Shown: in pieces, positions 1 through 64,000 of the stretch
Position numbering within the stretch: the first letter of the stretch is position 1
Layout of the letters: every line of letters starts with the position of its first letter
Source: Podarcis melisellensis
Taxonomy: Eukaryota
Length of the DNA stretch: 64,000 bases
Direction: 5' to 3' (one strand)
NCBI GenBank assembly: GCA_964234715.1
Contig: OZ174275.1
Position numbers and translations under genes: made by a program
The notes under the pieces: model-generated
The model's input: only the letters and a program-made list of their open reading frames with translations
Database searches by the model: none
What the model was told of the DNA's origin: nothing

Positions 1-601
1 TCATGCATTTGTTGGGGAAGAGTGAATTGGAATGTATCTCATTAAAATGCAAGCAAAATCAAATTTCTCTTCCATTCCTACAAGGAAGGCAGTGCTAGCG
101 GAACTCTTAAACGAAAGGAATAAGAATTCTTTACTGCACCATTAATTTTAAGGTTGGGACTGTCTGGCTTAATGCTGAGTTTCAGAGGATCTTCAAAGGA
201 ACATGATGTGAGAGTGTTTGAGGCAGTTCTGGTTATAGGATCATAAGCTGTGTCTTATCCTATATATCTTAATATTCCACCTCATTGCTTCATCTGGCTG
301 CACTCCCAGAGGAAAAATTTCACATAGCGCTATAACAATGAGAGAAGAATATAACAGGGGATGGCACCCTTCCCAGATCCTGCTAATCCCATAATTGGTC
401 CACTATAGTATAAAGAGCATTAACTATCCTGTTCCCCAGCCTGGAACAATACTGAAAAATCAGTATAGTTCAGAAGGGAGAGAGAATTTGATTTACTCTT
501 TAGAGGCCTAGGTTCCTCTTGTACTCCCTGAGTGGCCTCAGGCAAGTCCTCACAGTCTTAGCTGCCATCAAGAATTACACATGAATAATGCCTACGGGGA
601 T

Positions 602-1018
602 TATTCTGGCGAGTTGGACCATAAAGAAGGCTGATCACCGAAGAATTGATGCTTTTGAATTATGGTGCTGGAGGAGACTCTTGAGAGTCCCATGGACTGT
701 AAGAAGATCAAACCTATCCATTCTTAAGGAAATCAGCCCTGAGTGCTCACTGGAAGAGCAGATCGTGAAGCTGAGGCTACAATACATTGGCCACCTCATG
801 AGAAGAGAAGACTCCCTGGAAAAGACCCTGATGTTGGGAAAGATGGAGGGCAGAAGGAAAAGAGGGCGACAGAGGACGAGATGGCTGGATACTGTTCTCG
901 AACCTACCAGCATGAGTTTGACTAAACTGCGGGAGGCAGTGGAAGACAGGAGTGCCTGGCGTGCTCTGGTCCATGGGGTCACGAAGAGTCGGACATGACT
1001 AAACGACTAAACAACAAC
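602..1018 (+). mobile_element. 5'-truncated RTE/BovB LINE (3' end)
   Basis: Peptide IDAFELWCWRRLLRVPWT...LEKTLMLGKMEG...WRALVHGVTKSRT, (CAA)n tail, flanking duplication aatgcctac (587-595, 1019-1027). Confidence 0.92.
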
Positions 1019-1161
1019 AATGCCTACAGGTATCTGTGCTTTTCCTAGGAAAAAGCAGCTTTGGGGAAAGGCAGTGTTGAGTGGGGGGACGGGAACAAAG
1101 AAGGGTGCTTCATGGTTAACACCTTTCCTTCCTGCTGCCTTTCTATCCAAAATCATTACAG

Positions 1162-1776
1162 CAGAGGTTTTCAACCTTTTTGAGTCCACAGTTCCCTTGA
1201 CCAACTACATTCTTTCTGCAGCACCCCTGTGGGTCTCAGGAGCCCAGTTATGTCACCCCTGGCCCACAGAGCTGGTAGCCTCTCACCCTTTTTTGAACAC
1301 CCTCCCTTGTGGAGTGTTCCCTCAGCCTCTTTTCCTCTCCCCTCTGCTTGGGAATCCTCTGGGCAGTCACGGCTGCAGCCCCTAGTCTCTGAGCTGCCCC
1401 CCACCCCAAAGAGAGATGTCTCGTCACACTGCACCACAGGGACCTGGGACTTGTCTGTCCATTCCCAACAGCAAAGGCTGGTGGACTGGTTGGCTGTGAT
1501 CCCTTGCCCGCTTGCTTGCTTGTTTACTCGAAGGCCGCCTCAGCTCCTGGCAACCAGCATCCCCTGGTCAGTCCCAGCGGCACCATTTGCCTGCAGTGCT
1601 TGTAGCCAGGGCTGCTGCAACAAACAATCGTACAAGCCTTTTGGAGACAGAGATGCAAGAGGGCATCAGAGGAGGGAGGGAAGGAAAGAGGGACAGAGGT
1701 CAGTGTTGCCCACAGCACCCCTGACCATCATTCAAGGTACCCCAGGCTGCCACGGCCCATTTGTTGAAAACCACTG
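1162..1776. mobile_element. Non-autonomous hAT (Charlie-type) DNA transposon
   Basis: TIRs CAGAGGTTTTCAAC / GTTGAAAACCACTG; 8-bp TSD cattacag (1154-1161, 1777-1784). Confidence 0.85.
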
Positions 1777-3206
1777 CATTACAGAGGCACAGGCAAAAAA
1801 AACCAAAAAACCCACACCACCTTGTGGAGTTCCTCAGAAGTCTATTAGTGTCCCTCATTATACAAATCAGTTAATGGGGCCAACACTTTCCTGAATGATA
1901 GCTGTCTATCTTTACTGGTCTCTCATTGGAATGCTCATCTTTGCCCTCATCTGCACAAACCATAGTTTAGTGTAAGTGACCAGACTGGTGGGCAGGGAAG
2001 GCATGTGATTACTTCTTCATCCCGATCTGCATGCGCCATATCAGGGAGAAGTACCTTCCAATGCAGCGTAAATTAACCTTTCGTATACAAAGTTCATGTG
2101 TACTAACATGAATTTTCAGTTTTGAAGGGCATTGATCATATTGCTAAAATGGTTAGGTTACATTATACTTCTGGTAAAAACAGTCTGATCCCAGTCTTCC
2201 CAGAATCCAGAATGCATCTCCAGGCTACTCTGAGTTTCGCCTCACCAGAAGGCTTAATTTGAAACTTAAATCCGCATATCTGGAGCCCAGCTTCTCAGAA
2301 ATTTGCTTAAGGCTATATTCTCTCCATTAACTGTATACAGAAGGCAAGTTTCTATTTTAAGACATATTAGTTTTGCTTTCACCAAATTATAGCCTAGTAC
2401 AAATCTCTTCGTATTTAATTCTGGGGTTTTTTGTTTTATTTTTTGTAAGAGGGTTTTCCAGCAAGAATACTGTATTCTGTTCTAGAATATTCTGTTGTGG
2501 CATAGACCACAGCCATGAACCCACACAAAAATGATTGATTGGCTGTCAGTCAATGTCATATCTAAGGAAAGCAGCCAGAGTGGAAAATATTTGCACATGG
2601 AATTGTTAATCGTCACCTCACGCCATGAAACCTGTGAATAGATCCAACTTGCACTGTAAGAAGAATTGATTGAAATACAGCAGTAGCATTTTCCTTCTTC
2701 TGGTATTCTGTTATTGCACATTGTGTTCTGAATTTTTGCTTAACTCATACAAGTTGCATAATATTAGAGCTTAGAAAATTGAAGTGGCTGCATTTCCTAT
2801 GTTGCAAACACACTAATGAATTATGAAAACTGCTTTCTAGGCATCAAGAAATTGAATAGTGTGGATCTTTATATAGCCAAAACTGCACCATCCACTCGCA
2901 ACAGGGGAAGTATCAGCAGGCTCAAGAGACCGCCCCCCCCCCACGAAGTACCAAAGAGGTGCAAATAATATTTGGGGGGAGTTCAATGAAGGGGGCAAAA
3001 CAGACAAATGAGGTCTGAGCATGCTCAGTAGTCACAGAATGCTCCTTGACAGTTGAAGGAAGGGGATGGTGTAAAACCAGGAGAGGAGAAATGGAATGAG
3101 TCATGGCTGGCTAAAATCCAGAACAGAAGGACTCTCTACACTGCAACATTTTGTTGCATGTCCTACTTGTGCAACCAAATACTTTGTAAATATATGCATT
3201 ACTTAC

Positions 3207-3228
3207 TCTGGTTTGCAGATGCCGTTTT
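3207..3228 (-). CDS. ABCB11: ABCB11 22-nt micro-exon
   Basis: tttccccaccAG|AAAACGGCATCTGCAAACCAGA|GTAAGT; phase-compatible with the upstream exon, same size as I recall for human exon 3. Confidence 0.85.
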
Positions 3229-4479
3229 CTGGTGGGGAAAACAAATACATCCTATAGTTAGCATTCTTTGAAAATTAATACACACACACACACACACACA
3301 CACACAGCCATTTTAATTATGTACAGGCAGTGTTTAATTAAAGAGAACTCAAAGAGTTCGTACAAAAATCCCAGTAAGATCCAAAATGGACCAAGTTGGA
3401 ATGATTCATGTTGGAGATCTGATTCTACAAACCAGTTCCCAAAACAGGTTCAGGAAATGGAAAGAGACATAACCTAGTGGTGGAGCCAATGTTTTGCATG
3501 CAGAAGATCCCACAGAATTGTTTCATCTTGCCATTGCTAACCGAAGACTGACTATGTTCAGGCACAGGAGTGCTTGTATGTCAAAGTCAGAACAAGGCTC
3601 TGTTTTTGTTTTTTAAGATGCTTCTATTATTACAAAACACTGGGAAAATTCCCACTATATTAAAATGGCCGCTGTGTTTTATTATTTATGTGTATTTATC
3701 CAGGCTCCTATTCCACTTCAGAATAAGTTAAAAAGTAACTCTGAAACAACATAAAATAATAAGCATGATATTACTGGGGGGGGGGTCAATCTAACACAGA
3801 AAATACCACATGGGGCAGCTGGTTGCTCCATTTCAAAACTCTGAGACCCAATCCCATTCCACGTGCCCATTCTCCTATTCTCCTAGAATCCAGATTTCCT
3901 TTCATTATAATTGTACCCCCACATTTCAACTGGTTTGGTTTTCAAGGTAAACGATCGAGCAGAAGGACATGCTTGAACACCAATGTTTCAGCCCTGCTCT
4001 CTCACCTCACCCTCTTGCCTGCTCATCACCTCTGCTGCTACCTCTTCCTCCTTCTCCAGCTAAGAAAGGTAGCACTCCGCATCCAAGTTTCTGAGATGCT
4101 CAAAAAGAGAATATCCATCTTGGGACCAACCACAACCCCTGCAAACTGGTCTATTGCACACTGGAACTTGGGAAGAGGACGGTCTTCTTGAGCTGCATAT
4201 CCTCCTTCCACATCTTGCCAGATAATTTGTTAACTTTTCCACCCAGAGGAAGAGGAGGAGTTAGCAGTAGTGAGTGGGCAAGCAAATACTTCCCCCCACC
4301 AAAAAAACCCATGAGCTTGGGATGATATGAGCAAATGGGTCTTGAAGAGATTTACTGACATGTGTCTAAAGTCAAGAGGTATATAAAATGGAAAACATCA
4401 TACGTGATTCTTCCGGCTCAAAGCCATAGTTGTCTTCTCCAATTTTCTTAATACTGCGCAAAGTAACTGGCTCGGGCAT
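3207..4479 (-). CDS. ABCB11: ABCB11 (bile salt export pump), first two coding exons: 4479-4404 and 3228-3207; gene continues left of the window
   Basis: Minus strand 4479-4404 reads MPEPVTLRSIKKIGEDNYGFEPEES (human N-terminus [25 protein letters not shown]), 76 nt, donor C|GTATGA. The 22-nt exon 3228-3207 is flanked by ccaccAG and GTAAGT and continues in frame (QNGICKP). Orientation and position relative to DHRS9 and LRP2 match the human gene order. Confidence 0.93.
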
Positions 4480-4498
4480 GATCTTCCTCTTTATGCTG
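4404..4498 (-). CDS. ABCB11: ABCB11 start-codon exon (short 5'UTR plus ATG at 4479-4477)
   Basis: Tandem acceptor tttAG/CAG at 4500-4496, ATG CCC GAG CCA GTT ACT TTG CGC AGT ATT AAG AAA, donor at 4403. Confidence 0.92.
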
Positions 4499-4741
4499 CT
4501 AAATAATGATGATAATGATAATAATGTGTCCCAACTCTGCAAACCAAATGATAATTTTCTAAAGCTCTCTTTTGTACTTGTAGGATTTCACTGAGTAAAA
4601 TGAAATGAAATTCTTATAAGTCAGTAGGTCCATGGTTCAGCTCCACTTTACTTACTTACTTATTTACTTACCCACTTACTTAAAATAAATCTGAGTAGGT
4701 CCATGGTTCAGCTTCACTTTACTTACTTACTTACCTACTTA

Positions 4742-5195
4742 CCGTATTTTTCGTCCTATAGGGCGCACCGGCCCATAGGACGCACCTCGGGTTTTTTTGG
4801 TGGAAATGAATAAAAAAAATATATCCCCCCCCCAGCCACGGCTGCTGCCCCAAGCCTTGCGGACACTCGCCCGAAGCACGGGGAGCCCTCCGGAGGGCTC
4901 CCCGTGCTTTGGGCAACAGGCTGCCGCCCCAAGCCTTGCGCGCTCGGCTTGCGGACACTCGCTGGGGCTGCAGGCTGCTGCCCGCAAGCCTTGTGAGCCC
5001 GCGGGAACTCCCGCCGGGCTTGCAAGGCTTGCAGATAGCTTCCTGAAGCCTGGAGAGCGAGAGGGGTCGGTGCCCACCGATGCCTCTCGCTCTCCAGGCT
5101 TCAGCTAAAGCCTGCATTCGCCCCATAGGACGCATACACATTTCCCCTTCATTTTTGGAGGGGAAAAAGTGCGTCCTATGGGGCGAAAAATACGG
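4742..5195. mobile_element. Tc1/mariner-pogo-type MITE with GC-rich repetitive interior
   Basis: TIRs CCGTATTTTTCG / CGAAAAATACGG, TA duplication on both sides. Confidence 0.85.
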
Positions 5196-5929
5196 TACTT
5201 AAAATAACTCTGAGCTTCAGCTTGACAACTTCCAGTATGAGTTACAATTAGTCTTTTCAAAAAAAGAAAAGAAAACCGCAGCAATTTACATTGCTAGACA
5301 GCTCTATTCCCCCCCCCACCACATAACTAAATGGTGGCAGTGGTCTAAATATTTTGATGGGGCCCTGGGGTAGCTGTTGTTGAAAAATAAAGTGAAGGCC
5401 TTCATTTGCACCCTTACCTAAGCCTCAGAATATTCCACCCCTCATGCAGAATAGTCTGAATATAAGGCTGACCCTATCATGTGACAGAGGGAGGCAGCTG
5501 CCTCAGGCAACAGATTTGGAGTGTCATGAAAAGCAGCAAATTGCTAGCTATTTAATTAATTATTGCTGCATTTTTATTTATTTTTTACCACCTGGTAACG
5601 GCATTTGTGTAATTGTGAAGAGATAACTCAATGGAGGGCAAGCGGGAGTATTTTGCTGCTCTGCCTCAGGTAGCAAAATTGCCTTGGACCAGTCCTGCCC
5701 AAATAACTGCCATTATCATAGTTCTTTATTCAATTTATTAGGGGGTTTTTTTTGCCATGGCAACACAAAGCAACTTATAGTATTTTAAAAATTTTAAACA
5801 CACACACACATTAAAGTTATCATTAAAAAAACCGAAAAGACCATTCTATTTTTTTATTTAAAAAGCTAGATTAAAACATCCCACTCATACAAAAAAGGCC
5901 ATAGATAATTAAAAACCAAAGGCCTGATG

Positions 5930-6158
5930 TCTAAGTACTGAATTCGTTCCTGAGGTCCATACTTAACCTGAAACTGTTCTCAACCTGAAGCACCACTTTA
6001 GCTAATGGGGCCTCCCTCTGCCGCCATGCCGCCTCTGCACAATTTCTGTTCTCATCCTGAAGCAAAGTTCTTAACCTGAAGCACTATTTATGAGTTAGCA
6101 GAGTCTGTAACCTGAAGCATATGTAACCTGAAGCATATGTAACCTGAGGTACCACTGT
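5930..6158. mobile_element. Tigger/pogo-like MITE, partial copy
   Basis: Same body as the 19789-20030 copy; ends GAGGTACCACTG-TA. Confidence 0.8.
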
Positions 6159-7075
6159 ATGTAACGCCAGTTTCACCAGCTTGCAGATCTGCCCGTAGCT
6201 ACCCTGACTTAAGACATTTCCTGTGCCTTTAAGGTTTAAATTCTATGCACTCTTACATGGGAGAAGTAAGTGGCTAAGTAGACGGAAGAATCGCAGCAGA
6301 AGTCACTTGGCCCACTTCAGTACTGAAGTGATAGGCGAAAACATACTTAAGTGTTGCACAGAAGGGAAAATTCAACTGAGGGTACAGCAGCCACCCCAGA
6401 ATTCATAATCTGACTTGTCCCCCTCCCCAACCACCCCCCATTAACAAATGGTCTTTGTTCTTCTATAGGAATTTTGAGTTCTGTTAGCGAATAACAGCAT
6501 CATCATCATCATCACCATTGTAATAAAATAACAGTTTAAGACAATGACTTTAAGTAGGCTTTTAAAGAACACTCATGCTTACAAGTATAAATATTTGTTC
6601 CCAGTAGGAAAAAGAGTAGCTGCAGCGTATTATATCAGAAAACTGTTGCAAGAAGGAAGAGATATCAACATATTCCAGTTCCGCTGTTCCAATCCAATTT
6701 AGATTCCTCCTTGCCAACACACACCTCTGCTTTTAAATAAAACTTAAAATATCAAGTGATGCAGTCATGGATCTCCTATATCTGTTTGGCCATAAGATAC
6801 TCAGTTAATATAGCAAATTCATCTTGTGCCCAGGAGTATTTGAAATAGTTATTTCAAATTATTACCTATTCTATAACCTAGTAAAACAAGAGTTTCAGAA
6901 AAAAGCAGCTTAGCTTACCACTTTTCACAGAATGTTCCTTTATTTCCTTAATTACTGTTGAGACCATTACAATCTAGTCACAGTATATTTTGTAATTTAT
7001 TTAAGTTGCTGAGGTGCATGTTCTTATTGTTTTATCCAAAGCTAACATTGTAAAAATACATATATTTTTCCTCAC

Positions 7076-7175
7076 CAGTTGAAGTAAAAAGAGGAAGAAA
7101 CAGAGAAACAAGCTCCAAGGATCCTATGGAGTGAAATTAGTCAACAGTTTGTACATCCATTTTCAACACCCATCA
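7076..7175 (-). other. ABCB11: Probable non-coding first exon of ABCB11 (5' end approximate)
   Basis: Donor CTG|GTGAGG at 7076/7075, TATA-like GATAAA at 7201-7196, FOXA and IR1 cluster immediately upstream. Confidence 0.6.
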
Positions 7176-7230
7176 GCTTTCAATGTAGTAACCCATTTAT
7201 CAAGAGTTAAGCCTCTAAGTAGTCAGAGAC

Positions 7231-7279
7231 TATTTACACAAAGGTCAGTAACCGAGTGGTCCTCAGAGTTCATTGACAT
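7231..7279 (-). promoter_or_regulatory. ABCB11 proximal promoter: two IR1 (FXR/RXR) elements plus a forkhead site
   Basis: Plus-strand AGGTCA-g-TAACCG (7242-7254), AGTTCA-t-TGACAT (7267-7279), TATTTAC (7231-7237). The mammalian BSEP promoter has a proximal IR1 followed by a similar AAATAG motif. Confidence 0.7.
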
Positions 7280-7990
7280 TCAGTGTAGAATTTTAACTTG
7301 AGTAAAATTATCATACAGCTGAACAGCAAAATGAGAAAATAGAAATCTTTGAAAAACTACACAGAAAACAAAAACAAATGTCTTATGCAGTCTCAGAAAG
7401 GCAACATTATAATAATTCTTGATTAAAAGTCAACAACGAAGTCTTATGTATGTGGAATGGGTACAAAAATCACTTTGAAAGTCCATCTCTAAATCTGAAG
7501 CTAAAAATCTTTGTTCCTTTCCCAAAATTTGCACAACATTCGTTCTTTATCTTTCTCAGCTGGAGGCTAAGCAGCTAACTAGCCAGAAAGCTTCACAAAG
7601 TTCCCCTTTGATTCAACCTAGGCTGGAAGCATTTTTGAAAGCTTTCAAGAGAAGTCATTTATGGGTTCACCACCCACAACAACGTTTGACAGAAGCAGTA
7701 AGAGTTCTTCTTTGGTGTGAATAGTAGAAACCCCCTTCTGGAGCTCATGGAGCCCCAATGGAGACCTTACCAATTAGGAGCCAACAACAAAAGCTCTGAG
7801 CTATATGTGTATCATCAGTGTGTTGCCAATACACAGGTGACCCTTCATTTGGTCACTGAACATTGGTGTGTGATGCAACTGGACTCCAATAACAGCTGAT
7901 GCAACTGCATTTTAAGCATCTTAATTCACCTGTCATCTTTCTAATCTTTTCTATTAAATCCACAGCTTCTCTGCAATTTTAATTACTGGC

Positions 7991-8425
7991 TGTCAGGGAA
8001 CTGACATCGGAGCCAGAAGTGGAGGCAGGGCTCCCAAGCGATGCCGGAGAAGGGACAAGCAGGGAGAGAGGGGACTCAGCAGCTGGGGAAGGAAATCAGC
8101 GTAACACCAGGGATAAAGGGGGGCAGATGGAGGAATCGGAGAGAGGGCTCCAGGACTCTTCGCTGGAGACCAGCGGGGAGAGCACAGGTCCTCCGCTACC
8201 CACACCCACCCTGCGCAGAAGACTTCCACGCAGGGAAGGGAGGCGTAGACTTGGTGTCAAAGAACTGCTTTGCTGGAAGAAGTTCAAGAAACGCCCACTG
8301 ACGGATTCTGCTAGTGACTGAACAGCCACGAAGTGAAGGGCCGTCCAGCTAGGAAAGGTTTAACCAGGCTACCTAGCCAGGAGTGGCGGCAACTTACGCA
8401 CGAGCAACCCCATATAACCATTACA
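7991..8425. mobile_element. Solo LTR (probably Gypsy type)
   Basis: Begins TGT, ends ACA, 5-bp TSD ctggc (7986-7990, 8426-8430), GC-rich interior in an AT-rich context. Confidence 0.7.
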
Positions 8426-8691
8426 CTGGCTTTCAGAATTAAAGAGTCAGGTGTGTAGCTGATCATGTTGGGATCCACCTTTCACACTTCAGTTATACGC
8501 TAGATGAGCAAGTCTTAGAATTTATTCTAATGGGTCCTAAAGTTGGCCCTCTTTGGGGACATATGTAGTCTATGGTATCCCATGGTGTTTTGGGAGGGTA
8601 CTCACTTTGTGAAGCAAACTTGCAGTGGGTCTGCCCTATTGCCAGGGAGCAACAGGACTCAGGGTAACTCCAACAGTGGTATTTATTTGCA

Positions 8692-8972
8692 ACAGGGTGA
8701 GCGCCTGTTGCTCGGACCCAGCTCCTGCCAACCTAGCAGTTTGAAAGCACTCCAAAAAGTGCAAGTAGATAAATAGGTACCACTCTGGCGGGAAGGTAAA
8801 TGGCGTTTCCATGCACTGCTCTGGTTTCTCCAGAAGCAGCTTAGTCATGCTGGCTACGTGACCTGGAAAAACTGTCTGCGGACAAATCCTGGCTCCCTTG
8901 GCCTGTAAAGCGAGATGAGCGCACAACCCCAAAGTCGTTCGCGACTGGACTTAACTGTCAGGGGTCCTTTTT
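8692..8972 (+). mobile_element. Sauria SINE, 5'-truncated
   Basis: CCAGCTCCTGCCAACCTAGCAGT...GTGCAAGTAGATAAATAGGTACCAC...GGGAAGGTAAA...GAGATGAGCGC...CAGGGGTCCTTT. Confidence 0.85.
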
Positions 8973-9335
8973 ACAAATGAGCTTGGACTTGCTTCACAAT
9001 AACGGCAATGCTGTGTGTGTGGTGGTACTTGTTGGTACAGAGTACTATCACCTTTCTTTCCCTTTTGGCTACCCATGGCAGCCATTTTCTGCTGGCGCCC
9101 ATGGTGCTTTCATCAACAGATGGATATCGGTGCCTCATTTTTTAGAAAAGCAAGCAAGCCAACAAACAAAACTAAGTAAAACTAAGGTTCCAGCTAGTTC
9201 CTGTCACCAAACTGTGGAGGGAGCCACACCTACCCAGGATGGGCATTTCTATTACAAACCAGGCATTTTATATCACCCAATTATCACCACCACGAACTAG
9301 TGGCTCTAACGGCAGCTGCACTTATTTTGTAACTA

Positions 9336-9552
9336 CAGTGGTACGTCGGGTTACATATGCTTCAGGTTACATACGCTTCAGGTAACAGACTCCGCTAACC
9401 CAGAAATAGTACCTCGGGTTAAGAACTTTGCTTCAGGGTGAGAACAGAAATCATGCTCCGGCGGCGAAGCAGCAGCAGAAGTCCCCATTAGCAGTTTCAG
9501 GTTAAGAACGGACCTCCGGAACGAATTAAGTACTTAACCCAAGGTACCACTG
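9336..9552. mobile_element. Tigger/pogo-like MITE
   Basis: TA-CAGTGGTAC ... GTACCACTG-TA. Confidence 0.85.
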
Positions 9553-9905
9553 TACCATATCCCATCACATTACACAACTCAGAAATGTTGCAAGGCGTGA
9601 GATCTAGAGCAAAAGTCGCGGCTGCACTGCTTCCCACAGTTTTATGACATTTGAAAAAGGAAACATGACACACGCAGGAAGCACAGCCTTCCAACAACCA
9701 ATTAATTCTTAGGAAATGACCTCGTTTAGCGATGGGCTGACATCAGCCTGCTCACTTCAGAAATGACAGTCCTCATCAACAAATATTTGTGTGTGCAGAG
9801 AAGAATCATAGCTACATTAACATATATTGTATTGTATTCCTTCTCTTCCTTCCGCCCACCTTTTTCACTTTATTTTGTACCACTGCAAACTTTAAAATAT
9901 TAATA

Positions 9906-10155
9906 CAGTTGTACCTTGGATCCCAAACACCTTGGTACTCGGCCGTTTTGGTTCCCGAACGCCACAAACCCGGAAGTGAGTGTTCCAATTTGTGAACGTT
10001 CTTTGGAACCCAGACGTCCGATGGGCCTTCCGCGGCTTCTGATTGGCTGCAGGAGCTTCCTGCAGCCAATCAGAAGTTGTGCTTTGGTTTCCAAACATTT
10101 TGGAAGTTGAATGGACTACCAGAACGGGTTCCATTTGACTTCCGAGGTACATCTG
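9906..10155. mobile_element. Tigger/pogo-like MITE, second subfamily, with a central 19-bp perfect palindrome (10036-10076)
   Basis: TA-CAGTTGTACCTTGG ... CCGAGGTACATCTG-TA. Confidence 0.8.
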
Positions 10156-10219
10156 TACTAATGATATCGTGGAGTTGGCAAAGGTTATACTCTGATACGG
10201 CAGTGGTGTCTTGGTGGGA

Positions 10220-10385
10220 AGGGCTGTAGCTCAATGGTAGAGCATCTACTTTGAAAGTCCCAGGTTCAAGCCTAGGCATCTCTAGGGAATGTCTCATCTG
10301 GAACCTTGAAGAACTGCTGCCAGTCAGAGAAAACAATATGGAGCTTATACTGGTCTGACTCAGTATAAGGCAGCACCCTATATTC
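10220..10385 (+). mobile_element. tRNA-headed SINE, degenerate (related copy about 38750-38935)
   Basis: A-box TAGCTCAATGG, B-box-like GGTTCAAGCC, tail CTGCCAGTCAG...GGTCTGACTCAGTATAAGGCAGC. Confidence 0.65.
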
Positions 10386-11152
10386 TTGTGGTGAATATGG
10401 GGAAAAAATGAACACCATGTTGGAAAGTATTTGTTCGAAAGGGAGTGGTATTAAAATGAGAGAACAATCGCTCTCAGGGTGTACACTGGCTGCCAGTCTC
10501 CTCACTGCATCAGGTGAAGATTACTTCATCAGTATTTCTCCCCTACCCTCAAGTTAAATATAGAATCACGATTGATCACACATTTACCTCATGTTCACCA
10601 AAGCGAAATAGTTTTCCTGTGTAATAATGACTGACCCAAAGAATTGTTTTTTCCTTCCTAGCTCCTGTGGCAAGAACTCCTATGCCTTTAAAAGCCAAAA
10701 GGCAGCTAGAAATTTAGTAGGTGAGGTTTTTCCAAGAAGGGGAAGATTAAGTGAATTGGGTGGGGGTGGGGAACCCTCTTTCTGCCTTTCCTGCAGGGCA
10801 CAAAATTTATTTATTTACCTAATTTATATTTTGCCCTTAATCCGAATATCTCAGGGCAGTTCACAAGATAAAAATACAGGATAAAAAGCACAAAATAAAT
10901 AGTTCAAAGAAAAACAAAATAATAACCTCTCCCACAAACACATTTAAAAGACTGTAGAATATGAATCAACCAAAATTCCTAGCATAAAAGGGTAATGTGA
11001 TTATCATTCCTGATAGACTGTACCATTATTCATCCCTGATGGACAGTATAGTTTGGTTCTGTTTGTTGAAACTTGAATATTCGATTCATCCTCTAGCTCA
11101 GATTGGAGACCTCACTGGTTTATTAACAGGGTTCTGTACTAATGGTGGGTCA

Positions 11153-11446
11153 CAGGGGTGCCAACCTGAACAAAACATTTGGGGGGGGGTCCCAGGCAAG
11201 CCCCACCTCACATAATCGATCACAAGACAATGATGTCCATTGGAATGACAATGCATAGCTGTCAACGTTTCCCTTTTTTTAAAAGGGAAATTCCCTTATT
11301 CCGAATAGGATTCCTCACAAGAAAAAGGAAACGTTGACAGCTATGTGACAATGCCTATCATGGGAGGGGGGGCTTGCCCCCTCAAATATTTTTTTTTTGG
11401 GGGGGGGGGTCAAAGGGACTTTGGCCCCTAGGAGTTGGCTCCTATG
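11153..11446. mobile_element. hAT MITE containing a nested hAT MITE (11254-11345)
   Basis: Outer TSD gtgggtca (11145-11152, 11447-11454); inner TIRs CATAGCTGTCAACGTTTCC with TSD tgacaatg (11246-11253, 11346-11353). Confidence 0.82.
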
Positions 11447-14400
11447 GTGGGTCAAAAGTTCAGCAGATGGCTGATATTTTTTTTTACCTGGGAAGCATGG
11501 AGCTATTTAGTGGGAAAAGGGGCCACTCATCCCCCTTATGGCTTTTTTGTGGCTGTTACAAGAGTTTCAAAATGGCAGCAGCAGTCGTACAGGTGTTCAT
11601 CTTGATGGCCGCCAGGTGGTAGCTGTGGAACCACTGGTCTCACCATTCAGCAAAGTGACGTGGCGTGTGAGGGTTGAGGTTAGTAGCGGCAGTCTCCTGC
11701 CATTTCCTCGTGAGCTCTCTCGCCATTCGCTATGTTGAAGAAGAGAACTGTGAGTGCTATGCGGCCTGCTCAGTAACCCTAAGCTAGCCTTCTGCGGTAG
11801 AAAATGGCAGCGCTGAAGTAAGAGTCCACTTCCAGTTCAGTCAGCTTCTTCAGAGATTGCTGCAGGAAGCAAAATCGCTTTGGCCTAGAATGCCATGTTT
11901 TGCCTAGAATGGCAGAGGTGTCCTACAGTGAAGTTGGAAATGGGGAGACTTAACCTTGAGAGATGTAAACAAGCATTGTTTAGGATGCCAATGGTGCCAG
12001 CCAGAAGGAGGTTTTTGTCTTGCCAGAGCTGATAACCAACCAGAGCAGGGCTTACTGTGTTCCCCAAGATGTTGCTGGACATGATTCCTATGATGTCCAT
12101 TGGCCATGCTGACTGAGACTGATAGGAGGTGGAATCCAGGTTACCAGTTTGTTTTGTTTTGTTTCTTCCGCCCTCCAGTTTGCAATGGAACTCCCATGGT
12201 GGCTCACAAAAATATAACACCACCATTAAAATACAGTAATTTTAAATAATTGGCTAAATTATTTAATTCACTTGAAGGAAGTATTACACATTTACACCAA
12301 TACTGTGACCCTTGACTCTGGACTGTGTGTTTCGTAGCTGAGGAAACACGAGTGTGACTCACTGCCAAACTGAATGCACCTGTACAACATAAATGACTTA
12401 TGTAATCAACAATGTGACTCACAAGATCTGCAATTTGTTTATGACTTGAGTCAGAAGGCACTCATTGTGATGCCTTAATTTAAAAAGTCAAAAGGTGGTT
12501 CTGTGCAGGAATCATCTTTAGAAGATTGCCAGGGAAGAAGGAGAGAGAGAAAGAACACACAACACATTTTTGGACTAGCTGTACTTGTAAGGCGCACCTT
12601 TAACAGCCAACCTGCCAACATATTTTCTTCGACTGAGTAGGTAGGTACCAATTCCATACTTGGGATGCAAGCATTTTACTAATTGGTGTAATGTAGTGGC
12701 TGTAAAAGTGTGAGTTATGAGATGGTGATCCTCTGGTTCAAATTTTCATACTGTCATGGACTCACCTGGGAGTCTTATACAAGCCAAAGCAACAAAGAGT
12801 ATTGTAGCACCTAAAAAACCCCCAACAAACGTAAGCTGTTGTGGGCTTTTAAGTCAGCCATAGCCTCCTAGACACCCAGTCCCCTATAATGCAGGGACCA
12901 TAATGTTGCTGTACCACAAAGGGTTATTGCAATGACAGGGATAATGCATAGCAAGTACTTTGGGAACTTAGGGCAACACGGTACGTAATTATTATTGCTA
13001 TTAACTATTCTAACTTCTCCTTACTGATATGGATAGCCTCACTTAACAGGGTAGAAAATGAAGCATACTGTATGGGCATGTCGGTCTGTCTGACTATCCA
13101 CTCATCCTTCTCGCTGGGTTGTGAACGATTAAATCAAGCTCTATGAAACTATGAATGAAATCAATGGGTATGACTGACTCCTGTCAATTGTTCAATGGGT
13201 CTACTCTATTATTTACTTATTATTATTGTTACTTATCATTTCCTTTAATATTTACAAATGCTCTTGGAAAAGAAAAAAGAAAGAAAGGAGATTCTTCCAA
13301 ATTATTGCCTGGCAACCCTACGCTGATTCCATAGGGACCTTGAGTTGCCACCTTTCCCATGATATACGCACATGCCCTCATACTCCCTCACTCATGCAGT
13401 AGGAAACGTGAAATCTGCCACCCCCCTTCTCTGGTTTCATCTGCTCTTTCAGCCAGCTCTCTGGCCTTGCGGTGCAGCTTTTAAACACCAGGCTCGTCTA
13501 CTGGAGGTCTTTAATGCCTATCTGATAGGCAGAGCCCCATTTGCTAAATTTCTAAATAATCATTGCATCACCCCCTGAGTTTCTACCTCTTAAAAGAGAG
13601 CTGGGGGGAGATACCCAACAACTCCTGATTCAACCAAAAGCCTTTGTCAAGAGGTCAGGAGAAAAAGATTCCCGAGGGATGAACATGGTAGGGCTCTGTT
13701 AAATTGTTGGGTTCATTTTCTCCAGGCTCCTGGGAGGGAGCAAGGATTAGGAAGGGACTGTTAGGACATTGTCTGAATAATACAGGTTACACGGAAAGGG
13801 GGAGGATGTTAGGATATTGATGTTCCATTCTAGCTTGCTGGGAACTTCCATTTGTGTATAGCTTTTGCTTTACGCTTCTTGCTCTTGAACATGAAGGAGA
13901 GCAGACATGTTTTCTTTGTCCTGATCTATGCTGTATAAACTGCTTGTAAATATGCTTTACATATGCCTCTGTTCACCCTTCCGTCGTGAAGAGTTTGTTA
14001 TCTCTGCTGGCTTGCATGCTCAGCTTCTGAAGCTCTGAGTCGCTGATTGGTGCAGAACCAAGGGCTGGAGTTCGACCGGCAACCAGGCGGTGGGCTGGAA
14101 CCAGCTGGGGTCTTGCCAATTGCCCCCATTCCCTCAGACGCATCACCACAGGGGCTCGGTTCAGATTTGAATGCGAACCTACCTACTTCACATTTTCAAA
14201 AACAATATGCAAACCGAAACACAGCTGTCTTTTGAAATGTGCACTGATCCACATTTTGTGATGCAGTTCTCCTGCCAAATGATGTATACAAAAATTATTG
14301 TAGCACAGAGAAAGGGAGGGAGGGAGGGAACAAGGGTTGGGCCATGAGCATCCATGAAGGGGATGAGCAGTCCTTTCCCACTAGTAAACCATAATTCCCA

Positions 14401-15924
14401 GAATTCTTTGTCAAACCAGAGTATGTTTCTAGCCTTTGTAGACCCTGAGATATGGGACAAAACGTACAATTGCGTTTTGTCTTTCTTTTGTGTCTGAAGT
14501 TACCCTGCTCTCCCCCCTTTCAAGTATTTTACTCCCCACTGGAAAGGTGCCTGTGGACACCCATAAATGGAAGAATTTGGAGAGGAACCAAGGAAGAGGG
14601 GAATCAGAGCGAAAAAAGAATATAAAGGAAAGGAAGAAGGAAGCAATTTAGAATGAAAGATAAAGCTAGGAAGAAAGTAGATGTGGGTTGCATTGCTCTG
14701 TGTGCGTGTGCGCGCGCACACCCACACACCCACCCAAGGATAAGTATGAGAGAGAGGTGTGTTTGTTTCTAGGAATGTTGGCTCATTTCCTTGAGTGATC
14801 TGCTTCGCAAGGGCATGTGATCTTCACTCCATGGATTCATAGGATTTGTGACATCACTAGAGCTTGCCTTGTGACATCACCAGGCCCTGCCATGTGAGCC
14901 CAGGCTTTTGGATGCTAGAGACCAGGGAACCTCAAGGGCACTAGATCTGCTACACTCGCTCTGCCCTGCCAGGGAAGGAACATGGGAGTTGTGTCAGCAA
15001 CCGCTGGGTGGATCCAACAGTCAGCTCCTTACAATCACAAGGGTGACTATTCTTGTTGTCATCTCCTCCATGATCAGTGTAGCTCACCTCTAAGTGTACA
15101 TAGCTCAATGACAACCTTCTTCCTCAGATCAGGACAGCAAACAAGAAAAATTAGCATGGCATAATCTCAGAGAGGGTTGAAAACTGAAGTCCACATCTTT
15201 CTAGGTCAGGATGCCGTTAGAGGGAAAGAAATGAGTGTATATCTTGACCCTGATTTTAAACAACATTTGGATTTCTGAGACTATTTCACCCTTTCTGTGT
15301 GCTAAGTTATAATTTCTTTTTTATTCAGTCAGCAAGCTACAGAGCAGTCAAAGAAAACCCATAACTACAGAAAAGCATGTGTGAGACCAGGAAAAGAGCA
15401 ATTGAGACACTCTTTCCAATCCAAAATTGTATGGCATGTAGAGGGCTCTTAAAATACAATATGAGAGTCTTTCATATTTTATTTTAATATATTTTTTTGA
15501 AAAAGTATTAGTTTCATGTAATCCAGAATTTGTAAAAGAAAATTCTCAGAAAGGAGGCATTGGAATGTGGCAGTAGACTAACGGAACCACTTACGGTATC
15601 TCAGACTTGATTTATTGTAAAATTAAAAAAACCGAAACATCTAAATAAGCCAAGGAAGAGCTCTGCTCATTTATCTGTTCTCCAAAAAAGTTTCCTGTGC
15701 AAATGCAGGTCAGTGCCTTGACTGCCAGATTGAACATGCACTGTTAAGATAAGGGAATATGATCTGAGGCACTATTCCTGGCAGGTGTGGGTGTTGAATG
15801 GGCATTCCAGGATAAACTTGGAGATGAAAAGGGAAACTCCTAAATTTACATGGATTCTTAAAAGGAAATGCTGGTAGGTGAAGCCAGAGCCAATGAAAAG
15901 AAGAGCTAACCCGATTAGTTGTAA

Positions 15925-16322
15925 GATCATAGAATCTTAGAGATAGGAAGGGACCCAAAGGTCATCTAGTCCAACCCCCTGCAGTGCAGGAATCTCAGCT
16001 AAAGCATCCGTGACAGATGGCCATCCAACCTCTGCTTAAAAACCCCCAAGGAAGGAGAGTCCACAACCTCCAGAGGGAGTCCATTCCACTGTCAAACAGC
16101 TCTTACTGTCAGAAGTTCTTCCTGATGTTGAGTCAGAATCTTCTTTCTTGTAACTTTAATCCATTGCTTCGAGTCCTGCCCTGCAGAGCAGGAGAAAACA
16201 AGCATACTCCCTCTTCCATGTCACAGCCCTTAAGATATTTGAAGGTAGTTATCATATCTCCTCTCAGTCTCCTCTTTTCCAGGCAAAACATACCCAGCTC
16301 CTTCAAGTGTTCTTCAAGGCAG
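15925..16322 (-). mobile_element. CR1 LINE 3' fragment (shorter fragments about 18965-19025, 21945-22010, 37438-37630)
   Basis: LKELGMFCLEKRRLRGDMITTFKYLKG...RTRSNGLKLQERRF; ATCATAGAAT tail. Confidence 0.9.
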
Positions 16323-16396
16323 GTGTTAAGGGGCTGATGAGGTAGTTCTCCATTAGCCCTAACTGGTCTCCACTGGCTCATGCAGACTGTCAAGTA

Positions 16397-16655
16397 CCAT
16401 ATTTTTTGCTCTATAAGACTCACTTTTTCCCTTCTAAAAAGTAAGGGGAAATGTGTGTGCGTCTAATGGAGCGAATGCAGGCTGCACAGCTATCCCAGAA
16501 GCCAGAACAGCAAGAGGGATTGCTGCTTTCACTGTGCAGCGATCCCTCTTGCTGTTCTGGCTTCTGAGATTCAGAATTTTTTTTTCTTGTTTTCCTCCTC
16601 CAAAAACTAGGTGCGTCTAGTGGTCTGGTGCATCTTATAGAGCAAAAAATACGGG
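16397..16655. mobile_element. Tc1/pogo-type MITE with internal hairpin
   Basis: TIRs CCATATTTTTTGCTCTATAAGA / TCTTATAGAGCAAAAAATACGG, TA flanks. Confidence 0.78.
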
Positions 16656-17826
16656 TACTTTGTGTACAGCAAAAAAAAAAAGGTTTGTGCGATTAAAGTG
16701 GATTAAAACGCTTTGTTGCCCTTGTGCGAAAACCCCACTTTTTGCAGTTAGGAAAGTGATGAAGAAATGCCTTGAACAGTGTGGAATGCATGAATGATTG
16801 ATTGGTGAGAAGGTGAATATACGGCCTGTAAGCGAATCAGGGTGACTGTAAAAAGGGATTGGACAGATTTGTGGAGAATAAGGATATGAATGGCTACTGG
16901 TCCAGTCTCAGAGGCAGTACATCTCCTTGAGATTGTGAGCAGGAAAGGGCTCTTGTGCTCAGGTCTTGGTATCTGGTTGGCTGCTGTGAGAACAGAATGC
17001 TGGGCTAGGTGGGCCTCTGGTTTTATCCAGCAGCCAGGCTCCTCTTATGTGTGTTTGAAAAGAGAACAGAGAGTTTTGAAGGGTTTCCCCTTCCCTGAAG
17101 AAGTGAGAGGAGACTGAGAAGCATTTATCCTTCTTCCATTTAAAAAAAGAGGAAGTAATGAAGCTGAAAAACCTTACTTGTCTGAGAAAAGCTGCCTGGA
17201 TGATCTAAAATAAATTTTAGATTTAAAAAAATGGGGGATTTTGAAACAAACGGAAGTTGAGGAATGTCATGCTACTTGGAGAGGATATAAGCTTCTAAGA
17301 ACAGAGCCTATTCAATTGCGGCTCTGAAGTCGTAGCAGGCACACCCTTCAAGCGAGGTCTGCCTGTGTTCCTCCTGGGTCTCCTTTCGAAGGCAAGTGAA
17401 AACATTCTTATTTCACCAGGCGTTTGGGATGTAACTGGAGGTGTGCTTTAACTGTTGCTCTGTTATCAACAACTTTCTTGACTGTGTATCTGCATGCAAA
17501 CTGTTCTGGGGGGTTGGAATTGTATGGAATGTTCAATATTTGCAGGGAATGACCCAACTGGTGGATTACGTATTTTCCTTGCAGGGTAGAGCAAATTTAT
17601 ATGTTTGTTTGTTTGTCTGTTGTTTTAAAATTCTTGTTTATTTATTTTAAATAGCGTTATAACACCCCTTGTCAAACCCCGGCCTTGTTTTACACCATTA
17701 ACAGTACAATCTTATACATGCCTACTCGGAAGTAGCTTCCATTGAGTTCAGTAGGTTTTCTTCCAGAATCGTAGTCAAAAATGTCAGAAAGCTATAAACT
17801 ATACAATTAAAAAAAACACCCAACTA

Positions 17827-18045
17827 CAGTGGTACCTCAGGTTAAGAACTTAATTTGTTCTGGAGGTCCGTTCTTAATCTGAAACTGTTCTTAACCTGAA
17901 GCACCACTTTAGCTAATGGGGCCTCCTGCTGCCGCCGCGCCATTACCGTGCGATTTCTGTTCTCATCCTGAAGCAAAGTTCTTAACCCAAGGTACTATTT
18001 CTGGGTAAGTGGAGTCTGTAACCTGAAGCATCTGTAACCCGAGGC
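17827..18045. mobile_element. Tigger/pogo-like MITE, right end truncated
   Basis: TA-CAGTGGTACCTC start, family body. Confidence 0.8.
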
Positions 18046-19788
18046 TCATAACATACTAGTCCGTAGCGAGTGTTGCAAACTTATTTCAGATCTGTGCGAG
18101 CATACTAAAGAGCAGCTGTATTGTTCTGTAATTATTTCACCAATAGGTTGACTGCATCTTTGCGAGAGAAATTCCGGAGGAAGTGAGGACAGACAGCCGC
18201 ATCTACCTATTCTGTTCCGCAACATCGTGTGTGCAATGTCCTGCTTTTAAAATGAGTCCTGCCACACAGAGGGAACTAATCTGAGAAGATAAGCAAACAG
18301 CATATTGATCCAGCCAGATCATATAGGAGAAGAAACACCCTTTTCCTAAGAAGCCACAGTCAGCATGACAGAGGTAAATGTATAGATGGACTCTGTTTTG
18401 TTTTGCAACTCTTTAGTTTTCAGCCAGCCTCCGAAACAGGTGATTGCTTTATGCCTCTGTAAGTCTATGCGTACAAGTGATCTGAAGCCATGGCACTGAA
18501 GAAGTCAAGCTAGCAATGCCCTCAGCAGCACTGCAGAATCAGGGCAAGAAATGGGTGTACACAAGTCTGAGCTCATCTGTGAAATCTCTTGATGGCCTTG
18601 GTCAAATGATTCTTTCCCAACCTCAGTTGCCTCTCTCTGATGTGAGAATGGGTGAAGTAATAGTTGTAATTAATCCTGTGCCGTGGAAATGTTACAGTCA
18701 TGCTTGTTCCAGGCTGACGGCATAAGGTGGAGCCAGCATGCTGAATGAGCTAAGCACACCTGGGTCTGGAAAGTGTGCATAAAAATGCATTTAGACTAGG
18801 GAGGGCGACTTGAACAGATACATAGATTAGGCAAAACTGCATTAAAACATGCATATTTTGAGAAATCCACGTTAAAAAGCTGGTGAACTTTTCACAACGG
18901 CATTTCCCCCCTAAATAAATAAATAAATATCACAGACTGATGCAGAAATGTTAGAAACATATATAATTATAGTGTTGGAGGGGACCCCAAGGGCCCACTA
19001 GTCCAGCCCCCTGCCATGCAGGAATATGCAGGTGGCCCATATGGGGATCAAACCAGCGACACAGGTGGTGTTAGCACCATGCTCTAACCAATTGAGCTAA
19101 CTGTCGTTGTGGCAAACTGTATTTAAGACCGGGAAAAGTGTGAGAGAAACTGAAATTGGCAGAGTTGTACACCCCTAGAACCTGCCAGTGCCTGAGTAGG
19201 GATGTTCAGGAAGCCCCATATAATAAGATACCTTGAGTTCAAAGGAAGAAATGTAGGGTATAAATGCTCCCTCCCCAGAAATGCTAGGCTGGCTCCCTCC
19301 TTGCTGCCCTTTTGCTGGCAGGTGAAGACTTCCTTATTCCTACAGGCTTTTAGGGACTGACTGCTCTGAATGAAAATTTCATTGTAATTATCTGTATGTT
19401 TTTAATAATAATAATAATAATATAATTTATTTATATCCCACCCTCCCCAGCCAAAGCCGGGCTCAGAGCAGCTAACAATAGAGCTTATATATGTGTGTAT
19501 ATGTGTGTGTGTGTATAGTTTTAATTCTATTAATGTTTAATTGTTTTTTCCCCTATGTTTTAAACTGTTCCTATTTTTACTGTAAGCTGCCTTGAGTCCC
19601 TGTCAGGGAAAAAGGCAGAATGTTAATGATAACACTAATACTAATACTAATAATACTAATACTAATGTAGTCAATAGAACAGATATCATACAATACATAA
19701 GGGCAAGTTGCTCCAAATCTTACCTTACATCCTCCATTAATTCACTGGCCACTATTTCTCAGTCTCAAAACCCGTTGCTTTAATAATA

Positions 19789-20030
19789 CAGTGGTACCTC
19801 GGGTTAAGTACTTAATTCGTTCCGGAGGTCCATTCTTAACCTGAAACTGTTCTTAACCTGAAGCACCACTTTAGCTAATGGGGCCTCCCGCTGCTGCCGT
19901 GCCGCCGCTGCGCGATTTCTGTCCTCATCCTGAAGCAAAGTTCTTAACCCGAGGTACTATTTCTGGGTTAGCGGAGTCTGTAACCTGAAGCGTATGTAAC
20001 CTGAAGCGTATGTAACCCGAAGTACCACTG
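19789..20030. mobile_element. Tigger/pogo-like MITE, full length
   Basis: TA-CAGTGGTACCTCGGGTTA ... TAACCCGAAGTACCACTG-TA. Confidence 0.88.
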
Positions 20031-20428
20031 TATTGACCTACCTTACAGAGTGGTTGTTAGGCTTGGCAAGATTATGTGAAGTGCTATATTTTCAGCCCAA
20101 CCCCATTGTGTGCTATATTTCAGATTCTGTTGACTTCAAGGGACTTTACTCCCCATATACAGCCTGATTGAGAGGCAACAAATCTGTGGTGCTTCCTAAC
20201 TACTTAAAACTTCCACTCTGATGAATGCAAAGTGACCATTTTATTTACTGGCCCCCAGGGAAGCTTTCCTTATTTTAACAGAAGTTAAAGGCTGGTGATG
20301 GAAAGTGTGAGTGGCTCTCAGTGTTGCCCCCACGTTTTATTTCCTTTAGATTTTCACAGTCAGGAAATGATGCTAATGGCAGGGAAATGCCTGTTGTAAC
20401 GTGTCTTTCTGTCTCTTTCAAGGAGGAA

Positions 20429-25041
<4,613 letters not shown>

Positions 25042-25884
25042 AATTGCATCCGAAAAAACTCCAGCTCGTGCTTTTTCAAGCTGTGCGTACCGAACAATGA
25101 AGATGAATACATCTGTTTTCAAGCATCCAGAGATGTTGGCAATAATTGCTTCTCTTTTCTTGTTTACCCCTTTTTTTAAAGAGCAGTTGTCATAAGGACT
25201 GCTTTGCCCAGTGGTAGTGAAGGCAGATCTAGATGACTCAGGCTTAGCATTTGCCAACTCAAATAAATCTTAGTGAATCGACCAGTCAAATATTGTTCGA
25301 GTAATGGTTTGAAATTATTAGTTTGTCAGAATGTTGTCAAAGTACACAGATAATTATGCCCGTTGCAAATACTACAACCTGTTAACAGAGCCCGGTTCCT
25401 CCTAAGAGCTCTACCCAACACCTGGGAGGTATCTCTTTCTCCTCGCACAGAAAATACTATTGACTTGTACTATTGACTTCCCAGGAACTTATGACTTGTC
25501 CCATTTTTCCTTAACAAACATTTTCTGGTGCTAAATGCCTCTGAGCATATTTTGGCTCTCTTTTCTTCCCAAAGGCAATAGATCCTTTGAGGGGATGGCT
25601 TCCAAGGGCTTCTGAGCATGTATAGAACATCTTTCCTTTCTGAAGAATGTGTTCCTTTGCGTATCTGAAGATTGGTAGCGCATATCCCATGCCCTACCCC
25701 CAGGCTGCTTGGCTAGGGTGGTCTATGGGGAGGCTAGTAGAGCAGAAGTGTGCCAACTCCTTCCTGAATGAGTGGCTGGCCTGGCCGGCCCATGAGGCAA
25801 GCTGAGACTCCCAAATCAGTGGCCAAATGTCCTGGGCCGGCCCTAATGAGCAATGAGTGATCCTGACTCTTCCAAAGCTGTATG

Positions 25885-25985
25885 CCGGCTCCCTCTGCAA
25901 ATAAAACGAGATGAGCGCCGCAACCCCAGAGTCGGCCATGACTGGACCTAATGGTCAGGGGTCCCTTTACCTTTACCTTTACCTT
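25885..25985 (+). mobile_element. Sauria SINE 3' end inside the DHRS9 3' region
   Basis: GAGATGAGCGCCGCAACCCCAGAGTCGG...(ACCTTT)n tail. Confidence 0.85.
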
Positions 25986-26540
25986 GTAGATGGTTCATCC
26001 AAGGGTTTATAAGTGTTGAGCAGAAGGAGACATAAAGATTCTGCTGCATCGCAGGCATACACTTTCAGTTGTCTTCGACTTTTCAGTGGGGGGAAAAAGA
26101 GGACCTTGGGGCTGAACTTCAATCTGCAAACCAGTTCTTTGTGTGGCTTATAAAATTTACCTGTGGGTGGAGTAAATTCAGAACGGTAATGTGAGTGGAC
26201 AACTTTCAGTTGTTTGAGGAAAGCTCCTCAAATAGCAGCCAGTATAAAAACATCTATCCAGTCTAATTTTCAGAGTCTGTTAAAGCTAAAATAGCCATTT
26301 TAGTGCATCTCAGAGAATTATCATATGTATTGTATTATTGTTTTTTCCGTGCAGGAGTCATTAATTTATTGTGTGTTACAAACTATACTGTTCTGTATTT
26401 CAATATTACGTTATTTGTACATTGTAAATATTGGTAACGTTTTGTTAGAAGCAACATACTTGTCCCACACAATGGTATAATGCACGCTAGCTTGCCATGT
26501 TTATAATTGTTCCTTCCAATGGACATAAGGGCATTCATAA

Positions 26541-26546
26541 AATAAA
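26541..26546 (+). terminator. Candidate distal polyadenylation signal of DHRS9 (proximal candidate at 25262-25267)
   Basis: AATAAA at the end of an AU-rich 3'UTR-like stretch containing TGTACATTGTAAATA. Confidence 0.45.
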
Positions 26547-28261
26547 TACTTGAAGACTATCAGAGTAATGTCCCTGAAGTGCAATAGGTTTATCCAATGT
26601 TAGTCCTAAACAGAGTAGACCCACTGAAATAAATGGACCCAAGTTAGCCATTTCTATTAATTTCAATGTGTTTACTCTGAGTAGGGTTACAGACTAATGG
26701 ATTTTGGAGTGGGCTCTATGAAATTTTACTTTTGTGTCTTGTTAATATTTCTACCTCAGTTTAGGCATGGCAAAACCACTGAAGCTATTTTTTTTCTTTT
26801 CCGTTTTGCACTTTCCATGCAATGGGCAATTGTGTTTGCTTGCTTCCTCTGTCATTCATGAAAGCCTTTGGTGGGTTTACATGCAAAAAGCTTGTGATTC
26901 TTAACTGTTCAGTGCTGTTTAAATAAACATACCTTTCTCCCTTAGGAATCATCCTATATATACTAATAGTGAAGTCTGTTCTATAAGTGCTTGTCCTTAT
27001 ATGGCCAAAACAATACCATCCCCACAGAAGAGGAGAGGTATCAGCACACTTGGTGTAACCCCTTTGCAAAAATAAATGGAGAGGATAATCCCAAAACAGG
27101 CCAATATGTGGTTTAATTTACTCTCTAAAATAAAGCCTTAAATTAGTCCATATGTTTCTATAACACTGATATGCAATGGTTTCTTGTGGAATAACAGAAT
27201 TTCCAGTTAATATAAACTTCCTTTTGATCTATTTTGAGAATCAAGGCCAGCCAGTTGTCATGTCAAACAAGCCCTTGGGCTGATGGAACTACAAGTTCCA
27301 GGGTGTGTAATATAGTCATGGGATGGCCCCATGAACTTACTTGCCACTGGTTGGTTTCATGGTGACCTGAAAGCCTGATCACTTTTGGTTTAGCCCCAAG
27401 GTTGGAGATCTCATGCCTACCTTCAGGAAATCACGTTATGTAGTACACAAAGTACTTAACTATTCTTATTAGGCTACTTCATTAATTACTCTATTTGAGA
27501 AACAGAGATCTGTGGAAATAAAGAGCAAGATTTTGGGGAAATTCTCAAGGAATTCACCAAATTCACTTTCCATGTGTCTATGTTTAGATCCTATATAGCC
27601 TTATTATCAGGGGCAGCCCACCTATGAGGCAAGGTGAGGAGACCACCTCAGGCAGCAGGATCCGCAGGGTCATCAGATTCCAATGTAGATCTTTATTTCC
27701 CCCTTGTTCCCGATGTAGATCTTCACTCACCCCTTCTTCCCTGGCAAGGAGGGATTCCATTTTGTGGTTTGCCTCAGGTGCCAAAATGTCCTGGGCCAGT
27801 CCTACTTATTATTATTCCCTTTGCTGGAAATCATTTTAAGCATCTGATAATAGGCTTCAGAATAATAGTGTCTTTCAAGCAAACCTAAGGTTTAGCTCCA
27901 TTGCTCAGGCTGGTGAAAATAAAGCAAGTGTCCTTTTTCACAGTTAATAAGTAACTTACAAGCCTCCCATTTGCAATGTGTTATGCTGCCCACAGAGTAA
28001 AGAACTCTAGTCCATCTGTCTGCCTTTGGTGCTGTTTTGGGTTGTATAAGGCAAGACAGAGATTAATGACCAAACACATATTTCCTCTCTTTTGAAAAAC
28101 TCCAGTCAGTAACTAGTGATCCTGTTGTGTAATAACATTAGTCTGTTATCTCCCCATGAGCAAATCACCACTAAGCTCTGCTATTCTGACAACACTGAAA
28201 ACTTGTTGAAGAACATACAAAGGAAACAAGTACCTGATTTCAGACATCCCTCCTCATATAT

Positions 28262-28582
28262 AATAATAATAATAAATTTATTATACCCCACCCATCTGGC
28301 TGGGTTGCCCCAGTCACTCTGGGCAGCTCACAATACATATAAAAACATAATAAAATATCAAACATCAATAACTTCCTGATACAAGGCTGCCTTCAGATGT
28401 CTTCTGAAAGTTGTATAGTTATTTGTCTCCTTGACATCTGATGGGAGGGCATTCCACAGGGTGGGCGCCCTGTGCCTAGTTCCCTGTAACGTCTCTTCTC
28501 GTAGTGAGGGAACTGCCAGAAGGCCCTCAAAGCTGGACTGAAGTGTTCCGGCTGAAGGACAGGGGTGGAGACGCTCCTTCAG
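28262..28582 (-). mobile_element. L2-type LINE 3' fragment
   Basis: (TAA)n tail then ATACCCCACCCATCTGGCTGGG...GGGAGGGCATTCCACAG, typical of squamate L2 3' ends. Confidence 0.6.
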
Positions 28583-29129
28583 GTTTTATGTTCTATCAGT
28601 TCTGATAGTAACAACCCCTTGTTTGATAGGACAGGAGAACTGCCCAGACCTCACACTGCCCTGGATGGAAGTAGTTTGCATGTATCTGTGCATTCAGTCT
28701 GGCACTCCCTTGAATTAAGGAAGCTTCCTAATATATATATATATATATATCCTCAGAAATTTCAACCCTAGGATCGCCGTCCTACGCATGTCAACTGGGA
28801 AGTAATTTCACTGCATTCAATGGGATTTTCTTTCAGGTATATGTATGCATAATACAGATTGGCAACCTGTTATAAGGGGTCACATGTGACTCGAGCGTCA
28901 CTTTACATGGCACCCTTCCCCCGCCACCAGCACCTTTCAAAGCTACCCAATTCTTCCATCCCATCAGTCCCCCCCCCATCCTGTTAATTTTCTTCTTATT
29001 TTTCATTGATTTTAAATGGTTTGTTAATGCATGCATTCTTGGAGAAGACTTATTATCTGGAGCTATTCCAATCAGTTTCAGAACTGAATCAATCTTGGTC
29101 TCTATCAAGAGACAGAGACAAAGAGACAG

Positions 29130-29565
29130 GGGAAATGAGACCTTGTTGCTGCTGCATCTTGGGCGTTTGGTGGCTTTGGACACCATCAATCATGCCATCA
29201 TTTCTGAGTCAGTACATTGGGGTGGATATTGGAGGCACTGTTTTAAGGTGGTTCTGATCCTACCTAGAGTATCATGTCCAGAGAATAGCACCAAGGGAGA
29301 GCTCCCTGGCCCCCTGGTATTTGCAGTATGGGGTGCCACTGGGTACCAAACTCTCCCCAAATTCTCCGTGCTGCTGCACTCAGGGCCTGCTAGTGACCTT
29401 CCAATAAGCAAGTGGTTGGTTACTGAGAGTGCAAGATGCTGGACTTGGCCTGATACAGCATGGCTCTTGTTGTTGTTGTTTTCCATCTATGTAAAGCCAG
29501 TGGGAGCAGTCATTAGGAGTTTCGGGACAAGGTGCCAATCATTATGCTGACAACACCCAGCTGGG
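29130..29565 (+). mobile_element. Degenerate L2/CR1-group reverse transcriptase fragment
   Basis: Remnants TLLLLHLGRLVALDTINH (LLDLSAAFDTIDH-like), FSIYVKPVGAVIRSFG and TATGCTGACAACACCCAG (YADNTQ). Confidence 0.65.
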
Positions 29566-29690
29566 AAGTCTAATCTGATGTAGCCATGGTGAAAATCAAA
29601 ACAGGGCAGCCTTTATTCTAGATTTGTTAATCCAGTTAATCCAGACTTTTGTCACTGGTTCTATGCATTAGCAGCCTGACTGTACCACTA

Positions 29691-29905
29691 CAATGATACC
29701 TCGGGTTACAGATGCTTCAGGTTACCGACTCCACTAACCCAGAAATAGTACTTCAGGTTAAGAACTTTGCTTCAGGGTGAGAAGAGGAATCATGCGGTGG
29801 CAGCAGGAGGCCCCATTAGCTAAAGTGGTGCTTCAGGTTAAGAACAGTTTCAGGTTAAGAACAGACCTCCAGAACAAATTAAGTTCTTAACCCGAGGTAC
29901 CACTG
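29691..29905. mobile_element. Tigger/pogo-like MITE
   Basis: TA flanks, ends GAGGTACCACTG. Confidence 0.83.
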
Positions 29906-30020
29906 TATTAGCATGAGGCTCCTGATGGATTACCGGTATCCCTGAGGGAATGTCGGTCTCAACAGAGGCAGGCAGGCAGACAGACAGAGGTTCTTTCCCT
30001 TGACTGTCTTTCTGGAATTA

Positions 30021-30335
30021 GTAAAGGTAAAGGTACCCCTGCCTGTACGGGCCAGTCGTGACCGACTCTAGGGATGCGCACTCATCTCGCTCAAGAGTCC
30101 GAGAGCTGGCACCGTCCGAAGACACTTCCGGGTCGTGTGGCCAGCGTGACGAAGCTGCAACTGGCGAGCCAGCACATTTATCTACTTGCACTTAGGGGTG
30201 CTTTCAAACTGCTAGGTGGGCAGGAGCTGGGACCGAGCAACGAGAGCTCACCCCGTCGCGGGGATTCGAACCGCCGACCTTACGATCAGCAAGTCCTAGG
30301 CACTGAGGTTTTACCCACAGCGCCACCCGCGTCCC
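30021..30335 (-). mobile_element. Sauria SINE with intact ends
   Basis: Minus strand GGGACGCGGGTGGCGCTGTGGGT ... (ACCTTT) tail; 13-bp TSD ctttctggaatta (30008-30020, 30336-30348). Confidence 0.92.
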
Positions 30336-30837
30336 CTTTCTGGAATTAAATGTTGAATAAAAGTACATTATCTTTCATTAATGACTGCCAATTAGTGAAG
30401 TTTGTTCATCTGTGCAATGAAGGCTGAATACACACTATATTTTTTAAAGTACATTCAAAGAATCATGGGAACTGTAGTTTACCTCACAAATAGCTATAAT
30501 TCCCAGCACCCATAACAAACTATGGATATGTGCTTTGAGGCTGTGATGTGTTCATAGCCAAAGAATCAGCGAAGATTTGTTTATTTTCAAGAGATGTCTA
30601 ATTCTTTATTCTGAGTAAAGATGATAAATTCTTATAGACAGAGGACATGGTTATCAACAGCTGCTTCTACTCTCAGATATATTATGCCTCTGAATCCCAG
30701 TCGCTGGGAATATCCTATGTCCAGAAACAGTGGTGCTGTCGTGGCCTGACTTTGAGGCAAAAGTCCAGGCCCCACTCAGCTGAGCATCATTATTACCACA
30801 TTATGAAATAAGGGCATCTTACAAAAAAAAAAAAATC

Positions 30838-30972
30838 CAGGTATGGGAAACCTTTGGCCCTCCAGATATTGCTGAACTACAACTCCCATCAACCCCAGCA
30901 AGCATGGCAAATGGCCTGAGATGATGACAGTTGTAGTTCTGTGACATCTAGAGGGCCAAAGTCTCCCCACAG
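30838..30972. mobile_element. hAT hairpin MITE of the ACTACAACTCCCATCA family (other copies about 12050-12150, 31894-32017, 46373-46490, 56310-56415)
   Basis: Shared palindromic body CCAGAT.TTG.TG.ACTACAACTCCCATCA. Confidence 0.7.
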
Positions 30973-32833
30973 CTGGTCAAAAGAGTCTCCTTATGTAGGC
31001 TTGCCATATGTCCTCTTTTTTCAGGACACGCCCTCTTTTTCAGGAGTGTGTAAAATGAGAGTCGTCATAGCGACACATAGCTAAAAGTAGAAGTCTGCAA
31101 ATGTGTCCTCTATTTTGCTCTTCAAAATATGGCAGCCTTGATAGCTGAAGCTGTGTGCATTAGCACGCATTCCCATCGAAAGAGGTGGGTCTCCATAAGG
31201 TCATTCTGTTCGGAGTCTTAAATTATCTAACCACTTCACTGTTCAGAAGCACTTTGGGAGTTCCACAGAAATCACACACCTATTTCTTCGCCATAAGATG
31301 ACACTTACCTCACAAGACGTATTTTTACAAAGTGAGACCAAGCAGTAGGTGAGTCACATTCCTACGTGGTGGAGCATAAATGAGTATAAGATCTAGTCAA
31401 CTGATTATGTGAGCCAATTCTATGAATTCAAGATCCAATCTTCATGGGTGTGACCCAAACTTGACTACCAGTGATAAGAAGGCGAAACAGAAAGTGCAGT
31501 GTAACTAAACACTAATTTTAGTCATTCTCCCACAGCATTGAGTATGTTTATATAATAAATCTCTCATTCATTATACAATGGGCTCATGAAAAACTACAAA
31601 AAACTTTGAGGCCCATAGAATATATGTTTGCAGTATACATAGCAAATCTTTCATGCTGCACTTGTATTTTTCATCTGAAACTAATTGCAATTAGCAGCCC
31701 TGCACATGCACAATATCTTTGATTGTCAAGTGTCTTGTGTTTCCATGTTAAATTTCATAGGTAAGAATGTTCCTGAGGTAAATATTTTAATGCGTTATTC
31801 ACAGACATTCCAGGAGCTGTAGACAGAGTTCCAAAATCAGATAGGACTTACAGAATCATTGAGAAATGCTGACTTTTTGAGAACTGCTCTCTATAGGGAT
31901 GGAAAGATGTGACCTTCCAGATTTTGTTAGACTACGGCTCTCATCTCACCTGACCGTTGACCATTTTGGTGCTGATGGGAGTTGTAGTCACAACATCTGG
32001 AGAGTCACAATCCCTGCTATAGATAAGAAGCTGACAGACTTCTCCTTCTTGCTGAATAAACGTTGCGACACCAGCCCACACTCTGCTTAAGCAATTTCCA
32101 TGATTGCTTCAGTCATTTCAGTTCCGTTGAGTTTTCTTTCGAGCTCTGAAGAAACCAGAGTGTTATCTCAGGCACAGGTGAGATGTTATTCTGTTTTGGA
32201 AGTTTTCTTTTGACTAACAAATGAAGTCATTTGTAAATCTGTATTGCTAGTAGCTATAAACCATTGCCAAAGCAGTAAAATGCCTACTAGCACAGACACG
32301 ACATAGCTAAATATACTATCTGTTTAAAAGACAATCAAAATTGAAATGAACTCCGAAACTTCCTGAGGTTGCTGTTAGATTTAGCTGCTGAAATGAATGA
32401 ATCACTTTGACAAGCCATTTGGTTCAAAACTCTCACTCAATTTTTTAAAAATTATTTTTATTATTTTTTTTGCTGCAAAAGGGAACAAAGCAACTTGATA
32501 GGCTAAATATGCATATTTACTGCATAACAAGTAAATCACCATGGGAAGAATTCAAGGTCACACTAATGAGATCTCCTTATCAGTGTGAGCATTTCTGCTT
32601 GTCTGGTGGAGCAATTCCCCCCCCCCTTCCTCAAAGAGAGGCAGACATACTTGCTTGGTCATTTCAGAGCCCAACACACTCAATAAAACTAGCTTTCCCC
32701 ATACTCATTCTCCACTCTGATCCAGAGCTTCACATCAGATCAAGAGTTTGTCTCAGAATTTCAGATTGCCGTTGGTGCCATGGCTATAATAAATGTTGTG
32801 CGGATGCCTGATTATCGTCTTCCAAAGCAACTA

Positions 32834-33075
32834 CAGTGGTACCTCAGGTTACAAACGCTCCAGGTTACAGACGCTTCAGGTGACAGACTCCGCTAACCCA
32901 GAAATAGTACCTCGGCTTAAGAACTTTGCTTCAGGATGAGAACAGAAATCGCGCAGCAGCGGTACAGCGGCAGTGGGAGGCCCCATTAGCTAAAGTGGTG
33001 CTTCAGGTTAAGAACGGTTTCAGGTTAAGAATGGACCTCCAGAACAAATTAAGTTCTTAACCCGAGGTACCACTG
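32834..33075. mobile_element. Tigger/pogo-like MITE
   Basis: TA-CAGTGGTACCTC ... GAGGTACCACTG. Confidence 0.85.
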
Positions 33076-33077
33076 TC

Positions 33078-33478
33078 CTCTATTCCGAACTTAAAAATGG
33101 AAAGCGTAATGCTGGTGGTCAACAAAAGAGGTTTAAAGACTGTCTCAAGGCAAATAAAAAAAAAAGTAGTATAAACACTGACAACTGGGAAACACTGGCC
33201 TGTGAGTGCTCCAGTTGGAGAACAGCCTTTACCAAAGGTGTCATGGACTTTGAAGACACTCGAACTCAGAATGCAAGGGAGAAACGTGCTAAGAGGAAGG
33301 CACGCTTGGCAAATCCACACCGTAATCAACTCCCGCCCGCGAACCAATGACCCCACTGTGGAAGGATGTGTGGATCCAGAATTGGCCTCCACAGTCACTT
33401 ATGGACTCGTTGTTAAAACAGTGCTTATGGAAGACAATCTTACTCGGCTACGAGTGATCACCAAGAGAAAGAGAGAAG
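33078..33478 (+). mobile_element. RTE-clade LINE 3' fragment (not BovB)
   Basis: ELKNGKRNAGGQQKRFKDCLKAN...NTDNWETLACECSSWRTAFTKGV, RTE ORF C-terminus. Confidence 0.75.
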
Positions 33479-34019
33479 TAATGATACCCTCACTACATGT
33501 GTTGTTTCTCAAATTTTCAAATATGTAGCCACGTTCTACTATTCAAGTCCAAAAACCTGCCTGCCAGATAATGAATGAAATAGTTTATTGGGGATGCTGT
33601 GCAGTTAACACCCACAAGATGGCAAGTCCCTCAAATCATTTCTTAATCTATTTATTCTTTGAACAGTACAGGGAGGAGATCTGCATACAAATGAGCAGGG
33701 GGCAGCTTTCAGATTTCAAAAAGTTATTCTAATTTGAATTGGCACTCCTTCTGTTGGCAGCTGAGGTGGGAGAAGCACGCATTAAGGATATAAATCAGGC
33801 TAAGCCTGAGTGAAAGGGTCAGCTGGGGTCACTGGCATTAAGATATCCACCGTCTCAAGGACCTGACTAGTGCCAGTAAATGCCTGGGAGAAAATCACAA
33901 GACTGCCAGAAAGATGTAACTGTGCAGATGCTACTGAGAAGCCTCATGAGTTGAAATCCCAACTACCATCCATTCTGAAACCAGCATAAAACCCGAGAAT
34001 TGAGTGTTCTGACCCTGCA

Positions 34020-34047
34020 ATGAGCTGGGGAGACATCTCTGCAGAGT
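34020..34047 (+). CDS. Probable first coding exon of the DHRS9-like paralog (MSWGDISAE)
   Basis: gcaATG AGC TGG GGA GAC ATC TCT GCA GAG T|GTAAGT; phase 1 joins acceptor ttgtttcAG|AT GGC GGA at 36333 to give [21 protein letters not shown]; TATAAA at 33789-33794. Confidence 0.6.
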
Positions 34048-35302
34048 GTAAGTACAAGTCATGGAACAAAACCAACGCCTTGGTAAAATGGTTCAGAAGA
34101 TATCGCAGTCAGTGTATTGACAAGTGGCTATCATATATAGGCTGAATAATCAAAAATAGGTCCCACTCTATGAGTATTGTATAGATGATGATCGTGATCT
34201 TAATTTTATTTAATTTATTGATGTTGTTGCTGCTGCTGTTACATTAATATCCAGTCTCTCTTCTACCATGGAACCCAAGGCAATGTAGATGTCTTTCCTA
34301 GATGGTCACCTCAGGAAAGTGGTGGCCTCAGATATCATCAGACCAGGCCCTGAGATTTGTTCATTGGTGATTCCTAAAGTAAGTGTATTTAGGCTCGGTG
34401 TCTTGCTCTTTCAAGGGAACAATCCTCAGTCCAGTGGGACCTACTCACAAGTAAGTGCACATAGGGCTGAAATCCTCACCAAAACAATTATGGATGTGCC
34501 TTAATGATTCTGCCTGAGCTCCCTCCCCCATCACTTAAAGCAGGTCTGCTCAGTTGATGACCCAGCAAGCTAATTCTACCAAGAGCTTGATAATGGGGAT
34601 CCTGCCTGGGGTGGCATAGACAGGTTGTCAAGGACCTGGTATACCACCGTCAACAGCTGCTGGGTGAGCTATGTCTGGCTCAGTGGGTCATGAAATGGGC
34701 CGTCCTGATTTAAATTCCCCTTTATCTTTGGCCTGCATTTCATGTGGCTGCTGTAATTGGTGCCCTCCTTGAGCCTGCTGGTTATAATTAGTTTTCTATC
34801 TGACAGAGATTTAAGAGATAAAAGGCTCATGGAGATAGATCCATAGGTACTCAATTGCAGTTTCTTACTAGTATCTTATGCTGATGACACCCCATGTGAA
34901 CATCAGCATAAGAATTTCCTGGTGAATTTCCTGGTGGGAGGATAAGTGGAGATACCTGTGGTCTTCCTTAAATAATTTATCAAGCATTTCTACCAAAGTA
35001 TCAATGTGGGTATCGGCTTTGAGGTAAAGCTTTTTTCTGGCCCCACTTATCACTAGCATGTGCCACTCAGAATGTGGCTTTACTCACTTCTGACATCAAG
35101 TGTTTAGGGAAGCACGGAAGGACCACATATTTCTGCCTCTTTCTTCTTGAGTTTTGTTCTGCTGATGGTTTGTGTGCTGTGTCTTTGTATTTTTTGAGGG
35201 TGAACGTTTGTGATTTACCGGCTCTTAATTTTTAATTTTTTTGTACTGTACTGTATTTTAATTGTATGACACCTTGGGAGGGTTTAAATAATTACTGTAA
35301 AT

Positions 35303-35429
35303 CAGGGCATTTTTTCAGCCGGAACTCAGTTCCGGCCCCTCTCAGGTAGGCGCCATTGCCATTATAAAAGAATAAGGGAGGCATTTATGGTGAGTTCCGG
35401 CACCAATTTTTTTTAGAGAAATAGCATTG
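35303..35429. mobile_element. Short hAT MITE
   Basis: CAGGGCATTTT / AAATAGCATTG ends, 8-bp TSD ctgtaaat (35295-35302, 35430-35437). Confidence 0.78.
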
Positions 35430-36332
35430 CTGTAAATGTTTCTGCCTATATTTGCTGACTTTATTGCTTACAACCTCCCTGTGTAACTCTAACAACATGC
35501 CAAGATATCATCATTACATCGCCTCACAATTAAGAGCATTCATTTGCCCAAGCAAACATGTGTTTTGCATGCTTCATATACAAAGATGTGCAGATAGAAA
35601 ACTTCCTTGGCATCACTTGCTGAATAAACACTGTGACACATTTTTGTTACAATGGTCAGGCTAATGAAAGGCCGTCAAGAAAGAAAGAGAAAGAGAGAAA
35701 GAAAGGCACTCTCACACCATGCTAAATCTAGTCTCTGATAGATCAGACTATAGATTGTCAGCACCAGTATCAGCATACAAAACACAAAGCAGAGGGGTCA
35801 TTATACTCACCAAAAAGAGCCCAAAGTTTGCGGTTTGCTCAGGGTTGCGATCTGTTTCCATTGCAGAATGGCATTGTGGGAAGTAACAGAAAGAACACAG
35901 TCCTCCACATCACTTGAGAGCCATCAAACTCCCCTCCCCTCTCCCTTCGCTATCCTGTGTTCATCATTGCCTTGAATACTAATGAATGTTCACCACAATG
36001 GGCACTGCCCCAACTGCTAACTGAGCTCCCTTTTTTCACGTTGAAGGGTTTTTCAGATGGGAGTTAGTGGCCAATATAGAGCAGATGCCATCTTGAAAGC
36101 AGCAGAGAACTATTGAGAAACTGCTGTGGAGGAATCTGCTCCTCCAAAGCATGTTACTCTTGGATACTATTCAGGTTGTGCCAGAAGTCTCTAGCTGCCA
36201 ACTTATACTGACGGGAAGATTCAACGAAACTGGAACGGGAAACAAAAGCCTCTGTGAAGTGCCCAAGTTGACAGAAATGGTGAGCACTTGTGGCAGATAG
36301 GTCCACACACGGCTGTCCTGATGTTGTTTCAG

Positions 36333-36650
36333 ATGGCGGACAGATAGGGATGGTGGCTGTCATCCTTTCCATCGCGGTTTGCTGGTTCATCAGAGACTGC
36401 CTAAAAGTGGAAGGCCTGAGGGGGAAGTATATTGTCATCACTGGATGCGACAGTGGCTTTGGCCATGCCCTGGCTAAGTACCTCGACCAGAAAGGATTCC
36501 GCATCATTGCTGCGTGTCTCTCAAAGGAAGGGAGCCAGGAGCTACTAGCCAACACTTCCTTGTCATTGCAAACTGTGGAGCTTGATCTAACGGACCCTGA
36601 CAGTATTGACAAGGCTGTGGAGTTTGTGCGGGCAGAAACTGAGGGTGTAG
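36333..36650 (+). CDS. DHRS9-like paralog exon (membrane anchor and Rossmann motif)
   Basis: Acceptor at 36331-32, donor GTA G|GTAAGC. Confidence 0.9.
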
Positions 36651-39600
36651 GTAAGCAGCCTATAGAACACAGCCTTGCTTTCAAAAGACAGGGGGCACCT
36701 CGAGGCAACCTGAATTGAGCATCCATTCGGAATGGTTTGCTCAAAACTTGTCCAGATGGTCTACAACGTCTGTGGGGTTTAAATGACATACGCTATTTCT
36801 CGAACATCAAGCCTGATTTGAGGCACCTGGGCTACAGAATTCCCTAGGTATATGCATTTTAGATTCATTTCAGTTTTTAAAACACAATTATACACAGTGC
36901 AAAATGTCAAGATAAAAGTATTGTTCATGTGATATCATTTACTTCTGCTAGTGTAAGAATACATAATGTAACAAATTACAGCCAGAAATTTTTCATAGAT
37001 ATATAGTGTAACAATCTGAGGTCAGGACAAGTCTCCAAACCCACATTACCAGTTCATTCTCTGATATCCTTTCCATGCTTCTTCACATTTTTTTTTTTAT
37101 TATTATTCCTAAAATACTCAAACAGGACTGTATGGCTTGGTAAATAACGCTGGGAGATCCATACCCATGGCCCCCACCGACTGGATGCAGCTGGATGATT
37201 TCTACAAAACCCTGGATGTCAATCTAATGGGGCTGATTGGGATTACCTTGAAGCTCCTCCCCCTCCTGAAAAAAAATAAAGGAAGGATTGTCAACGTGTC
37301 AAGTGTTCTGGGTCGCCTGGCATTTCTAGGGGGCGGCTATTGTGTGTCAAAATGGGGAGTGGAGGCATTCTCTGACACTTTGCGGTGAGTTGCCGTGGGC
37401 TTGTGGGTGACAGATGGTAGATTACTACTGTCTCTGTGATCATAGAGTTGTAGAAGGGACCCCAAGGATCATCGAGTTCAACCCCCTGAAATGCAGGCAT
37501 CTCAACTAAAGCACCCGGGACAGATGACCACCCAACCTCTGTTTAAAAACCTCCAATGGAAAGAGGGTTCACCAGCTCCTGAAGGAGTCTGTTCCACTGT
37601 CCAACAGTTCTTACTGTCAGAAAGTTCAATCACATCTGTGACTGCCTGCAACTCAGGCTGAACTGACTGAAAAGTATAATTGTGGGTTCACGTGGAAAAG
37701 AAGACAGGAAGGCAAAAACTCATTTGTCACAACAACTATTTATAATAGCCAGTTGTAGGATTACTGTGGAAGAGGATGCATCAGGGCTACAGCGTGGAAA
37801 AAGCTAAGTCAGGAGCATTTGCTTCCTATAAGGGTGGCACAATCTTGGATTTGCAGGAGGCAATATGCAGGCACAGATTCCACCTACAGGACCCCATTCT
37901 GGGTGAGAAGCCAACACGCCAGCACTGTCTGCTTGACATGCATAAGGTCCCATGTTCAATCCTCAACATCTCTGGCTAAGAGGATCTTGGGTAGCAGCAG
38001 GTGATCTTAATCTCTGCCTGGTATAGCTTGATCCCATTTATTCCAATGTGAAGGGAACCATAAGCAAACAAATGAGACTCACGTGGCCTAACTTTTACCA
38101 TTCTTTTATTAACATCCAGCAGGACATTGCATATGCCACGCGCATCCTCTTCAGTTTCACCTGCCCCACAGCCTTAAGATTGCACCATGAACTGGATTGG
38201 TAAAACCCACCACAAACTGATGAGTTTTTAAAATTTTTCTCTTAGGAGGGATATGCATCATTTCGGAGTAAAGGTGAGCATTATCGAGCCAGGATTCTTT
38301 AAGACAGGAGTAACTAATATAGGGGACATTGAGAGAGACCTACAAAGACTGTGGAACCAGCTGACTCCAGAGGCCAGAGACTCCTACGGGGATAAATACT
38401 TCCTTGATTGTAAGTGCAAATGTCCAGCACAAAAATTTGGGATGGCTTGAATGCCTGCATTTTATTCCAGTTATGTGATGATTTTTGCAAAGATTACTTG
38501 GCGTTATACCAAACTTAATGTTTTGAAAATGAATGATTTCCAGCTTCGAATCATTTTGTTGACTGTGATGGGAAAGAGCTTCGGTTTCGATAGGGAGGTA
38601 TGGGGTGGGGTGGGAGGGGGCCTGAACTGTTTCTCGAGTTGGAATGCCATTGATCAAATGCATTGGGAGATACATGCGTTTTCAAAAGATCACACTTCAT
38701 GAAGGCAGAGAAAAGTGACCATGGGGAATTATTATTTGGAGCACCAACTCATAGCTCAATGGTAGTGCATAGCTTTGCATACCAGAGGCCCTGGGTTTAA
38801 TCCTTGGCATCTCCAATTACAAGGACCAGGTAGCAGGCAGTAGGTAGGATCTCTTCCTGAGACCTTGGAGAGTCAATTAGATGATGCACAACTAGGTAGG
38901 CAAATAACTTCACCTGCCATAGCTTCACCTATGCTCTTCAACTTAGCTTTCACAGGATCTAGGGAGGTCTTATAGATCCTGTTATAGTCAAATATTACAG
39001 GTCGCATCCAAAATATCTTGCTATATGTATATGCCGTCTCTTAAACTGGATTGCATTGACAAGGGAAACGGAAGGGCACCTTCTGAGTGTAAAATAATCT
39101 TGGTGAATTGTGAGGCAGGCAAGATCTAGCAAACTGCTGAGCAGAGTCTTACTGAATCAGCATCTTCAGTGCTGAAAGTCCTCCCATCTTGTCCAAATTG
39201 TTAATGTGCTACTACAAACAGAAACTGGCAAAATGCAACTTCACAATGGTACCTCTAGGACAAGACTGGCACAGCAAGACACCCCATGGGACACATTTAG
39301 AAAAACAGGTGCACAGATGACTCAAGAAATTGTGTTAGCTGCATGTAATGGGGTTTCACGCTGTATTTTATGCAGACCTGACTGCTGTTGAATGAATTAG
39401 GAGTTGCTGAGTTTTATGCGCAGCATGACTAGTGCAGTAAAAAGTGTTTGCATCGCTGCTTTAGAACTACAGTTGTGTTTTGATCTCTGTTCCCTTAGCT
39501 TTAAAAATCTGGATTTTCACTTGATTTGATGGGGTCTTTTATCTTCCTAGCAGATTTAAGGCTGCAAAGGCTATCCATGAGAAGGCTGTGTGATCCTGAT

Positions 39601-39804
39601 GTTTCTAAGGTCACAAAGTGTATGGAGCACGCCTTGACCGCCAAGTACCCAAGGACGCGCTATGGAGTTGGATGGGATGCAAAGTTATTGTGGCTCCCGC
39701 TCTCCTATGCCCCCACGTTCCTCTCCGACGCAATGCTGAGAATGCTTTTTCCAGTTCCAGAGGGTGACAGTAATCCAGCAAAAAGATATCAAATAGATGT
39801 TTAA
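36350..39804 (+). CDS. Second SDR9C-family retinol/sterol dehydrogenase (DHRS9-like tandem paralog); exons 36350-36650 (acceptor at 36333), 37126-37384, 38246-38409, 39554-39804; 324 aa from ATG 36350, 339 aa with the upstream exon 34020-34047
   Basis: [50 protein letters not shown]; same 259/164-nt internal exons and phases as DHRS9; no stops or frameshifts. Confidence 0.93.
37126..37384 (+). CDS. DHRS9-like paralog exon (259 nt)
   Basis: aaacAG|GA CTG TAT GGC ... TTG CG|GTGAGT. Confidence 0.94.
38246..38409 (+). CDS. DHRS9-like paralog exon (164 nt)
   Basis: ctcttAG|G AGG GAT ATG ... GAT T|GTAAGT. Confidence 0.94.
39554..39804 (+). CDS. DHRS9-like paralog last coding exon
   Basis: Tandem acceptor TAG/CAG (exon start 39551 or 39554); ends RYQIDV TAA. 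Confidence 0.9.
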
Positions 39805-39958
39805 GGCAGGTGAATGTGCCAACATTTTGAAGCAAACTGTTGTCTCCACGGTGCTCTGATAGACTCTTCTATCTTGCCTGGTGAATATAACTTCTCTGAA
39901 ATTTCTAATCACAAAAATCATAGGATTGTAGAGCTGGAAGAGATACAAATCTAAATGA

Positions 39959-39964
39959 AATAAA
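39959..39964 (+). terminator. Candidate polyadenylation signal of the DHRS9-like paralog
   Basis: AATAAA about 155 nt after the stop codon. Confidence 0.55.
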
Positions 39965-40290
39965 ATACAACTGCTCAGTGTTGAGGGAACTGCTCATGCT
40001 GGGACTGAGTCTCGGCACAAATTAAGCCCAAAAAGTTTACAATGCCGAGCTTCTTAGAATTTTTTCTATTAGGAAATTATTGGTTCAGTACATGATTTGA
40101 TGGGCACAATGGTCTTGGAAAAGGAACAGGATAAAGGTTTTGTTTGCTTAAGGTTTTCTGATTAATCATTAAAAACTAGCTCAATTAAAGTTTACCTCCG
40201 TTCACCAGAAAGAGAGAAAGCCACACAACAGGACAGGATGCTCTACAGTCCATCAATGATAACACAGGCAATGATAAAACACACATTAGA

Positions 40291-40296
40291 TTTATT
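40291..40296 (-). terminator. Candidate polyadenylation signal of LRP2 (3'UTR about 40270-41642)
   Basis: Minus-strand AATAAA followed by GU-rich TGTGTGTTTT; gives a 3'UTR of about 1.4 kb. Confidence 0.55.
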
Positions 40297-40393
40297 CAGC
40301 AGCAGCATTTTCCAGTTTTCTAATCAAAGTACGTATCAAGGTAATAAAACCAAGCATATTAAAAGAGGGATAGCCTTTGACTTGTGAGAATTC

Positions 40394-40434
<41 letters not shown>

Positions 40435-41642
40435 CACTCCAAACTGCAGAAGTCTAGTCTGTTATTAATTTCGAAGCCTGGCGTTATTCTGAGTAGCTAG
40501 GTCAGGAACACTAAATGGCAGCTCAGACTATTCCTGGAGTGGCACATACAATTTTCCTGAAGGGGTTCAAATTATGGCTACAAAGCAGTCTTGATCAGTA
40601 GTAAAAACTAACAAGATGTATAGTACAAGGCTGTATCAGTAAAAATGGTTTCCCTTTCTATTGTTGCCCAGCTCAGGAAATAAATAGTTGACAAATATCA
40701 AAAATGTTCACATGAAAAACATCGGAGACGGCTCATTTTAAAGCGTACCAGCACTGTTCATATTGCTATGGCACAGAAATCAAGCATTTTGGATAGCAGA
40801 CTAAAATTGGTTTTCACCATACACAAATGACTTGCAGAGGCTTCAGCTGAGAATAGAACTCTTCCATTGATGACCAGGAAAACAAGTTGCTTAATTAAAT
40901 GTGGATGCAGCAAAAATGTAAAGCACACCCCAGCTTCCTACAGACATTTGGAACGACAGTGTATAAAACTGGGACCTTAAGGAAAAGATGATGTCTGAGG
41001 GAAAGAAGGATTCTATTCCCAGCAGGAAAAATATTAGCCCGAGAAAAACATTCTGTGCCACTTGTAATTCTTTTGTTGCCCAAGAAAAGAGTTGTGGAAA
41101 GTGTTCATGTTCTGTTTCTTATCATACAAAGAGGCACCTATTTTTCATATGCTCTGGTATGTAAAACAGAGATGGATAGAAGCACCAGTGCAGACTTAGC
41201 AGAGCGCTGCCTATAAATATATGCTCTGAAGGTTGTTGCAACTCAGCAGAGGGCCACCACTTTCTCCTCTATATTATTTAGTATAATTAATTACATAGGG
41301 GGTGCACCCCTCATGATGCAGTTTCAGAATAGATTCATACGAAAACATCGACATCCAGATAATCTTTCAGAAATTTACAAATGTACAGTATATTTATAAC
41401 ATTACTTTCAGAGAGTGTCAGTGCAAAGATATACATATAGTACACCGTGATAATTGCTCATAAAAATAGGCATTGACATGTGTAAAAAATAACAACAACA
41501 AGGCATGGTTTCGACAGATGTCTCCAGCTAAAGTCTAAATATATTTCTTTATAAAGAGATGTGAAGCATTTTTTTTTCCTCCTTCTGTTTACAAAAATAT
41601 ATGTGCAAACGAGTGTGCCTAATTATTCCCTATTTGAGCTAG

Positions 41643-41804
41643 TTATACAACAGAGTCCTCTTTGACGAGATTGGCGGTGTCTTTGAACGAATCCTCAGTT
41701 GCTGTATAGGCTAACGGTTGATCTCTTTTGAGAATGATCTTCTGAGGCAGTGATGGAGATGGGGGAGGGACACTTTCAGCATCTCCCCTGTGTTCCTTAT
41801 CCAT
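41643..41804 (-). CDS. LRP2: LRP2 last coding exon (PPPSP motif, PDZ-binding SVV)
   Basis: 162 nt, ending TAA at 41645-41643. Confidence 0.95.
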   Translation of the reverse strand: MDKEHRGDAESVPPPSPSLPQKIILKRDQPLAYTATEDSFKDTANLVKEDSVV

Positions 41805-44800
41805 CTGAAAGAACAAAATGTATTGTACGATATGCTCTGAACATAGCTCTCCTCAATTGACGCCTCAGTTTTAGTGACATAAGCAATAGATCAACACACA
41901 CACACATTCTGTGTGTGTGTTGATCTATTGCTTAACGCGCTTTACAGAGTAGAGAATAGGTCTGAGGGACCTAAAATCTACCATTCAACACAGGGGAAAC
42001 AGCAGAGGCAGTGGAGACAGGGAAGCAAGCAGCAAGTCACTAATACATAGACTTAGTTACAGGCTCTGTTACACCTGGGCATGGGAACTAGGGGCCTGTG
42101 GCAAAGGCTTCACAAACATGGTGGGTACTGAGGAAGGATCTGAAGGCGGATTGAGAATTTTATTTATCCTCCAAGGCAGCCTTTCTCAACCTGTGGGTCC
42201 CCAGATGTTGTTGAACTACAACTCCCATCACCCCTAGCTCAGGGATGGGAGTTGCAGTCCAACAACATCTTGGGGACCCACAGGTTGAGAACTGCTGCTC
42301 CAAGGATCTCAAGGCGGTGGACATGGTTCCCCACCTCCCCACTTAATCCTCAGAAGACCCCTGTGAAGTAGATTAGGCTAAGAGATGGTGACGCTGACTT
42401 TGTTGTCAGAGGCAGTTCCAGGCTTGTGGAGGAGAAAGATAGTGTTCTCTTTGTGGGGGGAAGAGAAACTGAAGACCTTCAGAAAGGGGGTGCAGCAGGA
42501 GAAATGAAGCTTGGGGAGGGGCCTCTTCATCTGCAGTGAATGGTGTATCAGGGAGACCTAGTAGTGACCACAGTGCTTTAATTCCCGTCTCATGCTCCCT
42601 CTCCTCTTCCTTTGTGACTCAAGTTATGTATCTTATATATCTACGCACGCACATTCTACTCTTTGTAATCTCCAGTCTTCCTTCCTTCCTCTTGTGGAAT
42701 GCATTGCCACAAAACTGATCAGTACCTATGTACCAGCAGTGAACACTTTATGTGCCTCTGATTGAGGAGCAAATCATTCACATGCTTGTTGCTGCCGATC
42801 CAGAAGTGGCTCAAAAACAGAGTGGAACGGGGGGGGGGGGATGGGGATTTATGCAAGCTCTGCTGATGCACATGGGAGTCAGGAACGGAGCCCCCACACA
42901 AAATGATCTCTGCCTGTAGTCTCATATCCAATAATCTTACAGGACATACAGCAATCCTTTCTGCTATGCCCAGAATTCTACTATCTTACACATTCCAGAG
43001 TACACACTGCTGAGAAAGAGAACAGTGCAGCAGAGGGCATCCCTGCTGAATTGAGGTCCCCAGAGAATCTGACCTACTTCTTAGCACTTGATTCCAGTGG
43101 GAGATGTGCTGGGCTAAGGCCTGGGAGCCCAAATCCTACCACTGTCATGGTGAGGTTCATGTTCATACACATGGCATTTATTAAAGGGTCCATGCCCTTC
43201 AAAAAATGGCTTCTAATCAGAAAAGGTTGTTTGTCCTTGTGCCAGGCCCAGGTTATCATCAATGAAAGAACTGAGATCTTAAAGCTGATGTAAGAGCATT
43301 GTTGCAATATAGAGATCTCCCAAGTTCATTACCCATTCATCAGCATTTTAGGGGTCCATGCCAGTTTTACGTTTTAATCCATCTGTCATAATGACAAACC
43401 AAGTGACAGACAGACAGATGTCATCCAGCACTGCCCTTTTTTGTGTGTGTGCCAATAATGAATTTGAGCAAATTGACTTTACCTCTGAATAGATTGGATT
43501 TTCAAAGTTAGTACTCTGCTTCAGTTTTCTTTTAAAGAAGCTCCACTTTGACTCCTGGAAGTGTAAAAAAAGAAGTTTGAGACTTTGCACTTATTTTTAG
43601 ATCAATGGTGATTCAACAAACACAAGCTGAAAAACGGAACTATTCCAAGAAATTTAAAAAGTCTGACTATTTAGCACCTGGTTTAACCAAATGACAAGGA
43701 TGATCATCACTGTTCCTGCAGCACAGACTGAGGCAAAGGTGGAGAGAGGAAAGACTAAAACAGATGCATGGCGGAGTTAAACAGGCACAACTTTTAGTTA
43801 NNNNNNNNNNNNNNNNNNNNNNNNNNNNNNNNNNNNNNNNNNNNNNNNNNNNNNNNNNNNNNNNNNNNNNNNNNNNNNNNNNNNNNNNNNNNNNNNNNNN
43901 NNNNNNNNNNNNNNNNNNNNNNNNNNNNNNNNNNNNNNNNNNNNNNNNNNNNNNNNNGGCTAACATTCTCCTTTCCCTTCCTCCCCCACAACAAACATTC
44001 TGTGAGGTGAGTGGGGCTGAGAGACTTCAAGAAGTGTGACTGGCCCAAGGTCACCCAGCAGCTGCATGTGGAGGAGCAGAGATGCGAACCCAGTTCCTCA
44101 GATTACAAGTCTATCGCTCTTAACCACTACACCACACTGGCTCTCCAGTGTGCACTAAGTGAAACACAAGAGGGCAAGAAGGTGTGTAAGAAGAGAAATA
44201 AACAGGCATAAAAGATGCAGATATTTTCAAATGATGACTACCTTTAGTTTTGGTAAACAAAGCATTCTTGGTGCATATCTAAATTATATGCAGTATCATG
44301 GAAGGCAAATATTACTGGCTGATATCCAATGAAGCAATAATTACAGCAGACCCTTTGTAATCAATGCACTTAAGTTACTGACGCCATTGATTTCAATGGG
44401 TCTGGCTCTGAGTATGGATTGGATATCCCACATTCATGAATCAAGTGCTGTATGGCACACTTGACATCCAAGGGCTCTACTAAGCAGGATGCCTTGTTCT
44501 CCATATTCAATCCTGGCACATTTTGCAGGAACAGCCTTCTATTACCGGTGTTGCATCTGTACTTGCAGGAGGCTGAGGAGCACTGGGAGATACTGGTGTG
44601 GCATATACTGGATTCTCGAAATTTTCATTCCCTTCGCTGCTGGAAGCTGTTACCTGTTGACACAAAAGTGTTTGAGAAAACAGCAAAAACATGCGAGCTA
44701 TTTTGTTTCTTTGTTGCATTTATATACTAACTGCACTCAAGGTGGTTTTAATTTTAAAAAAATAAATACGAAAGCAAATAATATAAAATGTAACATAGAC

Positions 44801-47800
44801 CAGGTGTCATGGACTGGTTGGACACAGAGGAATGGTGGGAGGAACCAGCTGGGAAACCACCAAGGGAGTGGTGGCAGGACAATGGTGAGTGATCACGGAG
44901 AGAAGAGGGAGAAGGCTGGGAGGAGGAGGTGTTGGAAGATGAAGAAGTAACAGGGTTTAGTGAGCAGGGAGAGTCTGTGGCAGAGGGAAGTCAAGAATCA
45001 GGGGGCAGAGGCAGAGGCAGATGCTGAAGCAGGAGAGAAGAAAGAGGGAGGGAATCAGGCTGGTGAAGAGGAACAGGTGTCTCCTGCTGCTGCTGTGACA
45101 AGCTCCTCTCCTCACTGGTCTCCCAGAACCAGCAAAGACATGAAGAGAGAGGAGGTGAGATTAGCGCCACACAGGCACAGTCTCCGATTGCTTGCAAGAA
45201 ACTCTGGAAAGCAGGAGAAATAAATATGGCTGTTGGGAGGCAGGGACCTTTAGTCTTGGCAACAGATTTCACGGAGTAGGGACCTACAGGGCATGAGCTG
45301 CTGTGTTCCACTAGGCCTGAAACTCAGCCAAGTCTGTGAAGATTGTGTTTCACTAACTCCAGCTTTGAATTGTGCGATTTACTGATCAGCTTGCTCTGGG
45401 ATACCAAGGTTGGGAAGGAGGGGACAGTTTAATTGAAGGAGCCCCTTGGTGTCTTCTCTGCCTGCCTCCCTTGTTCTCTTCCTCCTTCTCCTCACAGGAA
45501 AAGATGGTGTCCGTTGGGCAGTGTGTGAGTGTGAGAGAGAAATGGGACAATCTGAGCAGAGTAGTGCTGTCTTGGGCTGCCTGCCTTGCTCTCAAACATC
45601 TTCAAACCTACAGATGTACTTTCCAAAGAAGGAAGACTGGTGAAAGCAGTATCAAATGGTTAATAGGCTAAGAAATATTAAAGACCACCTATTATGTTTG
45701 CCCCTTACTTGTGTGGGAGGGACTACGTTCATGTCCCCAGCTCCTCCGTCTTTCGTCGTATACATCGGGTTCTCAAATGTGATTGGCTGCTTCCCAGTTT
45801 CAACAGCAAAGTTTTCATTCTGAGAACAACAGTGAGATGCTCACTTCCAAATAATATTGTGTGGTTTTCAAATAAGTTTTAAGCAGAGTGGAACTAATGA
45901 ACCCAACCTAGTCATGGTCATTAATTTCACTGGGTCTCCTCTGAGTAAAATATAGCTGAATACCACACATTAATTTTATAAATTCTTAAAGCAAAACGTA
46001 ACAGTAACGTAAGAATTCCATGTAATTTTAATTCTTCTGGGATAAATATTTTCTCTCTTTTAAAAAGAAACAAGCAAAATATAAGCATTATATACTCTAG
46101 AATATATTCAACCCAGCATGGAATTTACTATACATTATTGTTTCCAGTGACATATGAAAAGAATAGTGTATGAGATTATCAAATCAAGCCAATTCTCCTA
46201 AGTGTGGCTGAAGGATGATGCTACATAAATCATTTCAGCTGGTAAAAATAAAAATATTTTCCCATCAGTCACTAAAAAATGCCACGCAACAGAAGGCAAG
46301 GTTCTACAAATCAAACATCTTGCAAGAAAATACACCCAAAGCCATAATTTCCAAATAGATACCACACTGTAGAGCAGGGATGTGGCCCTCCAGATATGAT
46401 TGGACTACAACTTCCATCATCCTGTGCTGGCTGGGGCTGATGGGCTTCGGAGTCCAACAATCACTGGAAGGCTGCAAGCTCCCTCTCTTGGGTTCAAAAA
46501 AACCCCCCAAAAGAATCAGCTAATTAATGAAAAACATGAGGATTTATTTATTTTTCATGGTTGGAAAATGGCTACTTTTGGAGGGCATGTGCATTAGTCT
46601 TTGTTTTACACTGGGAATTTATGTTCTCCTTGAGGACAGAAGGTTAGTTAGCATATGGAAGGGTAGGCTGAAACTTCAAATGAGTATCTGACAATGGAGG
46701 AGATTCACCTCCTAGGGGAATACCGCAAAAACCCCATTTTAAGGAACTAACAATAAGAATACTGCAAACATGCAGTCTAAAAGCTAGCAAGAAAATTATG
46801 GAAAAAGGGGGAACTGAACTCTCTTCCTCAGGGCCTATGAGGCAGAAAAGGCAGGACATGAAACTGCTCTCTGTCAAAGGCACCGCCAGCTGCCTTCCTG
46901 TTTTGAAGGAACAGAAATGGACAGAGGAGAGCCAGAGTCTGTTTTTCCTCTCAATGGCAGAAGATCAGCCTGCACAAGGAGGCTGAAAGGCAGTGCGTTT
47001 TAGGATATGAAACCTCAAAAGTGCCAATTGATAGTAATGTCAATTCCACTGTGGCCTGGAGCAACCTGCATTGGGAAAATAATATTTACTATATCCTATA
47101 TTTGTCTGGAAATGTATTCTAGGGTCAGGAGGGGTGTGTGTGTGTGTGTGTGTGTGTGATCAGTTTCCTGATCAACTAGAATTCCAGTGTACAACATTCC
47201 CCAACAACTCCATGTGTAGAGAATTTGCCGGTGCGATTTTTGGCACAGTTACGGGATCTTCAATATAATATTCAGAGACAGCACAACCACCTGTGAAAAC
47301 ACAACTGGCTCTTAAACACACACATTTATTTCAACTGAACATGTGCAAGAGAAGTTCCATGTGAATAGGGCGGTTCAAATCCAAGATCTACCAGGGTGAG
47401 ACAGTTTGGATCCAGTGGATCTGAGGCTTTCTGGGTTCAGAGGGCCTAAGCTGCTTTTAAGTTCTCACCCTGGCTGAACTGGAGATATGCCAGCGTAAGT
47501 CCTGCACTCTGGTTTAGCTGGTGGAACTCAAGTCAGTGTTACTTGCGCCAAAAGTGGTGTGGCAGGGGAATCGTGGGAGCAAGGAGAGACTTACACCTAC
47601 TCCAAACACCTTTCAGCTCAGGCACATGACCTAGCAACCTTGCAAACACTCAGCCCGGGGGGGAAAGGATGGAGTAAGCTAAATTTCTCTAAATGTTTGG
47701 ATTGGGGAAAATATGCACCAATAGCTAGGATTGTTCTGGAAGTGTGACCCTCGTTTTACAAAGTACTGTATGCCCATTTTTGGTAGGTAAAGCGTTTCCC

Positions 47801-50800
47801 CATCACAGTGAGAGGGCAAAATGAGACACTTCATATGGGAAGGGGGGGGGGTAATTCTTACCATTTGCATTGCTCTGTCAATAGCAGATTCCGCTCCAAA
47901 GCCAGACCCACCAATGTCCATGGTCACATCAGCTCCAGGGCGGAATGTTACCCCACTGCCATTTTCCGTGGATTTTACAAGAATGCTTAGGCTTTGAAAA
48001 TAAGGGGGGGGGGTTAAATAAATAAATAAACAACCAGCTGAAGATGGTTTAATAAACATTACCTTCTCATCGTGTCTTTTTTAAATCAAGTTTTAATTGT
48101 TTGGAACTGATATGGTAATAATAACTCATATGATTAAAAAAAGAAAAGTTAAACTATTTCTTGAAGAAAGGCATTTCTAACACTGCAAGCAGAAGTCTCC
48201 AATGCTACTTAAGCTGAGTCACTTAAACATATCTCTACCGTGAGCCAAATGTCCTCAGGGGTAAGGGCTGGAAAAGTGTGGATTTGTTGATATGGCAAGA
48301 TATATGGGTTCACTGCGAAAGCTGCACAGGGCACCTCCAATCTTGAACACAGACAGCCCCTGTACCCATGTTTCTTGCTCTGTCCCTTCTATAAGCTGAG
48401 TCATGAAGAACGTCTGGGTATGTATTCGAAGGGCAAATAGGGCTCTACAAAGACATGGCAGATAGCCAACATAACTAAAAATTTCTTTATTTGTAATCCG
48501 GGATGAACAGTTGAGCGACAGCTGGATGACGCCGTCAGTTTTCAACAAAGACTTTGTGAAGGACAATGCTATTGATTATGGGTATGCAGAGACAAGTGGA
48601 AAGCAATCTAGGCACCGGAGTCCAGCACTCACAAGGTATCAGTAGCTAAATCTGAAATCCCAGAGACATGAACCAGAAAATGCACATAGAGTTGTGTCTA
48701 CTGTGACTTCATGTTTCTAAGAGTGTCAATAAATTCTTGCTCTTCCTCCAATTCAAAGCAACTCTAAGCATATTTTTCTTGCAAGTGAACCACACTGAAC
48801 ACGGTGGGACTTACAGGTAAGCATATATATAGGACTTGCAGCTGCAGGAAAATGACGCTTCGAAACACGTATGATGTTGCTTGTTATTAGCAGAGGCCAT
48901 TGTGAACCACTTTTAACACCTTTAATGTGTATAACAGTATATTGAGACATTCAGACCTTGCAATACCTACCTTGGAAATTTGGGAAGCGAAGGTAAGAGA
49001 GAGCCCGTCCGTCTGTAATTCAAAAAGCCTCCCACAGCCAGAGATCCAATGATGATAGTCAGAATGATGGTCAGCAACACGGCCACTGCTGCTGCCAGAG
49101 AAGACAAAGGGTAAGCGAACGATACGGAAGATACCGCTCAGATGTCAACACTGCCTCAAGAATAACTTATAGACTGGCTCTCTCATGCAAATGTTTTCAG
49201 GCCTGTGCTTGGTTATTCTGGATAAAAGTATAGTTCAAAGCTTACTTGTCCCAGGAGGCACACCCCGCGACAATCCTGCTTCGCAGTAATTTCCAGTATA
49301 GCCATACGGACATCTGTAAAAGGGAAGCGAGATGCCTAACTGGAATTGACTACTAAAACATTGGCTCTATTTATTGCCCTCTGTGAGGTACATTGGCATG
49401 GCATGGTTTTTCAAACTCATTCCTTAGTAATTGCATGTTTCAATGGGAGCACACACACACACCTCTGCTGACTGTTTACTTGGAAATGAGCATGTAGGAA
49501 TGCTGAGTCACAAACGAAAAAATTCGGCTTTGTAAATATTAAAGACGATTTCGTTTCAGTGGAGTATCAGTGGCCCCTACAGGCTCAGCCGAACCTAAGT
49601 GTGTGTTTCTTTTTTGCTGTTCTTAAGAGATATTCCTTTAATTGGTAGAACAGGCATCTGAGTAACTTGTCCTCTGACCCTTTCTCTTAAAAATAAAAAA
49701 CCTGCTGCATTTAAAATTGTCCATCTTTAAAGAAGAGTCTTTGCTTGCCGTTTCCTCATTTCCGAGGCGGCAGATATTCAGCTTTACAAACACCTTTAGA
49801 ATGAGGTCTTAAGAGCTACAATGAGCAAAAGCCTCATTTGAGGTGAGGTATCTGTTCTTGGGCTGTACCATTGCAGACTGCTTCCCCTCATATAATTTAC
49901 TCCATGCAAATTCAAAGCTAGAAAAGCTACCCTACAGCTTTCGCCCCGATGTACTAGTTTTGAATGTGTGCTGTGGGAAGAGGAAGCATTCAAACATTCC
50001 ACACACCCCTTCCACCTGCAGCTTGAAATAGCACAACCCAGCAATGGATACAGCTTATCAGTGGGGCTGATGCTCATTGATTCTGGTTTTTGGTACCCAT
50101 GAGCACTGAATGGGCTATCCAGAAAGCACTGACTAGACCTGCTCCCATGGCCACTGACATACATGCGGGCCATGATGCGCCCTGGCCAATGCAAGATCGG
50201 GACCAGTCTGAGCATACGTAGATGCATGGGGTTCCCTCTATGGTGATGGAATCTGCACAGAGGACTTTGTTAATGGGCACCCAATAGAATTCCAAATACA
50301 CAGAAGCTCTGGCTGACCAGGGTTCCTGCTCCCATGGAGGAAACATTATGCGGCATGTATGCATATAGCTCGCCCATCAGACTAATGCTGTTCATGTGTC
50401 ATCAGGATGTGAGTATGTGACTGGTGTACATTGTTCGCGAGTCGTCTTGAGTGCATACTGAAGAAAGCCAGGGTAGGGATATTTTGTAATGATCATCTCT
50501 TTTCGCTTGCAGACTTTGGTGATGTTATAAAGAGCAGATCTCCATGTGCTACACACACCTTGCCAAATCTCACCTGGCCCTTCCATATAAACTTACTTGC
50601 ATTTAGGAAGCCCACTTTCATCAATGTAGCATGTCCCTCCATACATGCACCTACAGGCAGGAGGCATCGTAGGAGGAGATTCAATGGCTATAAAAATGGA
50701 AAGCATGTGTTAATAGTCTTTATGTACTCTGCAAAACATAAAGCACCTTATCAATCTCCAATTATTTCTACCATTTCTTTACCTGCATCGCACTCTGTCA

Positions 50801-53800
50801 AACTGCCTTCCACAAAACGAGCACCTTGTGGGCAGGCACAGGTGTATCCTCCAGGTCTCAGCAAGCAGAGGTGGCTGCAGACATCCTTGCATGGATTGGA
50901 CACTGTAATGATAAACAAAGACACACCTGAAGAGCTTTTAGGGGAGCTAATGGGATCCTTCCAACCAGACAAGAGAAATAGGCTGGGAATATGGAAGCTG
51001 TAGACTCAGTGGAGACACAGTGCTGTGCCATAGGCTTGCAAACTTGTCTCTCCCCCTCTCACGAAGACATTCTCCCTCCCTGTCGGTCATGTTATCTCTG
51101 CACTGGCGTTTCTGTCATTCGCAGTTAGCGCCAAGCCACAGTTTGCAGTCATGACCAGAAACAGATACTTCACTAACAGTGGTTAGCGAAAACACAGGCA
51201 GTCAAAATGCAAACCGTAGTTAAGTTACAAAGCTCATAGGAAGGGAAGGATTGCCGCATACGAGGGGAAGAGAAAGAAACTGGGAGCACCAGGCAAGCCT
51301 AATTTCCTAGAAGAATTAAGTTGGCACCAACCTCCTGGGACAGAAGCAGGCACTACAATATTAATGTGTCTGAAGAGCACCTTGAGTGTTTTGCCCCATT
51401 TCTATCCATGGCATACACCTCAGGTGGTGTCTTGCTGTTTTACCTACACTCCTAATACATGCTATTTCCTGTCCTCCCCTACAGAGCCCCAAATGGCAAG
51501 GGCAGCTACAAAATAGTCCATGCCTGAGATGGGCGATGCAGGCAGGCAGGTGAATTCATTACTGCCTCTGCCATGAGAGGATGTACAAATAATATATTGC
51601 AGTAATAAAATGGGAACAACATGCTTCCTCTCTGGCTCACAACCAGCTTTCTTGGAGGTTTTAAGAAATATGATGCCGTTATTTTCTTTCAGTTGTTGGT
51701 CTAATGATTGAGTCGCGAGAAGCTTTGTATGCAGAGCACCCTTCCAAAATGGTGCTGCACAAGGTGGGAAGCCTTTGTCCAACACATGCAGATGTGTGCT
51801 CAGTATTCAACCACGCCCATCATTCATTTTGTGGGCAGAGGCCAATTCCCAGCATGCCCTTTCTCCCCAGACAGGTGATCAGAAATTCTTAAAATGGACA
51901 GTGACAACTTTCTCTTTTGGGCATGTGGAATCTCTCTCATCTGAAGGGCCGCATTCCATCGTGGGCAGCTTTCCAGGGGCCACAGGAGAAACAGAAGTGC
52001 CTCACCCAGAGGAAATAGCCCCTCCTTTATTGAACTCCACCTCTCCTTCCTATTATCCGTTTGTGCCATGAAGAACCATAACAACACCATATCACAAAGG
52101 GGAGAAAATTGTGTACAGTGGAAACAGGAAAAGGAAGAAGCCATAATTCACAGTTCAACCAGAAAGGCTTATTCAACAGCTCACTCGATGAGGACTCTGG
52201 CTAGCACCAGTGCTATGCTTTCAGAAACACCAATATCATGCAACAGAGAGTTGTTGTAGGCTATTAACATTCACATAAGTACTAGGGCAATAAAACTATA
52301 CCAATGTATACAAGAATGTATGCATTTTTCTGCATATTTTCGCTTTTATATGTATCTTTGTTGTTTGCTCCTTCTCACTTTTCCTTCTTTTTTCTGTATC
52401 ACTTTATTTCTTTTAATTGAAATCACCTTAATAAAATATAAATATTTTAAAAAGCAAAGATTCATAGATGATGCACTATACAAGGCTGGCCATTACCTGA
52501 CTGATTGCATCTGTGCTGGTGATAGATACGGACTTGAGTAAGCCAAGGGTTTATAGTCAGCATTTTTACTTTCTCTCCTTTCCCAAATTTGTCTTCTTTC
52601 CAGACTTCTCCTCTTTCCTTAGATATCCAATATAGGTGACCCTCGAAGACATCAAGACTGTACGGGCTGCTAACTTCTCGGTGAAATAAAATAGCAGGTA
52701 AGTTAACATGCAAAAGGAGAGCAATGTTGTTGGTCTAACGAACATTCTTGAAACCAAAGTATACCTTCCTCCACATCATCTTATGGCCATTTTCTAAGCT
52801 TTCCTTCTAGTGGAGATTAATGTATGCTTTGGAAGCAAAATCACAGTGGCCTGTGGGAATTTCCCAAGTAAACCAGAAGTACTTTCAAAAAGACTTCAGG
52901 TTTTTCCTTCACAAATGAAAAGAGCACAGGAATCTGCACTACTTGCCAAATCTATACTGTTGCAGGGGTTCTCAGACTTTCTACTCTGAAAATTACCGAG
53001 GCAAACAAAATAGTGGCAAACAGAAGCAGAGCTTGGCATAATCTGCAGGCAATTACCGACACACTTTTCTACTGAATTCTAATCCATCTTTGAAAATTGC
53101 TGAATTATTTGTTGCAGCATTTTGCTTGCGGCAAGAGATTGCACAGCTTAACTTTCCTCAAGATAAATGCAGACATTTGCTCTGGAGGCATTGCTATATG
53201 CTCTGGGGGTGTTTTACCCATCTCCTGCCATTTCTTCTCATATTCTCCTTTCAGTGTTCAACTTGGACCTGTTCCCATACACTCACTGCAAACTGCATGT
53301 TTCATTCATCCCTCCTCCCTTGTTCCCTTCACATTCACTTCCTCCTTAATTTACACTGCTACTAATACCTCATTTTCTTCAACACCTCACCTCCTTTGGC
53401 AACTTTCCCTCAGTGAAGAGACCTTCCCCATCCCCCGAACTTCTCTGTTTCCTGGCCACACCTTTACAAGAAGTTATTGGTACCCGCATTGGTTGAACCC
53501 AAAGCACTAATGGTTAGGGAGTGGTGTTGTCAAGTGTGGTGGCACTGAGCTGGCTATGACACAGAAGGCCACTTGAAAGTGGCCCAAGGTCCCCAGTTTG
53601 AGGAACTGTAACCGTGCAAGTCCCTTTTCCCTCACTTCAATAACCACCCCGCCCCCAGCCATCCGCCACCACAGATAGTCTCCCAAGCATCTTGGGGAAC
53701 ACTGGGATTAAAATTGCCTCAGTCCATGTTCATATACATACGTCCATGCAGAACAGTCTTCCTGTCTGTTCCATCAAATCTCATTGATTCAATTAGGTTT

Positions 53801-56424
53801 TCCTTCATATCGCTCCAGTAGATTCTGTCATTGTTCAAATAATCAACTGAAAGACCAGTTGGCCAGCCAAGGTCTTCAAAGACTAATGTCTGCCTCTGTT
53901 GCCCATCCATCCAGGCGCTTTCGATTTTGGGTTGCCTTCCCCAGTCAGTCCAATACATTAGCCTGAGGAAAGGAGAATCTGTATTTTTAAATGGTTAGAT
54001 ACAACATAGCAAAGCACACAAACACTACGCAGAAAAAGAGAGAAATCTCCATGAAATGAGAATCAAGTTGGTAGGAACTTCATGGCTGACCACTTTTTCC
54101 CTCAGAGAAATATGCTCCAGAGTCCTTTTGTAGCTATCCAACTTTATTTTATATTATGTGCACACGGCTCTGTTTATCTGTTCTTGCTGCATTTCATTTT
54201 ATTGATTATTTCTACAGTATTGCTTTGTCTCTTTTGTCCTTTCTGCAGCCTTGTAAGTAAGATTGAGAAATTACAATGTACCTAAAATCAAGACAATGGT
54301 TTTCACAGCAAAATATCCAAACTATTGCCTCTCTGCTGTGTCATGAAATCATTTTTTGTTTCTAAGAACCATTCTCTTTTTTCTCTCTTTTGTGTTTTCC
54401 ACCAATAATTCCCCGCTAAACTATTTCTTTACAATGCGCTATTTCATGTTACATTGATAAATATTCCCTTTAAAATGATAAGTGACTCCCATCAGAGGAG
54501 ATTGGCGCCAATAACTCAGACAGACACTAATTATGCTTGCTGTTTCTAAGCTTTGTGGACTTTGCCAAGGCACAGACAGTGGAGCCCAATACCTAGGCAA
54601 AGTAAAAAGCTACTAATGCACATCAATATGAGGATGATTTGCTTTTGAAACTTTCCCACAATGTAAGGGTTCATTGTGGCCTATTTTGTTTGTTTGTTTG
54701 CATGCTGCTTGCTTTTTATGCCCATTTTTATGACCATCTGCTGATGAGAAAGCTATCAGCTGCGCTAAAACAATTATCGTGCAACACAGTTAACCCCGAA
54801 CTGATGTACTGCTTGTTATATGTAATTGGAGTGTAACTGGTGACTTTAGTTATTTATCAGTTCAGTCGTAAAGAGAAAACAGCAGAATTCAGCACAAGGG
54901 TCCCAACAAGAGAGGGGAGGAAAACCATCTGCTCCACTTTACTGAGGTCTGTCTCTGCTTCCAGTCGTGACTTAACGATAACCACAAGAAGTCTTGTGAC
55001 ATTTGCACATCGCAACCTCTGTTAGTTATTCAAAGTATTTCAGGTAACATATAGAATATAGATATTAATGTGCATTAGATATTTCCTATTCATTAGATAT
55101 TTTAGACAGTTCATGCAGCATCTCCTTTCGTTTATATTCATGCTTTAAGCTGCCAAAATGCTTACCCAAGTTTGGGGTTGACAGCAATAGCTGCTGGTTG
55201 GTCCAGCGAAGAGTAGACGAGCCACTTTCGGTATCTCCCGTCAAGCTTTGCCACCTCTATTCGATTTGTCCCAGAATCAGTCCAGTAAAGGTGCCTAGTT
55301 GAGATCCAATCATTTTTTTTAAAATAAAAAATGAACTGTGTATTTTGTCAACATCAACTACAGTGTATGGGAAAGGCCTTTAAAAAATATTCAGTAGTAA
55401 AATGCCAAAAATTCAGAGACAATGCCAAATAAATGTGATACAATGCACATGAGTTTATGGTTGCTGTGTGAGAGGTGTAAATCCCCTTGTTCTAATTCCC
55501 CTATTTGCTCCGGGTTTCCCTCTCAGTCCCCTGGAACAAATTTGGGTAGGCAGGGAGAAGTCCCACTTCATGAACCAAAATTGTTTCACTCATTAAATTA
55601 CATTGTTGGGATTCAAAACCTGGTGTTTGGAGCTCACAAAAGAACTGATATTAGATCTGGAAGAGATATCAGATCTAATGCAGATGTGGGAAATAGGATC
55701 TGATTGATGGGATTCTCCTCCCTGCAGACCACTTGTGGGTACAGACTGGTTCATCTGTCAATCATCTGATGTCACAATGGCCCAATTTCAAAGGAAAGAA
55801 CTCAGGAGTGCTAATTCAGGAGTGCTGCGTTTGATTTTAAGCTGAAGCTGTGCTCCTTTTCATCAAAAAGTCACTGCTTTTTTAATGTGGCACCTTTCTC
55901 TGTGAATTTGGCATAGTAGGGGGTTAAAGAAAAAAGATGGCAAATTCCAAATGTGCTGCCATTTAGATGCATGGGAGGGGGGTGGGGTTGTGCTCCTGAC
56001 TCTTCCTTTTGGCCATGGCTTCAAGTTTCTCATGCTTGATGCTGTACACCTGGTAAAGTGCACATGGGTTGCCCAACGCGGCAACCTCTGAGGTCTGGGA
56101 AATGTTTAATTAGTGGTTCCCTAGCACTGAACAAAAGGGCATTAAAAGAAATAATTAAAAGAAGCTAAAGGTCAGAAATCAATCCTTCATTGTTTCAAAA
56201 CAGGTAGAGTACCCTAGATGAGCACCTGCACTGATGGTTGGGACATATATGTTTTGAATGAATCCAAGACTTTTAACCAAAAAGGTTACTCTATTATCAA
56301 GCTCTTCCAGCCTGGCCTTTGACTCCAACTCCCATCATCCCCAAGCTGCATTGCTAAAGCTCAAGGATGATGGGTATTGTAGTCCCAACATCTGGTGGTT
56401 ACCAGACTGGGGGAAAACATTCAT

Positions 56425-56471
<47 letters not shown>

Positions 56472-59400
56472 CGAAGATGAATAAGGTTTTCTGAACCATT
56501 TTTATTCAGTTTTTGCTCTTACCTCCCAACCCAATCCACAGCTAAACCAACGGGACTGACCAGGTATCTCAGGTTCAAGTCAACTTCTTTCACGGGATTA
56601 TTTCCGCTGCTTTCAAATGTGGGGATATAGGCACGTTTGATGGAACCAAACTCTGAACCACGCCCCATAATGCTGTAGTATATGACACCTGTGGAAAGTT
56701 CAGAGATCACTTTCCTTTTTTCTGCCATTAGAAACAATTCATCATTTACTCAGGTCAAGGTCACTCAGTGCTTCTGTTGCACTGACGTTGAATCCCCTCA
56801 ACGTCAGAACAAGGTCTGCTCGTGTAACAGGACTTTCCATCCCTCCCCTTCTCATGTGTGCCCCCTAAATCTGCTCTGGAGGGTTGGGGGGGGGGAAACC
56901 AGGTTTAGGTGGGGGAATGGGAGGGGGCAAGCAGGGCAGAGAGAGGGGGGAAAGTCCTGTTGCACAAGTGGACCAAAGCTCCAGCTAACATACCCCAATT
57001 AGAGTACTGTTGAATTCCACCCATTACTTTTGTTCCTGAGGCCAGATAAAAAAAAAAAAGAACCTTTTTTAGTTAGCTGAGGGATAGCTGTAAAAATAAA
57101 TAAATTAAAAAATCAAATATACTCACTGAGGCCTATCCCCTCAGGATCCCAGTGATAGTCTATGGCTTGGATGTGCTCCTCATTTTCAATATAATCAGAA
57201 TACTGCTCAGATGACATATTATACCTTCGAATGCGGACGTTGTCAGGCAGGAGTAATATCGGTGGGTTACCTGAAAAGACAGTTAATACATTTTGACACT
57301 CTGGTGTTTAGCAATTATTTCCATCAGGGAATTCAGGGTAAATAACTAATGTGTCAAAGTTTCTGCGTCCATTTTGAAGAAAACATTTTTATCTGAAACT
57401 CTTGGACCACTTTGGACTGTAAAATTTAGAGGTTATTCTGCAAATATTCAATGTTTCCCCTGTTATGGATTTTAAATCCTTGCTATCCCCTAGTTATACT
57501 TGGTAGCATGTTTCTTCAAACCTTCTTCAAAGGTGAAGGGTGTCAGGATCCAAAACATTGTTTTTATATCAGTCACTTATGCAGACCTAATGAAATTGGA
57601 TGACCCATTTTATCCTAGAATAGCAGTCCCCTGTACAGTAACACAAACAGCTTTCAAAAGTTACATCAGTTTCAAAAGTACCTTGCCACATGGCACGAAG
57701 ATGCTAAAAAAACAGGGCACTATGGACAGGGCATTTTTTGAGTGGTGATGTCCTGACGGTAGAATAACCTCTAAGGAATGGCTGGCTGGCACCTATATTG
57801 TAATCTTTGAGACACCAGTTGAAATCCTGTTAACTATTTATTTATTTATTTTAGTAGTATTGTAGATCAGGGCAGCATTTCTCCCCTCTTTCCTGGTTTT
57901 TAAGCTGGTTTTTTGGGCATCATTTTTGTGTTTCCTGGGATGTGCTTCTAAGGATTTTCTTTCCTAAATTATCCTTTTTCATCAGTTATGAAAAATCCCT
58001 TGTGTGAGTCTTAACGGACTTGCTATATAAGCCTTCTGATTTTTCTTGATTGCAATTCTGGGCGGAAAAGATATAAAAATAACCTGGGTGGAGAAGTTAT
58101 AAAAAAATTAATCTGTTTTAACACACAACGAGGTCGAGAACTATTTATCATGCGTGTTAACCTGTCAGCCTCTGCTTCCTTTTCTTCTCTTCGTTAGAGG
58201 CAAGAGTCCACCTCCTCAAGTTCTATCACGCAAGGGATTCACTACAGTGGTGCCCCGCAAGACGAATGCCTCGCTAAAGGAAAAACCCGCAAGACGAAAG
58301 GGTTTTCCGATTTTTAGCAGCTTCGCAAGACGAATTTCCCTATGGGCTTGCTTCACAAGACGAAAGCCCATAGAGAAATCTCCGGGGACAGCGGGGAAGC
58401 GCAGCGCGCCTTCTCCTCTGTTCCCGGACCTGTCCTGAAGGCTTGCGGTGGGAGGAGGGTTTTTCCTCCCCACCGCCAACATTCAGAACAGCATTCTGAA
58501 TGTTGGCGATGGGGAGGAAAGCCCTCCTCCCACCGCCAGCCTTCAGGACAGGTCTGGGAACAGAGGGGAAGGCGCGCAGCACTTCTCTGTTCCCGGACCT
58601 GTCTTGAGGACTTGCGGTAGGAGGAAGGTTTTCCTCTGTTCCCGGACCTGTCTTGAAGACTTGCGGTGGGAGGAAGGTTTTCTTCCTCGCCGCCAACATT
58701 CAGAAGGCTGTTCTGAAGGCTGGCGGTGGGAAGAAAAGCCCTTCTCCCCCGCCAGCCTTCAGAAGAGTTCCCCCGCAGGGCTCTCCAAGCTGCGGATAGC
58801 AGCCTGCTGCCCCTATCCGCAGCTTGGAGAGCCCTGCGGGGAAGTCCTGCAGGGCTCCCCAAGCTGCGAATGTCTGCCCCGCGCGAGGGGCGCTCTTATT
58901 CAGAGCGCAGGCTGCTATCCGCAGCTTGTAGAGCCCTGCGGGGAAGTCCTGCAGGGCTCCCCAAGCTGCGCATGTCTGCCCCGCCGAGGGGCGCTCTTCT
59001 TCAGAGCGCAAGCTGCTATCCGCAGCTTGGAGAGCCCTGCGGGGAAGTCCTGCAGGGCTCCCCAAGCTGCGAATGTCTGACCCACGCGAGGGGCGCTCTG
59101 AAGAAGAGCACCCCTCGCGCGGGGCAGAAGGCTGCTATCCGCAGCTTGGAGAGCCCCGCGGGGAAGTCCCCGGACCTGGTCTGAAGGCGGTCTCCCTAGG
59201 AACGTATTAATTGATTTTCAATGCATTCCTATGGGAAACCGTGCTTCACAAGACGAAAAACTCGCAAGAAGAAAAAACTTGCGGAACGAATTAATTTCGT
59301 CTTGCGAGGCACCACTGTACTTTGTTTTGGCTTGCACCTAAACTTACAAAGGGTTAAACCATGGGCAGAAGAGGAACATACACTCAAGTCCTACCCAAGA

Positions 59401-60085
59401 AGCATGGGCTGCTCTTCAGATCCTCACATGATCAGAATGAAGAGCAGAAGGAGGTTTTTAAGCCTGCTTTGATTGAAGGTGCTTAGAAACTTGCCCCATG
59501 ATCAAGAGCCCTCACAAACCAGGGTTCCTGCTACTCACAGGGAGTATGAATGAATCATTCTCAGGGATGATTCAACCCCTGGCCAGCACTTTCTTGATCA
59601 CCTGCCCTCGGGCAGAAAATATAGAAGCATGATAAGTCGCACCAACAGGGTAAAGAACAGCTTCTATCTGTGGGCTGTTAGGCTGCTGAATGAAAAGATA
59701 ACAACGCAGCTGGCTTTTGGGTTTGGTGGGTGTGCGTCAGTAAATGAGGGGAATTAAGACTAAAAGAGCTGAGTGGGCGGTGCTCGTGTAATCTCACTGT
59801 ATACAAGTTGTACAAGTGACAATAAAATATTTCAATTTCTCAGCACCTTCTCCCTTGAAAACCCTCTTCAGACCTTCACACTAAACAGTGTGACAATCTG
59901 AAAAGCAACTCAGGGGCGGGGGAGACATTAGGGGTGGGGCTTACATGTACAACCCTGCCCCATCCACAGTTTAACCCAAGGGAATTCAACTGACTGGTCT
60001 TATAAAGGGTTTATCTTTTTTCTATCTATGCTCCACAGTCCATGAACCTATATTCAGGTAGGTACCATGTTGGTTTGACGCAGCA

Positions 60086-60118
<33 letters not shown>

Positions 60119-63100
60119 AGCTTTCGTGTGCATGCACACTTCATCTGTATCTGAAGAAGTGTGCATGCACATAAAAGCTTATACCAAGAAAAAACTTAGT
60201 TGGTCTCTAAGGTGCTAGTGGACAATTATTTTATTTTATTTTTATAGTCCATGCCAGTCTGTCAGCAAAGTGTCTTTGATTTATATCAATATAATCTGCC
60301 TTTAGAGAAATTACTACAGCTAATTTTCTCTTGATGACAACCAGCTACATCATGAACAGCCCTTTTGTTCTCTGGAAATCTGCAAGGCTATCTGCGAGGG
60401 CAAGAGACAGGACACTGAAGATGTCACAGATAAGTTCTGGTTTGTTTTCAGATTCAGCGGCGTAACAGCAGTCCAATGGTTTTACTGAGCCTTGCAATCA
60501 TGCTTCTACACAAATGAGTTGGGAAGAAGCGAGCAGAAGACAACAGACAGCAATGCAATGCAGCATGGTGGCCAAGAAAATAAGAAAGACTTGTTTCAGA
60601 ATAGACAGTTCATGGTGCTTAGTTTTAATTTAATTTGGCTCTAATGGAAATGCTGGCTGAGCTTACCACTGGCAGCACACTGGTCTCCCTGCTGATCCCC
60701 AACAGATCTGAATCCCTCTGCACAGAAACACTCGTAGCTTCCTTTGGAATTCTTACAAATCTGGGGGCATGTTCCAAAGATCTCACACTCGTCAATGTCT
60801 GAAGGCAAAGAGAAAGTATTATAAACTTAATGACAAAATAACTGCCTTGTTGTCGCAGCAAAGGCCTATATAATATCTCTCTCTTTTTATCACAGGAATG
60901 GGCCTCTTTAGCTTCTCTTGACTCTCTTTCTTGTCTCCCTTGCTTTGCTCAGGTCCTTTTCTTTTTAAGCCCAGGCACCCAGGTTCTGGGTCCATCCCTG
61001 CCCAATATTCAACTCTCTTGCCTTTTCTATTTCCTTTTTCCTTTTTACCATGGTCCATTCCAATTTTCTTCTTTCCTTTATCTTCTCCCTTCCTCTCATT
61101 TTATGAATATTCAGACTATGAGCTTACAAGAATGGAACCTGTTTTATCTTTTTGTGCATAACGCAACATTAAGAATAATGACAGCAGCGGTAGCCATACT
61201 GCGTGAGCCTGTAAAGACGTATGTGCACAGACATTTTATTCCATTCATTGTTCTTTGGATCCAATCCAATGCACTCTGCAAGCAGACACTGCTTTTCAGT
61301 GAGAAACTACAGCAGCCATTCCAAAGAAAATGAGTCTTCACAGGTTTGAAGAGGAAACCTACACCAGCGATTCATCACACAGAAAAGTATCACCCTAACT
61401 GGTTAGGCTCCGAAGAGCAACACAAGGGAGAGAGAAAAACAATGAGATCCAAGACAGGAAGGTGGTTAAGTTATCTAAAATGCTTTAGGGACCTGCAACT
61501 AAATGCTATGAGAAAAACAGGATTCCACATAAATAAACAAAACATCTCAGTGTGACGAGATGCTTAGAGAGCTGGCACAGAATGTTTTATCAGTGCCATA
61601 ATGAAAATTATGAGAGAGTTTATTAATTAAAGCTGAGCAATTTGGAGATAGAAATCTATTTCAAGATGAAAGGTACCATCACAGGTATTTCTGTTCAGTT
61701 CACTGGGGCTGTATCCAGGTCTGCAGGTACATATAAATCCCCCTTCGCTCAAGTTGGTACAGTTGTGTTCACAGATATTTTCAGCACAGGTCCTATCCGT
61801 TCCAGAATCTAAAGAACAAAACAAAACATAGGTTGCATTTTAATAAGAAATGAAACAAATTTCTCCCCCACCTCTGGTCCTTAATAATAATAATAATAAT
61901 AGATTCAGATCCTCAAAATGCATCTACTGAACTCCTGAAATTTCATTCCAAAGAAAATTTTTGTTTTTAGTTGCTGTTTTGAACTATTAAGGAACATTCC
62001 ATGGGCCTGATTTCCTCCACTGTTTAAAATTCTTTACAAATAAAGGCCGATAGGACCTCTCCTCCTTCACAGCTGGCCTAAGCAAAATATGCCAGTAATG
62101 TCCCTACTGCCAGTAATGTTGCTGGCAACCTTTTCTTCTGTGGGATTATGTGGGCTTTAGCTCACATGTTCTTTGAGTTGTGTCGTGGATGGAAGGGGTT
62201 CACCCAGCCCTTCAGCTACATTAGGACCATCACTGCAGTGAACATCAAAGAAGAGGGATGGAAATAGATGAGAAGGTGCAGGGAGCGAGGGAGGCATGCA
62301 CATCAGGTATCAAGTACAGAGGACTGGGGGAGGAAGAAGGCTGGATTTGCATTCCAGGATTTATTCTGTTCCCGAGGATTTCTCAACATTTCCCAATAAC
62401 ACGGGCACACGCAAAGCTCTCGCCTCAACACTGGTTTTCCTCCCCATAACAAACGTACAGTTTGAACTCAGTGCAAGCTACTGCGGTACTTACTGCAGCC
62501 TAATTCATCAAAGTGGTCCCCGCAATCGTCATAATTATCACATACGTAGTGTAGTGGGATGCAGTTTCCATTGCCACATTTGAATTCCTCAGTAGTGCAA
62601 GGCTTAGGAGTGGGTTCTCTGCCTGCATGAAGATAATGCACACACATACCTCCTCACACAAACATATATATCCCGTTTTATAGCATGCATATTGCAGACG
62701 TTGCTATACAAACTGTGCTAGGGCAACTTGGCCCAATCCCCTGTGGTGGGCTCCCACACACATCTCAGCTTTTGTCTTTCCAATACCGTTAAAGCTACCT
62801 GTCCAGTCTTGAGAGACGCTCACAGGGAAATTCCAGAGTTGGGCTTGATTTACTGTTAGGCTGAAGAGCACGCATACTGCCAGAGCTCAGTGTGCTCAGT
62901 CTCTGGCTGCTAAAGCCCCCCCACCCCGGCTTACAAAGCCTTTGCTCATCCGGGAGGTATTTCTCTCATGGTTGTGCAAAGCATCTGTTAGCCTAAGAAT
63001 CAGGCAACTCTTCCCCAGCTCAGATTTAATCTGAGCCACTAAAGAATCCAGGCGCTGTCAAAGCTTGTCTTTCGTTTCAGTTCCTCTCTCAGAGCTCACC

Positions 63101-63939
63101 TTACAGAACTTCAACAGCATCCCTATAGCTTACTTATTCATATCACACACATCTATAATGTCTGTATCTGAAATCACTGCCTTCCCACACTTTCCCCTCC
63201 TTTGATCCAGATATTTTTAGCATATCAGGGATACTCAGAAAATGAGAGGGAAAACTGAGGGAGTGGAAAGTATGAGAAAGTAGTGAACTAGAGGAGAATT
63301 TCATATAGACAACGGAGAATTCATGGAGGTACTAGCCACACTGAATGACAGTATGGATGAGCCCATGTTTCATTCATGGCTATAAAGGTCTACAGTATAT
63401 TCATACTACTGGTAGTGAATACAGTGGTACCTTGGTTTACAAACTTAATTCGTTCCGGAAGTCCATTCTTAAACCAAAGTGTTCTTAAATCAAGGCGTGC
63501 TTTCCCATAGCATCAGGGGACTCAATTTACACTCAACAGGAGGCAGAACATGTTCTGCTTCCAAGGCAAAGTTCACAAACCAAAACGCCTACTTCACTGT
63601 TCTTAGACCAAAGTACCACTGTAATTGGGGAATAATGACATATTTCTTGAAAAATACAAGCCACTGCGTGTTCTTTTTTATCTAGCTAACATGTTTGTGA
63701 ATTAAACATTAAAAACAGTAGGATCTAAGAGCAGCCTTAACCTAGAATTACTGTCGATCATCATTAGGCACATTCATCTCTTAATTCCCGAATGTTATGC
63801 ACATTGATAGACCTACAGTGCTCTTCTTTCTCATCGCTTCCATCTCCACAGTCGTCCTTTTGGTTGCACAGCTCATGGCTATAGATGCAGCGGTTGTTCC
63901 CACAGCGAAAACGGAACGGTTGTTCACACGCAATATCCA
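41643..63939 (-). CDS. LRP2: LRP2 (megalin), last 18 coding exons, about 778 C-terminal aa; gene continues right of the window
   Basis: LDL-A repeats, EGF repeats, YWTD propeller, TM helix ([23 protein letters not shown]), FENPMY, FENPIY, PPPSP, C-terminus [12 protein letters not shown]; all exons phase-consistent (2339 nt). Confidence 0.97.
42177..42297. mobile_element. 121-bp hAT hairpin MITE inserted into an older SINE remnant
   Basis: Near-perfect palindrome; 8-bp TSD ctccaagg (42169-42176, 42298-42305). Confidence 0.85.
43483..43554 (-). CDS. LRP2: LRP2 cytoplasmic exon with FENPIY
   Basis: 72 nt, [22 protein letters not shown]. Confidence 0.94.
43801..43957. other. Assembly gap (157 N) in an LRP2 intron
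   Basis: Run of N. Confidence 0.99.
43985..44145 (-). mobile_element. tRNA-derived MIR-like squamate SINE next to the assembly gap
   Basis: Minus strand GAGAGCCAGTGTGGTGTAGTGGTTAAGAG (A box) ... GGGTGACCTTGGGCCAGTCAC. Confidence 0.75.
44546..44653 (-). CDS. LRP2: LRP2 cytoplasmic exon with FENPVY
   Basis: 108 nt, caacAG|GTA ACA ... CCG|GTAATA, phase 0-0. Confidence 0.88.
44805..45360. mobile_element. Possible LTR-like element, boundaries uncertain
   Basis: Starts TGTCA, purine-rich GA body resembling the 7991-8425 element, AATAAA near 45219. Confidence 0.4.
45709..45819 (-). CDS. LRP2: LRP2 cytoplasmic exon with FENPMY
   Basis: 111 nt, [11 protein letters not shown]. Confidence 0.92.
47862..47991 (-). 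CDS. LRP2: LRP2 cytoplasmic exon ([14 protein letters not shown])
   Basis: 130 nt, AG/GTAAGA. Confidence 0.93.
48971..49091 (-). CDS. LRP2: LRP2 transmembrane exon
   Basis: 121 nt, hydrophobic helix then [13 protein letters not shown]. Confidence 0.93.
49246..49313 (-). CDS. LRP2: LRP2 exon ([11 protein letters not shown])
   Basis: 68 nt, AG/GTAAGC. Confidence 0.92.
50597..50687 (-). CDS. LRP2: LRP2 exon, EGF (CRCMYGGTC)
   Basis: 91 nt, after a 95-nt intron. Confidence 0.92.
50783..50902 (-). CDS. LRP2: LRP2 exon, EGF ([17 protein letters not shown])
   Basis: 120 nt, AG/GT. Confidence 0.94.
52497..52676 (-). CDS. LRP2: LRP2 exon ([16 protein letters not shown]); acceptor at 52676 or 52673
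   Basis: 180 or 177 nt, GAG/AAG tandem acceptor, donor G|GTAATG. Confidence 0.9.
53742..53962 (-). CDS. LRP2: LRP2 exon, YWTD/YWSD repeats
   Basis: 221 nt, MYWTDWG...IYWSD. Confidence 0.93.
55166..55294 (-). CDS. LRP2: LRP2 exon, YWTD repeat
   Basis: 129 nt, HLYWTDSG...AVNPKLG. Confidence 0.93.
56427..56470. repeat. (GT)n microsatellite; others at 3279-3306, 40396-40431, 47134-47158
   Basis: Direct inspection. Confidence 0.95.
56523..56688 (-). CDS. LRP2: LRP2 exon (GLAVDWVGR)
   Basis: 166 nt, AG/GTAAGA. Confidence 0.93.
57127..57270 (-). CDS. LRP2: LRP2 exon ([16 protein letters not shown])
   Basis: 144 nt, AG/GTGAGT. Confidence 0.93.
58245..59317. mobile_element. Tigger/pogo-like non-autonomous element expanded by internal GC-rich tandem and inverted repeats
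   Basis: TA-CAGTGGTGCCCCGCAAGACGAA ... TTCGTCTTGCGAGGCACCACTG-TA. Confidence 0.88.
59570..59830 (+). mobile_element. Rex1/Babar-type LINE 3' fragment
   Basis: [38 protein letters not shown], then GTGACAATAAA. Confidence 0.75.
60045..60245. mobile_element. Penelope-like element terminal remnant in inverted arrangement
   Basis: Inverted repeat 60115-60142 / 60156-60183, then TTAGTTGGTCTCTAAGGTGCTA; flanking duplication agtccatg. Confidence 0.7.
60667..60798 (-). CDS. LRP2: LRP2 exon, calcium-binding EGF ([15 protein letters not shown])
   Basis: 132 nt, AG/GTAAGC. Confidence 0.93.
61677..61808 (-). CDS. LRP2: LRP2 exon, EGF-like ([10 protein letters not shown])
   Basis: 132 nt, AG/GT. Confidence 0.92.
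62494..62622 (-). CDS. LRP2: LRP2 exon, LDL-A repeat ([17 protein letters not shown])
   Basis: 129 nt, AG/GTAAGT. Confidence 0.93.
63422..63621. mobile_element. Tigger/pogo-like MITE
   Basis: TA-CAGTGGTACCTTGG ... CCAAAGTACCACTG-TA. Confidence 0.8.
63817..63939 (-). CDS. LRP2: LRP2 exon, LDL-A repeat ([15 protein letters not shown])
   Basis: 123 nt, AG/GT, phase 1-1. Confidence 0.93.
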
Positions 63940-64000
63940 CTGAAATAAGACAGGCCAGTGATTTCTAACTTGATTTATAGGATACAAATATAAAAGCTTA

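Follow-up and report, generated by a model that had tools for sequence, protein, structure and literature searches.

An intact, transcribed rdh1 ortholog beside LRP2 in a lacertid lizard represents an ancient SDR9C lineage apparently lost in mammals

The name rdh1 reportedly comes from zebrafish studies (Nadauld 2004/2005) on retinoic-acid-dependent gut development. In tilapia the liver is the main site of rdh1 expression (PMC8073704), and the relatives DHRS9, RDH16 and RDH7 are oxidising enzymes with retinoids, steroids and oxylipins as substrates (PMC8761697). Research on retinoid and steroid metabolism is mammal-based, and it is in mammals that rdh1 seems to be missing. Here, a gene of the SDR9C type, intact and made up of five coding exons, is described on the + strand of a 64,000-nt window of Podarcis melisellensis DNA, the window being the whole stretch that was analysed (Table 1). 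The product is 339/340 amino acids long, or 324/325 when counted from an internal Met at 36350 in exon 2, which is the start of the 325-residue NCBI-type isoform. The gene is very probably the lacertid rdh1 ortholog, i.e. a member of an ancient and separate SDR9C lineage that has adjoined LRP2 since before the shark/bony vertebrate split, and an intact, transcribed, putative lipid-hydroxyl dehydrogenase that was apparently lost in mammals. It is already annotated in databases and is a real but mostly ordinary gene; its structure, splicing, orthology, synteny and motif integrity are shown here, whereas cofactor, substrates and subcellular location are predictions.

Table 1. Coordinates of the lizard rdh1 gene and its neighbours in the window
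Feature	Position	Strand	Details
DHRS9	20474-25041	+	coding exons 20474/20429-20774, 22879-23137, 23909-24072, 24815-25041
rdh1 coding exon 1	34020-34047	+	28 nt; ATG 34020; peptide MSWGDISAE; phase 1 donor GT at 34048
rdh1 coding exon 2	36333-36650	+	membrane anchor (CWFIRD), TGCDSGFG cofactor motif, a further string of 13 protein letters (not shown)
rdh1 coding exon 3	37126-37384	+	259 nt; NNAGRSIP, VNL (catalytic Asn), NVSSV (catalytic Ser), YCVSK
rdh1 coding exon 4	38246-38409	+	164 nt; IIEPGFFKT (PG motif)
rdh1 coding exon 5	39554/39551-39804	+	stop TAA 39802-39804; C-terminus RYQIDV
rdh1 3' UTR	39805-39964	+	AATAAA 39959-39964; contig coverage to its end at 39964
LRP2 (megalin), 3' part	43348-64000	-	ORFs with FENPIY, YWTD repeats; N run ~43.77-43.93 kb

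The initial annotation described a complete gene with the exon sizes and phases of DHRS9, and this holds, as the 259-nt and 164-nt exons recur in both genes and each is bordered by AG/GT in the lizard gene. The limits first drawn run from the ATG of the mini-exon to the last base of the AATAAA signal, and the quoted residue strings (27 protein letters, not shown) are present along with the SDR motifs, the reading frame ending in RYQIDV and a stop. An extra short 5' coding exon is a feature of the rdh1 orthogroup and is present in the window gene, where its peptide matches Anolis MSWSDTCLK (P0288/P0292); the genes called in fugu, shark, frog and emu begin 0.7-2.6 kb before their first large exon. 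Pieces of exon 2 and exon 3 match the Pfam family adh_short (E=3.8e-11 and E=1e-16, respectively), and the best solved-structure match of exon 3 is DHRS9 (9b2f, E=5.8e-28).

Transcripts of the gene, on which the first reading depended, were found as spliced contigs in four public runs from three studies of related lizards, the runs being taken as RNA because their contigs are intron-less. Together, the four runs join every exon of the lizard gene. The 34047|36333 joint is covered by a spliced contig of run X5, with GT..AG ends and in frame with the main ORF, the 36650|37126 and 37384|38246 joints both occur in contigs of all four runs, and the 38409|39554 joint (GT..AG) is covered by a 1056-nt contig of run X6 reaching across coding exons 2 to 5. 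Some contigs are unspliced upstream of exon 2 from ~35932, which fits either an alternative first exon or pre-mRNA. The exon 5 acceptor is a NAGNAG site (tagCAG|a), and a placement at 39551, with which the P. muralis model X1 of NCBI agrees, has to be corrected; the RNA-derived contigs splice to 39554, giving a turtle-like ...FLD-Y-LRL..., whereas 39551 would give ...FLD-SD-LRL....

The lizard protein contains both the Rossmann-fold cofactor motif TGxxxGxG (as TGCDSGFG) and NNAG, and its catalytic tetrad Asn-Ser-Tyr-Lys and PG motif (VNL, NVSSV, YCVSK, EPG) match their counterparts in an alignment with DHRS9 and RDH16-like proteins. All of the cofactor and catalytic motifs are kept in the aligned non-avian members of its clade, and the rdh1 signatures NNAGR and W-x-IRD are also carried. 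The protein would be a microsomal enzyme with an N-terminal membrane anchor, probably binding NAD(H) through TGxxxGxG/NNAG and using the tetrad to oxidise lipids at a secondary or allylic hydroxyl. The substrates predicted as most likely are all-trans/cis retinol and/or 3-alpha-hydroxysteroids or oxylipins, as for the relatives DHRS9 and RDH16; both substrate and cofactor are putative assignments made purely by homology. There is a considerable, though not the larger, chance that the main job of this real gene is instead the oxidation of 3-alpha-hydroxysteroids or hydroxylated fatty acids (oxylipins), or a reductase activity, rather than retinol oxidation. Such a role would suit the promiscuity of DHRS9, RDH16 and RDH7 towards retinoids, steroids and oxylipins cited above, and the present analysis holds no counter-evidence, the origin of the name in zebrafish retinoic-acid work being what points towards retinol.

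The identity of the gene was established with a joined protein model in BLAST, MAFFT and trees, while database searches were run with single exon pieces or stored proteins; a search of 50%-identity representatives with the exon-2 piece gave mostly fragments and odd isoforms and was the source of P0009, P0002 and some outgroup and paralog rows. Maximum-likelihood trees were built under LG+G4 (careful) and C20-PMSF (quick), with support given as UFBoot / SH-aLRT, and included 32 rows in the rdh1 clade and 7 invertebrate rows. Zebrafish sequences were left out, and the link to zebrafish rdh1 runs through the NCBI/Ensembl names of other teleost, turtle and tuatara proteins together with synteny. 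The rdh1 clade, including the lizard protein, has support of 99/95 (LG+G4) and 97 (C20-PMSF), its branching follows the species tree, and its members are shark, teleost rdh1, coelacanth, amphibian, turtle, crocodilian, tuatara, lizard and bird proteins, with no mammal. The vertebrate RDH5/RDH16/HSD17B6/SDR9C7/DHRS9 proteins and the lizard protein form a clade of 99/98 against the seven invertebrate rows, and the DHRS9 clade (100/100) holds the upstream gene of the window and leaves the lizard SDR9C-type protein outside. In both trees the deep branching order among the rdh1, DHRS9 and RDH16/RDH5 groups is not fixed. The lizard protein is 60-81% identical to orthologs from shark to lizard, compared with 48.6% for DHRS9 beside it and 44.6% for a Pogona RDH7-like protein; sharks are among its best 120 relatives at 57-58%. 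Orthology to teleost rdh1, proposed at the outset, is borne out by this clade and by fugu gene order. The proposal of an ancient tandem paralog stands as regards its age, as the clade extends from shark to birds, and a sister relationship to DHRS9 is a candidate reading; retention in reptiles proved true but too narrow, the gene being kept in every non-mammalian jawed-vertebrate group sampled.

Across species, NCBI labels rdh1 orthologs RDH5-like, RDH7-like, RDH16-like or DHRS9, and 'RDH5-like' is misleading because RDH5 belongs to a different clade. If the automatic names 'RDH5-like' and 'RDH7-like' were taken at face value, and given the loose deep clade order, the gene could be a one-to-one ortholog of a moved mammalian gene of the chromosome-12 type (RDH16/RDH7/RDH5/HSD17B6/SDR9C7), and there would then be no mammalian loss. 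This is very improbable, since RDH16/HSD17B6-type proteins exist separately in lizard (Pogona P0086), bird (Cygnus P0373) and frogs and cluster with their mammalian counterparts, not in the rdh1 clade, and since that clade likewise excludes the RDH16-like, RDH5 and SDR9C7 rows of mammals. Meanwhile, no mammalian ortholog is present among the best 120 relatives of the lizard protein and the 10 kb that follow DHRS9 in echidna and in vole contain no rdh1 remnant, in agreement with the absence from mammals first suggested. Judging from these sequence comparisons, mammals apparently lost the rdh1 lineage on their stem. A literature search for rdh1 loss in mammals or for the reptile gene found nothing relevant.

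In every bird ortholog sampled, the catalytic Asn, the catalytic Ser and NNAG are lost and the reading frame is kept. That the lizard copy might likewise be a functionless relic, transcribed as an expressed pseudogene or pseudoenzyme in the way that bird copies may be, is highly improbable; it keeps every motif, its open frame is conserved at full length with P. muralis, and 23 of the 30 coding differences listed are synonymous and 7 non-synonymous. Purifying selection acts on the lizard gene, which is intact, spliced and transcribed. As a tentative and rather doubtful extension, rdh1 could constitute a fourth ancient retinoid/steroid SDR9C lineage with three fates, i.e. deleted on the mammalian stem, turned in all birds into a conserved, catalytically dead pseudoenzyme (Asn, Ser, NNAG and PG motifs lost, Tyr/Lys and the reading frame kept), and still enzymatically active in lizards, turtles, crocodilians, amphibians and fishes. 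Under that reading, shared regulation in absorptive epithelia might lie behind the adjacency to megalin, unbroken for >400 million years.

The upstream neighbour, which has 99% identity to Podarcis raffonei DHRS9 (P0430), lies 11-16 kb away on the same strand, while the downstream neighbour is marked as LRP2 by a piece at 53719-53958 (-) matching Ldl_recept_b (E=1.2e-19). LRP2 exons are on the - strand downstream of a + strand SDR gene and the two therefore form a tail-to-tail pair, as the initial annotation had it. The same arrangement is found in zebra shark, fugu, Xenopus and emu; the order in fugu is ABCB11-like / SDR / rdh1 / LRP2-like, and in turtle and quail the adjacency of the rdh1 ortholog to DHRS9 is evident from fusion gene models. 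That the gene arose within squamates or sauropsids by tandem duplication of DHRS9, as the shared strand, 259/164-nt exons and phases might imply, can be dismissed as having a negligible chance, given closer identity to fish, shark and amphibian proteins (60-67%) than to the neighbour, placement in separate clades and the same gene adjoining LRP2 in shark and fugu, and a recent copy, already doubted at first sight from its divergence, is ruled out by identity, tree and synteny. The pairing of retinol uptake by megalin with oxidation by the rdh1 ortholog, suggested at the outset, would be a putative role, with the conserved adjacency as its one line of support.

The physiology of reptiles, amphibians, fishes and perhaps birds thus includes an SDR9C enzyme apparently without a mammalian counterpart. 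Automatic names (RDH5-like, RDH7-like, DHRS9) invite wrong transfer of function, and consistent use of rdh1 would tidy annotation. Furthermore, the apparent mammalian loss and the decay of bird motifs are modest but clean cases of lineage-specific remodelling of the retinol-oxidation toolkit.

Among known proteins, the closest is Podarcis muralis P0284 ("retinol dehydrogenase 5-like isoform X1"), which has 98.8% identity over all 325 residues and represents this gene in a sister species, although the window transcripts support use of the distal NAGNAG acceptor and an N-terminus extended by 14 residues through exon 34020-34047. The Ensembl/UniProt "Retinol dehydrogenase 1" proteins of turtles and tuatara (P0271, P0272, P0276) are 69-74% identical to the lizard protein. 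Teleost rdh1 (Takifugu P0217, Gadus P0009, Oreochromis P0183) falls in the same 99/95 clade at 60-63% identity and has in common with the lizard gene NNAGR, W-x-IRD, the 5' coding mini-exon and the place between an upstream SDR and LRP2, but differs by ~40% sequence divergence and in that functional data, on gut and eye development and on liver expression, come from fish only. DHRS9 (SDR9C4; structures 9b2f/9b2g) resembles the lizard gene in fold, motifs, 259/164-nt exons and phases, but forms a separate clade, is found in mammals and does not have the NNAGR and WxIRD signatures. Mammalian RDH16 and rodent Rdh1/Rdh7 (SDR9C8 group) belong to the same SDR9C 'Rdh cluster' and act in microsomes as NAD+-dependent retinol/3-alpha-hydroxysteroid dehydrogenases; the mammalian RDH16 group resembles the lizard protein in the ACL(T/S)xxG stretch after beta-2, but belongs to another clade and another locus (the chromosome-12-type cluster), and mouse 'Rdh1' has the name alone in common with fish and reptile rdh1.

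The SDR9C-type gene between DHRS9 and LRP2 (megalin) belongs to the rdh1 lineage, which is ancient in that its origin predates the split between cartilaginous and bony vertebrates. Its placement comes from a maximum-likelihood tree of 73 proteins over 346 columns, comprising 32 rdh1-type proteins, 19 DHRS9, two teleost upstream genes, 13 chromosome-12-type proteins (RDH16, RDH5, HSD17B6, SDR9C7-like) and seven invertebrate outgroups. The window gene is nested in an rdh1 clade that mirrors the species tree and spans chimaera, shark, ray, sturgeon, gar, bowfin, teleosts, coelacanth, amphibians and sauropsids, with support of 99/95 in a careful search (UFBoot/SH-aLRT, LG+G4) and 97 in a quick C20-PMSF tree. 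DHRS9 forms a separate clade (100/100) that includes the upstream gene of the window. The initial annotation was right to propose an ancient paralog, albeit with no sister relation to DHRS9 implied, as the tree supports no single order for the rdh1, DHRS9 and chromosome-12-type lineages. A 319-residue skate protein (P0335, Leucoraja, named RDH5) carries the NNAGR and WLIRD signatures without the N-terminal extension; its position is basal to the entire rdh1 clade, away from the other cartilaginous fishes, and it may therefore be an extra paralog in skates.

Gene order points the same way. Fugu has ABCB11-like (-), a 337-residue SDR (+), rdh1 (+) and a 4660-residue LRP2-like gene (-), zebra shark has rdh1 (+) and LRP2-like (-), Xenopus tropicalis has ABCB11-like (-), the rdh1 ortholog XB5957220 (+) and LRP2-like (-) with DHRS9 elsewhere, and emu has DHRS9 (+), rdh1 (+) and LRP2 (-), demonstrating that the tail-to-tail pairing of rdh1 and megalin has been kept throughout the jawed vertebrates. 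This synteny and the tree jointly establish the orthology with teleost rdh1 that had been suggested for the lizard gene. Furthermore, loggerhead turtle and quail have fusion gene models in which rdh1 is directly downstream of DHRS9. In X. tropicalis the ortholog lies directly between ABCB11-like and LRP2, with no intervening DHRS9; a published table also lists XB5957220 next to lrp2, and the published X. laevis table has dhrs9 several genes away with nostrin in between. The frog order indicates that DHRS9-rdh1 adjacency has been broken in frogs and that rdh1-LRP2 adjacency is intact.

Databases were queried with single exon pieces or stored proteins; use of the joined model was confined to local BLAST, alignment and trees. 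Exon pieces match Pfam adh_short, the closest solved structure to the exon-3 piece is DHRS9 (9b2f), and the exon-2 piece led to full-length representatives; word searches were seeded with cod rdh1 (P0009), a crocodile protein (P0002) and P0232:1-318, the stretch of a turtle model that corresponds to DHRS9. Across its full 325 residues the window protein shows 98.8% identity to the Podarcis muralis entry 'retinol dehydrogenase 5-like isoform X1' at NCBI, and the gene is an ordinary one that is already annotated under misleading names. Turtle and tuatara orthologs are called 'Retinol dehydrogenase 1' in Ensembl/UniProt, NCBI names across the orthogroup include RDH5-like, RDH7-like, RDH16-like, RDH3-like and even DHRS9, and Xenopus XB5957220 has no proper name yet. 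Identity to the window protein declines smoothly with phylogenetic distance, from 75-81% in other lizards through 73.5% in tuatara, 69-73% in turtles and 61-68% in amphibians and coelacanth to about 60-63% in ray-finned fishes ('retinol dehydrogenase 1') and 60% in zebra shark. It is lower to the neighbouring DHRS9 (48.6%) and to a Pogona RDH7-like protein (44.6%).

The window contains three genes in the order first described, and its DHRS9 is 99% identical to that of Podarcis raffonei. The protein strings quoted in the initial annotation (27 residues and the C-terminal RYQIDV) are all present, and both the 259-nt and the 164-nt exon are bounded by canonical AG/GT sites and match DHRS9 in phase.

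Features of the Podarcis melisellensis window
Feature	Position	Strand	Remarks
Open reading frame	588-998		MPTGIILASWTIKKADHRRIDAFELWCWRRLLRVPW...
DHRS9 coding exons	20474/20429-20774, 22879-23137, 23909-24072, 24815-25041	+	
rdh1 gene	34.0-40.0 kb (34020-39964)	+	last base of AATAAA signal at 39964
rdh1 first coding exon	34020-34047	+	28 nt
rdh1 intronic segments	35214-35412, 37403-37800		
rdh1 last-exon acceptor	39549-39554	+	NAGNAG tandem site (tagCAG|a)
LRP2 (megalin), 3' part	~43.3 kb onward	-	YWTD repeats (Ldl_recept_b E=1.2e-19), FENPIY tail motif
N run	~43.8 kb		157 long, kept unaltered

Contigs of four public runs (three studies) from related lizards, a few percent divergent from the window, were aligned to the rdh1 gene; the runs are guessed to be RNA, as their contigs lack introns. 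The joints 36650|37126 and 37384|38246 occur in all four runs, and one 1056-nt contig that includes the joint from 38409 to 39554 covers the last four coding exons. A joint from 34047 to 36333 with GT..AG ends, seen in one run, defines the mini-exon that begins the coding sequence, and its ATG is exactly the start assigned initially. This exon shares the frame of the main ORF, and the peptide that it encodes, MSWGDISAE, matches Anolis MSWSDTCLK. Spliced contigs use acceptor 39554, giving a turtle-like Tyr (FLD-Y-LRL), and the P. muralis X1 model corresponds to acceptor 39551, giving Ser-Asp, so that the full protein has 339 or 340 residues. A 324/325-residue form starting at Met 36350 is also plausible, since some contigs continue without splicing into the sequence upstream of 36333 and an isoform of this kind is among the NCBI predictions. 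When the window is compared with these related lizards, the 30 best-supported coding differences comprise 23 synonymous and 7 non-synonymous ones, the pattern of a constrained gene.

One low-depth contig in a single run (X5) joins 34047 straight to the 259-nt exon at 37126, an in-frame skip that omits the exon with the TGxxxGxG motif; such an isoform is probably minor or without function. The two intronic segments have contig depths of hundreds to thousands and many loose ends in every run; they behave as dispersed repeats, probably SINE or other transposon copies, and do not belong to the gene. The open reading frame near the window start may be a piece of the reverse-transcriptase/endonuclease tail of a retrotransposon, of a type frequent in squamate genomes.

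The gene appears to be missing from mammals. When relatives of the crocodile protein are ranked, the top 120 extend down to sharks at 57-58% identity and include a single mammalian entry, a bat SDR9C7 fusion model (50%). All mammalian rows of the tree fall outside the rdh1 clade, and in echidna and one vole no rdh1-like remnant was detected within 10 kb past the DHRS9 3' end (E>0.3). The proposed loss in mammals is well supported, although it is apparent rather than proven; a literature search found no publication describing it.

Birds have kept the gene in altered form. A full-length frame is present in 12 of 12 sampled orthologs from emu (L006:10001-16772) to passerines (P0320, P0313, P0322, P0351, P0346, P0334, P0318, P0331, P0319, P0310, P0332, P0029), and Tyr-x3-Lys is retained except in a tit (Cyanistes), which has Arg for Lys. 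Meanwhile, VNL has changed to VSL (to VGL in pigeon) with loss of the catalytic Asn, NV[A/S]SV has changed to NLINA-type variants with loss of the catalytic Ser, NNAG has become (S/N)NAEG-type variants, EPG has become EHG and, in most birds, GFG has become GLG. In the tree, a long stem leads to the birds, among which branches are short. These substitutions suggest a conserved pseudoenzyme, or a changed or new function, in Aves.

The lizard protein itself has all defining SDR elements intact, with dinucleotide motifs TGCDSGFG and NNAG, a complete catalytic tetrad (Asn, Ser, Tyr, Lys), the PG motif and an N-terminal hydrophobic anchor with the clade-specific W-x-IRD. The suggestion that rdh1 and megalin may form a functional pair has their adjacency as its basis; the genes are convergent, with no promoter common to both, and mammals retain DHRS9 beside LRP2, apparently without rdh1. 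Work in zebrafish reportedly links rdh1 to retinoic-acid-dependent gut development. Tilapia rdh1 is expressed mainly in liver (PMC8073704). The relatives DHRS9, RDH16 and RDH7 are NAD+-dependent enzymes of microsomes that oxidise retinol, 3-alpha-hydroxysteroids and oxylipins (PMC8761697). By homology, lizard rdh1 would most likely act at the ER membrane, where it would oxidise a lipid hydroxyl with NAD+, its cofactor, substrate and topology being predictions.
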